NCBI GenBank assembly: GCA_003166865.1
Contig: PMUP01000025.1
Coordinates: forward strand, 240,094-304,093
Length of the DNA: 64,000 nucleotides
Direction: 5' to 3'
Origin: Bryobacterales bacterium
GTDB lineage: Bacteria > Acidobacteriota > Terriglobia > Bryobacterales > Bryobacteraceae
Below, in pieces: positions 1 to 64,000 of this stretch (the first letter of the stretch is position 1; the number at the start of each line of letters is the position of its first letter). Made by a program: the position numbers and the translations under genes. A model generated the notes under the pieces. That model saw only the letters and a program-made list of their open reading frames with translations. It was not told the DNA's origin and made no database searches.

Positions 1-246
1 CGCTATTTGCGATTGGCCGAGCGGGATTTCGATCGGGCGCGCCAGCTTTATGAGCCGATCGAAGGATTCTCCAACGTCAGTCTGGCGCTGCGACAGGTGG
101 ACGATGATGATCGCGCGCGCCAAGGGCTGGCCGATGAACTCAACAAGAAGGCAAAGCCGAAATCCAAATCAACCCAGCGGCCGCGGCGGGCGGGGCGGAC
201 CGGGCGGCCGGGGCGCACTGGCGGGAGGACCGCGCATTGGCAGTAA
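1..246 (+). CDS. 3' end of an unidentified protein (partial, open at left window edge)
   Basis: Frame 1 is open from nt 1 (RYLRLAERDF...) to TAA at 244-246. The tail is basic and low-complexity (KPKSKSTQRPRRAGRTGRPGRTGGR). It overlaps the next start by 10 nt. No family recognised. Confidence 0.4.
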   Translation, partial: RYLRLAERDFDRARQLYEPIEGFSNVSLALRQVDDDDRARQGLADELNKKAKPKSKSTQRPRRAGRTGRPGRTGGRTAHWQ

Positions 247-3200
247 CCAAAAGCTGGGAAGCGAAAGTTCTGGCTACCAGAACTGGCGCGATGGCCTCCG
301 GAAGGGTAGGTTGGCGCGAGTTCGCTTGGTTGGCAGGTGTGTCGGTGATCGTCGGCGTGGGATTGCTGCTCGTGTACTCTGTGAAAACGCGGGAATTTCC
401 GGGGCTTTCAGGTGCGTTGGCGCGCGGCGAATTGCTGGATTTGAATCAGGTGAGCAAGCCGGAGCAACTGCTTCCGTTCTTGCAAGTGTTCCCGGATGAT
501 GGTCAGCGTCAGATGGTCGCCGGCAAGATGTTCGAGTATCTTGAAACCCGGCATGCTAATGGGGGAGCTCTGCCGAATGTTGGGGCTTTAGCGAGGCTAC
601 GCTCGGCGCCGCACGTGCCTTTGTTGCCGTTCGCGAAGTTGAAACCCGCGTTCGTAGTTCGCACGCCGGTGGAATTTCAACAGCAGTTCCTGATCTGGAT
701 CGCGGTCTATCTGGCCGCGTTCCACGTAGTGTTTCTTATCTGGCGTTGGAGCGCGTTTCGAGGAGACTTCGCTCTACTGCCGGCGATCCATCTCATCACT
801 GGCTTAGGGCTGGTTCTGGCGGTGAGCTTGCGCGATCCATTGCGCGATACGCTCGAGTTCAGCAGATTCGCGTGGGGCGTTGCATTGGGGTGCGCGGTGT
901 TGTTATTGCCGCTGCTGCGCATTTTGAACTACCAGCGCTTTAGGAACTGGTGCTACACGCCGCTGTTTGGGGCGCTCGCATTATTTGTGTTGTTACTGCG
1001 ACTCGGCTCGGGGCCCGGCGGGAACGACGCGAAGGTGAATCTCGGGCCGTTCCAACCGGTGGAAGTGATCAAAATCCTGCTGGTGTTTTTCCTGGCTGGC
1101 TACTTCGCCAGGAATTGGGAGCGTTTAAGGGACCTGCGCGAGAAGCGCCTGGTTCCGCGCTCACTGCGATGGATCGGGCTGCCACGCCTCTCGCATGTGC
1201 TGCCAGTGATGGTCGCGGTGGCGCTGGCGCTGGCGTTTTTCTTTTTGCTGAAGGATCTGGGGCCGGCGCTGGTCACTGGATTTCTGTTTCTCGCGATGTT
1301 CTGGATCGCGCGCGGACGCGCAGGGATGGCGGTGTTAGGCATTGTGTTGCTGGTGGGCGGCGTGGCCGTTGGGTACCACTTGGGCAAGCCGGCGACGGTG
1401 GTGGATCGCATCAACATGTGGCTGTCGCCTTGGGACAACGATGTACACGGCGGGAATCAACTGGCGCATTCGCTTTGGGCGTTTTCGACCGGCGGCGCGT
1501 TTGGCTCCGGGCCTGGATACGGCGATCCGGCGATGATTCCGGCGGGTCACACCGATCTTGTATTACCAGCGATTGGCGAAGAGTGGGGATTTTGCGGCGT
1601 GGCGGCCGTGCTCCTGTTGCTCGGATTTCTGGTGTGGCGAGGCGTGCGGATCGGGCTGCGCGCGCCGAATGAGTACGGAATGTTTTTGGCGTTGGGCCTA
1701 TCGGTGCTGATCGCTTTTGAGATGCTGCTGATTTCCGGCGGCGTGCTGGGCGCGATTCCGTTGTCGGGCGTGGTGTCGCCGTTCTTGAGTTATGGCAACA
1801 CGGCCATGCTCGCGAATTTTCTGATTTTCGGGATTCTGGCGGCGATCTCGAATCACGGTCGTGAAAGCGTGGTGGTGGCCGAGCCGTTCCGGCGGCCCGT
1901 TCGCCGGCTCGAATATGCGCTGGGGGCCGCGGCCGCAACGCTGGTTGGGTTCGCGGCTTATTATCAAGTGGCGCGGGATCAGGATTTCCTGGCGCGCGAG
2001 ACGAAGGTCTTTGAAGACGATGGCGTGAAGCGGCCGCAGCGTAATCCCCGGCTCAATTCGCTGGCGCACGAGATCCGGCGCGGGGACATTTTCGACCGCA
2101 ACGGTGTACTGCTGGCGACCAGCGACTGGAGTGAGCTGGAGAAAAGGCGCGATCAATACTCGAAGCTCGGAGTTTCAATCGAGACATGCTGTTCGCGGCT
2201 CGACAACCGGCATTACGCATTCGGCTCACTGACGGCACACATCCTCGGTGATTTGCGTAGCGGCGAGAATTTCCACGCGACCAATGCGTCGCTGATCGAG
2301 CACGATTCCAATGTCAAGCTGCAAGGCTTCACCGATTATCGCGAACTGGCGCCGCTGATACGCTATCGGCATCACCCGGGAAATTCGGAGATCGCGAGAC
2401 TGATGGCGCGGGATCGCAATGTGACGTCGTCGATCGATATTCGCCTGCAAATGCGCGCGGCGAAGGCTCTGGAAGATCGGTTGGCCAAGGCGAAGAAGGA
2501 CAGCGGCGCGGTGGTGGTAATGGATCCGCAGAGCGGGGATGTGTTGGCGTTGGTGAGTGAGCCGTCGCCAGATTCGTTTGATCGCGCGCGCTACGGGCAG
2601 TATCCGCCGGGCTCGACGTTCAAGTTGGTAACCGCGATGGCTGCGCTGAGGCTGGATCCGGCGCTCGAGAATCAAAGCTTCAGTTGCCGGCGGCTGCCGG
2701 ACGGGCGCGTGGGCGCGATCATTCCTGGATGGCGCAAACCGATTCGCGACGACGTGGGCGATTCCGCGCATGGAACACTCACGATGCATCAGGCCATCGC
2801 GGTTTCGTGCAACGCCTATTTCGCACAGCTCGGCGTGTTTTCGGTGGGCGCGCAACAATTGAGCGATACGGCGAAGTTGCTGGATATCCCGGCCGGCAGC
2901 GTTCCCGATCTTCAGGCTGCGATGCCGTTTGCATCGTATGGCCAAGGCCCGGTGCTGGTGACGCCGTTCAAAATGGCGCGCGTGGCGGCAACGATCGCAA
3001 ATAATGGTGCGATGCCGGAGGGCCGCTGGGTAATCGATTCGAGCAACGAGCGAAGGCAAACGCCCAAGCAGATTCTGGCGCCGTCGCTGGCGGAGTTTCT
3101 CGGGAGCGCGATGCGATCGGTTGTTGTGGAAGGAACGGGGCGGCGCGCGATGAAGGGCGAGGCAGTGAGCGTGGCAGGGAAGACGGGGACGGCGCAGCTC

Positions 3201-3383
3201 GATGAAGGCATGCCGCACTCGTGGTTTGCGGGATTCGCTCCATATGAGGGCGATCGTACGAAGAGCATCGCGTTTGCGGTGGTCGTTGAACACGGCGGTT
3301 ACGGTGGGACGACCGCGGCGCCGATCGCGCGCGAGATCGTGGACGCTGCTCAAGAGCTGGGCTTGGTGGGTGACGGCAAATGA
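237..3383 (+). CDS. Fused SEDS (FtsW/RodA/SpoVE-type) peptidoglycan polymerase and class B penicillin-binding protein transpeptidase, 1048 aa
   Basis: The N-terminal part is a polytopic membrane domain with SEDS signatures (GPFQPVEVIKILLVFFLAGYF; GGNQLAHSLWAFSTGGAFGSGPGYG; HTDLVLPAIGEEWGFCG). The C-terminal ~450 aa carry bPBP motifs SxxK (GSTFK), SxN (SCN) and KTG (KTGTA). The ORF is single and uninterrupted. Confidence 0.9.
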   Translation: MAVTKSWEAKVLATRTGAMASGRVGWREFAWLAGVSVIVGVGLLLVYSVKTREFPGLSGALARGELLDLNQVSKPEQLLPFLQVFPDDGQRQMVAGKMFEYLETRHANGGALPNVGALARLRSAPHVPLLPFAKLKPAFVVRTPVEFQQQFLIWIAVYLAAFHVVFLIWRWSAFRGDFALLPAIHLITGLGLVLAVSLRDPLRDTLEFSRFAWGVALGCAVLLLPLLRILNYQRFRNWCYTPLFGALALFVLLLRLGSGPGGNDAKVNLGPFQPVEVIKILLVFFLAGYFARNWERLRDLREKRLVPRSLRWIGLPRLSHVLPVMVAVALALAFFFLLKDLGPALVTGFLFLAMFWIARGRAGMAVLGIVLLVGGVAVGYHLGKPATVVDRINMWLSPWDNDVHGGNQLAHSLWAFSTGGAFGSGPGYGDPAMIPAGHTDLVLPAIGEEWGFCGVAAVLLLLGFLVWRGVRIGLRAPNEYGMFLALGLSVLIAFEMLLISGGVLGAIPLSGVVSPFLSYGNTAMLANFLIFGILAAISNHGRESVVVAEPFRRPVRRLEYALGAAAATLVGFAAYYQVARDQDFLARETKVFEDDGVKRPQRNPRLNSLAHEIRRGDIFDRNGVLLATSDWSELEKRRDQYSKLGVSIETCCSRLDNRHYAFGSLTAHILGDLRSGENFHATNASLIEHDSNVKLQGFTDYRELAPLIRYRHHPGNSEIARLMARDRNVTSSIDIRLQMRAAKALEDRLAKAKKDSGAVVVMDPQSGDVLALVSEPSPDSFDRARYGQYPPGSTFKLVTAMAALRLDPALENQSFSCRRLPDGRVGAIIPGWRKPIRDDVGDSAHGTLTMHQAIAVSCNAYFAQLGVFSVGAQQLSDTAKLLDIPAGSVPDLQAAMPFASYGQGPVLVTPFKMARVAATIANNGAMPEGRWVIDSSNERRQTPKQILAPSLAEFLGSAMRSVVVEGTGRRAMKGEAVSVAGKTGTAQLDEGMPHSWFAGFAPYEGDRTKSIAFAVVVEHGGYGGTTAAPIAREIVDAAQELGLVGDGK

Positions 3384-4192
3384 GGATCTCGGAGCTGATC
3401 GAACGCCTCGGACGGACGGTGTTTGAAACGCCGTTTGGCGCCACCGCGCAGGTGATCGGCGAGTCGCCCGAAGTGGCCGAGATTCGCATCGCGGTGCTGG
3501 ACGAAGTGAAGAAGAAGATCCAGCGCGCGGGCGGCCAGGCGCTTTTTCCGTACAATGTGGTGCGGGTTGTGATTCGCGCGGCTGGGGACGAAGCGGCAGT
3601 CTTCGAGCTTGATTTCTTCCGCCAGTTCTTCGATGAAGAGGTGCGCAAGGGTCTGGCGAAGGAGGCCTGCCGGTTTCCGGGAGACTTGCGCGTCGAGATT
3701 CGAACGGCGGACGGCGCCATGGATGGCGACGGCTGGCTACGCGTCGAAACCGTGGCGGAAGAGCCTGCGCCGCTGCCGGAGGAAAGTCCACGCGCGCGGC
3801 GCTCGGCTCGGCTTATCGTAGCCGCGGGAAGCGCCAATAAGTCCGAGATTCCGCTTCAAAAACTCCGCACCAACATTGGACGGCTGATCGAGGTCTACAA
3901 GGCCGAGGGTCTTTCACGCCGCAACGATCTGGCGTTCGCCGAAGACAATCCCATCAACCGCACGGTTTCGCGCGAGCACGCCCACATCCTGCACGACAAA
4001 AAGACCGGCGAATACCGTTTGTTCAACGATCGCTGGTATCAGCGGGGCGACAAGGGCGAGAACAACTGCGGGCTGTGGATTATTCGCGACGGGATGGGGC
4101 AGGAGGTGCATCGCGATGCGCGCGGCACGCGGCTGCTGCCGGGGGACGAGATCCATTTGGGGAAGGCAGTGCTCAAGTTTCAGGTCAAGTAA
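3380..4192 (+). CDS. FhaA-like FHA-domain protein (DUF3662-type N-terminus plus C-terminal FHA domain)
   Basis: 270 aa. The start overlaps the upstream stop (ATGA). The C-terminus has an FHA pattern (NRTVSREHAHI...YRLFN...NCGLWI...LLPGDEIHLG). The N-terminus resembles FhaA N-terminal domains. Confidence 0.8.
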   Translation: MRISELIERLGRTVFETPFGATAQVIGESPEVAEIRIAVLDEVKKKIQRAGGQALFPYNVVRVVIRAAGDEAAVFELDFFRQFFDEEVRKGLAKEACRFPGDLRVEIRTADGAMDGDGWLRVETVAEEPAPLPEESPRARRSARLIVAAGSANKSEIPLQKLRTNIGRLIEVYKAEGLSRRNDLAFAEDNPINRTVSREHAHILHDKKTGEYRLFNDRWYQRGDKGENNCGLWIIRDGMGQEVHRDARGTRLLPGDEIHLGKAVLKFQVK

Positions 4193-4198
4193 GCGCTA

Positions 4199-5434
4199 CT
4201 AGATCAGATCGAGGGCCTGCTCGAAATCGGCCATCAAATCGCGCCAGTCCTCGATGCCGATAGAGATGCGAACCAAGCCGTCGGTGACACCAGCGGCGGC
4301 GAACTCCTCTTCAGTGAAGCCGGAGTGCGTGGTGGTTTTGGGATGGCACACCAGAGTCTCCACGCCGCCGAGCGATACGGCGTTGCGCGCGATGCGCAGG
4401 CTGCGGAGAAACTCGAACGCGGCTTTCTTGCCGCCGCGCAGATCGATGGACAACATGCCGCCAGGGAAGTCGCACTGATTGCGGGCGATCTGGAGCTGCT
4501 CCGGATCGGTGAATAGAGTCGGATACAAAACCCGCGAGATTTTCGGGTGATTGGCAAGCCGCACGGCGATGCGCTCGGCGTTTTTGCTGGAGCGGTTCAT
4601 GCGCAGCGTCACGGTGGGCAAGCGTCCTTCCAGCATCCAGCATTCGTCAGGTTGCAGAATGTTGCCGAACAGATTACGCTTCGAGCGCATCTGGCGAATC
4701 AACTTCGGATCGCTGGCAATAGCGGCACCGGCAATGAAATCGCTCAGACCGGAGAGGTATTTGGTAGCCGAATAGAGACTCAGATCGGCGCCGAGCTGGA
4801 GCGGATGCTGGAAGGTGGGCCCGAGCAGCGTGTTGTCCACCATGACCAGAGGCTTCGGTTTTAGATGCGCGACCGCATCCGTAGCGTGCCGGATGTCGGT
4901 CATGACAATGGTGGGATTGGCCGGTGTCTCGATGAGGACGATGGCGAGGTCCTTAGCCGAACGAATGGCGGAGTCCATCTCACCGGTGCGCCCAGCTTCC
5001 ACGGGAATGCCGCCGATGCCGAGGGTGCTGAGGAAATCCTCGATCAAGTGCTGGGTGCCACCGTAGATCGGGACAGTGTAGAGGATGCTCTGGCCGGGAC
5101 GCGCGAAGGTGAACAGCGCGGTCATGATGGCGGCCATGCCGGAGTTGAAAACGAGCGCCGCGTGCGCGCCGGTTTCCAAGGGAACCAAACGCTCCTCGAG
5201 AATTTCGGCGTTGGGGTGATTGAAGCGCGAATAGATCAGGTCGGGCTGCTCGCCCGAATCGGGTTGGGCGCGCCCGGCCACCAAATCGAAAGCGCGTTCG
5301 GCGGCCTCGGGGCTCGGGAAAACGTAGGTCGAGCTGCGAAACACAGCGGGACGCGCCGATCCGACCGAAAGGCTGGGATCGAAGCCGCGTGTGAGAACTT
5401 GAGTAGGCGGGCGGAGGTCCTGCCGGTCAGCCAT
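4199..5434 (-). CDS. Cys/Met-metabolism PLP-dependent enzyme (cystathionine gamma-synthase / methionine gamma-lyase / O-acylhomoserine sulfhydrylase family)
   Basis: 411 aa with family-typical sequence, including the PLP-lysine context YSATKYLSG. Substrate specificity cannot be assigned by eye. Confidence 0.85.
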   Translation of the reverse strand: MADRQDLRPPTQVLTRGFDPSLSVGSARPAVFRSSTYVFPSPEAAERAFDLVAGRAQPDSGEQPDLIYSRFNHPNAEILEERLVPLETGAHAALVFNSGMAAIMTALFTFARPGQSILYTVPIYGGTQHLIEDFLSTLGIGGIPVEAGRTGEMDSAIRSAKDLAIVLIETPANPTIVMTDIRHATDAVAHLKPKPLVMVDNTLLGPTFQHPLQLGADLSLYSATKYLSGLSDFIAGAAIASDPKLIRQMRSKRNLFGNILQPDECWMLEGRLPTVTLRMNRSSKNAERIAVRLANHPKISRVLYPTLFTDPEQLQIARNQCDFPGGMLSIDLRGGKKAAFEFLRSLRIARNAVSLGGVETLVCHPKTTTHSGFTEEEFAAAGVTDGLVRISIGIEDWRDLMADFEQALDLI

Positions 5435-5465
5435 GAAGTGCCTCCAATTTCAGTGTAGCCGCGTT

Positions 5466-6668
5466 TTAAGACATTCGGGAAAACAGCGACAGCAGTCCCG
5501 ATAGAGAGCTGCTCTTTTTGCCGAGGGGCTCCGAGCTGCCGGCCAGGCGATCCACCAGCCCAATCATACTCTTGCCGAAGCTGGTGTTGGGCGCCAGCGG
5601 CTTGCCTTCCATGAGCGATTTCTGGATGGCCTCGTAATCGGCCGGCAGGATGTGAAAGATTTCGGTGTGGAGGGCGGTGCCGATTACATCCTTGCTCAGG
5701 CCGGTGTGGCGATCGTAGCGGTTCACGATCAACCGCAGCTTATAGCGAGGGATGTTGTTGGCGTCCAGATAACCAAGCACGCGTTGCACGGCTTGCAGCG
5801 ACGTAAGCTCGTTGGTGGTAACGAGCAGAATCTCGTCGGCCAGCCGCGCTTGGCTCAGGTTCCAGTCGCCATACACTCCGCCCGTATCGAGCACCACCAA
5901 ATCATAGGTGTGGCGGGCGTATTCGATGATGCTACTGGCGTCCTTGAGGTCGCTCATGCCTTCCGTCATCACTTCGGGCGAAAGCAGCACGTCCATGCCT
6001 GGCCGGGTGATGATAACGGCTTTCCACAGATCCGCGTCGATATCTTGCGAGCGCGCCAGCACATCCATGAAGCTGTAGCTGGATTTGATTTTTAGCAGAA
6101 AGGAAAGCGTACCGGCCAGAGGATCAAGATCGGCCAGCAGAATCCGCCTCCCGCCGCGCTTCATTTGGAACGCCAGGTTGCTGGCGATGGTACTAGCGCC
6201 GCAGCCGCCCTTGGCCGGCACAATGCAGTAGACTCTTCCGGGAGTCTTCAAGCGGGTGGGGTGCTGGCGGGCGATCTTCTGAAACGCCGCCTCCACCTGT
6301 TCGGAAGTGAAGGGCTGGATTAGAAAGTCGCTGGCGCCCTGCCGGAGGCAGCGCAGCACCAATTCCGGATCGTTGGCCGAAAGCACGGCGACGATGGGCA
6401 ACTTGGCATCGATTCGCAACAACTCGGGAATGACGGCCAGACCGGCTTCATAGGGTTCCGAGATTTCGATCAGGCACAAGTTGGGAAGTTGCGAGGCCAA
6501 CAAGTCCGCCAACTGGTGGCGCGGCGGGTAGATTTTCAGATCGTGGCCCGAAAAGGTCGGCAAAAGCTTTCTTAAAATAGGAGCTAACTCTCTGACAATC
6601 TTGGGGTTGGGGCAAATGAACAGAGCTTTCCATGCTCCACTCAGTTTGGGGGTCTCAGGCTGCGGCAT
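5466..6668 (-). CDS. CpaE/TadZ-like protein: atypical receiver domain plus ParA/MinD-type P-loop ATPase
   Basis: 400 aa. Deviant Walker A context VPAKGGCGASTIASNLA. The N-terminal REC-like fold lacks the acidic pair and has E where the phospho-Asp is expected (LCLIEISEP). Confidence 0.75.
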   Translation of the reverse strand: MPQPETPKLSGAWKALFICPNPKIVRELAPILRKLLPTFSGHDLKIYPPRHQLADLLASQLPNLCLIEISEPYEAGLAVIPELLRIDAKLPIVAVLSANDPELVLRCLRQGASDFLIQPFTSEQVEAAFQKIARQHPTRLKTPGRVYCIVPAKGGCGASTIASNLAFQMKRGGRRILLADLDPLAGTLSFLLKIKSSYSFMDVLARSQDIDADLWKAVIITRPGMDVLLSPEVMTEGMSDLKDASSIIEYARHTYDLVVLDTGGVYGDWNLSQARLADEILLVTTNELTSLQAVQRVLGYLDANNIPRYKLRLIVNRYDRHTGLSKDVIGTALHTEIFHILPADYEAIQKSLMEGKPLAPNTSFGKSMIGLVDRLAGSSEPLGKKSSSLSGLLSLFSRMS

Positions 6669-6862
6669 CGGCGCGCTACGAGCATCTCCCGCGTGTGGGA
6701 GTCCTACTCAATCAAAATCGGCTAAGGGTGATGATACCATGAGAGCCTTTCTCTTCCTGATCAACTAAACATTCGAACGCACTCACCGATAAGGCTTAGT
6801 TTGGTTCTGAATCAAACTGAGGACCTCATGAGAAGAGCGTACCGTCTGGTAAGAAAATCAAA

Positions 6863-7510
6863 ATGAGCGAAGATCACTCGAAGAAATCCGTGGTCGTGTG
6901 CGACACCCAACCGATCACGGCCGAAGGGCTGAGAAGCCTGCTAGCCTCGGCCGGAGACCTGGAGTTCCTGGCGTCGCTGAATAGCCTGGAAGCGGCAACG
7001 CAGATGGTGGCCATCAGGGCGCCCGACATCGTGATCGTGGACAAGGGGTTCGGCATGCGAGCCGTGCTCGATTGGATCCACGATTTGAAGTTGACGGACG
7101 CCACGCCCGCCATCACCGTATGGGGCGTTTCCATGACGGAGGCCGAGGCGCTACGGCTGCTGCAGGCAGGCGCGCGGGGTATTGTTCGCAAAACAGCGGC
7201 TCTGGAGCCCATTCTGAGCTGCCTCCGCACGGTGGCGTCCGGGCGGAGCTGGATGGAAGATTGCGTGTTCCGCGATTCGATCCGGCAGGAGCGCTATCCC
7301 CGGTCGGAGCTGACGCCGCGCGAGCAACAGGTGCTCGAAATGGTGGAGCAGGGCTTCAAGAACAAAGAGATTGGGCTCGAATTGGGGATCCGGCCCGGTA
7401 CCGTCAAGATCCACCTGAAGCATATCTTCGAAAAGACCGGCGTACGCGGGCGCTACGGCTTAGCCATCAGCGGGCTGAAGGAGCGCGGCCTGGTCTCGAT
7501 GGTCAGTTAA
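6863..7510 (+). CDS. NarL/FixJ-family response regulator (REC plus LuxR-type HTH)
   Basis: 215 aa. Receiver with IVIVDKGF. C-terminal LuxR HTH (LTPREQQVLEMVEQGFKNKEIGLELGIRPGTVKIHLKHIFEKTG). Confidence 0.85.
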   Translation: MSEDHSKKSVVVCDTQPITAEGLRSLLASAGDLEFLASLNSLEAATQMVAIRAPDIVIVDKGFGMRAVLDWIHDLKLTDATPAITVWGVSMTEAEALRLLQAGARGIVRKTAALEPILSCLRTVASGRSWMEDCVFRDSIRQERYPRSELTPREQQVLEMVEQGFKNKEIGLELGIRPGTVKIHLKHIFEKTGVRGRYGLAISGLKERGLVSMVS

Positions 7511-7519
7511 GAGCTGGGG

Positions 7520-8434
7520 TCAGCGGCCGGAGCCTTCGGTCCAGCCGTCGCCGAGGCCGTAAGGGACGGTCACGAACGGCATCGCTTCCACCTCGTGAAT
7601 CTTACCGCCGCGGATACCGAAGGACTCCACGATCATCGCGTTCATCAGCATTCCCGGCGGCGCATCGGGAGCAGCACCCCGGCGCGTTCCATCGTGGACA
7701 AAGAGGCAGAATATGGTGGCTACTCCTTTTTGCTGGTCGATAATGAGCGCGTGCCGTGGCCGGATGTGCTTCATATAAGAGAAAAGCTTCTTGTCGATTT
7801 GCTGGGCGCAGGTAAGCATGCTGGTCTTGAGCTGCTCTTGGCCCTGCGGCGTCTTCGAATCAGGCAAAAAAGGCGCGGGCATCATGCGGCCACCGGGCGG
7901 CGGATTGTTGACGGTTTGGTAGCCGTTCTCGTGGCGCACGCAATCGTCGGCGAACGCCGCGATCTCGCCGTCGTCGCCTTCCAGCGCATCGAAGTAGGAG
8001 TTGGCGGCGTAGGCGAGGACTTCGCGAGAGGTGCGCTCGGCAGTGGGAATATCAGTGACCAGACCGGGGCGCGGCGTGGTCAGCAGCGGAATCGCCGCAT
8101 CGTTGATAGCGCGGTCGTAGAGCTGCTCAATTTCGGAAATGTGCCCGCGATCCACCTTGAGGCGCACGGCCACTAATGCGCTGCGCCCCCCAATCAGAAG
8201 ACGCGCCTGCAATGCCACTTGGCCCGTTACCGGGTCGGCGACGTAAATCCTGAAAGGCGTCGGTTCCACTTTGTTGCGCCAGAGCATGCCCTCGCCGACA
8301 TCCATGCGGCCGGTGTTCTCGGTCATGCGGAGGTCGATCGAAAGCGGCGGCGCGGCTTTGGGGTCGTGCTTGTAGATGGCATTCATGTAGCCGTCCATGA
8401 TGCCGACCAGGCACTCTCGATTGCAATCCTTCAC
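7520..8434 (-). CDS. Hypothetical protein. A possible exported form has its signal peptide in another frame (see findings).
   Basis: 304-aa ORF with coding-like composition and a GTG start at 8434. No family firmly recognised. Confidence 0.5.
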   Translation of the reverse strand: MKDCNRECLVGIMDGYMNAIYKHDPKAAPPLSIDLRMTENTGRMDVGEGMLWRNKVEPTPFRIYVADPVTGQVALQARLLIGGRSALVAVRLKVDRGHISEIEQLYDRAINDAAIPLLTTPRPGLVTDIPTAERTSREVLAYAANSYFDALEGDDGEIAAFADDCVRHENGYQTVNNPPPGGRMMPAPFLPDSKTPQGQEQLKTSMLTCAQQIDKKLFSYMKHIRPRHALIIDQQKGVATIFCLFVHDGTRRGAAPDAPPGMLMNAMIVESFGIRGGKIHEVEAMPFVTVPYGLGDGWTEGSGR

Positions 8435-8583
8435 ACCACTCTGGCTCAGCCGCCGACATTTGAAACGCCGCGATAACCACGGCGCATGCGCCCAGCAACT
8501 TGAGTTTCATCGAAAAATCTCCTAATGCGACAGTCATTATATTTCAAGTTGAGCGGGGCCGGCTTCCGGCTACAATGGGCTTC

Positions 8584-8829
8584 ATGAAAGCACGGGTATA
8601 CGTCTCGATGAAGCCGACGGTTCTGGATCCGCAGGGCCAGACCATACGGTCGGCGCTGGCAGGTTTGGGCCACACTTCGATTGCGGCGGTGCGGCAGGGC
8701 AAGTATTTCGAGATCACGCTGGAGCCGGGGACGGATCGCGGCAAGGCGGGAGCGGAGATCGATCAGATCGCGCGCGACGTGTTAGCGAATCCGGTGATTG
8801 AAGAGTATCGGGTGGAGTTCGTGGAGTAG
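8584..8829 (+). CDS. purS: Phosphoribosylformylglycinamidine synthase subunit PurS
   Basis: MKARVYVSMKPTVLDPQGQTIRSALAGLGH...YFEITLE...IDQIARDVLANPVIEEYRVE is typical PurS. I chose the internal ATG at 8584 (8575 is also possible) rather than the track start at 8500. Confidence 0.85.
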   Translation: MKARVYVSMKPTVLDPQGQTIRSALAGLGHTSIAAVRQGKYFEITLEPGTDRGKAGAEIDQIARDVLANPVIEEYRVEFVE

Positions 8830-8854
8830 AGAATTGGCCACAGATAAACACGGA

Positions 8855-9313
8855 TCAGTGTTGATCTGCGTTCATCTGTGGCTTGATCGTTCTTACGCGA
8901 GTGAAACCTTCCTTCTTCGACGGAGGGACCAGGCGGCGCGCCATTTTACGAATGGCCGGCTCCGGAACGACGCGATCGCGGGTTTGATTGCGGGCGATGC
9001 AAGTCTCGACCGGAACGTCGAAGAAGAGGGCTTCGAGCGTGCAGCCGTGGTGCTGGGCGAGTTGCAGGTAGGGTTTTCGCTCCCAAGGCGTCAGATGAGT
9101 GGCGTCGATATAGGTGACCGGACGGCCGGCGGCGACGCGCTGCCGAACGAGATAGCGAACGGTGGCGAAGATGCGGGCGTTCATGGTTTGATCGTGCGGG
9201 TCGTCGGCGATGAGGCGGCGGATTTCGTCCGACGAGATCGCATTTACGCCGAGCCGCGCTAGATAAGTTGACTTGCCGGAGCCGGGAAGGCCGACGGTGA
9301 TAATCAGCTTCAC
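8855..9313 (-). CDS. P-loop kinase-like ATP-binding protein (AAA_33 / polynucleotide kinase-like)
   Basis: 152 aa with N-terminal Walker A (GLPGSGKST). Confidence 0.7.
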   Translation of the reverse strand: MKLIITVGLPGSGKSTYLARLGVNAISSDEIRRLIADDPHDQTMNARIFATVRYLVRQRVAAGRPVTYIDATHLTPWERKPYLQLAQHHGCTLEALFFDVPVETCIARNQTRDRVVPEPAIRKMARRLVPPSKKEGFTRVRTIKPQMNADQH

Positions 9314-11064
9314 TAAACCAGGTAGCGCCCGGAAGTAAGAAGCCGCTCGGCGATCCGGCGGCGTGCTGCGATGGCGTTCACCGGCTCGAACTTGGTGAAG
9401 CGCTTGAGGACCGCGAGATTTGTCCGCAAGGTGTCGCCTTCCGAGCAGGCCGCGAGAACGTTACGGGCCGCGCTTTCGACAATCTCCATGGCTTCACGGA
9501 GGAAGACAGCAGAGATATCCGCCGCGATCTCGTCCCTGTGGAGTTGCGCAAGCTTCCGGGCGCGCAGCTCAACAGACTCCATCACGAAGGCGTTCATCGC
9601 GATGTCCGTAATCGAGGCCAGCACTTCCTGCTGGTCGTCGAGTGCCGCTGCATACTTCTGGTACGCAACGCCTAGCGCGAAGAGCGCCGTCTTCTTCGCG
9701 TTGTCGACCAGGCCCGTCGACACCGGGCCGGACAGAATCTCGGCTTGCAGCTTCTTCACGGCCTCCACCAGCGGCAGTTGGCCGCGCTGGGCGCGTTTCA
9801 GCAATATTCCGGTGGCGAGCAGCCGGTTGATTTCGTTGGTGCCCTCGAAGATGCGATTGATGCGCGAATCGCGGTAGGCGCGCTCGACCACGTAGTCCTG
9901 ATGATATCCGTAGCCGCCGTGAATCTGGACGCCCTCATCTGTGACATAATCCAACATCTCTGACGCGTAGATCTTGATGTAGGAACACTCGGCCGCGAAC
10001 TCTTCGACGGCCTTCAGCTGGGTTTGCGCGGCATCGGGCTGATCCCAGGAGAAGCCTTCGAGCTGACTTTCGATGAGGCCCACCACGCGATAGGTTGCCG
10101 ACTCAGCGGCGAAAATGCCGATCGCCATTTCGGCCAGCTTATGTTGGATGAGGCCGAACTCGGCGATGGATTTGCCGAAGGCCTTGCGCTCTTTGGCGTA
10201 GTTGATGGAGACGCGCAGCACTTCCTTCGCGCCGCCGCAAACGAAGGCGCCCAGTTTCAGCCGGCCGATATTGAGGATGTTGAAGGCGATGATGTGGCCG
10301 CGGCCGATTTCGCCGAGGACGTTCTCCACCGGGACGGGCACGTTGTCCAGATAGATGGCGGTGGTGGAGCTGCCTTTGATGCCCATCTTCTTTTCTTCGG
10401 CGCCGGACGAGACGCCGGGAAATTTGCGCTCGACCAGGAACGCGGTGAATTTCTCGCCATCGATTTTCGCGAAGATGGTGAAGAGATCAGCCGCGCCGCC
10501 GTTGGTGATCCACATCTTCTGGCCGTTGAGGATATAGTGCTTGCCGTCCGGGCTCAGATCGGCGCGCGTGCGCGCAGCCAACGCATCCGAACCCGCCTGA
10601 GGTTCGCTGAGAGCATAGGCCGCGACCAGTTCGGCGGTTGCGACCTTTGGAAGATAGCGCTGCTTCTGATCTTCGGTGCCGAATAGCAAGACGGGCAACG
10701 CGCCAATGCCGGTTTGTCCGCCGTGCCAGGCCGCATAGGAGCCGTCTTTGGCGATACCCTCGCCCACCAGCATGGCGGAGGTGAGATCCATTCCCATGCC
10801 GCCGTATTTTTCAGGAAGCAGCACGGCGGTGAGGCCGAGCTCGCCGGCTTTGCGCAGAACCGATACCGCGACGCCGGGCTCCTGATGCTGGATGGCATCC
10901 ACGTTGGGCGCGATTTCCTTGGTCCAAAACTCCTCGGTGGTGCGCACAATGGCGTGATGTTCCTCGGTGAAATCTTCGGGCGAGTAGAACTGCTCGATCG
11001 TCGTGGGCTCGGTGAGGAACGAGCCGCCCTTATGCCTGGTGGGAGAGATTGTCAAGGATGCCAT
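9313..11064 (-). CDS. fadE: Long-type acyl-CoA dehydrogenase (FadE-like)
   Basis: ACAD family sequence throughout. I chose the ATG at 11064 ([17 protein letters not shown]...), which overlaps the thiolase 3' end by 35 nt. It is the last gene of a fadN-fadA-fadE arrangement. Confidence 0.85.
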
Positions 11065-12250
11065 CGGAATTGTTCCTTTTGAGATTTTCGAAAATGCCGG
11101 CCGCGCCCTGGCCGCCGCCGACGCACATGGTGACCATCCCATAGCGCGTGTCCTTGCGATGCATTTCGCGCAGAATGGCGGCGGTTAGCTTGGCGCCCGT
11201 GCAGCCCAGCGGATGGCCGAGAGCGATCGCGCCGCCGTTGGGGTTCACGCGATCGAGATCGAGGTTCGCTTTGCGAATTACGGCCAGCGCTTGGACCGCG
11301 AAGGCTTCGTTTAGTTCAATGACGCCGATATCTTCGGTCTTCAGGCCGGCCAGCGCGAGAGCTTTCGGAATGGCGACAACCGGTCCGATTCCCATGATCT
11401 CGGGAGGCACGCCGGCCACAGCGAAGCTCACGAAGCGGGCCATCGGTTTGAGACCGAGCTCTGCAGCTTTCTTACTCGACATGACGATCGCCGCGGCCGC
11501 GCCGTCGCTGGTCTGCGAGGAATTGCCGGCGGTGACGGTGCCGTCCGATTGAAAGACAGGTTTCAGCTTCGCCAGCGCTTGGAGCGAAGTGTCGGCGCGA
11601 GGGCCTTCGTCTTTTGTGAATGTTCCTGTGTGATGCTGCGGGGCGCCGTTCGCAAGCGTAATGGATTCGATCGCGACGGGAACGATCTCATCATCGAACT
11701 TGCCTTCGGCCTGGGCGCGCAGAGCGTGTTGATGGCTGCGGAGCGCGAACTGATCGGCGTCCTCGCGCGTGATGCCGTATTTCCTTTGCACCTGTTCGGC
11801 GGTCAGGCCCATACCCATATAGATCTGCGGGAGATGATCCACCATCCACGGATTGGGCGCGAATTTATTGCCCGCCATCGGAATCATGCTGAGTGATTCG
11901 GCGCCGCCCGCAATGATGATTTGAGCGCTTCCGGAGCGGATGCGATCGGCCGCCATGGCGATGGCTTGCAGCCCAGATGAGCAGAACCGATTGATGGTGA
12001 CGCCTGGAACGGAATCGGGCAGGCCCGCGCGGAGAGCCGCGATGCGCGCCATATTCATGCCGGATTCGGCCTCGGGCATGGCGCAGCCGAGGATCACGTC
12101 GTCGATCTCTTGGGGTGCGATGGCAGGATGCTTTTCGAGCAGGCGGCGAATAACGAGGGCCGCGAGATCGTCGGGGCGCGTGTTACGCAAGCTGCCCTTG
12201 GGCGCTTTGCCCACCGGCGTTCGCAGACAATCGAGTATTACTGCTTCCAT
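11030..12250 (-). CDS. fadA: Acetyl-CoA C-acyltransferase (thiolase)
   Basis: 406 aa. Thiolase signatures ([11 protein letters not shown] active-site Cys region; C-terminal CVGGGQGAA). Confidence 0.95.
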
Positions 12251-12260
12251 AAGGGTGGCT

Positions 12261-14582
12261 TCAGTTTCGGAGTGGTTTGCCTGTCTTCAGCATATACTGC
12301 ATCCGCTCCTGAGTTTTCGGATTGCCGCACAGGCTGAGGAAAGCTTCGCGCTCCAGATCGAGCAAATATTGTTCGGAGACGGTCTGCGCGCTGGAAAGCC
12401 TGCCGCCGCTCAAAACGTGCGCGAGCTTTTCAGCGACGATCACGTCGTAGTCGCTGATGAAGTTGGCTTGACGAGCGGACCATGCGCCGAGCTTCATCAG
12501 GGCGTAGGCGCTTTCGCCCGACACAGGGATGCCCACGGGCGCGCCGGGCGAATAGTTGGGAACCAGCGACAGGGCGAGCGCTTTGGCGTCGCCGATCAGG
12601 CGCTCGGGATTCATCGAGATGGAGTCGGAGCGATGGAGCAACCCGAGCTTGCGGGCGTCTTCGGCGCTGGTGGAAACCTTGGCATAGCCGATCAGGTCGA
12701 AGATGCGGAGAGGGTCTTTTAGCCGAGCGAGCAGCTCCTTACAGCCGCCGGCGCCGGGGATCAGGCCGACGGCCACTTCCACCTGCCCCAGGTAGGTTTC
12801 AGCCGACGCTTGAGCGCGCGTGCAATGCAGGACGAGCTCGCATCCGCCGCCGAGCGTGCGGGAAAACGGAGCGGCCACTACAGGTTTAGCCGCATACTTC
12901 AGCGCCATGTTCATTTGCTGAAACCGCTCGATGGCGAGATTCAAGTCGTCCCATTCGCCCTCTTGCGCGGCCAGCAGCACGAGCATGAGGTTGGCGCCCA
13001 CGCTGAAGGTCTCTTCCTCGTTGGCGATGATCATCGCCTCGAAGTTGCGGTTGGTTTCCTCGAGCCCGGCCTGCAGCATGCCGATGTTGTCCTCGCCGAG
13101 CGCGTTCATTTTGCTATGGAACTCGACGCATAGCACGCCGTCGCCCAGGTCGATCAAAGAAGCGCCTGCGTTCTCGAACACGACGCCGTGCGTGCGCTTA
13201 CGGTCGTGAAGCGTAAAGATGCCGGGACGCGGCTCGATCGGCTGATAGCCGTTGGAGCGGAAATCAAAATATTCCGTTACCGGGCGTCGTGGCTCCGGAG
13301 GCCGGTAGAGAGCGATGATGCCGCGTGCGAGTGCGTCCTTGATGTGCGCCGGCAACACACGGTGATCCATCTCCAGGCGCGAGACCACTTCCAGGAAACC
13401 GATGGCATCCCAGAGCTCAAAGGGGCCCAGCTTGTGGCCGTAGCCCCAGCGCATGGCGCGATCGATCTCGACGATGCGATCGGAGATCTCGGGGATCATC
13501 TCGGAGCAATAGAGGAAAAGGTCTCCCAGCACTTTCCAAAGAAAACGCCCGGCGCGGTCGTCGGAACGGAGCAGCGTGCGTATGCGCTCGCCGAGATCTT
13601 CGATATTGCGCGCCGCGTCGACGGAGGGAAAGCGCGGCTTCTGGAGCGGCTGGTATTGGAGCGTTTTCCAATCGAGCACCAGGATCTCACGGGCGTCGCC
13701 CTTGCCCACTTTCTTGTAGAACCCCTGGCCGGTCTTGTCGCCGAGCCATTTCTGCTCGATCATTTTCTTTTCGAACTCGAGCGGCAGGAAACGCTCGCGC
13801 CAGGGATCGTTCGGAACAAGTTCGTAAAGATTGGTTCCTACGAAGCCCCACACGTCCAACCCGACCAAGTCGAGCAGGCGGAAGCTGGCGCTCGAGGGGA
13901 CGCCGATGAGCGGGCCGGTGAGCGCGTCCACTTCTTCGATGCTGAAATCGTCTTCCAGCATGGTTTTGCCGATGGTCCCGCCCATGAAACTGCCGATCCG
14001 GTTGGCGATGAAGTTGGGCGTGTCCTTGGTGCGGACGACGCCTTTGCCAAGGCGGCGATCGGCGAACTGTTCCACATCGGCGAGAATGCCGGGATCGGTT
14101 TCGGGGCCCGGGATCAGCTCCATCAAATGCAGGTAGCGCGGCGGATTGAAGAAGTGCGTGCCGAGGAAGTGGCGCCGGAAGGCGGGCGAGAAGCCTTCCG
14201 AGATGGAGGCGAGCGGGATGCCGCTGGTGTTGGTGGAGAGAATCGCATCGGGCTTGCGCGCGGTTTCTACTTTGCGCCAGAGCGCGCGCTTGGCCTCGAG
14301 ATTTTCAACGATAGCTTCGATAATCCAATCGCAGCCGGCCAGCTTCGCGAGATCGTCGTCGAAGTTGCCCGGTTCGACGAGCGCGGCTTTGTCATCGGTA
14401 AAGAATCCGCCGGGACGATGCTTCAGGGCGTTCTGAATGCCTTGCAGAGCGGGCGCGTTGCGCTGGGGTTGCCCAGGAACGTCGAGAAGCAACGCCGGGA
14501 TACCTGCGTTAGCGAAATGCGCCGCGATGCGCGAACCCATGGTGCCCGCGCCAAGAATGGCAACACGATGAATGATTCGCAT
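12261..14582 (-). CDS. fadN: Bifunctional 3-hydroxyacyl-CoA dehydrogenase / enoyl-CoA hydratase (FadN-type domain order)
   Basis: 773 aa. N-terminal Rossmann GAGTMG motif. The C-terminal half is crotonase-like. Confidence 0.9.
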
Positions 14583-14591
14583 GCGGGCGCT

Positions 14592-15578
<987 letters not shown>

Positions 15579-15621
15579 CCTTGACGATTATATCGGATAG
15601 TCTCTCGTACACTGGGTTATT

Positions 15622-17232
15622 GTGCGGCGGAAATCTGGTGTGAATCAGCGCAGCTTCGTTGCGAGCCTGATCTTCACGGCGGTGCTGGTTATTGCCGGCG
15701 GCTTCCTGACCTTCGACGCCTTTCGCCCCTCGCCCTTGCAGCACGCGCTGATGAACGTGGAGGGCATCGTAGCGTTGAGCTTTTTGGCGATTCTCTACGC
15801 GCGCGGCAGGGAATCTGAACTCGAGCCACCCGGCGGGGCACGAGGCTACCTGGCGGTGGCTGCGATCGTCGTCGTCGTTTCGCTGGCTTTCGCGCCGATT
15901 CTCCGGAGTCCTTTCCTCTACGACGACTACACTCACATCACGGATGCGTCCCGATTCACGTGGCGCTCCGTCGCGCTACAGTTTGGACCGGTCGCCGGGC
16001 GCGGCCTATTCTTCCGTCCGGTCGGCTTCTTCTTTTACTGGTTGAATTATCTGTGGGCGCGAGCAGACCCAGAGTGGTGGCACGCCAGCAGCATAGCGCT
16101 GCATGCGTGTTGCAGTTGCCTGACGTACGCACTGTGTCGTGAGGTTGGCGTATCCCGGCCGGCAAGCTTGGGAGGCGCGCTCCTATTTGGACTCAGCGGC
16201 GTGTCGGCGGAAGCTGTCGCGTGGATCGACGCACGATTCGACTTGATGGCAACCGCGCTGGTGCTCGGGAGTTTGATCTTTGTTTGCCGGTATGCGGCAA
16301 CGGCCCGGACTCCGTGGCTCGCGGGCGCTCTGGCGGCCGGAACCTGCGCCATGCTTTCCAAGGAATCCGGATTCTGTCTGCCATTCCTGATTGCAAGTCT
16401 GGCGCTATTCCGAGATCGAAAGGATTGGAAACGAATCGGGCGTGCCGCGAGTTTCGCGGGGGTCCTGGCAGTCGTGCTCTTTACGTATCGCTGGTGGGCG
16501 ATCGGGGGAATCGGTGGATATTCGGGTGCGGCCGGAGGGCTGAATATAGTTCGCTTCAATTTTGTTCGCACAGTGGACGCGTTGTTTCTGCGGCAATGGG
16601 CTGTTCTGTTTTTTCCCTTCAACTGGTCCACGCCGATTAGTCCGATGCTCCGGGCAGCGTTGGCCGCTACTCCTTTTGTACTTGCGGTGTGCGCGTGGAT
16701 GGCCCGGCCGCCACGTCGTCAATTGATCGGCTGTGTTGCGTTCATCATCGCAGCCGGATTGCCGGTGCAGCACATGCTGCTGATCAGTCCTGATTTGAGC
16801 GGCTCGCGAATCCTTTACCTGGGAAGCGTGGGATGGGCGTTGCTGTGGGCTGTCGTATTAGACAACATGGCGTTAGACACGATGGGCCGAACACGTCGCG
16901 TGGTGGCTGCGGCATGTGTGCTTTTGGCGCTGCAAGGTTGGATGTTGGAACACAATTTAGAAGCCTGGCGCGAGACGGCCGAGTTGGCCCGTTCGGTGTG
17001 CGTGGCATTCGGTCAAGTTGTTGCGGGCGCTCCCGGGCGTGTTGTCGTGCGCGGGCTGCCCGCGATGAGGAATGGAGCGGTCTTTTTGCAAAACGGATTT
17101 CCGCAGTGCGTGGAGATGAACACCGGAGTGCCCGAGGGGCGGATTCAAATGCAGGATCTGGGCGGGGAACCGGGAGTGCGAGAGTTCATATGGAGTGAAG
17201 CGCACAGCCAGATGGAAGAAGTAAGAAGGTGA
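15622..17232 (+). CDS. Polytopic membrane protein, GT-C/PMT-like glycosyltransferase fold suspected
   Basis: 536 aa with many TM segments. Has a FLYDDYTHI motif near the first loop, as in PMT/TMTC-like proteins. GTG start. Family call is tentative. Confidence 0.55.
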   Translation: MRRKSGVNQRSFVASLIFTAVLVIAGGFLTFDAFRPSPLQHALMNVEGIVALSFLAILYARGRESELEPPGGARGYLAVAAIVVVVSLAFAPILRSPFLYDDYTHITDASRFTWRSVALQFGPVAGRGLFFRPVGFFFYWLNYLWARADPEWWHASSIALHACCSCLTYALCREVGVSRPASLGGALLFGLSGVSAEAVAWIDARFDLMATALVLGSLIFVCRYAATARTPWLAGALAAGTCAMLSKESGFCLPFLIASLALFRDRKDWKRIGRAASFAGVLAVVLFTYRWWAIGGIGGYSGAAGGLNIVRFNFVRTVDALFLRQWAVLFFPFNWSTPISPMLRAALAATPFVLAVCAWMARPPRRQLIGCVAFIIAAGLPVQHMLLISPDLSGSRILYLGSVGWALLWAVVLDNMALDTMGRTRRVVAAACVLLALQGWMLEHNLEAWRETAELARSVCVAFGQVVAGAPGRVVVRGLPAMRNGAVFLQNGFPQCVEMNTGVPEGRIQMQDLGGEPGVREFIWSEAHSQMEEVRR

Positions 17233-17237
17233 TCACG

Positions 17238-18869
17238 CTAAGTCGCAGGGATTTCCGGCTCGGGCGCGTGATGGCGGCGCAAGGGCACGTCGCGCAGGGC
17301 TACGTGAAGCAAAACGGCCAAGGACATAATGACGGCGCTCGCGAAAAAGATGTGTTGCAAGCCATGCAGCAGAGCAGTACGCACATTGGACAACAGCATC
17401 TGCAAGACCCGCAGCCCGCCTGGGGAACTACCGAACGCCGCAAGCAGCTTCGGGCGCATCTGCGCCAACAAAAGCGGATTGGAAAACAGCTTCAGCGCGG
17501 CGGGAGGCGTGTCGGCGGGGATGCCCGCCATGATGTCGCGATGATAGCCAGTGAGCAACACGCTCCCGAAGATCGCGACACCCAGGGTGCTGCCGATGGA
17601 GCGAAAGAACGCCGTGGAAGCGGTAGCCGCGCCCATGTATTTCCGCGGCGCAACGTTTTGGACGGCCACGGTGTAGACGGGCTGCAGCAGACCCATGCCA
17701 AAGCCGGCGACAATCATCGCGACGACCACGTCTATGCGCTGCGTGGCTTCGCCCATGCGCGCGAACAGGATCATGCCGATGGCCACCAGCACCGATCCCG
17801 AAACGGCCGCCAGTTTGTAGCTGCCCAATCGCATGTTCAATTGTCCGGTGAGGATGCTGCCCGCGACGGCGCCCATCATGAGCGGCGTGAGCAGATTGCC
17901 GGATTGCGTGGCCGATACGCCCAGCACGCCTTGCATGAACAACGGCAGATAGATGATGACGCCGAACATGCCCATGCCGAGCAGGAACACGGCAGCCGAA
18001 CACAGGCTGATGATCGGATTGCGGAACAGCGACAGCGGTATGAGCGGCTCGATGGCTTTGGTCTCGGAGCGAAGGAATACCGCGAGCATCACCGCGGACC
18101 ATGCCAGCAAAGTCTCGACGCGCACCGAGCTCCAGCCGTATTCGGTGACCCAAGTGAGCGCCAGCAGCAGTGGTACGATGCACAGGATGAGTGAGATCAC
18201 TCCCGCCCAATCCAGGCGCCGCTCCACGCCCTCCGGATGTAGTTCCGGAAATTGGAAGTAGATGGCGGCGATCGCGACCAGGCCTACTGGAAGGTTTACA
18301 TAGAAGACCGCGCGCCAGGAGATTTGATCGGTGAGCCAGCCTCCGAGTGTTGGACCGAAAATGGAAGCGAATCCCCAGGCGGCCGCAAAAAAGCCTTGGT
18401 ACTTGCCGCGTTCGGCTGGTGAGAAAACGTCGCCGATGATGGTGAATGCCAGGCCCATCATCATGCCCGCTCCGATGCCCTGGAGCCCTCGGAACACGAT
18501 CAGCTGGCTCATGCCGTCGATGGGCAGAAAGGTGAAAGTGCCGGCCGCGCCGCACAGCGCCGAGGTCAGTACGAATATCGACGTTCCTCCCAGGAAAAAC
18601 CATTTCCGGCCATACATGTCGGAGAGCTTCGCGAAGATGGGAACTGCCAGCGTGGAGGTGAGCAAGTACATCGTCGACACCCAGGGATAGCGATCGAATC
18701 CAGAGAGCTGGGCGATGATGCGCGGCTCGGCCGTGCCAACGATGGTCTGATCGAGCGCGGCTAACAATACCGCCAGCAGCAGCCCGGTCATGGTGGCAAA
18801 CATTTGCGGACGCGTGAGCCGGATCAGGCCGGAGGTATGGAATTTGGGCTCGACGGCGGAGGCGGGCAT
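17238..18869 (-). CDS. MFS transporter, DHA2 (EmrB/QacA, 14-TMS) family
   Basis: 543 aa with typical N-terminal region (LDQTIVGTA...; LSDMYGRK). Confidence 0.9.
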   Translation of the reverse strand: MPASAVEPKFHTSGLIRLTRPQMFATMTGLLLAVLLAALDQTIVGTAEPRIIAQLSGFDRYPWVSTMYLLTSTLAVPIFAKLSDMYGRKWFFLGGTSIFVLTSALCGAAGTFTFLPIDGMSQLIVFRGLQGIGAGMMMGLAFTIIGDVFSPAERGKYQGFFAAAWGFASIFGPTLGGWLTDQISWRAVFYVNLPVGLVAIAAIYFQFPELHPEGVERRLDWAGVISLILCIVPLLLALTWVTEYGWSSVRVETLLAWSAVMLAVFLRSETKAIEPLIPLSLFRNPIISLCSAAVFLLGMGMFGVIIYLPLFMQGVLGVSATQSGNLLTPLMMGAVAGSILTGQLNMRLGSYKLAAVSGSVLVAIGMILFARMGEATQRIDVVVAMIVAGFGMGLLQPVYTVAVQNVAPRKYMGAATASTAFFRSIGSTLGVAIFGSVLLTGYHRDIMAGIPADTPPAALKLFSNPLLLAQMRPKLLAAFGSSPGGLRVLQMLLSNVRTALLHGLQHIFFASAVIMSLAVLLHVALRDVPLRRHHAPEPEIPAT

Positions 18870-18906
18870 TCCTAATGTTATCCTTTTTCCCGGCGGCTTT
18901 CTTGCA

Positions 18907-19353
18907 ATGGCGACTGCAGATCCCTATTTGCGCGCGGCGATCGAACAAGCCCGAAAGAGCTTGTCGGAGGGTGGCATTCCCATCGGTTCCGTACTGATGC
19001 ACGAGGGTAAGATCATTGGGCGGGGCCACAACTGCCGCGTGCAAACCGGAAGCGCGATCGATCACGGCGAAATGAACTGCCTTCGCAACGCCGGCCGTCT
19101 GCCCGCGAAGGTTTACAGAAACAGTACGATTTATTCGACGCTCTCGCCGTGTCCCATGTGCAGCGGCGCCATCGTGTTGTACAAGATTCCGCGCGTGGTG
19201 GTCGGCGAGAACCGGACATTTCTCGGGGCGGAGGACTATATGCGGAGCCAGGGCGTTCAGGTGGACGTGGTCGAGGACGAGGAATGCATTCAAATGATGA
19301 CCGATTTCATCCAAGCGAACCCGGCGCTGTGGAACGAAGATATTGGAGTGTAG
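18907..19353 (+). CDS. CDA-fold nucleoside/cytosine deaminase (FCY1-like)
   Basis: HGEMNC (HxE) and PCPMC (PCxxC) zinc motifs. ATG at 18907 chosen (MATADPYL...). Confidence 0.85.
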   Translation: MATADPYLRAAIEQARKSLSEGGIPIGSVLMHEGKIIGRGHNCRVQTGSAIDHGEMNCLRNAGRLPAKVYRNSTIYSTLSPCPMCSGAIVLYKIPRVVVGENRTFLGAEDYMRSQGVQVDVVEDEECIQMMTDFIQANPALWNEDIGV

Positions 19354-19354
19354 G

Positions 19355-19840
19355 ATGAGCGGAGCAATTCAAACATTAGATCGAACCCTGCTTCAGGATC
19401 TGATCGAGCGGGCGCACCGCTCGCCCAGGCTGCGCATCAATCACAACTTTCATGCGTCCATGGAAGACAACCCGCATCGCTTCTTGAATGTGATGGTGAA
19501 GGGAACGTATATTGCTCCGCATCGCCATTTGGACCCTCCCAAAGCCGAAGCGTTCCTGGTTTTGGAAGGCGAGGTGGCGTTCTTCATCTTCGATGATTCG
19601 GGCAACGTGGTGCGAACGGAACTGGTGGGGCGCGATCCGATCGGGATCGATCTTCCGCCCGGCGTCTGGCACACGCTAACGCCGCTGTCGGAGCACGCAG
19701 TCTGTTATGAGGTGAAGCCGGGGCCGTACTCGGCCGCGACCGACAAAGAGTTCGCACCTTGGGCGCCGCGAGAGGACGATCCTGCCGCAGCGGAGTATCT
19801 AGAAAGCTTGTTGGCGATCATCAAAAGCACAGGTGCTTAA
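19355..19840 (+). CDS. WbuC-family cupin-fold protein
   Basis: RLRINHNFH...NPHRFLNVMVKGTYIAPHRH...EAFLVLEGE pattern. ATG at 19355 lies 1 nt after the upstream stop. Confidence 0.7.
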   Translation: MSGAIQTLDRTLLQDLIERAHRSPRLRINHNFHASMEDNPHRFLNVMVKGTYIAPHRHLDPPKAEAFLVLEGEVAFFIFDDSGNVVRTELVGRDPIGIDLPPGVWHTLTPLSEHAVCYEVKPGPYSAATDKEFAPWAPREDDPAAAEYLESLLAIIKSTGA

Positions 19841-20645
19841 TCAGGTCGACGAGCGCGTGCAGGCCGGCCGGCGCGAAGATGCTTGTGCTCTTTTCGAAAA
19901 CCTTGCCGTAGGCGACACCGGCGATGGTCGCGAGAATCATGTAGCGCCAGTTGGGCAGCGGCTGGGGTCCATTGTCGAGATGCGCGCATCCAAAGATGAA
20001 CGCCGCGACCAGTAACGTTGACGTGCTGGTTCCGAATCGTTGTGCGATCGAGTTTTGAATCAGTCCGCGGAATAGGATCTCTTCCGGAAGCGCGGTTGCG
20101 GCCAGGATAATCAGATACTGCGATCCAATGCGCGTTGCTGACGGCTGCACGGGCAGGTGAAACGGCGGCAGGAAGCCGATCACGCGCCCAAGCGCGATCA
20201 ACACTGGAGCGCATGCGGCAAAGCCGAGCAGCAGGTTGACGAAGTCACGGCCCGATCGTGGGACGTTGATTTTCATCCCGGAGAGCCTGCGGAACAGCAG
20301 AAAAATCGACAACCCGAGCAAAATGGAAACGCCGTACGCGGCAAGATGCAGCGGGTTCTGAGCTCGCTTTGGGATGAGTTGCTGGCCGACGGAAAACTCC
20401 AGAGGAAACCACAGCAGCGCGATGATCGCGAAGTCCATCCAGGTTGGTGGAGGCGTGTCCCGCGCCAGATACGCCACAGCCACTGGCAAGAACGCATAGG
20501 CCAGAATCAGGGCTGCTAGAGGAAAACTGAAGACGCCAAGCTCGGCTGCTACCGCAAGGAACCAGGCGGACAACACTACCGGGAACGCAAACAGCAATAC
20601 CGGCCGATCGTCCAGGGCATCCTGAAGATTGGGAATCAGGCGCAT
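19821..20645 (-). CDS. CPBP-family intramembrane glutamic endopeptidase (CAAX protease-like)
   Basis: EEILFRG and FGCAHL motifs in a polytopic membrane protein. Confidence 0.8.
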   Translation of the reverse strand: MRLIPNLQDALDDRPVLLFAFPVVLSAWFLAVAAELGVFSFPLAALILAYAFLPVAVAYLARDTPPPTWMDFAIIALLWFPLEFSVGQQLIPKRAQNPLHLAAYGVSILLGLSIFLLFRRLSGMKINVPRSGRDFVNLLLGFAACAPVLIALGRVIGFLPPFHLPVQPSATRIGSQYLIILAATALPEEILFRGLIQNSIAQRFGTSTSTLLVAAFIFGCAHLDNGPQPLPNWRYMILATIAGVAYGKVFEKSTSIFAPAGLHALVDLIKHLCF

Positions 20646-20719
20646 CGCTGTCCATGGTAGCTAAGCTCAGATGATTCCCCGCTTGAAACTCAGGCCGGCC
20701 CTTAGAGTACTGTCGTACC

Positions 20720-22003
20720 ATGCTGAGACTCGGTTGCCTTCTAGCGCTGCTCGCGTCCGCCTGCTCGGCTGCCACCTATTACGTGGCAAGTCAGGGCAGC
20801 GACAACAACCCTGGCAGTTCTCAGTCGCCTTGGGCCACGCTGCAACACGCCGTCGATAGCATCGCGCCCGGCGATGCCATCCTGGTCACGGCGGGAACCT
20901 ATGTTGGCTGCCGCATCGGAATTCCGGGCGGTCCGTCCTCTTCCAAAACGCTCAAGGCAGCACCCGGCGCAGCCGTCTTGATCAACGCGCCCGGCCCGGT
21001 TAATAAACATGACAGCATCATCGAAATCGAAAACTTCTCGCTCACGATGACGGATTGGGTGATCGCCGGTTTCGAAGTCGCCAATTCGCCGAATTATGGC
21101 ATCGACGTGCGCGTGACGGATCGCATCACCGTGCAGGGAAACCACGTGCATAACAGCGCCCTGACGGGCATCTTCACGGCTTTCTCGGACCACGTGCTCA
21201 TCGAGAACAACGAAACCGATCACAACAACGAGCACGGAATCTACCAAAGCAATAGCTCGACGTATCCCACCATTCGCGGCAACAATTCCCACGACAATGC
21301 GTCTGCGGGTATTCACATGAACGGCGACGTCACGGAGGCGCCGCCCAGCGGCAAGCCCACGGGCCTGGTCCAATATGCGACGGTGGAAGGCAATATCATC
21401 TGGAACAACGGAACGGCGGGAGGTTCGGGCATCAATTGCGACGGCGTGGACGACAGCCTGATCAGCAACAACCTGCTGTACAACAACCACGCGAGCGGCA
21501 TATCGCTCTATGCCATCGACGGCGCGCACGGCTCCAGCAACAATAAGGTCTACAACAACACCATTGTGATGGCGCCGAACTCACGCTTCGTGATCAACAT
21601 TCCGAACGACGGCGGCGGCAAGAAGGCGCCCGTGGGGAACATCATCGAGAACAATATTCTCTACACGCCCAGCGCGTCCGAGGGTTCCGTGTTGATTGCT
21701 GCGGACAGCGTCGAGGGATTCCACAGCGACTACAACGTCGTGGTGAATCGCTTTTCGGCGAACAATGACTCAAGCGTTATCAGCTTGGCCAAATGGCAGT
21801 CCCACGGCTACGATCTGCATTCGATCATTAGCACGCCGGCGCAGTTGTTCGTCGACGCCGCGAGCGATAACGATCAGTTGAAGCCTGGTTCGCCCGCCAT
21901 CAACGCGGGAACAACGCTGAGCGACGTGCCGACCGACATCCTGGGCGTGAAGCGTCCCCAGGGTGCGGGCTACGATATTGGTTGCTACGAGGCAATCCCG
22001 TAA
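20720..22003 (+). CDS. Secreted right-handed parallel beta-helix repeat protein
   Basis: Signal peptide (LLALLASACSA). Repeated NNxxxxNxxxGI-type beta-helix turns (HNSALTGI, HNNEHGIY, HDNASAGIH, YNNHASGISL). Confidence 0.8.
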   Translation: MLRLGCLLALLASACSAATYYVASQGSDNNPGSSQSPWATLQHAVDSIAPGDAILVTAGTYVGCRIGIPGGPSSSKTLKAAPGAAVLINAPGPVNKHDSIIEIENFSLTMTDWVIAGFEVANSPNYGIDVRVTDRITVQGNHVHNSALTGIFTAFSDHVLIENNETDHNNEHGIYQSNSSTYPTIRGNNSHDNASAGIHMNGDVTEAPPSGKPTGLVQYATVEGNIIWNNGTAGGSGINCDGVDDSLISNNLLYNNHASGISLYAIDGAHGSSNNKVYNNTIVMAPNSRFVINIPNDGGGKKAPVGNIIENNILYTPSASEGSVLIAADSVEGFHSDYNVVVNRFSANNDSSVISLAKWQSHGYDLHSIISTPAQLFVDAASDNDQLKPGSPAINAGTTLSDVPTDILGVKRPQGAGYDIGCYEAIP

Positions 22004-22022
22004 AGCGCCCGAGGGCGCGGCC

Positions 22023-23378
22023 CTAAGCGCCCAGGATTTCGATATAGCGCGCCACCGCCTCGATGCCCCGGAAGAAATTCGGCAGGTGCAGCTTTTCATT
22101 GGGCGCGTGCAGATTGTCGTCCGGCAGCCCGAAGCCCATCATGACGCTTGGAATGCCCAGGTACTTATCGAAGGCAGCGACAATCGGAATGGACCCGCCC
22201 GAGCGAATGTACACTGTCTCCTTGCCGAACACCTGCTTCATCGCTTCCGCGGCCGCGTGAATAAAGCGATTGTCCGGATTCACTAACGACGGCGGCGCAT
22301 TGTGGATGGTCTTATACACTGCCGTCACGCCCTTGGGACACGCCGCTGCCACGGCCTTCTGCAATTGCGCAACAGCTTCATCGGGATTCTGATCGGCCAC
22401 CAGCCGCATGCTGAGCTTGGCCACGCCGCGCGCCGGGATCACCGTCTTGGCGCCTTCGCCAATGAACCCGCCGCGTATGCCATGTACCTCCAGCGTCGGA
22501 CGCGCCCACAAGCGCTCGAACAGTGGAATCTCGGGCTCGCCCACCAGTTCCTTCACGCCGACTTCATTCTCTCTGTACTCGCGTTCGTCGAACGGAAGCC
22601 GCGCCCAGGCAGCCCGCTCCTTGGCGCTGGGAGGAACCACGCGATCATAAAATCCCGGAATCTTGATGTGCCCTTCACGATCCTTCAGCGCCGTCAGAAT
22701 CTCGGCGATGGCCATGAGCGGATTCGGCGCGGCCCCGCCGTACACACCCGAGTGCAGATCGTGATTCGCTCCTTCCACCACCAGCTCGCCGTAAATGATG
22801 CCGCGCAATCCCACGCAGATGGTGGGCAGCTCCGGCGCGAACATTTCGGTGTCGCAAATCACGGCCGCGTCGGCTTTCAATCGCGCCGGCTTGCTCGCCA
22901 CGTAAGCTTCAATATGCTCGCCGCCGACCTCTTCCTCGCCTTCAATCAGAAACTTCACGTTGATGGGCAGCCGCCCGTGCTGCTTCAGCAGACCCTCCAC
23001 GGCTTTGATCAGGATGTAGGTCTGGCCCTTATCGTCCGCCGATCCGCGCGCGTAGATATTGTTGTCGCGGATGTCGGGCTCAAACGGCGGCGACTTCCAC
23101 TCGTCCAGCGGATCCGGCGGCTGCACGTCGTAGTGCCCGTAAAACAGCACCGTGGGCTTGCCCGGAGCGCCCAGCCATTCAGCATAAACTAGTGGATTCC
23201 CAGCCCCTTCGATCAACTGGGCCTGCTCGAGCCCGGCCTTCTCCAGCTCCCGTCGAACAAAGTCGGCTGCACGCTGGATGTCCGGCTTGTGCTCGGAGAG
23301 TGTGCTGATGCTCGGAATGCGCAGGAAGGTTTTCAGTCCTTCGAGATAACTGTCGTGGTGCTGTTCGTAGTAGTTCAT
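22023..23378 (-). CDS. M20-family dipeptidase/metallopeptidase
   Basis: 451 aa. YGHYDVQPPDPLDEWKSPPFEP and GSADDKG motifs. Confidence 0.9.
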   Translation of the reverse strand: MNYYEQHHDSYLEGLKTFLRIPSISTLSEHKPDIQRAADFVRRELEKAGLEQAQLIEGAGNPLVYAEWLGAPGKPTVLFYGHYDVQPPDPLDEWKSPPFEPDIRDNNIYARGSADDKGQTYILIKAVEGLLKQHGRLPINVKFLIEGEEEVGGEHIEAYVASKPARLKADAAVICDTEMFAPELPTICVGLRGIIYGELVVEGANHDLHSGVYGGAAPNPLMAIAEILTALKDREGHIKIPGFYDRVVPPSAKERAAWARLPFDEREYRENEVGVKELVGEPEIPLFERLWARPTLEVHGIRGGFIGEGAKTVIPARGVAKLSMRLVADQNPDEAVAQLQKAVAAACPKGVTAVYKTIHNAPPSLVNPDNRFIHAAAEAMKQVFGKETVYIRSGGSIPIVAAFDKYLGIPSVMMGFGLPDDNLHAPNEKLHLPNFFRGIEAVARYIEILGA

Positions 23379-23393
23379 GGCTTTTCCACTCGC

Positions 23394-23891
23394 CTACTTG
23401 GCTACCAGTCCCACTTCACTGACGACGATTCCCAGTTGACGTATGTCAGGAGGCGTCGGTGGCATCGCGTGATTCAGCGCGAAATCGATGCGCACCTCGC
23501 GGCCTTTCAGTTTGTCCGGTGGAACGTCCCGCACGTAGGTGTATGCTCCCGCTTTGGCGAATACTTGTGGATCGAGCTTTAATCCTCCGACCGAACACGA
23601 AAGCTCCACGAATTGCGAATGTTGGATGACCGGATCCGTTACTGCGAGATGCATCACCAACTGCGCGCCCCGCTCCACCGAGTGGAGTGGCGGATTGAGG
23701 GTCACGGCGAATTCCTTATTAGTCCAACGCCAGGCATTGGCTTCGATGTCGTAGAAACCCGCCGTAAAATGGCCGGCGAAGGCCGGATCGCCCGCAAAGG
23801 CCGTGCTCGCAATTTCTCCCCGGCGGCGTTTGCAGCCTCCAGACACAAGCAGCAAAGTCAGCAGCATCAGAGTCAAGAAGATGGATCGCAT
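23394..23891 (-). CDS. Putative lipoprotein, unknown function
   Basis: The internal ATG at 23891 gives MRSIFLTLMLLTLLLVSGGC..., a signal peptide with a Cys. The track ORF start at 24047 overlaps the upstream gene. Confidence 0.5.
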   Translation of the reverse strand: MRSIFLTLMLLTLLLVSGGCKRRRGEIASTAFAGDPAFAGHFTAGFYDIEANAWRWTNKEFAVTLNPPLHSVERGAQLVMHLAVTDPVIQHSQFVELSCSVGGLKLDPQVFAKAGAYTYVRDVPPDKLKGREVRIDFALNHAMPPTPPDIRQLGIVVSEVGLVAK

Positions 23892-23923
23892 GGTTTTTGG
23901 TGTTGTGGTTTTGGTGTGCGCGC

Positions 23924-26071
23924 TCAATCTCCGCACTTCTCCACGTCCACCAGGCAACTGTAGAACGTGGGACCGCCGCCCATGTCGGTGAGCCGGTCGG
24001 AGGTCAGGGCATTGACGCCGCGGCTGCCGGACGAAAGCTTGTTCCACCCCACCGACGGCGCTAGCACGACGCCCTGACGCACCAATCCCGTAGAGGGGCC
24101 GTTCACGCCGGCCACCAGTGTGCAGCTGCCGCGATCGTTAAAGACGCGAACCAGATCGCCATTGCCGATCCCGCGCGGGCGCGCGTCGTCATCGTGCAGG
24201 AACAATGTGGAGGTCTGGCTCCGCGCCGAGGAGTCATTGCCGAAGGTCGAGTTCATACTGTCGTGGCTCTTGGACGAAATCAGCTCCAGCGGAAACCGTG
24301 CGCGCAACTCCGAGGCGCCCAGCCGCGATTCGATGGGTGGCTGATAGTCTAACATCTCGGCGCCAAACTCGCATTTGCCGGATTTTGTGCCGAACCCGCC
24401 CTGCGCAAACGGCAAGAAGGGCTGGCCGTCCGGCGCGACGTTCAACCGCACGGAATGCTCGCGCTCCAGCCGTTCCAAGGTGATCCCCTGCAAGAACGGA
24501 TGCGCCGAATCGAGTAGGGTGCGGATCATGTCGTCTTCCGAATCGCGGAAGCAGTCCTCGTCGAAGCCCATGCGCTCCGCCAGCAGCCGGAATACTTCCA
24601 CGTTCGATTTCGTCTCGCCGGGCGCCGGCAGCGCCGGCCGCGCGAGCTGCAAATAGTAATGCCCGTACGCAAAGTAAAGATCAGTATGCTCGAGGAACGT
24701 GGTGGCGGGCAGCAAGATGTCCGCGTGATCCGCGGTGTCGTTCTGAAACTGTTCCAGCACTACTATGAACAGATCCTCGCGCCGCATTCCCGCCAGCACC
24801 AGGTTCTGATTTGGCGCGATCGACGCCGGATTCGAGTTGTAAACCACTATCGCCTTTACCGGCGGCGCATCCAATTGCGTCAGCGCCTTGCCCAGCTCGC
24901 TCATGTTGACGATGCGCGCTTCCCGCCCGAGCGGCGAGCGCTGCTGCAATTCGGGCATTTCCAATCCGGCCTTGTTGAGCTGAAACGCCTGGCTGGTGGA
25001 TAGTTGTAGCCCGCCGCCCACTTCGCGCCACGAGCCAACCAGCGCAGGCAGTGCCGCAATGGCCCGCGTGGCCGCTCCCCCGCGATCGCTGCGCTGGATG
25101 CCATAGTTCAGGCGGATGGCCGCCGGGCGTGTGGTCGCGTACTCGCGCGCTAACGTGACAACGTCCTCTCGTGGAATGCCTGTCAGCGTCTCCACGCGCT
25201 CCGGCGGATACTCGCGCGCCCGCTTGGCCAGAGCGTCAAATCCGTTGGTGTAATCCGCCACGTACCCGGCGTCGTGCAATTTCTCGCCGATGATCACGTG
25301 CATCAGCCCCAGCGCCAGCGCCAGGTCGCTGCCCGGATAGATAGCGAAATGCTTGTCCGCCAGCTTGCCAGTCCGATTGCGAACCGGATCGATGGTGTAA
25401 AACCGCGCGCCGTTCCTGCGTGCTTCGACAATGAAGGGCCACAAGTGTACGTTGGTGGCGAGCACGTTTGCTCCCCAGGCGATGATCAGCTTGGAGTGGC
25501 GAAACTGCTCGGGCTCCGTGCCGTAGCGCAGGCCGAGCGTGGCCATTAAACCCGCGCCTCCCGCGGACGAACAAATGGTCCGGTCCAGCCGCGAAGCTCC
25601 CAGGCGGTGGAAGAACCGCCGATCCAGGCCGGCGCCGTTCAGGTATCCCATGGTTCCCGCGTAGCTGTAGGGCAAAATCGCTTCCGGCCCGTATTCGTCC
25701 GAAACCGTCCGCAGCCGCGCCGTGATGGTATCCAGCGCCTCGTTCCATGAAATTCGCTCGAACTTGCCCTCGCCCTTTGCGCCCACGCGCTTCTTAGGAT
25801 AGAGCAAGCGGTCCGGTGAGTACTGCCGATCCAGATACCGCGCCACCTTGCCGCATAGAAACCCGCGCGTCACCGGATGTTCCGGATTTCCGCGTAAACG
25901 GCTGCCTTTCCTGTCATCTATACCGGGGCCGTCATTAATATCGATGAGCAAAGAGCAGCAATCGGGACAATCCAGCGCGCAGACGGAATGTCGGACTTGC
26001 GGCATGCTTTCAATTATAACGTCCGCGCGCCTTTCGGTAACCTGCGCCCAGCCCGCTACGTCGGTTGTCAT
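23924..26071 (-). CDS. Molybdopterin-dependent oxidoreductase (MopB superfamily) with N-terminal 4Fe-4S motif
   Basis: CALDCPDCCS cluster motif near the N-terminus, with MopB-like sequence throughout. The start is 26071 or 26005. The track start at 26260 is unlikely. Confidence 0.85.
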   Translation of the reverse strand: MTTDVAGWAQVTERRADVIIESMPQVRHSVCALDCPDCCSLLIDINDGPGIDDRKGSRLRGNPEHPVTRGFLCGKVARYLDRQYSPDRLLYPKKRVGAKGEGKFERISWNEALDTITARLRTVSDEYGPEAILPYSYAGTMGYLNGAGLDRRFFHRLGASRLDRTICSSAGGAGLMATLGLRYGTEPEQFRHSKLIIAWGANVLATNVHLWPFIVEARRNGARFYTIDPVRNRTGKLADKHFAIYPGSDLALALGLMHVIIGEKLHDAGYVADYTNGFDALAKRAREYPPERVETLTGIPREDVVTLAREYATTRPAAIRLNYGIQRSDRGGAATRAIAALPALVGSWREVGGGLQLSTSQAFQLNKAGLEMPELQQRSPLGREARIVNMSELGKALTQLDAPPVKAIVVYNSNPASIAPNQNLVLAGMRREDLFIVVLEQFQNDTADHADILLPATTFLEHTDLYFAYGHYYLQLARPALPAPGETKSNVEVFRLLAERMGFDEDCFRDSEDDMIRTLLDSAHPFLQGITLERLEREHSVRLNVAPDGQPFLPFAQGGFGTKSGKCEFGAEMLDYQPPIESRLGASELRARFPLELISSKSHDSMNSTFGNDSSARSQTSTLFLHDDDARPRGIGNGDLVRVFNDRGSCTLVAGVNGPSTGLVRQGVVLAPSVGWNKLSSGSRGVNALTSDRLTDMGGGPTFYSCLVDVEKCGD

Positions 26072-26238
26072 ATGGCTGGTACTAAAGGGCCGCTTTCTAG
26101 GTGGATTTCGCGATCCTGCGTGCGCCCTTTGGGAGTACAATCGATCTGAGGAGCGCACAGCGCGGGATGCGCTCGCAGGATAAAGAGAACAATCGCGGCC
26201 CGCTGCGTTGTGCGCGATGTTTATTGAGGAGTTTGCGC

Positions 26239-26895
26239 ATGCGTTGCCTGGTTCCGGCATTCCTATTGTTGAGTGTTACCGGCCTCGTCTTTGGCCAGTC
26301 CCACGGAGGCTCCGGAGGACGGAGTTACTCGCGAGGCTTCGCTAATCCCAACCGAGCGTCGCACCCTGTGCACGGCGCCGCAGTGATCGTTCCTTATCCG
26401 GTTTACTACGGCGGTTATTACGGCGGAGCTTACGGCTACTACGATCCCTCCGCTGCCGGCTACGCGCCGGGTTACGCGCCCGCCTACGGCTCTGGATATA
26501 CCGACGATGGTTCGCAAGCCAACGGGCCCGGAATGCCATCGGTGGTAATCAATCAGAATTTCGTTCCCCAGCAGTCCAATCCTCAGGTGCGCGAATACAA
26601 TGGCGACCAGCCGCAGGATCAATCCGGCCTGAAGCTGTATCAGGCGCCGCCGTCGCATCCGTACGCCGACGCTCAGCGCGCCGCGAACAGCGGTCAACCC
26701 ACCATCTACCTCATTGCTTTCCGCGACCACACCATCGTGCAGGCGCTGGGATATTGGATGCAGGGCAGCACCTTGCATTACGTCAGCGCCGAGCAGACGC
26801 TCAATCAAGTCAGTATCGATTTGGTGGATCGCGATCTCTCGCAGCGTTTGAATGACGAGCGCGGTTTGGATTTCCGCCTGCCGCAACCGCGGTAA
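26239..26895 (+). CDS. Secreted protein with Tyr/Gly-rich low-complexity segment and conserved-looking C-terminal domain
   Basis: GAGGA RBS at 26226-26230 and ATG at 26239. Signal peptide MRCLVPAFLLLSVTGLVFGQ. YYGGYYGGAYGYY...GYAPGYAPAYGSGY segment. Confidence 0.6.
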   Translation: MRCLVPAFLLLSVTGLVFGQSHGGSGGRSYSRGFANPNRASHPVHGAAVIVPYPVYYGGYYGGAYGYYDPSAAGYAPGYAPAYGSGYTDDGSQANGPGMPSVVINQNFVPQQSNPQVREYNGDQPQDQSGLKLYQAPPSHPYADAQRAANSGQPTIYLIAFRDHTIVQALGYWMQGSTLHYVSAEQTLNQVSIDLVDRDLSQRLNDERGLDFRLPQPR

Positions 26896-26943
26896 CGCGG
26901 ACCGCTCGCTCACTCGCACGGCTCAGCTTCCGAGCCGTGACCG

Positions 26944-27147
26944 TCAGGGAGCGGTTGTAAATACCCGAATAAGTTCGGCGTCGCCTTCCAGGAAATCGTA
27001 ATCGCCGCCGGCGGCGCGGATCTCGCGTTTGGCATTCTCGCGGCGAATGCGGTTGGATTCCTTCTTGGCCTCCCACTTGTAGCCCCAGTAGGCGCCGTTG
27101 CCGCGCTTCGGGCCGCTGTGTTCGGTCTTTCTGGCTTCGTAGCCCAT
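26944..27147 (-). CDS. Small basic ORF (67 aa) coupled to the ParE-like toxin. Its C-terminus is encoded by a duplicated Nudix 3' end.
   Basis: ATGA overlap with the toxin stop. The last ~17 codons (GDYDFLEGDAELIRVF) lie in the 42-bp repeat shared with the Nudix gene end. Confidence 0.4.
   Translation of the reverse strand: MGYEARKTEHSGPKRGNGAYWGYKWEAKKESNRIRRENAKREIRAAGGDYDFLEGDAELIRVFTTAP
26965..27006. repeat. Direct repeat copy A (42 bp, 3 mismatches versus copy B; 32-bp identical core 26975-27006)
   Basis: ccgaataagttcggcgtcgccttccaggaaatcgtaatcgcc versus ccgaatgaactcggcgtcgccttccaggaaatcgtaatcgcc. Confidence 0.9.
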
Positions 27148-27431
27148 CAGCGGTAAGCCTCTTTGCGGTTGCGTACGGTGTGGATGTGGAGGACGCCCTC
27201 GTTCTCACGGCTCTGGCTGGCATCGTCGCTCTCGCCGCTTTCTTCGGTGAAGCGCACGCGGAGATCGCCGACGCGCAGACGCTTTTCGCCGCCCTGGCCC
27301 TGGAGCGTTTTGACCCGGCCCGCGCCCGTCTCGGCGAGCCGGTGAATGGCGGTGAGAATCTGCATGGCGATCTGTTGCGGGATGGCGCGAATGTCGGCTC
27401 TAGCTTGTTCGGAGAAGACGATCCGTTTCAC
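27147..27431 (-). CDS. Type II toxin, RelE/ParE family
   Basis: 94 aa. MKRIVFSEQARADIRAI...LRVGDLRVRF...VLHIHTVRNRKEAYR pattern. GTG start overlaps the antitoxin stop (GTGA). Confidence 0.8.
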   Translation of the reverse strand: MKRIVFSEQARADIRAIPQQIAMQILTAIHRLAETGAGRVKTLQGQGGEKRLRVGDLRVRFTEESGESDDASQSRENEGVLHIHTVRNRKEAYR

Positions 27432-27700
27432 CCCGGTCCCTTATGGCCGCGGACCTGCTCCATCGCGAGGCCCAGCTCAGCGGCCACTTCCTCCATCGGG
27501 ATGCCCCGGTTGTTTTTGAACCACTCTTTGGACGCGGCCACGGCGCGCTCCTCCTCTTCGGTGACCGGTTCATCATCGATAGGAGCATTGTGGATGCGTG
27601 AGGCCTCGGGACCAGTCATGACTTCGAGCAGCCGAACGACGGCCTCCAACTGACTCGGATCGAGCTGATCGAGCAACTGATGGGCGTGCTGTTTGTCCAT
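27428..27700 (-). CDS. Putative cognate antitoxin
   Basis: 90-aa acidic protein immediately upstream of the toxin and overlapping it. Confidence 0.65.
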   Translation of the reverse strand: MDKQHAHQLLDQLDPSQLEAVVRLLEVMTGPEASRIHNAPIDDEPVTEEEERAVAASKEWFKNNRGIPMEEVAAELGLAMEQVRGHKGPG

Positions 27701-27805
27701 ATGCTTTTCCTTCTAGCGAATGAGTGCGTCAGGCGCCCGCGCGGCCCCCAGCGGCGGTTCATTTGAGGCCGTCTCGAAGGGATATCGATCATTTTACCGT
27801 ATTTC

Positions 27806-28180
27806 CTAATAGCTCCGAATGAACTCGGCGTCGCCTTCCAGGAAATCGTAATCGCCCAGGCTCCCGCGCGCCACCCATGCAATCTGCTCGAAATCCAGAT
27901 TCTTCGGCTCGCCCGTGAACTCCGTGACGCGATAAAAAATCAGCAGAATCGGCGGACGGCCCGGGTATTGGTATTCGTAGCGCATGATCTCGTGTTCCAC
28001 GCGCGCGCGGATCGCCAATTCCTCTTCCAGCTCGCGCACCAAGGCCGCTGCAGGCGCTTCGTTTGGCTCCGCCTTGCCGCCCGGGAACTCCCATTTGAGC
28101 GGATGCAGTCCGGTTCGCTTGCGCTGGCCAATCAGAATGCTGCCGTCCCACTCGATCACCGCCGCCACAACAGTGGTCAT
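27806..28180 (-). CDS. Nudix hydrolase (MutT-like (d)NTP pyrophosphohydrolase)
   Basis: Nudix box GGKAEPNEAPAAALVRELEEELAI. ATG at 28180 (MTTVVAAVIEW...) is preferred over 28228. Confidence 0.85.
   Translation of the reverse strand: MTTVVAAVIEWDGSILIGQRKRTGLHPLKWEFPGGKAEPNEAPAAALVRELEEELAIRARVEHEIMRYEYQYPGRPPILLIFYRVTEFTGEPKNLDFEQIAWVARGSLGDYDFLEGDAEFIRSY
27815..27856. repeat. Direct repeat copy B (inside the 3' end of the Nudix gene)
   Basis: See copy A. The spacing between copies is 850 bp. Confidence 0.9.
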
Positions 28181-28201
28181 AATAAAAACGGGACCGCGCC
28201 C

Positions 28202-28555
28202 TTGTACAGCGAAGCCTTCCTCGATCATTTCAAAAATCCGCGCAATGTGGGCGAGCTTGCGCCGCCCGCCGTCACGGTCGAGATCTCAAATCCGGCTTGC
28301 GGCGATATCCTGCGATTGTCGGCGCGCTTCGAAGACGGCCGCGTCGCCGAAGTTCGCTACAAAATCCGCGGCTGTACGGCGTCCATCGCCAGCGGCTCCG
28401 CGCTCACCGAATGGATGCTCGGGAAAACTCGCGCCGAGCTTGCCGCGCTGGACCGAGCGGCCATCGAATCCGCGGTCGGCGGCCTGATCCCCGAGTCCAA
28501 GCACGCCGCGGTGCTGTGCGTGGACGGAGTGAAAGAGCTGCTGAAAGCGAAGTGA
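28202..28555 (+). CDS. IscU/NifU N-terminal-type Fe-S cluster scaffold protein
   Basis: (L)YSEAFLDHFKNPRNVG...NPACGD...IRGCTASIAS...AAVLCVDG carries the three conserved Cys. The probable start is TTG at 28202. Confidence 0.8.
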   Translation: MYSEAFLDHFKNPRNVGELAPPAVTVEISNPACGDILRLSARFEDGRVAEVRYKIRGCTASIASGSALTEWMLGKTRAELAALDRAAIESAVGGLIPESKHAAVLCVDGVKELLKAK

Positions 28556-28561
28556 AAAAGC

Positions 28562-29257
28562 TCACAAAATGTTCACCGCCCGAGCCGCTAGCAGCGCCAC
28601 CGTGACCAGCGAAATGCTGGCTTGCACCATCATCATTACCTTGGCCCAGCGCGACAGCACCGGTACATCGGTGGGCGAAAACGCCGTGCTGGTGTTGAAC
28701 GCCAGGAACAGATAGTCCACAAATCCCGGCCGCCAGTTCTTATCGCTGTCCCATGGAGTAATCATTTGGGGAAAAAGGAACGCCCCGTCGTCGTGCGACT
28801 CTCTTCGGTCGCGTTCGTTGGGGCCGCCTGCGTCCAACCGCCAGTACCATGAGGCGAACACCAGAATATTGGCCACCCAAAGACACGCGGCGCCACGCAG
28901 AAGCTCTACCGGCGAATCAGCATGCGAGGGCAAACGATGGATCAACAGACTGAGCGAACCAACCATCGAGGCGGTTATGATGCCCAGCACCATATGACCG
29001 AAAATCCGGTTCAGACGATCCTTGCCGATTTGGTGGGTCACGATGGTCGGTATAAGCAACACCGAAACAACCGCCAGTAGCAGCCACTGCTGCCCGAATC
29101 GCAGCGGCGCCGGCATGACGAAATACAGCCCGCCGGTGGCCAGGAACGCAAGTATCGCCGGCCAGCGAGGTTCGCGTTCCCTGGGCTCGGACCCGGCTGG
29201 TTGGGATAAGGCGTTCGTCTGAGACATATGGGACAATGTACCAAGCCACCTCCCCAT
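28562..29257 (-). CDS. DUF1345-family membrane protein
   Basis: 231 aa. The C-terminal FNTSTAFSPTDV...W motif region is typical of DUF1345. An alternative start is at 29227. Confidence 0.7.
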   Translation of the reverse strand: MGRWLGTLSHMSQTNALSQPAGSEPREREPRWPAILAFLATGGLYFVMPAPLRFGQQWLLLAVVSVLLIPTIVTHQIGKDRLNRIFGHMVLGIITASMVGSLSLLIHRLPSHADSPVELLRGAACLWVANILVFASWYWRLDAGGPNERDRRESHDDGAFLFPQMITPWDSDKNWRPGFVDYLFLAFNTSTAFSPTDVPVLSRWAKVMMMVQASISLVTVALLAARAVNIL

Positions 29258-29506
29258 GAAGGTTGTAGTTCAAAGTTCGTCATTGATCTTTACCGTGCTT
29301 TCGATCATCCTGAACGTGCCGATCACTCGCGTAAAGCGAAAACCGGTGGGCCGGGAAGTGACGCGCAGAGAACCCAGTGCTGCGACCGGCTAGGGGCGGC
29401 GCCGCTTCCTGGCCAAGGCCGACCCGCCGCGGTGGCCGCGACATTAGACACCCAGCGTCAGTCGTACGCTGAACGAGCAGGGTTATTCGATTCAGCACGA
29501 ACAGCC

Positions 29507-32254
29507 ATGGCTATTTCACCTCGATTAGCACTGTCTCGGCCGGATGGCGAAGAGCCATCGAAGAGTTCCCGCGATTGCGTCTACTCCTTCGACCTGCACG
29601 GGAATCTGATCGAAATGAACTCCGCCTTGGCCGAAATCATCGGCTATGATCGCGATAAAGCAGCCCCGTTGAATCTCAGCCAACTGCTCGACCAGGAATC
29701 CTGGCAACGTTCGCGCGAGCAGGTTCTGGCGTTGCTCGGGGGTAGCGGGACCCAGACGCTGGAGCTTACCGCCATCGGAAACGACGGTCAGCGAATCCGG
29801 ATGGAGGTTGTGCGCCGTCTGTTATTTGAGCGTGGCAGGCCGGTGGCGGTTCAGGACACCGGACGTCTCCTCTACGATGCCGCGGAAGAACTTCCCAGCC
29901 TGCTGGGAGAGGCAGAAACAGACTTGCTCCCAAAATCCGAGCCTTTGAACCGCTTCGCTGAGCAGTTGAAGCAATTGCATCGGCTCTCGACCACCAACTA
30001 CGTCACGCTCGAGCAGGCTTTCGAGGACCACTTGCGGACCGGTTGCCAACTGTTTGACCTGCCCATCGGATTGCTTCTGCAAGTGCAAGGAAGCCACGGC
30101 CTGATTCAGGCTTCGTACGGCGCCTCGGACCTCCAACCAGGCGCCACAATTCTGTTGTTGCGGGAAACGCGCGCGCACACCATCGAAGGGCGGCTCAGGA
30201 CCGTGACGGTCTCGGCTAAGGCCTCGCCTGACGGCCAACCGCAGCCCGCGTTCGAGACCTACATTGGCACTCCGGTGTGGCTCGGCGCGGAGCTGTTTGC
30301 AACGCTGAGCTTCTCGTCCCCATACACCGGCGCGGCGCGCGCCTTCACGTCGGCCGATCGAGAGCTGATCGAGCTGATGGCGCGGAGCATCGGACGCGTG
30401 ATTCTGGAGCACAGAATTCAATCCGAGCGCGACCGGCTCCAGAGCCTGGAGAAGAACCGCAACTCGGTGCTCGAGATGGTCGCCGAGAACGAAAGCATCG
30501 AGGCGATCCTGGCGGAAGTAGCGCGTCTGGTGGAGGAGGAGCGCCCGGGAACGCTGTGCTCTTTACTGATTCTCAAGGATGAGGTGCTGGCGTGGGCCTC
30601 GGCGCCCAGCTTCCCGCCGGATGCCATCCGGATCTTCAAACCGTTCCGGGTGCTCAGAGGCACCGCCGCCCTGGCAACCGCTGAGGTGGCGCGTTCCACG
30701 GTTTTCTGGGACGACGTTCGCACTTGTCCGTTCTGGGCCGAGCGAGGGCACTTCGCCGCCCAGATGGGCATTGTATCCTGCCGCTCCACTCCCATTCTTT
30801 CAGCGGATGGTGTTCTGCTTGGAATCCTGGCGCTGCACTATAAAGAGGGCCAGCCGCATGACTACAGCGACACCGAACTGCTGCAAGCGGCCGCCCGTCT
30901 AGCGGCGCGCGCTCTGGAACAGCGAGGCCTCAACGAACGCCTGGAGTTCCAGGCGCGGCATGACTCCCTTACCGGCCTGCCCAACCGCTCCTATTTCATG
31001 GAACTCCTCAATGCGGCTTTAGAGGACGCGGGCCAGCGCTCGGGCTACCTGGCCGTGCTGTTCATCGATCTCGACCGCTTCAAACAGATCAACGATATCC
31101 TCGGCCACGCCATGGGTGACCGGCTGTTGAAAGAAGTAGGCCAGCGCCTGAAGCGGTTGCTGACCGCCGACGATCTGGCCGGCCGCATGGGCGGCGACGA
31201 GTTCATCATTGTTCTTACGCGCCAGCCCGATGAGCAGGCCGTAGCACTGGCATCGCGGGAGTTCCTGATGGCCCTGCGCGCGCCGCACCAGATTGAAGAC
31301 AACGAGCTGTTCGTCACGGCCAGCATCGGCGTCGCCATTTATCCCCGGCATGGCAAGACTGTCGCCGAACTGCTACGCAACGCAGACCTGGCGATGTATC
31401 ACGCCAAGAATAGCGGCAAGAACGAAGTGGAGGTTTTCCGGGCCGAGGACCACGCCGCCAGCCTGGAACGCCTGCGCCTGGAGAACGCGCTGCGCCGCGC
31501 GCTGGAACACCAGGAATTCGAGCTGCTTTATCAGCCCGTGGTCGGCATGAACGGGAAGGTGGAGGGCTTGGAGGCGCTGCTCACCTGGCGGCATCCCATC
31601 TACGGGACCATCTCTCCCAAGCAGTTCATCCCGATCGCCGAGGAAACCGGTCTGATCATCGATATCGGATCGTGGGTGATCCGCAGGGCCTGTCTCGAAG
31701 CTGCCAGTTGGCACAAAGCCGGTCACAGCGCGGCCCGCATTTCGGTCAACGTGTCGGCATTGCAGTTTGAACGGCGCGATTTCGTGGAAACCGTGGCCGA
31801 CGCGCTGGCACTGAGCAATCTGCCGCCCGACCGGCTGGAGCTGGAGCTGACCGAAAGCTACATCATGAAGGATCTCCCGCAAGCGGCCGCGCGCTTCGCC
31901 CAGATCCGGAAGCTTGGCATCAGCATCGCGATAGACGATTTTGGCACCGGCTATTCGTCGCTCAGCTATCTGAACAAGCTGCCCGTGGATTCCCTCAAAA
32001 TCGACCAATCGTTCTTGCGCAACCTGAATGAGCCGGAAGGATCGCTGGCGGTGATCCAGAGCATCGTGCGGATGGCGCACAGCATGAATCTCACGGTGGT
32101 GGCCGAGGGAGTGGAGACGCGCGCGGAGTTGGATCTGGTGCGCGTGCTCGGTTGCGACAAGGTGCAAGGGCACGTGTATGGGCCGGCGCGGCGTCGCGAG
32201 GATGTGGAGGCGTTGCTGGCTGCCCACGATTCGCTGGGTCCGCTGGAGACGTAG
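29507..32254 (+). CDS. PAS-GAF-GAF-GGDEF-EAL signalling protein (c-di-GMP cyclase/phosphodiesterase)
   Basis: GGDEF motif (RMGGDEFIIVL). EAL-domain motifs (EALLTWRH, DDFGTGYSSLSYL). ATG at 29507 is preferred over the track start at 29228. Confidence 0.9.
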   Translation: MAISPRLALSRPDGEEPSKSSRDCVYSFDLHGNLIEMNSALAEIIGYDRDKAAPLNLSQLLDQESWQRSREQVLALLGGSGTQTLELTAIGNDGQRIRMEVVRRLLFERGRPVAVQDTGRLLYDAAEELPSLLGEAETDLLPKSEPLNRFAEQLKQLHRLSTTNYVTLEQAFEDHLRTGCQLFDLPIGLLLQVQGSHGLIQASYGASDLQPGATILLLRETRAHTIEGRLRTVTVSAKASPDGQPQPAFETYIGTPVWLGAELFATLSFSSPYTGAARAFTSADRELIELMARSIGRVILEHRIQSERDRLQSLEKNRNSVLEMVAENESIEAILAEVARLVEEERPGTLCSLLILKDEVLAWASAPSFPPDAIRIFKPFRVLRGTAALATAEVARSTVFWDDVRTCPFWAERGHFAAQMGIVSCRSTPILSADGVLLGILALHYKEGQPHDYSDTELLQAAARLAARALEQRGLNERLEFQARHDSLTGLPNRSYFMELLNAALEDAGQRSGYLAVLFIDLDRFKQINDILGHAMGDRLLKEVGQRLKRLLTADDLAGRMGGDEFIIVLTRQPDEQAVALASREFLMALRAPHQIEDNELFVTASIGVAIYPRHGKTVAELLRNADLAMYHAKNSGKNEVEVFRAEDHAASLERLRLENALRRALEHQEFELLYQPVVGMNGKVEGLEALLTWRHPIYGTISPKQFIPIAEETGLIIDIGSWVIRRACLEAASWHKAGHSAARISVNVSALQFERRDFVETVADALALSNLPPDRLELELTESYIMKDLPQAAARFAQIRKLGISIAIDDFGTGYSSLSYLNKLPVDSLKIDQSFLRNLNEPEGSLAVIQSIVRMAHSMNLTVVAEGVETRAELDLVRVLGCDKVQGHVYGPARRREDVEALLAAHDSLGPLET

Positions 32255-32258
32255 TGGG

Positions 32259-32303
32259 GCGGTCCCCTGGACCGCGGCCGACGCCCCCGTCGGCCTCTGT
32301 TTT
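32259..32303 (+). terminator. Two tandem GC hairpins plus a T-rich tail after the GGDEF-EAL gene
   Basis: First hairpin: gcggtcc-cct-ggaccgc (32259-32275). Second hairpin: ggccgacg-cccc-cgtcggcc (32276-32295), followed by tctgttttgg. Confidence 0.6.
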
Positions 32304-32429
32304 GGATTCGAGGATATACACTTCACAGACCAGAATTGATCAGGAGAATTGTAGCTAGAGAATCTCCTTAGCTTTGCGTTCCTAAAGGGAAGGTTGACGC
32401 GCCATCTGATAATGTATCCATTTCTAGAC

Positions 32430-32447
32430 AACCTATAAATATAGGTT
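32430..32447. promoter_or_regulatory. Perfect 8-bp inverted repeat with 2-nt centre (AACCTATA-AA-TATAGGTT), candidate operator
   Basis: Read directly. It ends 12 nt upstream of the -35 box of the island promoter. Confidence 0.45.
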
Positions 32448-32459
32448 AAAAGGCAACAT

Positions 32460-32487
32460 TTGACAGTTTTAAATATCGAGGTATTAT
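32460..32487 (+). promoter_or_regulatory. Near-consensus sigma-70-type promoter (TTGACA-16 nt-TATTAT)
   Basis: TTGACA at 32460-32465 and TATTAT at 32482-32487. AGGAGA RBS at 32495-32500 and ATG at 32511. Confidence 0.55.
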
Positions 32488-32510
32488 ATGAATTAGGAGA
32501 TAGTATTAGT

Positions 32511-32717
32511 ATGACATTAGACCTGCAAGTGATGCTCGTGAAGACCGAGCTTATCAAAGTTAGAGCAGAGCGCGATGCCGCCGCAAAGGTGTGTGAGAAT
32601 GACACCGAGATTCGTGACGTGATTGCAACGCTCGACCGCATTGTTGAGGAGAAGGAGAGGATATTTCACGACCTGAAGGCCCAACTGCAAGTGAGCGTAC
32701 CAGGGGCGGAGAGATGA
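32511..32717 (+). CDS. Island ORF A: 68-aa acidic, helical/coiled-coil-like protein, unknown function
   Basis: Strong RBS 10 nt upstream. Sequence MTLDLQVMLVKTELIKVRAERDAAAKVCENDTEIRDVIATLDRIVEEKERIFHDLKAQLQ... The stop overlaps the next start (ATGA). Confidence 0.6.
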   Translation: MTLDLQVMLVKTELIKVRAERDAAAKVCENDTEIRDVIATLDRIVEEKERIFHDLKAQLQVSVPGAER

Positions 32718-33163
32718 CTCGTGAAGAAAAAGAGCAGAAAATTCAGGAGCCGGATGGCAAAGTCTTTGGGAATCAGAAGGTAAGAATTACGGAGTTCCAT
32801 CGCTGCAAGCAGTATGAGTGCTTAGCCTCGGTCGACAACGTAATGACTTCCACTGGCCACCTTAAGTTTTTTGACCTCGTGCCCGTCTCAGAGGGACTCC
32901 CTTCCTTTGAAGCAAGATGGGATGAGAAAGACGAATCGGTCGACATCGACATCAGGGGCGTGTCAGAACAGGACAAGAACCGGTTCAAGCACGGAAAAGG
33001 TGGATATAGCGGTCATTGGTCACGCCGAACGCCGACTGCCGACACGATCTATACCTATGAGGTGTGCATTTGGATCCCACGGGGGAGGGTATTTGAAGGG
33101 ACTGTAGACTTCACGGTTGTTCGAAGACAAGGCATACCTGGGAAGGCAAGTATCATAAACTGA
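32714..33163 (+). CDS. Island ORF B: 149-aa beta-rich protein, unknown function
   Basis: GGAGAG RBS-like sequence upstream. Codon usage is atypical for this genome (AGA, AGG, ATA, GTA, TTA). No motif recognised. Confidence 0.65.
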   Translation: MTREEKEQKIQEPDGKVFGNQKVRITEFHRCKQYECLASVDNVMTSTGHLKFFDLVPVSEGLPSFEARWDEKDESVDIDIRGVSEQDKNRFKHGKGGYSGHWSRRTPTADTIYTYEVCIWIPRGRVFEGTVDFTVVRRQGIPGKASIIN

Positions 33164-33265
33164 GAGCGTTTTGGTCTGTTACGTATGCTGGTGCTCCGCT
33201 TTGAGCATGTTGCCAGAGCCGGACCGGGGGGCTGGCGCGGACGCGGGCGTCCGCCCCACTCCATT

Positions 33266-35650
33266 TCATTCCACACGCAGCGACAACAGGCCGGCCAGCT
33301 CCTTGAATTCTGCGCTCCACCGGGATTCGCCCGGGTAGACTCTCTGCAGGATTTCGTAGCAGCGATTTTGCACCTGCCATAAGATCAACGGAAATGGCAG
33401 CGAGCAGGCCGCAGCGACAGTCTCGCGGAACCTGGCCAGGCGCGGCAAATCCTTGGGATCCTCCAGATACCGCTCCGCGCCTTTTTCGATATTGCGGCGC
33501 AGAGTAATCTCCAACCCGGTTTGATCCATTACGATCTCGGCGATCCGAATCTCTTCCAGTAGCCCCTGAATGATCGCCAGGTCGAGCTCCGGCGCCGCCA
33601 GCGCTTGCCGCAGTAAGCCGTTCAACGCCACTTCCGCGGTGGCTTTCAGTTCGCTGGGAATCGGCACGCCGCAGTCGCTCAGGAAACGCAGCAGCGGAGC
33701 TTGTTCCTCGTACATCTGGCGATAGACGGCCGAGGAGTGTTCCACCGTGGATTCGAGCGCTTCGGCCAGCACCTTGCGTTGTTCTTCGCGGAACAGATTC
33801 TTGAGCGAATACATGCGGCCGCCAAAGCCCTCGTCCAGGCAGCGGATAGTGGCCGCCAGATCCGAACGGCTGAAGGCTTCGCGCGTCGACTTGCCGAGCT
33901 CGCGGTAGGCGTCCTCGCTCCCGAACACGCCCACGCCTCCATGTAAATTGTGGTCGCCGAAATGGAGCACGCCGAAAATCAGCATCTCGGAGTCCTGCGT
34001 GATCTCCGACGTGAAGCGCGCCTTGCCAAAGGCCAGCCGCAGCTTGCCCGAGCGCTTCAGACGATAGTCCTTGTTCTCCACCGAATAGGAGTAAATGCGC
34101 GTGCTATCGGGGTAGCTCTCAAACAAGGAATTCATGGCGTAGTGCGCGCCCAGCTTCACCAAGTCCACGCGGGCCGGCTTGACCAGCGTTTCAAAGATAC
34201 GCGCGCCGTCGGCGTGAGCTGGAAGGTTGCTCTTGGCAAGCGCGAGTTTCCGCACGAAGCCCGCTTCGATTGCCTCCCCGAAAAGTTCGCCGGCCAGCTC
34301 CGCCACGCGGCCGGCGTACTGGATCACTTGCACCGTCTCGATGCCCGAGAGCTCGTCGAAAAACCAGCCGCAACTGGTGTACATCAGCAGCGTGTGACGC
34401 TGCATCTCCAGCAGCTTCCAGACGCTGACGCGCTCGCTCCGCTGGAGGTTCTTGCGCCGGAAATTGGCCGCCGCGAAGCGTTCCTTGCTGGCTGGCGACC
34501 GGTCTAGAATGACGTGAATATAGTTGTTCCGCGCCGCCCACGGATCCTTGAAGTAGCGCGCCGCCATTTTTTCATAGCGTGGTGCGATTTCGTCGCGCAA
34601 CCAATCCAGCGCCGCGCGCAGGGGACCCCGCCATTCCTGATTCCAGTCCGGATGCCCGCCGGAATTGCAGCCGCAGTTGGCGGTCCAACGTCCCACGCCG
34701 TGCACACAGCTCCAAGCAGTGTTCTCCAGGATCTCCACATGCTGTTCGGGAGGATGCTGCTCGAGAAACTCGGCATAGTTGGTGACCTTCGCCAGGCCGC
34801 TCGATTCGATGTGGTCGAGCGCGTACGCCAGCGCCATGTCGCCGAACGGGTGATGGTGTCCGTAAGTTTCGCCATCGGTTGCGATATGCGCCAGTTGCGG
34901 ACCTTCGCGCTCATCCGAAAGCGCCTCCAGGAGCCGGCTGGCGAAGCGCTCGCCATTGTCCAGCAAGCGCTCAAACGCGACCGCCTGCGAAACCGGCCCG
35001 TCATAAAAGAACAAGTCGATGGAACGTCCCGATGCCAGCTTCTGCCGGTAAACGCGCGCTGGATCGATCCGCTGGCCGGTGACGTCGGTTCCGTCGACGG
35101 ATTTGGCCTGCGACGGCGCCAGGATGGTGAACTTGATCCGATGCTGTGCCAGCAGGTCCAGCGTCTCCAGGTCGACAGCCGTTTCCGGAAGCCACATGCC
35201 TTCCGGATCGCGCCCGAAGCGAAAGCGGAAGTCCTGGATGCCCCAAATCACTTGCGTCAGTTTGTCGCGCGCATTGGCGAGCGGCATGATCATGTGGTTG
35301 TAGCATTGCGCCAGCGCCGATCCATGGCCCGAAAAGCGTTGCGCGCTCACGCGGTCGGCGTCCACGATGGACTGGTAAGTTTCCGGAGCCTTGTCCCTCA
35401 TCCAGGACAACAAGGTGGGCCCGAAGTTAAAACTGATGCCGGCGTAGTTGTTCACGATCTTTGCGATGCGGCTCTCAGGGTCCAAGATCCGGGCCGCGCT
35501 GTTGGGCGCGTAGCATTCCGCCGTCACGCGCTCGTTCCAATCGTGATACGGCGCGGCGGAATCCTGGAGTTCGATCGCCTCCAGCCATGGGTTTTCGCGC
35601 GGCGGCTGATAGAAGTGACCGTGAATGCAAAGGTATCGGTTTTGGTTCAT
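33266..35650 (-). CDS. Glycoside hydrolase family 57 protein with C-terminal DUF3536-like extension
   Basis: 794 aa. The N-terminus LCIHGHFYQPPRENPW is a GH57 hallmark. Confidence 0.9.
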   Translation of the reverse strand: MNQNRYLCIHGHFYQPPRENPWLEAIELQDSAAPYHDWNERVTAECYAPNSAARILDPESRIAKIVNNYAGISFNFGPTLLSWMRDKAPETYQSIVDADRVSAQRFSGHGSALAQCYNHMIMPLANARDKLTQVIWGIQDFRFRFGRDPEGMWLPETAVDLETLDLLAQHRIKFTILAPSQAKSVDGTDVTGQRIDPARVYRQKLASGRSIDLFFYDGPVSQAVAFERLLDNGERFASRLLEALSDEREGPQLAHIATDGETYGHHHPFGDMALAYALDHIESSGLAKVTNYAEFLEQHPPEQHVEILENTAWSCVHGVGRWTANCGCNSGGHPDWNQEWRGPLRAALDWLRDEIAPRYEKMAARYFKDPWAARNNYIHVILDRSPASKERFAAANFRRKNLQRSERVSVWKLLEMQRHTLLMYTSCGWFFDELSGIETVQVIQYAGRVAELAGELFGEAIEAGFVRKLALAKSNLPAHADGARIFETLVKPARVDLVKLGAHYAMNSLFESYPDSTRIYSYSVENKDYRLKRSGKLRLAFGKARFTSEITQDSEMLIFGVLHFGDHNLHGGVGVFGSEDAYRELGKSTREAFSRSDLAATIRCLDEGFGGRMYSLKNLFREEQRKVLAEALESTVEHSSAVYRQMYEEQAPLLRFLSDCGVPIPSELKATAEVALNGLLRQALAAPELDLAIIQGLLEEIRIAEIVMDQTGLEITLRRNIEKGAERYLEDPKDLPRLARFRETVAAACSLPFPLILWQVQNRCYEILQRVYPGESRWSAEFKELAGLLSLRVE

Positions 35651-35669
35651 GCCTGAGGAATGCCGCGCC

Positions 35670-36023
35670 CTAGCGGCTGGGCTTCACCACCACCGCGGTG
35701 CCATAACACAGCACCTCGGTCACTCCTTGCATGATCTCGGTTGCGTCGTAGCGAACTCCTATAACGGCGTTGGCGCCCAGTTGCGCGGCGTGTTCCGCCA
35801 TGCGTTGAAAGGCGTGGGCCCGCGTTTCTTCGCAGAGATTGCTGAACAGCGTGATGTCGCCGCCCACTAACGTCTGCAAACTGGCTCCCAGGGTTCCAAG
35901 AACCGACCGGGAGCGCACGATGATGCCCCGTACGATTCCGAGATTCCGCTCAGTGGTGTAGCCGTCCAGCGTGAACGCTGTGGTCACCATGGTATCCAGC
36001 ACGGCGAGTGATTGGTCTTCCAT
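35670..36023 (-). CDS. YbjQ/UPF0145-family protein
   Basis: 117 aa. GIVRG...[11 protein letters not shown] pattern. Confidence 0.85.
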
Positions 36024-36145
36024 CGGGGTAAGTCTTGTATTTTAGCATTCGGCTCCGCGGCCATAGCGGTATGGGTTCGTTGGCGGGCCTCCGATGGAGA
36101 CGCTCATTTGTAGAATAGACGCTTGTGGGCTCTACCCAACAAAGT

Positions 36146-37492
36146 TCAGGACAGTTCGGACAACTCCCGAAACTGACCATTGCTATCGCCCAGCTTGTCG
36201 ACAGGCACGCCAAGCTTATTCAGCAAAGTCAGCTCCAGGTTGGCGAGAGGCGTGTGTTCCGGATAGACCAGGTGACGGCCGCCCTTCAGCGTCCCGCCGC
36301 CTCCTCCCACCAGAAATGTCGGCAGCGGGCCGTGCGTGTGCCGATCGCTGTTACTGATGCCCGAGCCAAAAAGAAGGATCACGTGATCCAGCAGCGAGCC
36401 ATCGCCATCCGGGGTGTTGCGCAACTTTGTCAGATACTCGGCAAACAGCGCGATGTGATAGCGCTGAATTTTAGCGCATTTCTCCATTTTTTCCGGGTTG
36501 CCCTGATGGTGCGTGAGCGGATGGTGCGGCTCGGGCACGCCGATTTGAGGATAAGGCCTGCCAGTCTGCTCGCGGCCGTACATAAACGTGATCACACGTG
36601 TCAAGTCGGATTGGTAGGCCAGCAGTTGCAAGTCATACAACAACCGGACTTGGTCTTCGAACTTTTCCGGAATACCAGCGGGCTGAGGCACATCAGGCAA
36701 CTCTTTGGAACTCTGTTCTTCCGCTTTCTGAATGCGCCGCTCCACATCTCTGAGCGACGCCAGATAGTCGTTCACCTTGCGATTGTCGGCAGCCCCGAGC
36801 TGGCGCTGCAGTTGATTTACGCGCTCGCTCACGGAATCGAGCAGGCTCTTGTCCTCGCTAAGGCGCGCCGCGCGAACGCGAGGGTCGGTGCTGTCGCTTG
36901 AACCGAACATCCGCTCGAACAGCACGCGCGGATTATTTTCCGCCATCAGCGGCAACGTCGACGTCAGCCAGGAGATCGTGCTGCTGTAGGCGCAACTATA
37001 GCCTAGATCGCACGAACCCAAGAGGCTGTTCTCGTCGGCGGTCATTTGCAGCGAGGAAAGCTGAGTCTCGCGCTCGAACGCCTTCGCGGCGATCTGATCC
37101 ATGGACACGGCATTCTCGACATTGCTGTCCGATTTCTTCACATGCACGCCCGTGAGGTAGGAGCCGCACGCGCGCGAGTGGTCGCCGCCGCCGTCACCGT
37201 TCGCCTCCGCCGGATCGCAGAACAGTCCCGTGACGACGGTCAATTTGTCCTTGAAGGGTTCGAGTCCTTTTAATGTCGGCGACAGCTCGAAGTTAGAACC
37301 GACGCCTGTCGGCAGCCATTGGTCATAGATGACGCCGTTGGGATGGTAGACGACGCCGAAGCGACGTACAGGTTTTGTGGAAGCGGCCGGGGCGAAGGCT
37401 GGAATCATCGAGTCGAGCAGAGGCAGCGCGATGGCGGTCCCTGCTGCCCGAAGGACGGTGCGCCGCGAGATGGCCTTCTTCGTCACGAACAT
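36146..37492 (-). CDS. DUF1552-domain protein (Tat-type signal)
   Basis: 448 aa. The N-terminus ISRRTVLRAAGTAIALPLLDSM is typical of DUF1552 proteins. Confidence 0.85.
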   Translation of the reverse strand: MFVTKKAISRRTVLRAAGTAIALPLLDSMIPAFAPAASTKPVRRFGVVYHPNGVIYDQWLPTGVGSNFELSPTLKGLEPFKDKLTVVTGLFCDPAEANGDGGGDHSRACGSYLTGVHVKKSDSNVENAVSMDQIAAKAFERETQLSSLQMTADENSLLGSCDLGYSCAYSSTISWLTSTLPLMAENNPRVLFERMFGSSDSTDPRVRAARLSEDKSLLDSVSERVNQLQRQLGAADNRKVNDYLASLRDVERRIQKAEEQSSKELPDVPQPAGIPEKFEDQVRLLYDLQLLAYQSDLTRVITFMYGREQTGRPYPQIGVPEPHHPLTHHQGNPEKMEKCAKIQRYHIALFAEYLTKLRNTPDGDGSLLDHVILLFGSGISNSDRHTHGPLPTFLVGGGGGTLKGGRHLVYPEHTPLANLELTLLNKLGVPVDKLGDSNGQFRELSELS

Positions 37493-37496
37493 ACTT

Positions 37497-39923
37497 CTAT
37501 TGTCCTCGATTCGCCGCGGTGGCGAGTTGGCCGCTGTTTTTCACCGGACTGCTTCTCATCTGAAATGCCGCGCTCTTCACAATACCCAGGATCACTGCCG
37601 ACCAATGGTAGTCATCGGCAGCGGCCGAGAGGTCGATCGCGCGAACCGTGGGAGCGTCGTAATATTCCAGGCCGCGGCCCAGAGCGTAGGTCAGCATTTT
37701 CTCGGTTACGGTTTTAACGAATTGCGTTTTCTGCGCCATCAAGGCTTGCCGCAATTCTCGCGGACCATTGACCTTCGTGCCGTCCAGCAATACGCCGGAT
37801 GCGTCGATGGCCTGGCCTGCGTCGGTGGCGCGCCACTGCCCGATGGCATCGAAATTTTCCAGGCTTAACCCCAGCGGGTCCATGCGCGCGTGACAGCTCG
37901 CGCATGCGGGATTGGCGCGGTGCATCTCCAGCATTTGCCGGACCGATAAGGGCTTGCCATCTTTGTTGCTCGACTCGAGCGAAGGAACATTGGGCGGAGG
38001 TGCGGGAGGCGGCGCGGAAAGGATATTTTCCAGCACCCATTTGCCCCGGATGGTCGGCGAAGTACGCGTCGTGTACGAGGTGACGGCCAGCACACTAGCC
38101 TTGCCCAGCAGTCCAAAGCGGTTCTCATCGGTGAGGATTACGCGCCGGAAGTGGCTGCCATAGACGCCAGGAATTCCGTAATGGCGTGCCAACTGCTCGT
38201 TGAGAAAGGTCTCGTTCGCCGTCAACAGATCCGCAACGCTCGCGTCCTCTTTCAATTGAGCGTCGAGAAACAGTTCCGTCTCGGTGACGAACGCGGAACG
38301 CAGGTTGTCATCGAACCATGGAAACTTTGTACCGTCCGGATTCAGCAGCCAGACGTTGCGAGTCTCGAGCCAGTCCGAGAAGAAATTGTTGACTAGCGAG
38401 CTGCGCGCGCGCGGGTTGGCGAACATGCGCGAGACTTGCTGCTCGAGAACGGCCGGCTCATGCAATTTCCCGCGGATTGCCAGGTCGAGCAGCGTGTCGT
38501 CCGGAATGCTGCTCCACAAGAAGAACGACAATCGCGAAGCCAGCTCGATGTCGGAAATGCGAGACACGGAGCCCGGCGCGGCGCCCGCGGGATCGGTCTC
38601 AATGCGAAACAGAAAATCGGGGCTCACCAGCACGCGCTCGAGCGCTGCGCGAATCCCGGCCTCAAAGTCTCCGGTCGTGCGTGCGCGTTTGTAAAAACTC
38701 AGCAGGGTCTCGACGTCCGCGTCGTCGGCAGAACGGCGATACGCACGCCGGGCCAATCTGGACAGAATCTTCGTCGCGCAGGGTAGCTCCTCCGCAGCGC
38801 TCGCGGGACGGCACACAAAGACAAGCTGCCGGCTCGGCGAATCGGCCGGCACTTGCGCGTCATAGGGGCCACCGATCAGCAACGATGCAATAGCGATCGG
38901 CGATGTGCCATTGTCGGATGCGCGGCTGAAAAGCGGAAGGCGGTCCGGACCGGGCCCTTCGGCCTCCGCATCGTCGGTTTTGAGCATGGTCGCCATCACC
39001 TGATGCAGGCCGGCCTTTACCGGTACGCGCACCTGCAGCACCTCGTCGCCGTCATAGATAAAGGTTTTCGTTGGCGCTTTGCCACCGCCCAGCGTGAATT
39101 GCCAAATGCGCTTGCCATCCACGCGAATTTCGAATTGAGTGGGCACGTTGAGGCCGCGGATCTCGCTATCCCAAGCCCGTTGCAGACGAAGCTTGAAAAC
39201 ATATTCACCGTCCACTGGAAAATAGTGGCGCGCGGCGACGCCGCCTTTGGATCCCAGCGGAAAGTCTTCGCCCAGCCGGTCTGTCTGGCGAAGATACGTT
39301 TGGTCGTTCGCGTTGTTCTTCAATGCGCCATAGCGCACGAACGCCGGTGGGATGCTGGAATCACCCACGGCCCGGCGCGCGATGGCCGACGCCGCGGATA
39401 CGTATCGATCCAACAACGCCGGTTGCATCGAAAGCGCTTCGGCATTGTTCTCGAACCCGAACGCCTGTTCATCTGGCGGCAGCATGGCCTGGGAGTCCAC
39501 GTCCACCGCGACCAGATCGCGCACGGCGTTGGCGTATTCGGCGCGATTGAGACGATGCAGGCTCGCCGGATGGCCTGGGTTCACATGCGCCGTCGCCACG
39601 CGGTCGATTTCGGATTCCAGGTAACCGGCAACCTTGTCGTAGGTGGCGTTGTCCGGGCGCGGAAGTTTCGGAGGCGGCATCGCACGGCTGCGCAGCTTCG
39701 CAATCACCTTTTCCCAGGTCTCTTGCGAGTTGGAGGGATTGTTCGCGTCGGCCCGGTCCAAAACGAGGCCGGCAGTCTTTAGCTTCTCGTTATGACAAGA
39801 GACGCAATACTCGTTCACCAGCTCGCGAGCGGGGTTGTCGGTGGCAGCGTTTGCCACCACGGCGGCGATCGCGAAGCAAGCCACGCCGAGATAATAAATC
39901 TGCCTCACTGTTCCGCCCTGCAC
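37497..39923 (-). CDS. DUF1592/DUF1595/DUF1587/DUF1588/DUF1585-type protein with planctomycete-type cytochrome c motifs
   Basis: 808 aa. CxxCH occurs at the N-terminus (CVSCHN) and near the C-terminus (CASCHARMDPLGLSLENFD). It is the usual partner of DUF1552. Confidence 0.85.
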   Translation of the reverse strand: MQGGTVRQIYYLGVACFAIAAVVANAATDNPARELVNEYCVSCHNEKLKTAGLVLDRADANNPSNSQETWEKVIAKLRSRAMPPPKLPRPDNATYDKVAGYLESEIDRVATAHVNPGHPASLHRLNRAEYANAVRDLVAVDVDSQAMLPPDEQAFGFENNAEALSMQPALLDRYVSAASAIARRAVGDSSIPPAFVRYGALKNNANDQTYLRQTDRLGEDFPLGSKGGVAARHYFPVDGEYVFKLRLQRAWDSEIRGLNVPTQFEIRVDGKRIWQFTLGGGKAPTKTFIYDGDEVLQVRVPVKAGLHQVMATMLKTDDAEAEGPGPDRLPLFSRASDNGTSPIAIASLLIGGPYDAQVPADSPSRQLVFVCRPASAAEELPCATKILSRLARRAYRRSADDADVETLLSFYKRARTTGDFEAGIRAALERVLVSPDFLFRIETDPAGAAPGSVSRISDIELASRLSFFLWSSIPDDTLLDLAIRGKLHEPAVLEQQVSRMFANPRARSSLVNNFFSDWLETRNVWLLNPDGTKFPWFDDNLRSAFVTETELFLDAQLKEDASVADLLTANETFLNEQLARHYGIPGVYGSHFRRVILTDENRFGLLGKASVLAVTSYTTRTSPTIRGKWVLENILSAPPPAPPPNVPSLESSNKDGKPLSVRQMLEMHRANPACASCHARMDPLGLSLENFDAIGQWRATDAGQAIDASGVLLDGTKVNGPRELRQALMAQKTQFVKTVTEKMLTYALGRGLEYYDAPTVRAIDLSAAADDYHWSAVILGIVKSAAFQMRSSPVKNSGQLATAANRGQ

Positions 39924-41458
39924 TTATTCTGAGCCTCGCAGGGATGCCCTAACTTCGGATCGGCGCCATGCTTTACCAGCAGCTCCGCGCCTTCCTTGTT
40001 ATAGAGGACACCGCCCAGCCGGTCGCCGTCGCCGTGCGCCGCAAGATAAGGCGTGACGCCGGCTTTGCTGACCGCATTCACATTGACGCCCAGATCGATC
40101 AATTGCGCCAAAAGTTTATTCCACCCGCGATAGCCCGGGCCAAACAAAGCGTTCTCACCAAACGTTGTCTCGCCTTTAGGGTCGACGCCGAGATCCAACA
40201 GCAGCTTTACGGTCTCCATCGCCTGAGCCTCTGTGACGGTATCCTCTCCGATGGAATGGTTTAGCCCGCCCGCTGCCATGATTGCCGACGCGTTCGAGGC
40301 CGTGAGTATTTTGGGGTCGGCGCCGGCGTCCAACAGAATGCGCATCATCTCGATGTCATTGGCCGAGGCGGCTAGAAGGAAAGGCGTCGCGCCGGTGGCG
40401 TCCAGGTATCCGCCCGCGAACTGCGGCTGCGGTTTCGTCGCGCGCGCGTTCACATTTGCACCGTGGGCCAGCAGGGCTTTCACCAGCCGCAGCTTGGCCT
40501 GGCGATCCGGAATGCCGGACATTGGATCGTCAAAACCGTATACCGGATTCGCGGTGAAGCTTTCCCACTGGCTGGACGCCCAATGCAGGGGTGTAAACCC
40601 CGCCGCGATGTTGTTGGGATCGGCGCCATGCTCCATCAGATACAGCGCGAGGTCCACCTGGCCGCGCACGACGGCCACCAGCAATGGAGTGTACCCGAGG
40701 GTGCCCTGGCTCTTGGCAATCCCGAGGAAAGACGAAACACGGTTCGTAGTGCCCTCGGCAGTCTGCGTCAGCATGTTGACGTCGACTCCGGCGGCCGTCA
40801 ACAACTTTACGTTTTCCAGGTCACCCAGGCGTGCCGCAAAGTGAATTGCCGTGAATCCCTGTTTGGTATTGGCCGTGAGATCCGCATGCGCGTCGATGAG
40901 CGCCTTCACAACATCGGGGTGACGCTCCGCCGCGGCCCACATCAACGCCGTCTGATTCTGGGCCGGCTCTTTCGCGTTCAGCGCCGCGCCGTACTCGATC
41001 AGCATGCGAACCGCGTCCACGCTGCCGCTCTTGGCGCAAGTCATCAGCGGAGTTACGCCGGTGGCTACGGCCAAGTTTGGATTGGCGCCCGATTTCAAGA
41101 GTGACCGCACCAACGCGGAATTTCCGTTGGTGCAGGCTTCCGATAGCGGCGTCATTCGGAATTCATTTACGGCGTTCGCATCCGCACCGGCGCCGAGCAG
41201 CAGGTTCGCTGTGTCCAAATCGTTCCAATGCGTCAGCCAAAGGAGCGCCGTCGACCCGTCGCTGGACGGGGCATTCACGTCAACCTTTTGAGTCACGAGC
41301 GCGCGAACGGCCTTTTGGTCTTGGTTTCTGGCAGCCTCCACCAGTCGCGAATCGGTTGGTTCCGCCGCGTACGACAAACCAGACGCAAGGAGCAGCGTCA
41401 ACGCCACCGCTGGCCCGCAGTGCTTGTTGAAGTGATCAAACATTCCGCGCCCTCTCAA
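39905..41458 (-). CDS. Secreted ankyrin-repeat protein
   Basis: 517 aa. Signal peptide (VALTLLLASGLSYAAEP). More than 10 ankyrin-like repeats (G.T.L..A......V..LL..GAD.N). Its 3' end overlaps the next gene by 19 nt. Confidence 0.85.
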   Translation of the reverse strand: MRGRGMFDHFNKHCGPAVALTLLLASGLSYAAEPTDSRLVEAARNQDQKAVRALVTQKVDVNAPSSDGSTALLWLTHWNDLDTANLLLGAGADANAVNEFRMTPLSEACTNGNSALVRSLLKSGANPNLAVATGVTPLMTCAKSGSVDAVRMLIEYGAALNAKEPAQNQTALMWAAAERHPDVVKALIDAHADLTANTKQGFTAIHFAARLGDLENVKLLTAAGVDVNMLTQTAEGTTNRVSSFLGIAKSQGTLGYTPLLVAVVRGQVDLALYLMEHGADPNNIAAGFTPLHWASSQWESFTANPVYGFDDPMSGIPDRQAKLRLVKALLAHGANVNARATKPQPQFAGGYLDATGATPFLLAASANDIEMMRILLDAGADPKILTASNASAIMAAGGLNHSIGEDTVTEAQAMETVKLLLDLGVDPKGETTFGENALFGPGYRGWNKLLAQLIDLGVNVNAVSKAGVTPYLAAHGDGDRLGGVLYNKEGAELLVKHGADPKLGHPCEAQNKCRAEQ

Positions 41459-41728
41459 TTGTGGCTCGCAGCCATTATATGAGATTCGAACCTCTCAGGC
41501 TGCAGTCATCGTTCGCGAACTTCGCCGGTGCCTACGAGTTTTCCGCTGTTTACCCTAGCCGAAATCCGCCGCCTGCCGATGGAATGACTGAGGCGTGGCG
41601 AGAACGCATTTGAACAGAAATTAATGCGGCGTATCTTACTGATTATGCAGCCTCCCACAACCCATGGTACGTCCAAACCGTGGGACTGCCCGCGCCCGGT
41701 GATATATTTTAGAGTCATAAGTTAGTCC

Positions 41729-44275
41729 ATGCCCTTTCAGATTCAACCTGTTAAGGAATTCCTAGTCCGCCCCGCTCTGCCGCCAGCTCTCTCCCGGATG
41801 AGTGACCTCGCCAATAATCTCCTCTGGAGCTGGGATCACACCGTCCGATCGCTGTTCCGGCGGCTGGATTCGGCGCTTTGGAAGAATTGCCGCCACAATC
41901 CTGTTTTGATGCTGGGCCGCGTTCCGCAGGCGACGCTGGAGCGTGCGGCCGGCGATCCTCGCTTTCTCGGCGCGTATCGGAAAGCCTGCGAACGCTATTC
42001 CAGCTATCTGGAGCGCTCCGAACCAAGCGACGATCGGCTGATCGCCTATTTTTCCATGGAATACGGCATGGTGGAATGCATGCCGATCTACGGCGGCGGC
42101 CTCGGCGTGCTTTCGGGCGATCACTTGAAGGCCGCCAGTGACGGCGATGTTCCCTTGGTTGCCGTGGGTCTGCTGTACCAGAAGGGCTATCTGCAGCAAG
42201 CCCTTAACCCAGATGGCTGGCAGCAAGAGCGCAACCCCGTCAACGACTTCTATACTCTTCCTGTCCGGCCCGTGTGTGACGAAGATGGCCGCGAGATGAC
42301 GGTGCAGGTGAAACTACCCAGCGGTGCGGTAGTGATCAAGATCTGGCAAATTGCAGTAGGGCGTGTAAAACTCTACCTGCTCGATACGAACACTGCGGAA
42401 AACACTGTCGAACACCGCGAGATCACCGATCAACTCTACGGCGGCGACATTCTCACCCGGATCCGGCAAGAAATTGTCTTGGGGATTGGCGGCCTGCGCG
42501 CCCTCGACCGGCTCGGCCTGAAGCCCACCGTGTGGCACATGAACGAAGGTCACTCGGCCTTCCTGGCGATCGAACGCATGCGGCGCCTCATCAAAGAGTA
42601 CAAGCTGTCCTTTGAGGAGGCGCTGGAGGCTTGCCGTTCCAATAGTGTCTTCACTACTCATACTTCCGTCCCCGCCGGGATCGACCTGTTCGAGCCGGGT
42701 CTTCTGTACGAATACTTCGGCGAGTATTGCGACGAAGCCGGCATACCGTTTGAGAAGTTCTTGGCGCTGGGCCGGTTCCGTCCCGAGAATCATCAAGCAC
42801 CATTCTCGATGGCTATCTCCGCCATTCAGACTTCCGCCTTTCGCAACGCGGTTAGCAGCCTGCATCGCCTGGTTTCGCAAGAAATGTGGCAGGAGTTGTG
42901 GCCCAAGCTGCCGGTATGGGAAGTTCCGATCACATCGGTCACCAATGGCGTGCACTTGCTGACCTGGCTGAACGGCGATCTGGCGCTGCTCTACGATCAG
43001 TATCTGCAGCCGGATTGGCGGGAGCGCAACGCCGATCCCAGAATCTGGGATTTGGTCGAAGACATGCCCTCGCAGGAGCTGTGGGAGGCGCATCGCCGCC
43101 GGAAGCGCTACCTGGTGGCCTTCGTGCGCGAGCGCGTGGTGGCCGCGGCCATGGCCCGCAAAGCCTCCTCCGCCGAACAGCGCCGTCTGGCCGAGGTGCT
43201 CGACCCCGATACTTTCACCATCGGTTTCGCGCGCCGCTTTGCCACCTACAAGCGCGCCACCCTGCTATTCCGCGATGTCGAGCGGCTCAAGCGGCTCTTG
43301 ACCAATCCCGACCGCCCAGTCCAGATTGTCATTGCCGGAAAGGCGCACCCCCGCGATCTGCCGGGCAAGACGCTCATCCGCGAAATCGTCCAGCTTTCGC
43401 GCGCGCCCGAAATCTCCAAGCACATCGTGTTTGTCGAAGACTACAGCATTGAAGTGGCCCGCGAGATGGTGCAGGGAGTCGACCTTTGGCTGAACACCCC
43501 CCGCCGCGGCGAGGAAGCTTGTGGAACCAGCGGCATGAAAGCGGGGATCAACGGAGTGCTCAATCTGAGCATCTTGGACGGCTGGTTCGACGAAGCTTAC
43601 GAAATTTCGGGTGGGTGGGCTATTGGAGACCGGGAGCAGTACTCCCAGGACCAGGACGAAACCCACGCCCGCGCCATCTACTCCATATTGGAAAACGAAA
43701 TCGTGCCGATGTACTATCAGGATCGCGAGAGTGGCGTTCCGGTGGAATGGATTCGCCGCGTGAAGCAGTCCTTGAAGCATCTCAGCCACCAGTTCAACTC
43801 CGGGCGGATGGTCGGCGAGTACCTGTCGCAATTGTACGAACCGGCCCACCAGGCCTGTCTGGAAATCTCGCACGATTGCTTCCAGCCGGCCCGCCAGCGA
43901 GCGAATTGGAACCTGCGGGTGCAGCAGGTGTGGGATAAGGTCGGATTTGTGGCGATTGGCCCGGGCCCCGAGGTTTCGGTCTTGGCGGGCGTTCCCATTC
44001 CGGTTCGCGCCGTTGTGAATCTGGCCGGCCTTTCGCCCGGCGACGTGCGCGTGGAGGCGGTGGTGGGACGCATTGGCGTGAATGGAAACCTGGAGGAGAC
44101 TCAGGTGATGAGTCTTCCGGCGGTGGAGCAAAACGGTAACGACTGCGTATTTCTCAAGGAGTTTGTGCCTCATCAAACCGGCAGGCTCGGTTATTCGCTC
44201 CGAATCAGCCCCAATCACTACGATGATCCCCTGACACGGCCTTGTAATTCTTTATTGAAATGGAGCGGGGAGTAA
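41729..44275 (+). CDS. glgP: Alpha-glucan phosphorylase (GT35, alpha-glucan family with DUF3417-type N-terminus)
   Basis: 848 aa. PLP-lysine region EACGTSGMKAGINGVLNLSILDGWF. Confidence 0.9.
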   Translation: MPFQIQPVKEFLVRPALPPALSRMSDLANNLLWSWDHTVRSLFRRLDSALWKNCRHNPVLMLGRVPQATLERAAGDPRFLGAYRKACERYSSYLERSEPSDDRLIAYFSMEYGMVECMPIYGGGLGVLSGDHLKAASDGDVPLVAVGLLYQKGYLQQALNPDGWQQERNPVNDFYTLPVRPVCDEDGREMTVQVKLPSGAVVIKIWQIAVGRVKLYLLDTNTAENTVEHREITDQLYGGDILTRIRQEIVLGIGGLRALDRLGLKPTVWHMNEGHSAFLAIERMRRLIKEYKLSFEEALEACRSNSVFTTHTSVPAGIDLFEPGLLYEYFGEYCDEAGIPFEKFLALGRFRPENHQAPFSMAISAIQTSAFRNAVSSLHRLVSQEMWQELWPKLPVWEVPITSVTNGVHLLTWLNGDLALLYDQYLQPDWRERNADPRIWDLVEDMPSQELWEAHRRRKRYLVAFVRERVVAAAMARKASSAEQRRLAEVLDPDTFTIGFARRFATYKRATLLFRDVERLKRLLTNPDRPVQIVIAGKAHPRDLPGKTLIREIVQLSRAPEISKHIVFVEDYSIEVAREMVQGVDLWLNTPRRGEEACGTSGMKAGINGVLNLSILDGWFDEAYEISGGWAIGDREQYSQDQDETHARAIYSILENEIVPMYYQDRESGVPVEWIRRVKQSLKHLSHQFNSGRMVGEYLSQLYEPAHQACLEISHDCFQPARQRANWNLRVQQVWDKVGFVAIGPGPEVSVLAGVPIPVRAVVNLAGLSPGDVRVEAVVGRIGVNGNLEETQVMSLPAVEQNGNDCVFLKEFVPHQTGRLGYSLRISPNHYDDPLTRPCNSLLKWSGE

Positions 44276-44572
44276 GCGGATTCGCGTAAAGCTTTGTGGT
44301 GTAACGGATACCGCCTGTGGATCGCGGTTAGATTTCAGTAGCTTCTGCGAGTGATTCGTGGTACATACTATGTAGGCGCAAGCGGAACAATGTCTTTTCC
44401 AGCTTCAGCCGGTTCCCGCAGAAATCCTCCGCATTGACCCTCAAGCATGTCGGCACAGGGCGGGACGCCCCACAAACGTATAGAGAAAAGCGAAGCACTA
44501 AAAAGTCTCGATTACATCCGATCAAACCGGTTAGTGGTGCGAGATCTCAAGTTCTAGGAATCGATTTAACAC

Positions 44573-45058
44573 ATGGACGACGACCGTAAGTATAGACAGC
44601 GGGGCTACATGGATTCCAATGGCGGATCCAGCGATCGCCGGCTCCCCGACCGGTCCAAGCCTTCCGGCCCCCGGCCGCCTCTGGACGTCACCGGCCCCCG
44701 GCTCCCCCGCCTGCTCCAAAGCGTGGTGGCCGCGCGCTGTTTTAACTGCTCCACCGCGCTTTCGCCGGACGCGGATTGGAAAGGCAAGTGTCCCAAATGC
44801 GGCGTAGCCTTGCATTGCTGCAAGCAATGCGCGCACTTTGAACCTTCCACTCGCTTTCAGTGCCTGAAGCCGATTCTGGCGCGGATCGCGGGCAAGGATC
44901 AAGCCAACGAGTGCGACCTGTTTAAACCGCGCGTTACGGTGGCCCGCGACTCTGCGCCCGCCAACAACCATGCGGCTGGCGCTCAGCAACAACAAGCCCC
45001 GCGAACGCCGACCGACGCCCGCGCGGCATTCGACAGTTTATTCAAGAAGCCCGAGTAA
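44573..45058 (+). CDS. Cys-rich (zinc-ribbon-like) hypothetical protein
   Basis: 161 aa. CFNC...CPKC...CCKQC pattern. Its 3' end overlaps the convergent accD by 17 nt. Confidence 0.55.
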   Translation: MDDDRKYRQRGYMDSNGGSSDRRLPDRSKPSGPRPPLDVTGPRLPRLLQSVVAARCFNCSTALSPDADWKGKCPKCGVALHCCKQCAHFEPSTRFQCLKPILARIAGKDQANECDLFKPRVTVARDSAPANNHAAGAQQQQAPRTPTDARAAFDSLFKKPE

Positions 45059-45944
45059 CGCGGTTTTTCTGGCTGTCCTGCCCGGCGTTTTGCTCCGCGG
45101 GCAGCAGAAAGAAATCCAGGGCCTTGCTCAGATAGTTCTTCAAGTCGGCGCGTTTCACTAACGCATCCAGGAAGCCGTGTTGCAGCAAAAACTCGCTGGT
45201 TTGAAAGCCGGCCGGCAGCTTCTGCCGGATGGTCTGTTCGATCACCCGCGGGCCCGCGAAGCCGATCTGCGCGCCTGGTTCGGCCACATTCAGATCGCCC
45301 AGCATCGCGAAACTGGCCGTCACGCCGCCCGTGGTCGGGTCCGTCAGCACGCTGATGTAGGGAATGCGGGCTTCGTCCAGCCGCATCAGCGCGGCGGAGA
45401 TCTTGGCCATCTGCATCAGGCTGATCGCGCCCTCCTGCATGCGCGCGCCCCCCGACGCCGAGACGATAATCAGAGGAACCGTGTGCTGGATGGACCGTTC
45501 AATGGCGCGCGTGATCACCTCGCCCACCACGGTCCCCATGCTGCCGCCCACAAACTTCAGCTCCATGGCGCACACATACACGCGGCGGCCGTTCAGTTTG
45601 CCGCCCCCGGAGATGATCGCGTCGCGTAGCTGCGTGGCTGCTTGCGAGGCAGCCAGGCGGTCGCTGTATTTCTTGGAGTCGACAAATGCCAGCGGATCGG
45701 TGGAGGCCAGCCCCTGATCGAACTCTTCGAATTTGCCTTCGTCGAACAGCATGGCCAGGCGCGTTCGCGCGTCCAGGCGTCCATGGTGCCCACACTTGGG
45801 GCAAACCTGGAAATTGTCTTCCAGCGCCTTGCGCCACACGATCTGGCCGCAGCGCTCGCATTTCAGCCACAGGCCCTCGGTGCGTACGCGCTTCTCGCCG
45901 TCCCCGCGTTTCACCGCGGGCTTATCTCGAGTGAACCAAGCCAT
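45042..45944 (-). CDS. accD: Acetyl-CoA carboxylase carboxyltransferase beta subunit
   Basis: N-terminal zinc ribbon CERCGQ...CPKCGHH plus a carboxyltransferase domain. Confidence 0.95.
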   Translation of the reverse strand: MAWFTRDKPAVKRGDGEKRVRTEGLWLKCERCGQIVWRKALEDNFQVCPKCGHHGRLDARTRLAMLFDEGKFEEFDQGLASTDPLAFVDSKKYSDRLAASQAATQLRDAIISGGGKLNGRRVYVCAMELKFVGGSMGTVVGEVITRAIERSIQHTVPLIIVSASGGARMQEGAISLMQMAKISAALMRLDEARIPYISVLTDPTTGGVTASFAMLGDLNVAEPGAQIGFAGPRVIEQTIRQKLPAGFQTSEFLLQHGFLDALVKRADLKNYLSKALDFFLLPAEQNAGQDSQKNRVTRAS

Positions 45945-45969
45945 GCAGCCTTCAGTATAGGTGCTAGCC

Positions 45970-46041
45970 AGCCCGCAAAGGGTGCGGCGGCACCCTCGAT
46001 TCGCCCAAGCAACTCTGCCGCCGCACTCCGTTTTGCGGGCT
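45970..46041. repeat. Long interrupted inverted repeat (10 + 11 bp arms, 23-nt loop) between rlmH and accD
   Basis: agcccgcaaa (45970-45979) pairs with tttgcgggct (46032-46041). gtgcggcggca (45982-45992) pairs with tgccgccgcac (46016-46026). Confidence 0.8.
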
Positions 46042-46070
46042 CTTACTCACCTTGCGCTTGACGCAGTGCG

Positions 46071-46520
46071 CTATTTCGGGTAGGGATGTCCGCGCAGCAG
46101 CGTGAAGGCCCGGTAAATCTGTTCGGCCAGCACCACCCGCGCCAGCTCGTGCGGCATGGTCATTTCCGAAAGCGATAGCAGCAGGTCGCCGTTTTTTCGC
46201 CCGGCGTTTTCGCGCCCGCCTTTTTCACGCCACGCCGGAGGCAGCCCCTCTGCACCGCCGACCAGGAAAATCAGGTCGCGCGCGGCCTGCTCGGCTCCCG
46301 AAACCAAGCGGGCGAATTGCGCCGAGTCCATTCGTTTGCCGGCCGGATCCAGCAGCACTTTCGTCGCGGCCGGGTGCTTGATCCAAGGATCGAAACGGGC
46401 CGGCTGAATCTCGCGCATTTCACAACGGCCAAAGCGCGTGGAACGCTTGATGAATTCGTCGGCCATGCCGTTGGCGTGCGGGTCTCGTGGCTTGCCGACG
46501 TAGTAAAGTAGCACCTTCAT
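46071..46520 (-). CDS. rlmH: 23S rRNA (pseudouridine1915-N3)-methyltransferase RlmH
   Basis: MKVLLYYVGKP...LSLSEMTMPHELARVVLAEQIYRAFTLLRGHPYPK is typical of this SPOUT family. Confidence 0.9.
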   Translation of the reverse strand: MKVLLYYVGKPRDPHANGMADEFIKRSTRFGRCEMREIQPARFDPWIKHPAATKVLLDPAGKRMDSAQFARLVSGAEQAARDLIFLVGGAEGLPPAWREKGGRENAGRKNGDLLLSLSEMTMPHELARVVLAEQIYRAFTLLRGHPYPK

Positions 46521-46558
46521 GTCATCGCGGGCTTCCATTTACGATACTCTAGGAACAT

Positions 46559-48217
46559 ATGGCTGGTGTCGCGGCCAAATTCATACCTCGAGAATTATTG
46601 GTCCACACGCCGGATGGCGCCATCCGGCCACTGCTGCTGGATCGTGATCGCTATACGCTCGGCCGAAGCAGCGCCAATGAGCTTTGCTATCCCGAAGATG
46701 CCGGACTTTCCCGCCAGCACCTAGCCTTGGAAAGGGACGGCGATACCTGGACGGTGCGCGATTTAGGCAGCAAGAACGGCACCTTTGTGAATGGCGTCCG
46801 CATTACCAGCCCCTTCGCTTTGGGCAAGAACGATCGCGTCACGGCCGGCCACATCGCGCTCGATTTTGGCGAGAATTCGCTGCCGCCGCCCGCCGACAAC
46901 ACCGTCATCTTCATCGAAGGCTTGACGCCCACCACCTCGGTTTCCACCACTGTTGCCACCAGCCTGAAAGGTGTCCTCAGCCAGGAAAAGGAAATCGAAG
47001 GCGGCCCGCAGATGCGCGCGCTCATCCGCGCCGGCCGCGAGCTGGCGGGCAATATGCCGCTGACCGAGCTGTTCAAGCTCATCATGAATCTCTCGGTGGA
47101 GGCCGTGGGCGCGACGCGCGGCGTGCTGATGACGCTGGAAGGCAGCGAGCTGGTGGTTCGCGCGGCCTTGGGTGATGGCTTCCGCATCAGCAACGCGGTG
47201 CGCGATCGTGTCATCAAGGAAAAAACGTCGCTGCTGGTTCGCGACGCGCGTTTGGATGAAGCTTTCGCCGATCGCATGAGCATCGTCCAGCAGCAGATCC
47301 GCAGCATGCTCGCCGTCCCGCTCCAAACCGACGACCGCGTCATCGGGCTCATCTATCTCGATTCGCCGCACTTCATCAAGGAGTTCACCAAGGACGACTT
47401 GAGCTTGCTCACCGTCATGGCCAACGTAGCGGCCATCCGCATCGAGCACACGCGCTTGGCCGAAGTGGAGCAAGCCGAACGGATCCACGCCAAACAATTG
47501 GAGCAGGCCGCCGAGATCCAGCGCGGCTTGCTGCCGGTGCAAGCGCCCAACGTGCCTGGAGTGGACTTGGCCGGATACAACGCCGCGTGCCACACCGTGG
47601 GCGGCGATTACTACGACTTCCTGGTCTACCCGGACGGCCGCGTGGGACTGCTGGTGGGCGATGTGGCCGGAAAGGGAATGCCGGCCGCGCTCTTGATGTC
47701 CAGCTTGCAAGCCCGCGTGCAGGTGTTGTTCGACGACCCCACAGACCTGGCCGCGCTGGTCACCCGGCTGAACCGGATCATTACTTCCAACTGCCCATCC
47801 AACCGCTTCATCACCTTCTTCATCGGCATCCTGGACCCCAAGACCGGAGAGCTGACCTATGTGAACGCCGGCCACAATCCGCCGCTGGTGGCTCACGCCG
47901 ACGGCTCCGTGGATAAACTGGATGGCACTGGCTTGATTCTCGGTATTCTGCCCGTCGCCACTTACACGCAAAAGACCTGTACCTTGGCGCTAGGCGACGC
48001 CGTGCTCCTGTTCAGCGACGGCGTCAGCGAACCGGTGCGGCCGGACTCCGATGAAGAGTTTGGCGAAGATCGGCTGGCCCAGAGTTTCGCAAAGCTGCGG
48101 AATGAGGACGCGCAGTCGATTATCGACGCCATCAATATTGAGGTGCGCGAGTTCACCGCTGGAGTGCCGCTGCCGGACGACATCACGCTGGTGGTCGCGA
48201 AACGCTTGCCAATGTAA
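46559..48217 (+). CDS. FHA-GAF-PP2C (SpoIIE/RsbU-type) serine phosphatase
   Basis: 552 aa. N-terminal FHA (YTLGRSSANELCY...LSRQHLALER...WTVRDLGSKNGTFVNG), central GAF, C-terminal PP2C (GGDYYDF...DVAGKGMPAAL...SDG). Confidence 0.85.
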   Translation: MAGVAAKFIPRELLVHTPDGAIRPLLLDRDRYTLGRSSANELCYPEDAGLSRQHLALERDGDTWTVRDLGSKNGTFVNGVRITSPFALGKNDRVTAGHIALDFGENSLPPPADNTVIFIEGLTPTTSVSTTVATSLKGVLSQEKEIEGGPQMRALIRAGRELAGNMPLTELFKLIMNLSVEAVGATRGVLMTLEGSELVVRAALGDGFRISNAVRDRVIKEKTSLLVRDARLDEAFADRMSIVQQQIRSMLAVPLQTDDRVIGLIYLDSPHFIKEFTKDDLSLLTVMANVAAIRIEHTRLAEVEQAERIHAKQLEQAAEIQRGLLPVQAPNVPGVDLAGYNAACHTVGGDYYDFLVYPDGRVGLLVGDVAGKGMPAALLMSSLQARVQVLFDDPTDLAALVTRLNRIITSNCPSNRFITFFIGILDPKTGELTYVNAGHNPPLVAHADGSVDKLDGTGLILGILPVATYTQKTCTLALGDAVLLFSDGVSEPVRPDSDEEFGEDRLAQSFAKLRNEDAQSIIDAINIEVREFTAGVPLPDDITLVVAKRLPM

Positions 48218-48308
48218 TTCCCGTGCGATGACGCGGAAGCCACGAGCGCTCTCCGCGACATTGCGTGGCTTGGGGCCTCCCGAATATTACAACTCAGTTA
48301 CTTAGCGC

Positions 48309-48324
48309 TGGAACTCCGTTTGCA
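48309..48324 (+). promoter_or_regulatory. Candidate sigma-54 (-24/-12) promoter TGGAAC-N5-TTGCA
   Basis: TGGAACTCCGTTTGCA has exact GG-N10-GC spacing. It lies 23 nt upstream of the response-regulator ATG, and a sigma-54 EBP gene follows in the same operon. Confidence 0.55.
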
Positions 48325-48346
48325 CCTTAGCCGCGCAAGGAGATCC

Positions 48347-48745
48347 ATGCCGGTGAACAAGATCCGCGTGCTCGTCGCTGAGGACGATGAAGTAAATGCA
48401 CTAGCCGCCCGCACCATGCTAGAACAGCTCGGCTGTTCTGTCGACGTCGCAACTGATGGAACGCAAGCGGTGGAGCATTTTCGCAACCATGACTATGATT
48501 TGATTCTGATGGACTGGCAGATGCCGGTGATGGATGGCATCGAAGCCACCGCGCGCATCCGCGCCATGCCGGGCGGACCAGCCACGCCGATTGTCGGAAC
48601 CACCGCCGCGAAAGCGCCTGCCGAGTGCATGAAGGGCGGCATGAACGAGGTGGTGCCAAAGCCTTTTCTGTTTGAAAAAATGCGCTACGTACTCTCGCGT
48701 TGGACCCGCTGGACCGGCGCGCCGCCGAGGTCCCGCGAAGTCTGA
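48347..48745 (+). CDS. Single-domain CheY-like response regulator
   Basis: AAGGAGA RBS and ATG at 48347. [10 protein letters not shown]...[13 protein letters not shown]...KP pattern. Confidence 0.85.
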
Positions 48746-48812
48746 TTGCGGATGCTTCTTAGCTCGACTACAATTAGCGCAAGCCACTAAAGCCCGCAGC
48801 CACTGGAGCGCC

Positions 48813-50780
48813 ATGAGTCCCGCGAGTGAAGCGGATCGCTCTTTCGAACATATCGTATCCGAGTACGCACAGGCTGTGTCCGGCAAGACCGGCCAGGCCT
48901 TCTTCCGTTCATTGGTCCGGCATCTGGCGCATGCTCTGGACGCCGACTACGTGTTGGTGGGAGCGTTGCAGCCCGACGCTGAACGAATCGCGGCTTTAGC
49001 GGTCCATGGACTTGGTAGCGAGACGGCGGCCCTGGAATACCGTCTTGCCGGGACGCCATCCGCTCTGGTCGTCCAACCGCGGGTCTGCTCATATCCGAGC
49101 GGCGTGCGACAACTCTTCCCGCAAGACGATTTGCTGGCCGCTGTAAGGGCCGAGGGATACGTGGGATCGCCCCTGCTGGATTCGAGCGGTCGCTGCCTGG
49201 GCCTGATCTGCGCAATCACCCAGCGGCCGCTCGCGAACCCCCAGCTGGCCGAAGCGCTGCTCAAGATCTTCGCGACGCGCGCGGGAATTGAATTGGAGCG
49301 CAAGAACTATGAAGCCGCCCTGGCGCATAGCGAGGAGCGCTTTCGGGCCTTCGTCGTTCACGCCAACGAAGGCGTGATGTGGTGCAAACTGGAGCAGCCG
49401 CTTTCGATGGATCTGCCCGAAGATGAGCAGCTCGAGCATTTTTTCAAATACACGTATGTCGCGGACTGCAACGATCAGGCCGCGCGAATTTTCGGTTTCG
49501 CCAGAGCTGAAGATCTGATCGGCGCGCGGCTCGAGGTCGTCAGCTCGCGCTCGGATCCCGCATTTGTCGAGCGCTTGCGCGCCGGTATCCGCAGCGGCTG
49601 GGAGTCTTCTCAAGTGGAGAGAACCTTTCAGGGCCGCGATCTTCTGATGACTCGCAGCGGAGTGATCGAGAATGGCAAGCTGCAGTCCGTGTGGACGACG
49701 GCGCGCGACATCACCGCGCTCAAGCAGGCCGAAGCCGAAGTGCTGCGGTTGAATGAGGAGCTGAAGAGCCACTTGGAGGAGCTTACCTCGCTCAAAGCCC
49801 AGTTGGAGCAGGATAACGCGTACCTGCTGGACGAAATCCGGTCCGAGCACAACCTGGGCGACATGGTGGGCGCCAGCCCGAAGTTCCGCGAACTGACCGA
49901 ACGCATTCAGTTAGTGGCGTCCACGTCGGCAACAGTTCTGATTACCGGCGAAACCGGCACCGGCAAGGAGCTGGTGGCCCGGGCGATTCACAATCTTAGC
50001 CCCAGGAGCAGCCGGCCGCTGGTGAAGGTGAATTGCGCTGCCATCTCCGCCGGGCTGGTGGAGAGCGAACTGTTCGGACATGTCAAGGGCGCGTTCACCG
50101 GCGCCACGGAACGGCGCGTCGGCCGGTTCGAATACGCGAGCGGCGGAACCTTGTTTCTGGATGAAGTGACCGAGTTGCCGCTCGAAACTCAAGCCAAGCT
50201 GCTGCGAGTGCTGCAGGAGCAGGAATTCGAGCCGGTGGGATCGAATCGCACGCTGAAAGTGGATGTGCGGCTGCTCGCGGCAACCAACCGAAACCTGGCG
50301 GACCTGGTGCGAGAGGGCCGGTTTCGCATGGACCTCTACTATCGGCTGCTGGTGGTCCCCGTGGACGTGCCCCCGCTGCGCGAGCGTCGCGACGACATCC
50401 CGCTGCTGGCCTCCCATTTTGTGCAGCGCGTGTCGCGGCAGTTCGGCCGGCATGTGGAGAGGATCTCGGAACGCATGCTAGGCGAGTTGGTCGCATACGA
50501 TTGGCCGGGCAACATCCGCGAACTTGAAAACTTCCTGGCACGGGCCATCGTTCTTTGTCCCGGCGATACCCTGGATATGCCACTGCTCGCGGCGGAATCG
50601 GGCGCGCCGAAGGCAAATCATTCTCGCAGCCTGGAAGCCACCGAGCGGAAACACATTGAGAGTGTGCTGGCGACGACGGGCTGGCTCATCGAGGGTCCCA
50701 AGGGCGCAGCCGCGATTCTCAAGATGAACCCCAGCACGCTGCGCAGCCGGATGCGGCGGCTGGGGATTCAGCGCCCATGA
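48813..50780 (+). CDS. Sigma-54-dependent transcriptional activator (GAF-PAS-AAA+-Fis HTH)
   Basis: GETGTGKE Walker A, GAFTGA motif, C-terminal HTH ([21 protein letters not shown]). ATG at 48813 chosen. Confidence 0.9.
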
Positions 50781-50816
50781 CTTGCTCCAGCTTCCTCGTG
50801 ATTCTCTACGTATCGT

Positions 50817-51566
50817 TTACTCCACGATCTTCGGCACGATCACCAGAATCAGCGCATCACCCGCGCCGTTCACGCTGGATTTGCCCACTACGGTTTTTTG
50901 GCCTTCGCGAACGTCCAGGTCCGTAAAGATTCTGGCCGGAGTTTGCGTGTGATCGGTGGTTACGTTGTCTTTGCTGGTGGTGGTGACGGTTGGGCCGCGC
51001 AGACTGAACCCAAGCGCATTGATGTGGACTGTTCTCGGATCCCCGGAAGAAACCTCCAGGCTGTTGTAAGTCAAGCGGTAGCTCAGGTTGGTTGTACCGG
51101 GAAGCACGCCCTCGGTTTCCGTATCCCTGCCGTTATACGGCCTGCCGGAGCGTCCGCGGAGCACCAGGGTGTCGGACAACTTATAGCTTTTGTATGCGAA
51201 CAGCCCATGCAATTGCTTGACGGTCGAAGCAAGCTCCTGAGGCACGTCATCGGTTCCCTGGCCTTGCGCAACGCCGGAAATCAGATAAACGGTCAACTCA
51301 ACATCCGGCTCGGAGGAAAGCGGCACATCCAGCTTCTGAATGGCGGCGGTGATGGCGGCCACAAGATCCGTCGGGCCGGAGACTCCGATCACATGCAGGG
51401 AGGAGTCCGCTTTGATGTTCCCCCCATATATCGGCTTGAGCAGATCTGTCACACGGTTCACGTCGGCGTACTTCACCTCAATGATCGCTTGCGTATTCTT
51501 AGGTGGCTCCTGAGCCCAACCCGCAGCCGTCATCAGCAACAATCCAATTCCAATTGTTAGCTTCAT
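50817..51566 (-). CDS. Secreted hypothetical protein (N-terminal region faintly secretin-N/STN-like)
   Basis: AAAGGAGAT RBS. Signal peptide MKLTIGIGLLLMTAAGWAQE. It is the last gene of the ECF sigma/anti-sigma operon. Confidence 0.55.
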   Translation of the reverse strand: MKLTIGIGLLLMTAAGWAQEPPKNTQAIIEVKYADVNRVTDLLKPIYGGNIKADSSLHVIGVSGPTDLVAAITAAIQKLDVPLSSEPDVELTVYLISGVAQGQGTDDVPQELASTVKQLHGLFAYKSYKLSDTLVLRGRSGRPYNGRDTETEGVLPGTTNLSYRLTYNSLEVSSGDPRTVHINALGFSLRGPTVTTTSKDNVTTDHTQTPARIFTDLDVREGQKTVVGKSSVNGAGDALILVIVPKIVE

Positions 51567-51577
51567 TAGGATCTCCT

Positions 51578-52033
51578 TTAATCGACTATCCAATACACGA
51601 CGACGTCCGGATCGGGCGTCAGCATTTTCACCAGCAGCGGCTCCGCTACCGGCGCATTTCGGCGAGCACGCTTCGGCTTGCTGCGCACAGCCAGCTTGGC
51701 CGCTGGCGCGGGAGCGAGCTTAGCCGTCACGGTCGCAGGCGCGGCGACTTGCCGAGGTAGCGTTTCCACGATGGGTCGCCGCTGCGATGCCTGATGCGCG
51801 ATCAGCGCTAGCAGAGCCGCGGCTGCCGCAGCCGCAATCCAAGGAATAGCGGGCCGGCGCTTCGGCGTTCTTACTCTCGGCAACTCGTCGTCCCTGAGCG
51901 AACTTAGTGCCAGCGCGTTCTCCCGCAATTCTTCCTGGAGCGCCCGGCACTTCGCGCAACCGTGCAAGTGATCTTCGACGGACGCGTCGGCTTCATCATC
52001 CGCCAACAACAACTCACATTCCGGACACGTCAT
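51578..52033 (-). CDS. Anti-sigma factor (zf-HC2 type, single TM)
   Basis: MTCPECELLL...HLHGCAKCR zinc-finger motif. Its start overlaps the sigma-factor stop. Confidence 0.75.
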   Translation of the reverse strand: MTCPECELLLADDEADASVEDHLHGCAKCRALQEELRENALALSSLRDDELPRVRTPKRRPAIPWIAAAAAAALLALIAHQASQRRPIVETLPRQVAAPATVTAKLAPAPAAKLAVRSKPKRARRNAPVAEPLLVKMLTPDPDVVVYWIVD

Positions 52034-52557
52034 TGCCGGCTCCTCACATATTTCGCCAACTTCACACGCGCGGTCGAGATGTGGCTGCGCACGGTCCCCT
52101 CTTCCACGCCCAGTATTGCCGCGGTCTCGGCCGTCGAAAGGCCTTCGATGTCCCGCAATACCACGGAGGTCCGCTCCCGTTCCGGCAGAGTGGCCAGCCC
52201 ATCCATCAGCAAGCGCTTTCGTTCGTCGAGCGTAACCGCACGCTCCGGATCGGGCGCCGGGTCAGCCCGATGCTCGTCCAGTTCTGCTACCGGCATCCGC
52301 CTTCGGTGATGATCGTTGCAAACGTTCACCGTCACCCGGTATAACCACGCCTTGGGATCGCCACCCATCCGGCCCAGATTCCGGAACAGCCGCAGAAAAA
52401 CTTCCTGGGCCGCGTCCTGCGCGTCCTCCAAACCGCCCAGCAGGCGGTACGCCGTCCGCAGCACCATGCGCTCATGAGCGGCTACCAACCCCTCAAAAAC
52501 CCGTCCGCCGGCGCTCTCTGTTGGGAAGATCGGCAGTGTTAACTCTCCGGCTGTCAC
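52030..52557 (-). CDS. ECF-family RNA polymerase sigma-70 factor
   Basis: 175 aa with region 2 (DAQDAAQEVFLRLF) and region 4 (LSTAETAAILGVEEGTVRSHISTARVKL). Confidence 0.9.
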   Translation of the reverse strand: MTAGELTLPIFPTESAGGRVFEGLVAAHERMVLRTAYRLLGGLEDAQDAAQEVFLRLFRNLGRMGGDPKAWLYRVTVNVCNDHHRRRMPVAELDEHRADPAPDPERAVTLDERKRLLMDGLATLPERERTSVVLRDIEGLSTAETAAILGVEEGTVRSHISTARVKLAKYVRSRQ

Positions 52558-52654
52558 TTCACAGGGATATACGCTCGGCGAGCCGGATTCGTTGAGTACT
52601 ATTTACTTTGACCGTAGCGCCCGGCCATTCGGGGGGCGGCCTGCGATGGTTTTT

Positions 52655-52831
52655 TCAAAGCCTGCGGCTAATGCTCGCTGATGGGCTTGCGACGGCGGTA
52701 CCAGATATGTTCTCTGGCGCCATATAGGGCAGCGTCCGGGGAATTGGCAAGCGACGCTGCGAAATCAGCCAGTCCAGAATCCCGTGGGCGTCGCGCTCTG
52801 CCTCCTCGGTTATCTCAACGCGAAAAGCCAT
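52655..52831 (-). pseudogene. Probable decayed ParE/RelE-type toxin remnant (58 codons)
   Basis: The ATG overlaps the antitoxin 3' end. The N-terminus MAFRVEITEEAERDAHGILDWLISQ looks ParE-like. The ORF closes after 58 codons, and the rest does not look ParE-like in this frame. It is below the ORF-track length cutoff. Confidence 0.4.
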
Positions 52832-53054
52832 GCTTCTCGCGTAGCTCTTCGAGGAATTCAGCGGCGGGCCGGGTGCGTCCCGCCTTCACATCCTCAAGGC
52901 CCCGGCGAATTGCTTCCACCGATTCCTCATATTCCTGCCGCTCCCATTCCAAATACTCAGCCAAAGCGTCATCGAGCGCGGCGGCGGGGTCTTTCCCGTG
53001 CCGTTGTGCGTATTCCTCCAGCTGGGCCTTGCGTTCTGGTTTGATGGGGATCAC
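52815..53054 (-). CDS. ParD-like type II antitoxin
   Basis: 79 aa. ...ESVEAIRRGLEDVKAGRTRPAAEFLEELREKHG is typical of the ParD/COG3609 C-terminal half. Confidence 0.6.
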   Translation of the reverse strand: MIPIKPERKAQLEEYAQRHGKDPAAALDDALAEYLEWERQEYEESVEAIRRGLEDVKAGRTRPAAEFLEELREKHGFSR

Positions 53055-53083
53055 GCTTCACCGCTGCAAGCATCTGGGCCAGG

Positions 53084-53908
53084 CTAGTTGCTGATCTTGT
53101 GTTTCTTGAGCCACTTGAAAATCTGCGGCCACAACTCATCCATCTCCTGAAGCGTGAAGCCGTGCTTCCCTCCAGGAACGGTGATCAACTCCGCGTCGCC
53201 GCCCGCGCTCCTGATCGCCTTTATGAGATTCACGCTCTGCTCGTAGGGCACCAACGGATCCGCGTCGCCATGCAGCGCGAGAATGGGCGGCAGTCCTTTG
53301 CGCACGTAGGTCGCGGGCGACATCCGGTGCGCCAATTCCAAGCGATTCGGCTGCTCTGGAATCCATTGGGCAGCGTATTCTCTGGCGTTCGGGCCTGCGA
53401 GTTGATCGGCCACGTCGGCGATGCCGAAAAAATCGATCACGCCCGCGATCTTGACGGCCGGCGTCATCCCAACCATGAGCGCGAGATGCCCTCCGGCGGA
53501 TGCGCCGCTGACCAGAATCCGGTTGGGATCAACTTTGTATTTAGCGGCGTGATCGAGGAACCACTGGGCTGCTTGGAGCACATCGGTCACCGCAGCCGGC
53601 GCGGGCCCTGCTTTCGCTAGCCGGTATTCGACATTCGCCACCACGAAGCCATGCCGGATGAACGGAAGGCAAAAGCTGTCCAGCATGCCCTCTTTGTCGC
53701 CTTGCACCCAGCCTCCGCCGTGGATGACGATCACGCCGGGACGATTCCCGAGCGTGGGCGCGCTCGGCTGCAAAATGTCCAGCACGGTTTCGGGATATTT
53801 GTCGTAACGGATGTTTGCTTCGATCTGGTAATCCAGCGCGGAAGCAACGGAACAGAAGGCGAGCAATAATGAAGCAGAACACCAAATGAAACGGCGTCTC
53901 ACAATCAT
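53084..53908 (-). CDS. Secreted alpha/beta hydrolase (esterase/lipase, HGGG type)
   Basis: HGGGW oxyanion motif and GASAGGH nucleophile elbow. The signal peptide begins at ATG 53908. Confidence 0.85.
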   Translation of the reverse strand: MIVRRRFIWCSASLLLAFCSVASALDYQIEANIRYDKYPETVLDILQPSAPTLGNRPGVIVIHGGGWVQGDKEGMLDSFCLPFIRHGFVVANVEYRLAKAGPAPAAVTDVLQAAQWFLDHAAKYKVDPNRILVSGASAGGHLALMVGMTPAVKIAGVIDFFGIADVADQLAGPNAREYAAQWIPEQPNRLELAHRMSPATYVRKGLPPILALHGDADPLVPYEQSVNLIKAIRSAGGDAELITVPGGKHGFTLQEMDELWPQIFKWLKKHKISN

Positions 53909-54701
53909 CAGTTTACTCTGGGCCTTTCTGAGCCCTCTTGGCGCCGGCGATCCTGGGCCGCCCATCGGCAGCCGATTTCCGGAGCGCGGTCTAAAGAGCA
54001 CGCTCGGACCGAAGGGCGCGTTGATTTTGGCTTACCAGTCCGCGGAGCCGGAGCCTTCCGAGATCCAACAGAATCAGGAAGCATTCCGAAAACTTGGGTT
54101 AGGAATCGCCGCGGTCCCCTCGAAGATTCACCCCGGATGGTACGTCCTGGATGCTCGTGGCATCATCATGTCTAAGTATTTCGACGACCACGCCCGTTAT
54201 ACGCCGGCCGCGATTTTGGTTCACCAGTTCGGATGGACGCCGCCCGAACCGGGCACCGAAGTCGAAGGCAAGCAGCTCAGCGCGAAGGCCGGCGCAAGCA
54301 ACGCCACGGTCGCGCCGGGACAGCGCGTCGCTTTGATGCTGGACGTCGATCTCAATCCCAACATGCACGTGTATGCGCCCGGCATCGGCGGCGGCTACAT
54401 CTCGATCGACTGGAAAATGCAAGATTCCCCGGCCGCAAACGTGCACCCGGCGATTTTCCCGCGCTCCGAGAAGCTGTATCTCAAGGCCATCGCCGAAACC
54501 GTGCCCGCCTATCGCGGCCATTTCCGCCTGACGCGCGACATCACCATTCCTCAAGAGGACCAGCTCCGGCCGGCGATCGACGCCTCCGGACGCTTTACGG
54601 TACCCGGATCGCTTCGCTATCAAGCTTGCGACGACCGCGTTTGCTACATCCCGCAAGAGCTGCATCTCACATGGGTGTTTCAAGCGGAAAATAAACCCTA
54701 G
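53886..54701 (+). CDS. Exported protein with DsbD-N/DsbC(pfam11412)-like domain
   Basis: Signal peptide. ...NMHVYAPG...ISIDW... and a C-terminal YQACDDRVCYIP motif. Confidence 0.55.
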   Translation: MKRRLTIISLLWAFLSPLGAGDPGPPIGSRFPERGLKSTLGPKGALILAYQSAEPEPSEIQQNQEAFRKLGLGIAAVPSKIHPGWYVLDARGIIMSKYFDDHARYTPAAILVHQFGWTPPEPGTEVEGKQLSAKAGASNATVAPGQRVALMLDVDLNPNMHVYAPGIGGGYISIDWKMQDSPAANVHPAIFPRSEKLYLKAIAETVPAYRGHFRLTRDITIPQEDQLRPAIDASGRFTVPGSLRYQACDDRVCYIPQELHLTWVFQAENKP

Positions 54702-54800
54702 GCACTCCGTCTTAGTACTCCCCTAGGACCAAATTAGTACTATGAGTTCTTGGGCTGCGCTGTGCTCTTTGCTAGGGTAGGGAAGGAGATCACACGCGGA

Positions 54801-56165
54801 ATGAAAGTATCAATCATTGGAACTGGTTATGTCGGCTTGACCACGGGAGTGTGCCTGGGCTTCCTGGGGCACAAAGTCACTTGTATTGACACCGATGAAA
54901 AGAAAATCGCTCTCTTGCGCTCTGGTAAGACGCCGATCTACGAGCCGTTCCTCACTGAGTTGATGGCGGCCGCGCAGCCGAACCTCCAGTTCTGCACCGA
55001 ATACGCAGGCGCGGTCAAGAACGCCGATGTCATCTTTATCGCCGTGGGAACGCCTCCTTCTCCCGATGGCAGCCCGGACTTGCGGTACCTCAGCGAAGCC
55101 GCGCGAGGAATCGGCAAGCACTATGATGGGGATTTCCTGGTGGTTGTGAACAAGTCCACCGTGCCGATCGGCAGCGGCAACTGGGTAGGATCCCTGGTGC
55201 GCGAATCTTTCGAGCAGCAGCATGGCCACAAGGCCAACGGGCACTTTTCAGTGGCGTCCAATCCCGAGTTCCTGCGGGAAGGCTCGGCGCTGCACGACAG
55301 TCTCTATCCGGACCGCGTGGTCATCGGTTCCGACAACAACCGCGCGCTCGAGGTGCTGTACTCGTTGTATCGTCCCATTCTCGATCAGACGTTCGCTCCT
55401 CCGCCTTACCTGCCGCGGCCGGAAGGTGTTGGCGCGGTCCCTCTGATTTCCACCGACTTGGCCTCTGCTGAACTCATCAAGTATGCCGCCAACGCGTTTC
55501 TCGCCACCAAGATCTCCTACATCAATGAAATCGGCCAACTGGCCGAGAAGGTTGGCGCGGACATCGCGCAAGTGGCCAAAGGAATCGGGCTGGACGCTCG
55601 CATCGGAACGCGCTTCCTGCAAGCTGGCATCGGCTGGGGCGGCTCCTGTTTTGGGAAGGACACCTCGGCCTTGGTGGCAACGGCGCGGGAATACAGCCTG
55701 GGGATGCCCATCGTGGAAGCCGCGCGCGAAGTCAATCGCCGCCAACGCGATCGCGTCGTCGAGAAGCTGCTGGGCGAACTGAAGATTCTCAAAGGCCGCA
55801 CCATCGGGCTGCTGGGCCTGGCTTTCAAGCCCAATACCGACGATCTGCGCGAAGCGCCGGCCATCGACATCGCCCGCAAGCTGCTGGAGCGCGGTTGTAA
55901 GGTGAAGGTCCACGATCCGGTGGCGCTGGAACGTTTTGAGCGCGAATATCCGGACCTGGCCGTGGTGTGCTGCGAATCGCCGGAGGACACCGCCGACGAC
56001 GTGGACGCACTGGTTCTGGTGACCGAATGGCAGGAATACCGCGAGCTGAACTGGGAAGTGATTGCCAGCCGCATGCGAACGCCGCTCATCCTGGATGGAC
56101 GCAACGCGCTGGATCGGTCGCGCCTGGAGCGGTTCGGCTTCCGCTACTTGGGAATCGCGGGCTAA
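54801..56165 (+). CDS. ugd: UDP-glucose 6-dehydrogenase
   Basis: GGAAGGAGA RBS. MKVSIIGTGYVGLTTG Rossmann motif. Catalytic region GWGGSCFGKD. Confidence 0.95.
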   Translation: MKVSIIGTGYVGLTTGVCLGFLGHKVTCIDTDEKKIALLRSGKTPIYEPFLTELMAAAQPNLQFCTEYAGAVKNADVIFIAVGTPPSPDGSPDLRYLSEAARGIGKHYDGDFLVVVNKSTVPIGSGNWVGSLVRESFEQQHGHKANGHFSVASNPEFLREGSALHDSLYPDRVVIGSDNNRALEVLYSLYRPILDQTFAPPPYLPRPEGVGAVPLISTDLASAELIKYAANAFLATKISYINEIGQLAEKVGADIAQVAKGIGLDARIGTRFLQAGIGWGGSCFGKDTSALVATAREYSLGMPIVEAAREVNRRQRDRVVEKLLGELKILKGRTIGLLGLAFKPNTDDLREAPAIDIARKLLERGCKVKVHDPVALERFEREYPDLAVVCCESPEDTADDVDALVLVTEWQEYRELNWEVIASRMRTPLILDGRNALDRSRLERFGFRYLGIAG

Positions 56166-56208
56166 CCCCGGGACCACACACTGCAAGAGATCGTCGTTTC
56201 GCGCGAGA

Positions 56209-57135
56209 ATGAGCGGTGTGCCAGGTATACCCAGTGCCGCGGAGCCCCTTCTCACCGTCGACGATTTGCTCTGGTTCCTCTACCTTTATCCGCTCCGAGT
56301 TCTCTCGGCGATTGGTCCCCGAAGTCTTCTTTATTCGATTGGCCGGCTGTCCCGGTTTCGCGCGCGGAAGCGCGTGGATATGGCGGTGCGCCGGATGCTG
56401 AACGCCCCGTGCGCCGGCATACCACGTGATCAGATACCACAGATCGCTGGCCAAATGCTTGCGAACTCCGCTGTCCGCATGTTGGATGACCTGATTATTA
56501 GTTGGCCGTCTTTCCCGAGAAAATTACATTGCAGCGAAATCCAGGGCCTCGAGCACCTGGAGCGAGGAAGGTCCGCCGGCAAGGGAGTGATCCTGCTCAC
56601 CGTCCACTTTTGCGCCACCCGGGTTGCCAAGCGGCATCTTGCCACCATCGGATATCCGATCCTTACGGTGCGCGACCAGTTCTCACGGGGAGATTGGTGG
56701 GGACAACTCGGGCGCCGCGTTCTAGCGCCGCGCCGCTTGAATTTTTTGCGCGCTATCATCGGGGAGTCAGTCTGCACTCGGGAGCGGGGGTGCGCTCTGA
56801 AGATCCTGGGCCGGCTTCGGTCCGGCGGTTTGGTCAACACCCATTTCGATGGGGAATCCGGGACCAGAACCACTCCGTGGCCATTTCTCGGCGCTCCACG
56901 GCATTTTTCGACGGGGATCTTTGACCTCATACGTCTGTCAGGCTGCGCCGTTGTGCCGATGCTGTGTCTTGGCCGGAGCTCGGCTTTCCGTATCATCTTC
57001 TGCCCTGTGCTCGACATTGTCCAGGCACCCGGACGCGATGAGTTCATTCAAGCCAACCTCCCCGCTTTCGTCGAGACCATCGAACAACAGATCGTGGATC
57101 ACCCGGAGGAGTGGGAGCAATGGATGAGCATCTGA
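56209..57135 (+). CDS. LpxL/HtrB-like (lysophospholipid/lipid A) acyltransferase family protein, tentative
   Basis: 308 aa. Size and N-terminal TM are typical, and overall similarity is to the Lip_A_acyltrans family, but the HxxxxD/E box is not canonical (LTVHFCATR). Confidence 0.55.
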   Translation: MSGVPGIPSAAEPLLTVDDLLWFLYLYPLRVLSAIGPRSLLYSIGRLSRFRARKRVDMAVRRMLNAPCAGIPRDQIPQIAGQMLANSAVRMLDDLIISWPSFPRKLHCSEIQGLEHLERGRSAGKGVILLTVHFCATRVAKRHLATIGYPILTVRDQFSRGDWWGQLGRRVLAPRRLNFLRAIIGESVCTRERGCALKILGRLRSGGLVNTHFDGESGTRTTPWPFLGAPRHFSTGIFDLIRLSGCAVVPMLCLGRSSAFRIIFCPVLDIVQAPGRDEFIQANLPAFVETIEQQIVDHPEEWEQWMSI

Positions 57136-57151
57136 TCGCCTCCCGGAAACG

Positions 57152-57430
57152 ATGGCGCGGATAAGGAAAGTCTTCGTCGAGTCCTTACATTTGAATGTCC
57201 GGGATGAAGAGCTGCCTTATGAACAGATGCTGGAAGGGGCCGTCATCCTCGATTCCATCGCCGTGCTCGAATTCGTAACGGCCGTTGAAAAGGAGTTCGG
57301 AATCACGATGGAGCCGAAATTCCTCGAGGTCGAGTTCGACTTTCTGAGAGACTTGTCGGTACTCGGCTCCTACATCGAACGCCGCATCGAGACGCATCCC
57401 AGCGCCGAATCCAGGGGCGCACCTGAGTGA
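57152..57430 (+). CDS. Acyl carrier protein-like
   Basis: 92 aa. LDSIAVLEF phosphopantetheine-attachment context. Confidence 0.75.
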   Translation: MARIRKVFVESLHLNVRDEELPYEQMLEGAVILDSIAVLEFVTAVEKEFGITMEPKFLEVEFDFLRDLSVLGSYIERRIETHPSAESRGAPE

Positions 57431-58564
57431 CCGATCGTTTCAGATCGGACCGCTCTGAAGATTTCCTCCAGCTCAAACGGCGTGCCGCGGAGATGCCGGC
57501 GGCCATCGCTATAACCTCTCTCGGAGGCGATGCACTGACTTACCTGGAAACTCGAGCGGCGCCTCCACGCTATGCGGCTCGAAGCGGCGGGTGCGGGCCT
57601 CGGCCCCAGCGAAATCGCTGCTCTGGTGCTGCCAAATGGACCGGATCTGATCACCGCATTCCTGGCAGTCGCCGGCATCGGAGCCGGTGCGCCTCTCGAC
57701 CCGTCGTTTACCGAAGATGAGTTTCACTATTATCTAAATCGCCTGGGTGCAAGGATCGTCATTGTTCCCGATGGCGTGATTTCGCCGGCGGTTGCCGCGG
57801 CCGGCGCTCTGCGCATTCCCGTGCTAAGAATTCGTTCGCCTGGAACCTTCATAGGCAATTCGCCGGACAACATGGAGGCCGCGCAGTCCTTTCGCACCAC
57901 GGATGCGGCGCTTCTGCTGTTCACCTCGGCAACTACCGGTGCTCCAAAACTGGTTCCGCTCACCTGGGCGAATCTGCGCGCCATGGCAACTCGCGAAATC
58001 GGCGCCCTCGAACTGAGCGGGACGGATCGCTTCTTGAGCTTGATGCCGCTGTTTCACCTGCCCGGGCTGGCGGCCGTGCTTGCGCAGTTATTCTGCGGAG
58101 GCGCCGTTATCAGCACCCCGGAATTCAACCCCGCGACTTTCCTGGATTGGCTCGACCGCCTTGAGCCTACCTGGTTCTCATCCAGCCCTCCGTTGAACCG
58201 CGCCATTCTCGCGCTGGCGCGCCAACACCCGGAAGTTTTCCGGCGCGGGTCCCTGCGTTTGATTCGTACCACCGGTGCGGCGCCCCAGCCGGAAGTGCTC
58301 ACGGCGCTGGAAGAACCCGTTGGCGTGCCGGTGCTCACCGGCTACGGACTGACGGAAACCGGCGGCGTGACCCGCGAAACCACCGATGCCCGAAAGCCTG
58401 GATCGGTCGGCCGGAGCAGCGGCCTGGAAGTGGCCATCATAGACCCGCTCGGGAATCTCATCGCGGACGGCCGGGAGGGAGAAATCGTCGTTCGCGGCGC
58501 ATGGGTAACCTCCGGATACGTCGATGACCCGGAAGCCAATCAATCTGCGTTTCGCAACGGGTGA
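57427..58564 (+). pseudogene. Acyl-AMP/CoA ligase (AMP-binding family), frameshifted near 57548-57550 and truncated at 58564
   Basis: The N-terminus reads in one frame (57427-, ...GGDALTYLE). It continues in another frame from about 57551 (LERRLHAMRLEAAG...LPNGPDLITAFLAV...). The ORF stops right after ...NQSAFRNG, where family members continue W(F/Y)RTGD. Confidence 0.7.
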
Positions 58565-58583
58565 GCGCGTGCCGGGCGGTTGA

Positions 58584-59477
58584 ATCGGCGCCTACACGGC
58601 CGGCATTTTCGACAAGATGGTCCTGGCCGGCGCCTCCTCAATTCTCGGCCGCGGAATGATCGAAAAAGCCGCCCACATTCCCGTTTACTGGAGTCTTTGG
58701 TTATTCGCATTCCTGCCGTGCGCGCTGCTTACGATTCTCTTCACCTGGCGCCTCATATTGAGGCTGTACCCGTTGAGGCTGTACCCGCCGGAAAAGGTGT
58801 CCCCGGAACGTGCGCTGGCATTTCTTCAGGACGAGTTGAGAAAGATGGGCGCGCTGTCTCCCTTGAAGAAGAAGACTCTGGTCTTGATGCTTTTGGCGGT
58901 GGCTCTATGGATGACGGACCTCATTCACCACATCCCTCCAGCCGTGATCGGTATCAGCGCCGGTCTCATCGCCGCGTTGCCAGGTGTGGGGATTCTCGAT
59001 CAGCAGGACTTGAAGCGGGTAGATTACCAGCCCGTATTGCTTGTCGCCGCTGCCATCGGCATGAGCGATGTGCTGATGGAAACCAAAGCTCTCTTCGCGG
59101 TTACAGCCGTCATGTTCGGATGGATGGCGCCTTTGATTACCAACCCAGATGCTCTCGCAGTGATTCCCTATTGGACTGCTTTCGCCTATCATCTCTTTTT
59201 GGGAAACGAGATCTCCATGCTTGCGGCGTCCTTGCCGGCGTTGCTGCAATTCGCCAGTTCCCACGGCCTTTCTCCCCTGCAACTCGGGCTGATCTGGTCG
59301 TTCGCCGCGGGCGGGAAAATCTTCGTCTACCAGTCCGGCGTCATGGTCATGGGTTATTCCTACGGATACTTCGAAGCGCGGGATCTGTTCCGGGTGGGCT
59401 TGCTCTTGACCATTCTGGAATCGCTGTTGCTGGCGGTTCTCGTGCCGTTCTATTGGCCTCTCATCGGAATTCGTTGA
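58584..59477 (+). pseudogene. C-terminal remnant of an anion/DASS-type permease
   Basis: About 297 codons of polytopic membrane protein resembling the second half of SLC13/DASS-type permeases. It has no N-terminal half and opens directly after a stop at 58581-58583. Confidence 0.6.
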
Positions 59478-59509
59478 GACAACCCTGGCCAGCCCGCCAC
59501 TATTTCAGC

Positions 59510-60595
59510 GTGAAAGATCAAACCACTTCAATCGACACCGCCGCGCGTCAACGCGCCATTGACGCCGCCCTCGCTCAGATGGACAAGCAATTCGGTAAGG
59601 GCTCGGTACTTCGCCTCGGCTCCCGCAATGTTCTGCCCGTGGCCGTGATATCCAGCGGCTCCATTTCGGTGGATACCGCGTTGGGCGTGGGTGGCTTCCC
59701 GCGCGGCCGGGTGCTGGAAATCTTTGGGCCCGAGTCGTCCGGTAAAACCACCATGGCCTTGCAGGTGATCGCGCAGGCGCAAAAAGCCGGCGGAACAGCG
59801 GCGTTTATCGATGCCGAACATGCGCTGGACGCGGCCTACGCCCGCAATCTTGGAGTGGACGTGGACAACCTGATCGTCTCGCAGCCCGACTATGGCGAAC
59901 AGGCGCTCGAAATCACCGGCGCGCTCATCGGCTCCGGCGGGATCGATGTCGCGGTGGTGGATTCCGTCGCGGCGCTGGTGCCGAAGGCCGAGCTGGATGG
60001 TGAGATGGGCGATAGCCACATGGGTCTGCATGCCCGGCTGATGTCGCAGGCGCTGCGGAAACTCACTGGTACGGTAGCGCGGACCAATACGCTGCTGGTT
60101 TTTATCAATCAAGTGCGAGAGAAGATCGGTGTCATGTTCGGCAATCCCGAAACCACTACCGGAGGACGCGCGCTGAAGTTTTATTCCTCGGTCAGAGTAG
60201 AAGTGCGCCGGATGGCCGCCATTAAAGACGGCGAGAAAATCGTTGGTAACCGCACCAAGGTCAAGATCGTGAAGAACAAAGTGGCCGCGCCGTTCCGCGA
60301 AGCGGAAGTGGACATCCTGTACGGTCAGGGAATCTCGCGCGAAGGCGACCTGCTGGATCTGGGAGTCATTCAGGAACTTGTGGAAAAGAGCGGTTCGTGG
60401 TTTAGCTACGCAGGCCAGCGCATCGGCCAAGGCCGCGATAATGCCAGAACGTTCCTCGCCGAGAACCCGGCGCTGGCCGATCGCCTGGACGCCGAATTGC
60501 GCGCGCGGCTCAGCCTCCCCAACGCCGCCGGCCCCGCATCGCTACCCGCCGCGAGCGATTCGCTGGAGCTGGCGCAAACCGCCCGGACCGCGTAA
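59510..60595 (+). CDS. recA: Recombinase RecA
   Basis: Unmistakable RecA sequence ([12 protein letters not shown]; FIDAEHALD; [24 protein letters not shown]). GTG at 59510 is the first plausible start upstream of [18 protein letters not shown]. Confidence 0.95.
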
Positions 60596-60704
60596 ATTCG
60601 AGCTTTCAACGGTTCTGTTAGCTTCAAAACCCCATTCCATCGGCTCCCCGCATGTGCTAGGCTCAGAAAGCTGAGAAAAAACGCTGGTTTGGAGCATTCT
60701 GCTC

Positions 60705-60733
60705 TTTACAAGCGTCTTGGCATCTCGTATGAT
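60705..60733 (+). promoter_or_regulatory. Candidate sigma-70 promoter for hup (TTTACA-17 nt-TATGAT)
   Basis: Read directly. It predicts a leader of about 100 nt that contains the 15-bp repeats. Confidence 0.45.
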
Positions 60734-60785
60734 TTGGTAGAAAACAATTCGATACGGTTATGTTTTAAGCAAGCCGGACCGGATT

Positions 60786-60830
60786 TGGAAGAACCATAAC
60801 TGGAAGAACCATACTTGGAAGAACCAAACA
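60786..60830 (+). repeat. Three tandem 15-bp repeats TGGAAGAACCAnAnn immediately upstream of the hup RBS
   Basis: tggaagaaccataac / tggaagaaccatact / tggaagaaccaaaca, followed by AGGAGAAG and ATG at 60842. Confidence 0.9.
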
Positions 60831-60841
60831 AGGAGAAGTAA

Positions 60842-61144
60842 ATGGCAGTAGCTAAGTTGACGCAGACGCAAGTAATCAAGGAACTGGCCGGAGCCGTCGG
60901 TACCACCACGAAGGTAGCCAAGCAGTTCGTTACGAGTTTCTCTGAATTGGCCGTTCGCGAGACCAAGAAGAACGGTCTGTTTGTGATCCCCGGCATTGGC
61001 CGCCTGGTGCGCGTGGACCGCAAGGCGCGCCTCGGCCGCAATCCAGCCACCGGCGAGACCATCAAGATTCCCGCCAAGAAAGTAGTGAAGTTCAGGGTGG
61101 CGAAAGCCGTGAAGGACGCGATCGTACCTCCCAAGAAGAAGTAG
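60842..61144 (+). CDS. hup: HU/IHF-family DNA-binding protein
   Basis: 100 aa. ...GLFVIPGIGRLVRVDRKARLGRNPATGETIKIPAKKVVKFR... is the typical HU beta-arm. Confidence 0.9.
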   Translation: MAVAKLTQTQVIKELAGAVGTTTKVAKQFVTSFSELAVRETKKNGLFVIPGIGRLVRVDRKARLGRNPATGETIKIPAKKVVKFRVAKAVKDAIVPPKKK

Positions 61145-61168
61145 ATCTCACTACTCAAAAAACACAAA

Positions 61169-61200
61169 CCCCCGCGCAGCGTATCGCGGGGGTTCTGTTT
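61169..61200 (+). terminator. Rho-independent terminator after hup
   Basis: cccccgcg-cagcgtat-cgcggggg hairpin followed by ttctgtttc. Confidence 0.7.
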
Positions 61201-61253
61201 CTAAAATCGATTAGGTCCGTTCAGCTTGCGAACAAACCAGGAAGCCTTTACGC

Positions 61254-61418
61254 CTACTTCTTTTCGTCGTTGTCGTGTTCCTCTTTCACAGCGTTCTTGA
61301 AGTTCTTAATGCCTTCGCCTAAACCTTTCGCCAGCTCAGGAATCTTCTTTCCGCCAAATAGCAGAACGGCGACTACCAAAATGACCACTAGTTCAGGAAA
61401 GCCAATGGATCGGAACAT
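61254..61418 (-). CDS. tatA: Twin-arginine translocase subunit TatA/E
   Basis: Hand translation gives [54 protein letters not shown] (54 aa). TAAGGAGG RBS. The ORF is too short for the ORF track. Confidence 0.85.
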
Positions 61419-61539
61419 ACGGCCTCCTTATAGGCACACCTCATTGTAGGGATCTGGCTTTCGGGTAGTCAAGCCAACGCTTTCGCGCTCATCCGACTTG
61501 AACCCGCGCAGCCGCTCTGATATACATAACGTTCGCCTT

Positions 61540-63177
<1,638 letters not shown>

Positions 63178-63241
63178 ATCCCATGGCGCGTTCCCGTTCG
63201 GCCTTCCTGATTCTGTCTGCTACACTGCCTGATACATTCTC

Positions 63242-64000
63242 TTGACTCTTCCTAAAAGTGTTGAACAACTGCGCCGCGTCGTGCGGTTACCTGATCTGGT
63301 TTTGTTCAACGTCACCGTGGTGGTGGGTGTCCGCTGGCTGGCAGTGGCGGCGCGCACTGGCCCTGGATCCATCACGCTGTGGATCGCGGCGGTATTGCTG
63401 TTTTTCATTCCCACGGCTCTGGTGGTGGCAGGACTTTCCAAGCGATATCCGGAAGAAGGCGGCCTGTATGTGTGGACCAGGGAGGCTTTCGGACCGTGGC
63501 ACGGGTTCTTGTGCGGCGCGTGCTATTTCGTGAGCACCTTGTTCTTTCTTCCCGTCGTGCTTCTGTACGGATTGTCCATAGCGGCCGTGGCGTTCGGCTT
63601 CTCGCAGGACAAAGCGCTCATGATCGGCCTGGCTCTCGCCATCCTGTGGTCAGTAGCAATCCTCAACCTGCTGGGAACGGAATTGGGGAAATGGAACAGC
63701 GACATGGGCGGGATCGCCACCATCCTGGTTGGCGCGCTGCTCATCGTGGCGGGCTGGTCCGCCTGGAGGCATGGAGGCTCGGCGACGCCGCTTCGCAATC
63801 TCGTGCCGCGGCTGGACTGGGAAAAGCTGAACTTCTGGTCGCAAATCGCCCTGGGATTGACCGGCCTGGAACTGGGAGCCATCATGGCCGGGGAGATCCG
63901 CGACCCTCAGCGCACAATTCCGCGCGCCGCTTGGATGTCGGGCCTGGCGATCTGCGCCTTCTACGTGGGTGGAACACTCGCGCTGCTGGTGCTGGTGCCT
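63242..64000 (+). CDS. APC-superfamily amino acid permease (partial, runs off right edge)
   Basis: Hand translation gives LTLPKSVEQLRRVVRLPDLVLFNVTVVVGVRWLAVAARTGPGSITLWI...YPEEGGLYVWTREAFGPWHGF... The frame opens after TGA at 63230-63232, and TTG at 63242 is a possible start. It is absent from the ORF track because no stop lies within the window. Confidence 0.8.
   Translation, partial: MTLPKSVEQLRRVVRLPDLVLFNVTVVVGVRWLAVAARTGPGSITLWIAAVLLFFIPTALVVAGLSKRYPEEGGLYVWTREAFGPWHGFLCGACYFVSTLFFLPVVLLYGLSIAAVAFGFSQDKALMIGLALAILWSVAILNLLGTELGKWNSDMGGIATILVGALLIVAGWSAWRHGGSATPLRNLVPRLDWEKLNFWSQIALGLTGLELGAIMAGEIRDPQRTIPRAAWMSGLAICAFYVGGTLALLVLVP

Follow-up and report, generated by a model that had tools for sequence, protein, structure and literature searches.

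A two-gene islet between convergent host genes

In the window analysed here, that is, the whole 64,000-nt stretch of Bryobacteraceae (Acidobacteriota) DNA, two housekeeping genes in convergent orientation are separated by a small AT-rich islet. One of these genes encodes a PAS-GAF-GGDEF-EAL signalling protein and the other a GH57 (DUF3536) glycoside hydrolase, and the islet between them carries a leader and two overlapping open reading frames, which we call orfA and orfB (Table 1). The coordinates listed for the GGDEF-EAL gene are those of the longest ORF, and gene callers place its start later (879-915 aa); the gene is syntenic in all the relatives. No tRNA gene was found in the 64-kb window, and there was no Rfam match to an RNA element across 32100-33400.

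Table 1. Features of the islet and of the genes on either side of it, in window positions
Feature	Position	Strand	Remarks
Upstream host gene, PAS-GAF-GGDEF-EAL signalling protein	29228-32254	+	Pfam EAL 4.7e-73, GGDEF 1.6e-50, GAF
Left arm, 45-nt imperfect inverted repeat	32255-32299		small GC-rich hairpins at 32259-32275 and at 32276-32295
GTTTTGG, left copy	32299-32305	+	part of the T-tract of the terminator-like hairpin 32276-32295
AT-rich leader, GC 0.356	32306-32510	+	palindrome, sigma-70-like promoter, Shine-Dalgarno sequence
Palindrome, 8-nt arms, AACCTATAaaTATAGGTT	32430-32447		ends 12 nt upstream of the -35 hexamer
Sigma-70-like promoter	TTGACA 32460-32465, 16-nt spacer, TATTAT 32482-32487	+	promoter scan, 11/12 matches
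Shine-Dalgarno sequence AGGAG	32495-32499	+	ahead of orfA
orfA, 68-aa helical, coiled-coil-like orphan	32511-32717	+	homologues at the same locus only
orfB, 149-aa beta-rich protein of an uncharacterised family	32714-33163	+	373 clusters; AF2 model
GTTTTGG, right copy	33168-33174	+	starts 4 nt past the orfB stop codon
Spacer between orfB and right arm	33175-33213		common to islet-carrying relatives only (alignment)
Right arm, inverted repeat	33214-33258		on the - strand, GC-rich hairpin directly past the GH57 stop codon
Downstream host gene, GH57 / DUF3536 glycoside hydrolase	33266-35650	-	Pfam DUF3536 8e-116, Glyco_hydro_57 1e-18

An earlier note, made from the letters of the sequence, had described 32306-33167 as a low-GC island whose ORFs favour codons scarce in the neighbouring genes, and the windowed statistics bear out both points. 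The GC content of this segment is 0.474, compared with a mean of 0.603 for the window (z = -5.9 against all 862-nt windows), and it is the GC minimum of the window whether computed over 120, 200, 400 or 862 nt. By part, GC is 0.356 in the leader (32306-32510), 0.527 in orfA and 0.500 in orfB, against 0.617 and 0.611 in the flanking genes. The third codon positions follow the same trend, with a GC3 of 0.62 for orfA and 0.57 for orfB versus 0.745 +/- 0.03 in reference genes, and the codon adaptation index drops from 0.68 in the reference to 0.53 and 0.50, respectively; none of 84 host chunks of 150 codons is as low as orfB. The codons AGA, AGG, ATA, GTA and TTA are 3-10 times as frequent in the islet ORFs as in 27 reference genes.

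Although the relative L098 differs at 16 of the 204 leader positions, it has the same palindrome, -10 hexamer and Shine-Dalgarno sequence. This organisation suggests that orfA and orfB would be transcribed as an operon from the sigma-70-like promoter, and that the 8+8 palindrome adjoining it may be an operator. The stop codon of orfA and the start codon of orfB overlap by 4 nt (ATGA), an overlap by which the two genes may be translationally coupled.

The orfA ORF is intact in L098, L099 and L011. Searches of Pfam, NCBIfam, PADLOC and PHROGs with orfA gave nothing significant; a similarity to DUF5930 (E = 0.008) was below threshold and typical of coiled-coil sequence, and was discarded. A ribbon-helix-helix fold, an idea from reading the sequence by eye, was also rejected, since a profile search against the PDB returned weak coiled-coil-type matches only and no ribbon-helix-helix or helix-turn-helix protein. 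Neither the Pfam-type searches nor the profile comparison with the PDB revealed a recognisable DNA-binding domain. The islet consists of orfA and orfB only, neither of which matches a known family, and no transposase, integrase or other recombinase was found in it; the description of the island as cargo without a mobility gene thus stands.

Carriers, empty sites and divergence among relatives

The islet occurs at the same site in four lineages, namely the window species, L098/L099, L100 and L011. In the window species it is fixed, being present in every same-species contig listed (24 in one set and 14 in another). The empty sites that the earlier note had proposed to look for were found as well, and the presence of the islet is polymorphic among the relatives: the corresponding interval measures 109 bp in L094/L095, 50 bp in L096 and 47 bp in L097, whose GH57 proteins are 88-92% identical, and the outgroup L014 (GH57 protein 67% identical) is also empty, with 40 bp. 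Synteny is conserved around the empty sites, with YbjQ-GH57 convergent with GGDEF-EAL, and the intervals themselves are intact, compact palindromic hairpins that show no scars.

The carriers do not group together. Carriers and non-carriers are interleaved in a GH57 tree in which monophyly of the carriers was recovered in 0 of 300 bootstrap replicates, the carrier L011 pairing with the empty L096 at 97% and the empty L094 falling inside the window-L100-L098 clade at 100%. The islet has also diverged less than the genes around it. Between the window and L098, the dS of the islet is 0.085 +/- 0.025 and the Jukes-Cantor distance of the leader 0.083, compared with a dS of 0.407 +/- 0.037 for GH57 and 0.347 +/- 0.07 for GGDEF-EAL; for L100 the islet and flank values are 0.151 and 0.301, and for L011 they are 0.251 and 0.353. 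The neutral divergence of the islet is thus 1.4-4.8 times below that of the flanking genes, a contrast drawn from at most 3.4 kb of flank per relative and one that mosaic flanking genes could inflate. No recombination tract is visible in GH57 beside the islet.

The foreign composition, the empty sites in relatives with 88-92% identity, the carriers that are never monophyletic and the low divergence of the islet (0.085 against 0.35-0.41 in the flanks) support horizontal acquisition, as the earlier note had proposed, and the divergence values and the tree suggest that the islet spread between related lineages after their split. Alternatively, the segment could have been present in the common ancestor of the group and have been removed by independent deletions in L094, L096 and L097. 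This would account for its presence at exactly one site in four lineages, and since the GH57 tree is near a star, few losses could explain the pattern of carriers. However, after such a residence the composition would be expected to have drifted to that of the host, and it is still strongly foreign; the reduced neutral divergence, the empty outgroup and the presence of compact hairpins rather than scars at the empty sites point the same way, and we consider an ancestral segment with later losses unlikely.

Horizontal acquisition places the segment among the genomic islets, small acquired cassettes without mobility genes. It shares with them the foreign GC content and codon usage, the possession of its own promoter, the presence/absence pattern in close relatives with an intact empty site, and the intergenic position between conserved core genes. 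It departs from the usual islet in its unusually small size (two genes, ~0.9 kb), in its position precisely at the apex of a bidirectional-terminator palindrome, in the 45-nt inverted arms that flank and accompany it, and in its recurrence at one site in lineages that are not monophyletic. Membership of the integron gene cassettes is argued against, because the islet has its own promoter and Pfam shows no integrase within about 6 kb of it.

The terminator palindrome and its repeats

The GGDEF-EAL and GH57 genes converge on a palindromic bidirectional terminator, and the islet occupies its apex. On the left side, the terminator scan identified the hairpin at 32276-32295, followed by the T-tract 32296-32305, as a terminator-like site of the GGDEF-EAL gene. 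Joined in silico without the islet, the two flanks form a single long hairpin of 142 nt (-73 kcal/mol), similar to the empty site of L094, itself a hairpin of 109 nt (-48 kcal/mol). The insertion lies within or beside a GC-rich intergenic hairpin and therefore leaves every gene intact.

The earlier note had set the boundaries of the island at two copies of GTTTTGG, the left one being the tail of the upstream terminator, and had seen in them a footprint resembling a target-site duplication, with the caution that a 7-mer may arise by chance. Both copies are present at 32299-32305 and 33168-33174, and the caution proved well placed. GTTTTGG is found 8 times on the + strand of the window, an exact word of at least 7 nt is common to 6% (30-nt) or 25% (60-nt) of random window pairs 862 nt apart, and the right copy is altered in other carriers, reading GTTTTAA in L011 and GTTTCGG in L100. 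The 7-bp repeat is coincidental, and with its chance-level frequency and the altered right copies a target-site duplication is not supported. The 7-mers do not mark the boundary either: the stretch that differs from the empty sites runs from ~32262 to ~33251, beyond both copies and over almost the entire intergenic region, and the significant feature there is the 45-nt inverted repeat. A 16-nt inverted pair close to the proposed boundaries (32320-32335 and 33169-33184) was set aside as a chance pairing; L098 does not conserve it.

These results bear directly on the model of the earlier note, in which 32306-33167 is a cargo-only transposable unit whose transposition duplicated the 7-bp target GTTTTGG. 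The model expects that the empty site of a very close relative carries ...tctGTTTTGGtctgtt... exactly once. It finds some encouragement in the position of the 7-mer at both ends of the segment, retained at both ends in L098, but such a repeat is shared by so many random pairs, is so poorly kept among the carriers and lies so far inside the difference from the empty sites that we regard the model as very improbable. Moreover, the left copy is simply the T-tract of the terminator, no terminal inverted repeats adjoin the 7-mers (the 16-nt pair being lost in L098), and no second copy of the islet was found in the window, in the fetched loci or in the plasmid and phage collections.

The arms, by comparison with the 7-mers, form a highly significant inverted repeat. 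Local alignment of one arm with the reverse complement of the other gives a score of 20, compared with 10.1 +/- 1.9 for shuffled sequences (P about 0.0005) and with a best score of 18 among 3000 random genomic pairs. The right arm contains a second hairpin, which has degenerated in the window but remains intact in L098. The arms of the window and of L098 are ~92% identical, a divergence as low as that of the islet. They cannot be aligned with the inner parts of the empty-site palindromes. Their outermost 7-8 nt (GTGGSGC / GCSCCAC) are common to these palindromes, and for this reason the arms are equally well explained as two halves of a host terminator palindrome. Outside the arms lie the two stop codons, which share no repeat, and no further copies of the arms were found in the 64-kb window or in the fetched loci away from this site. 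The idea that they are a REP-like multi-copy family was rejected, as there is no other copy in the 64-kb window.

Several kinds of mobile elements are known to favour sites of this type. Among them are bacterial group II introns that insert after terminators. Extragenic palindromes are the target of REP-targeting insertion sequences (PMC1525189), and REPINs are mobilised by RAYT transposases (PMC3116915, PMC3333891). Like these elements, the islet is found in or beside an intergenic GC-rich hairpin, and the flanking hairpin pairs are inverted. It differs from them in that it has no transposase, RAYT, reverse transcriptase or ribozyme, its arms are single-copy in the sequence at hand, and its cargo is an unrelated protein operon.

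The arms could nevertheless belong to a MITE-like carrier, in which the region from ~32255 to ~33258 and its 45-nt arms would be mobile as one non-autonomous unit, moved by a recombinase that is encoded elsewhere and targets terminator or REP-like palindromes. The significance of the inverted repeat, the islet-like divergence of the arms and the impossibility of aligning them with the inner empty-site palindromes are consistent with such a unit; in addition, no flanking gene sequence has apparently been co-transferred, and there is precedent in the insertion sequences that target extragenic palindromes (PMC1525189). Against it, the arms are GC-rich and host-like, in contrast to the AT-rich core, they start 0-6 nt past the two stop codons as native terminators do, and they have their outermost nucleotides in common with the empty sites. 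Furthermore, they are not flanked by a target-site duplication, they are single-copy in the 64-kb window and in the fetched loci, and a homologous cassette was not found at any different site. We judge a mobile unit of this kind improbable.

The reading that we prefer, and to which we give slightly better than even chances, is that of a foreign AT-rich genomic islet of ~0.9 kb, with its own promoter and a two-gene operon, in a terminator palindrome of Bryobacteraceae (Acidobacteriota). On present evidence it is a feature of an ordinary type whose genes are uncharacterised. It provides a clean and small case of recent gene gain in uncultured soil Acidobacteriota, with carrier and empty alleles among near relatives and an insertion in a terminator palindrome that spares all genes. 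If the hairpin arms were recombination ends, they would point to a terminator-targeting route of gene insertion.

The orfB family and its genomic neighbours

The orfB family comprises 373 representative clusters (50% identity) at E <= 1e-3. R68 and G100 are invariant in it, and Y34, G48, L50, P63, F65, W69, D70, D77, D79, F91 and H101 nearly so. An AF2 model built from 5 sequences was unusable (pLDDT 45), and the model used here was obtained from 74 sequences (pLDDT 88.5, pTM 0.79). Foldseek found no match to this model at E <= 0.001 in the PDB or in BFVD (best values 0.11 and 0.047), with TM-scores of at most 0.34 among the matches listed, and the profile of the family matched no PDB sequence. 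There was no significant match to orfB in Pfam, NCBIfam, PADLOC or PHROGs, the family being absent from PADLOC-DB v2. From their sequences, the members are probably soluble beta-rich proteins of a widespread and unnamed family, with a conserved charged cluster formed by R68, D70, D77, D79 and H101.

Next we consider the neighbourhoods of the family, whose loci (116, all metagenomic) were gathered with a hand-made degenerate DNA pattern. Their neighbours differ widely from locus to locus: 70 Pfam families are represented in the 139 nearest ones. At least 13 of these 139 are strong PADLOC matches, a rough count from short contigs and without a matched background. Under the concept of guilt by association for defence-island genes (PMC3632139), the relatives of orfB resemble such genes in lying directly beside PARIS AriAB (3e-223), PD-Lambda-4_A (1e-215), Gabija GajB (3e-177), a CARF protein and a CBASS cyclase, as well as beside a type IIG restriction-modification enzyme with an HKD-Snf2 helicase (HKD and Snf2 being found together twice); NsnA, PDC-S02, PDC-S05 and PDC-S11 complete the list. 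In 79% of 48 loci the family gene has a lower GC content than the DNA around it (p = 4e-7), another likeness to defence-island genes. The window orfB differs in that it lies between housekeeping genes, outside any defence island. The family is often found beside anti-phage defence genes, and the window copy has housekeeping neighbours. No conserved partner of orfB emerged from these loci: orfA-like proteins occur at this locus only, the genes upstream of orfB homologues elsewhere are heterogeneous, and many family members are apparently solo genes. One protein of the family carries a fused Phage_Mu_F head-morphogenesis domain, and the neighbours at other loci include two small terminase subunits and one ORF6N protein.

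A search of phage and plasmid databases, also proposed in the earlier note, gave no match to the islet DNA in either collection. With orfA, orfB and two divergent family members likewise unmatched in both, a phage or plasmid origin was rejected, as was the sole pattern match in IMG/VR (L101), a chance match within a tail gene region.

The coding sequences of the islet have a dN/dS of 0.3-0.47 and are therefore under moderate constraint. For orfB alone the ratio is 0.26-0.46, and for orfA it is 0.5-1.0, from few substitutions. A premature stop at codon 11 interrupts orfB in L098 and L099, so at least one lineage can do without the gene. This stop, the orfA ratio near 1 against L098, and the Phage_Mu_F fusion, terminase and ORF6N neighbours of other family members could be taken to mean that the islet is a remnant of a prophage or moron, or decaying junk DNA without current function. 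We find this quite unlikely, given that the islet and the tested family members have no match in 50,697 phage genomes and the scans of IMG/VR found no relative, that orfB remains constrained and neither ORF is broken in the window, L011 or L100, and that the promoter elements are conserved.

Within the preferred reading of an acquired genomic islet, a tentative and weakly held possibility is that orfA and orfB form an accessory module for conflict, linked to defence or resembling a toxin-antitoxin pair. In such a module orfB would be the effector, and the variable small upstream protein its partner or regulator. In their sequence features, the two genes resemble the type II toxin-antitoxin and abortive-infection two-gene modules (comparative survey in PMC2701414): they are compact and bicistronic with a 4-nt ATGA overlap, the small gene comes first, and there is a palindrome beside the promoter. 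The islet is also alike in being AT-rich foreign DNA of patchy distribution, and orfB in having relatives in defence islands and in the inactivation of the larger gene in one lineage. In contrast to those modules, neither gene matches a known toxin or antitoxin family. orfA does not recur as a partner across the family and shows no recognisable DNA-binding domain or fold, which weakens the classical type II reading, and a toxin role for orfB would be odd, since so many members of its family are apparently solo genes.

A bolder proposal, which we regard as a long shot, is that the orfB family is a new anti-phage defence or toxin effector with an unseen beta-rich fold, carried in minimal one- or two-gene cassettes, and that structure-specific transfer into bidirectional-terminator palindromes takes place with the 45-nt arms as recombination ends. 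In any case, orfB defines a family of ~370 clusters that is not represented in Pfam, NCBIfam, PADLOC, PHROGs or the PDB. Its structure is predicted with confidence, it has a conserved charged motif, and it is repeatedly found next to Gabija, PARIS, CBASS, restriction-modification and other defence genes. Should it act as an effector in defence or as a toxin, the catalogue of defence systems would gain a new family. Among the other loci of the family, a 57%-identical homologue of orfB adjoins a decayed tyrosine integrase and a tRNA-Met gene.

The islet is foreign DNA, gained or absent among close relatives

The islet (32306-33167), which lies between the convergent GGDEF-EAL and GH57 genes, is foreign DNA: its GC content is 0.474 against 0.603 for the window (z = -5.9 over all 862-nt windows), and the GC minimum of the window falls inside it at window sizes of 120, 200, 400 and 862 nt. 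By part, GC is 0.356 in the leader (32306-32510), 0.527 in orfA and 0.500 in orfB, compared with 0.617 and 0.611 in the flanking genes. Using as codon reference 27 long, high-GC3 ORFs from the window, we found AGA, AGG, ATA, GTA and TTA to be 3-10 times commoner in orfA plus orfB. GC3 was 0.62 for orfA and 0.57 for orfB (reference 0.745 +/- 0.03) and the codon adaptation index (CAI) 0.53 and 0.50 (reference 0.68), with none of 84 host 150-codon chunks as low as orfB. The low-GC island with rare codons claimed in the earlier note is thus confirmed. The second-lowest GC stretch of the window (60550-61300, 0.46-0.50) flanks a gene (60842-61144) that follows shortly after recA and encodes an HU/IHF-like DNA-binding protein of 100 aa, both genes being identified from translated ORFs; the stretch resembles the AT-rich regulatory DNA usual for a strongly expressed gene and not an islet.

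The host belongs to the Bryobacteraceae, and the closest named GH57 homologues carry Bryobacteraceae MAG annotation. Among same-species contigs (at least 98.5% nucleotide identity), 24 of them examined by way of orfA and 14 by way of GH57, the islet was found between the same two genes in every contig listed. More distant carriers have it at the identical site (L098/L099, islet 94% identical; L100, 92%; L011, 88%), and it is absent from L094/L095, L096, L097 and the outgroup L014 (GH57 protein identity 92%, 90%, 88% and 67%), whose intergenic regions measure 109, 50, 47 and 40 bp, respectively. The synteny of YbjQ-GH57 convergent with GGDEF-EAL is kept in all four empty-site types. The islet has therefore been gained by, or is absent from, close relatives.

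In a neighbour-joining GH57 tree (435 shared codons, 300 bootstrap replicates), the carriers were monophyletic in none of the 300 replicates: carrier L011 paired with empty L096 at 97%, and empty L094 was nested, at 100%, within the clade that unites the window with L100 and L098. Taking at most 3.4 kb of flank per relative, islet dS was 0.085 +/- 0.025 between the window and L098, 0.151 for L100 and 0.251 for L011, against GH57 values of 0.407 +/- 0.037, 0.301 and 0.353. For L098, the leader had a Jukes-Cantor distance of 0.083 and the 3' end of GGDEF-EAL a dS of 0.347 +/- 0.07. No recombination tract was visible in the part of GH57 adjoining the islet. The pattern of empty and occupied sites, the GH57 tree and the low islet dS support a probable recent lateral spread among related lineages over old vertical inheritance; together with the foreign composition, they support the horizontal acquisition proposed in the earlier note. 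The islet has no mobility gene. The dN/dS of the islet genes (0.3-0.47, against 0.08-0.16 for GH57) argues that orfA and orfB are coding and under moderate purifying selection.

The islet lies inside a terminator palindrome

The earlier note had described a target-site-duplication-like repeat, GTTTTGG, around the island. Both copies are present, but the duplication reading did not hold. GTTTTGG is found 8 times on the window's + strand, and an exact shared word of at least 7 nt is found in 6% (30-nt) or 25% (60-nt) of random window pairs 862 nt apart. The right copy is altered in carriers (GTTTTAA in L011, GTTTCGG in L100), and the stretch differing from the empty sites reaches past both copies. 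Chance frequency, carrier changes and this wider discontinuity rule out the repeat as an insertion footprint, and the islet has no real target-site duplication.

The flanks instead form an imperfect inverted repeat, whose local alignment score of 20 compares with 10.1 +/- 1.9 in shuffles (P about 0.0005) and with a top score of 18 among 3000 random genomic pairs arranged in identical geometry; the L098 repeat scores 23. Read outward-in from the stop codon, each arm begins with TGGGGCGG, continues with small hairpins rich in GC (the left arm has two, and so does the right arm in L098; in the window the second hairpin of the right arm is degenerate), and converges again with the other at the common word CTCTG (left GGCCTCTG, right GGCTCTG). 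When 32306-33174 was removed in silico, the joined flanks (142 nt) folded into one long hairpin of -73 kcal/mol. Empty L094 likewise has one long hairpin in its 109-nt intergenic region (-48 kcal/mol), and the hairpins of L096 and L097 are shorter.

In the simplest reading, a bidirectional-terminator palindrome of host type has the AT-rich core at its apex, and the carriers have in common the entire intergenic unit together with its arms. The arms may be the two halves of the host terminator, and their outermost 7-8 nt (GTGGSGC / GCSCCAC) are indeed common to the empty-site palindromes. They may equally be the ends of a mobile unit: their inner parts could not be aligned with the empty-site palindromes, and between the window and L098 they show about 92% identity, an islet-like low divergence. 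No further arm copies were found elsewhere in the 64-kb window. Insertion could have occurred by structure-targeted integration with an enzyme encoded elsewhere, by break repair at a cruciform-prone palindrome, or by an allelic replacement in which crossovers took place at the very ends of the genes.

The palindromes of L094 (7386-7494) and L096 (7401-7450) have a common base, GTGGCGCAC(G/A)CAC...GCGCCAC, and are unequal in length (109 bp with extra internal hairpins, and 50 bp), which argues that the terminator palindrome evolves fast by internal insertion and deletion even when free of an islet.

Features of the islet and its insertion site
Feature	Position	Strand	Details
Inverted repeat, left arm	32255-32299		45 nt, imperfect; local alignment
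GTTTTGG, left copy	32299-32305	+	T-tract of terminator-like hairpin 32276-32295
Leader palindrome	32430-32447		perfect 8-nt arms, AACCTATAaaTATAGGTT
Sigma-70-like promoter	TTGACA at 32460; TATTAT ending 32487		16-nt spacer; 11/12 matches
Shine-Dalgarno AGGAG			11 nt ahead of orfA start codon
orfA	32511-32717		68 aa; overlaps orfB by ATGA
orfB	32714-33163		149 aa
GTTTTGG, right copy	33168-33174	+	
Inverted repeat, right arm	33214-33258		45 nt, imperfect; local alignment

Expression signals and the two islet genes

The islet has its own promoter-like signals, as judged from sequence, and the palindrome, -10 hexamer and Shine-Dalgarno are identical in L098; the leader had no match in Rfam. Transcription would start near 32494 and produce a bicistronic orfA-orfB mRNA, on which translation of orfB may be coupled to that of orfA, with the palindrome as a candidate operator.

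No homologue of orfA outside this locus was found among 5.8 billion clustered proteins or 116 related loci; family searches gave no match, and its profile showed only weak coiled-coil-type similarities to PDB chains. For orfB there were four close clusters only, and a profile search of 1.84 billion representatives retrieved 373 clusters at E <= 1e-3 and 206 at E <= 1e-10. Members are about 150 aa long, with the motif TG.L..F.L.P...P.F..RWD...(L/V)DIDI.GVS...F..G..GY.GH(H), in which R68 and G100 are invariant and Y34, G48, L50, P63, F65, W69, D70, D77, D79, F91 and H101 nearly so. All source names retrieved were 'hypothetical protein', and the domain matched Pfam, PHROG or PADLOC in 0 of 74 scanned members. 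The AlphaFold2 model (74-sequence alignment; pLDDT 88.5, pTM 0.79) is mainly beta with two short helices, and Foldseek returned nothing significant in PDB (best E 0.11, TM <= 0.34) or BFVD. The family is uncharacterised, with a predicted fold lacking a detectable relative. R68, D70, D77, D79 and H101 would form a charged site on a beta-hairpin, which suggests putative metal or ligand binding.

Single members carry fused Phage_Mu_F or HTH_17 domains. P0268 (379 aa, on a 1.5-kb JGI contig) joins an orfB-family domain at its N terminus to a head-morphogenesis domain of the Phage_Mu_F / SPP1 gp7 type at its C terminus (Pfam 2.3e-10; PHROG head morphogenesis 2e-20). In L098 (1002-1319) and L099 (298-615), one carrier lineage found in two different metagenomes, codon 11 of orfB is a premature stop (CAG to TAG; window equivalent 32744-32746), the other 138 codons and orfA being intact, and gene callers restart orfB at Met44; either the gene was inactivated recently or an internal start is used. 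Upstream of the islet, the longest GGDEF-EAL ORF (29228-32254) encodes 1008 aa and gene callers on identical contigs start later (879, 897 or 915 aa); its N-terminal 90-130 residues are of low complexity and probably untranslated.

Genomic context of the orfB family and possible function

A degenerate DNA pattern retrieved 119 metagenomic stretches, 116 of which encode an orfB-family member. The nearest neighbours of the family genes (139 proteins, 70 Pfam families) are very heterogeneous, mixing housekeeping with mobile or defence functions, and no fewer than 13 of these proteins match PADLOC strongly: PARIS AriAB (3e-223), PD-Lambda-4_A (1e-215), Gabija GajB (3e-177), a CARF protein, a CBASS cyclase, HKD+Snf2 (twice), NsnA, PDC-S02, PDC-S05, PDC-S11 and PD-T4-2_A. 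In the 48 loci of at least 3 kb, the family gene was below its surroundings in GC in 79% (mean -3.7 points, p = 4e-7). Roughly one locus in three has an upstream gene tightly coupled to the family gene; these upstream genes are diverse and unrelated, and include those for coiled-coil proteins, XRE-type ORFs (judged by eye) and, in five loci, an HExxH protein of about 211 aa. The latter (AHEIVHVL; L104, L124, L116, L195, L199) lies 0-38 nt ahead or overlaps by 13 nt, had no Pfam or PADLOC match, and may be a second, metallopeptidase-like partner type.

Loci of the L127 type have the order type IIG-like methyltransferase, 158-aa coiled-coil protein, orfB-family member, HKD-Snf2 helicase, and here the family gene and its coiled-coil partner appear to sit within a defence locus of DISARM-like or restriction-like type. 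This low-GC arrangement (L127:4581-12488) recurs in L203, L212, L183, L118 and L191; the methyltransferase is of the Eco57I/MmeI kind, there is a 7-nt overlap at the family gene, and the HKD(PLD)-Snf2 protein corresponds to PADLOC C3a139 (7e-80).

Functionally, orfAB may be an accessory conflict module, linked to defence or of toxin-antitoxin type, in which orfB would be the effector and the small helical protein encoded upstream its partner; we regard this as a tentative, rather doubtful possibility. That it is a new defence or toxin family borne by a terminator-targeting cassette seems distinctly improbable. As a phenomenon, the islet belongs with known genomic islets. In its layout, though not in homology, orfAB is similar to type II toxin-antitoxin operons, and the likeness to palindrome-targeting elements (PMC1525189, PMC3116915, PMC3333891) is limited to the location of the islet.

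The family members tested had no match in 50,697 phage genomes or 72,556 plasmids, and IMG/VR scans gave no relative; the sole pattern match there (L101:1445-1542) was rejected as chance, since it falls among phage tail genes and in the wrong frame. In L012 (= L109), a 57% orfB homologue without orfA is followed directly by what is left of a tyrosine (phage-type) integrase, its frameshifted C-terminal part, and next by a tRNA-Met gene (features at 215-679, 680-1133 and 1152-1227), a neighbourhood that resembles a remnant integrative element.
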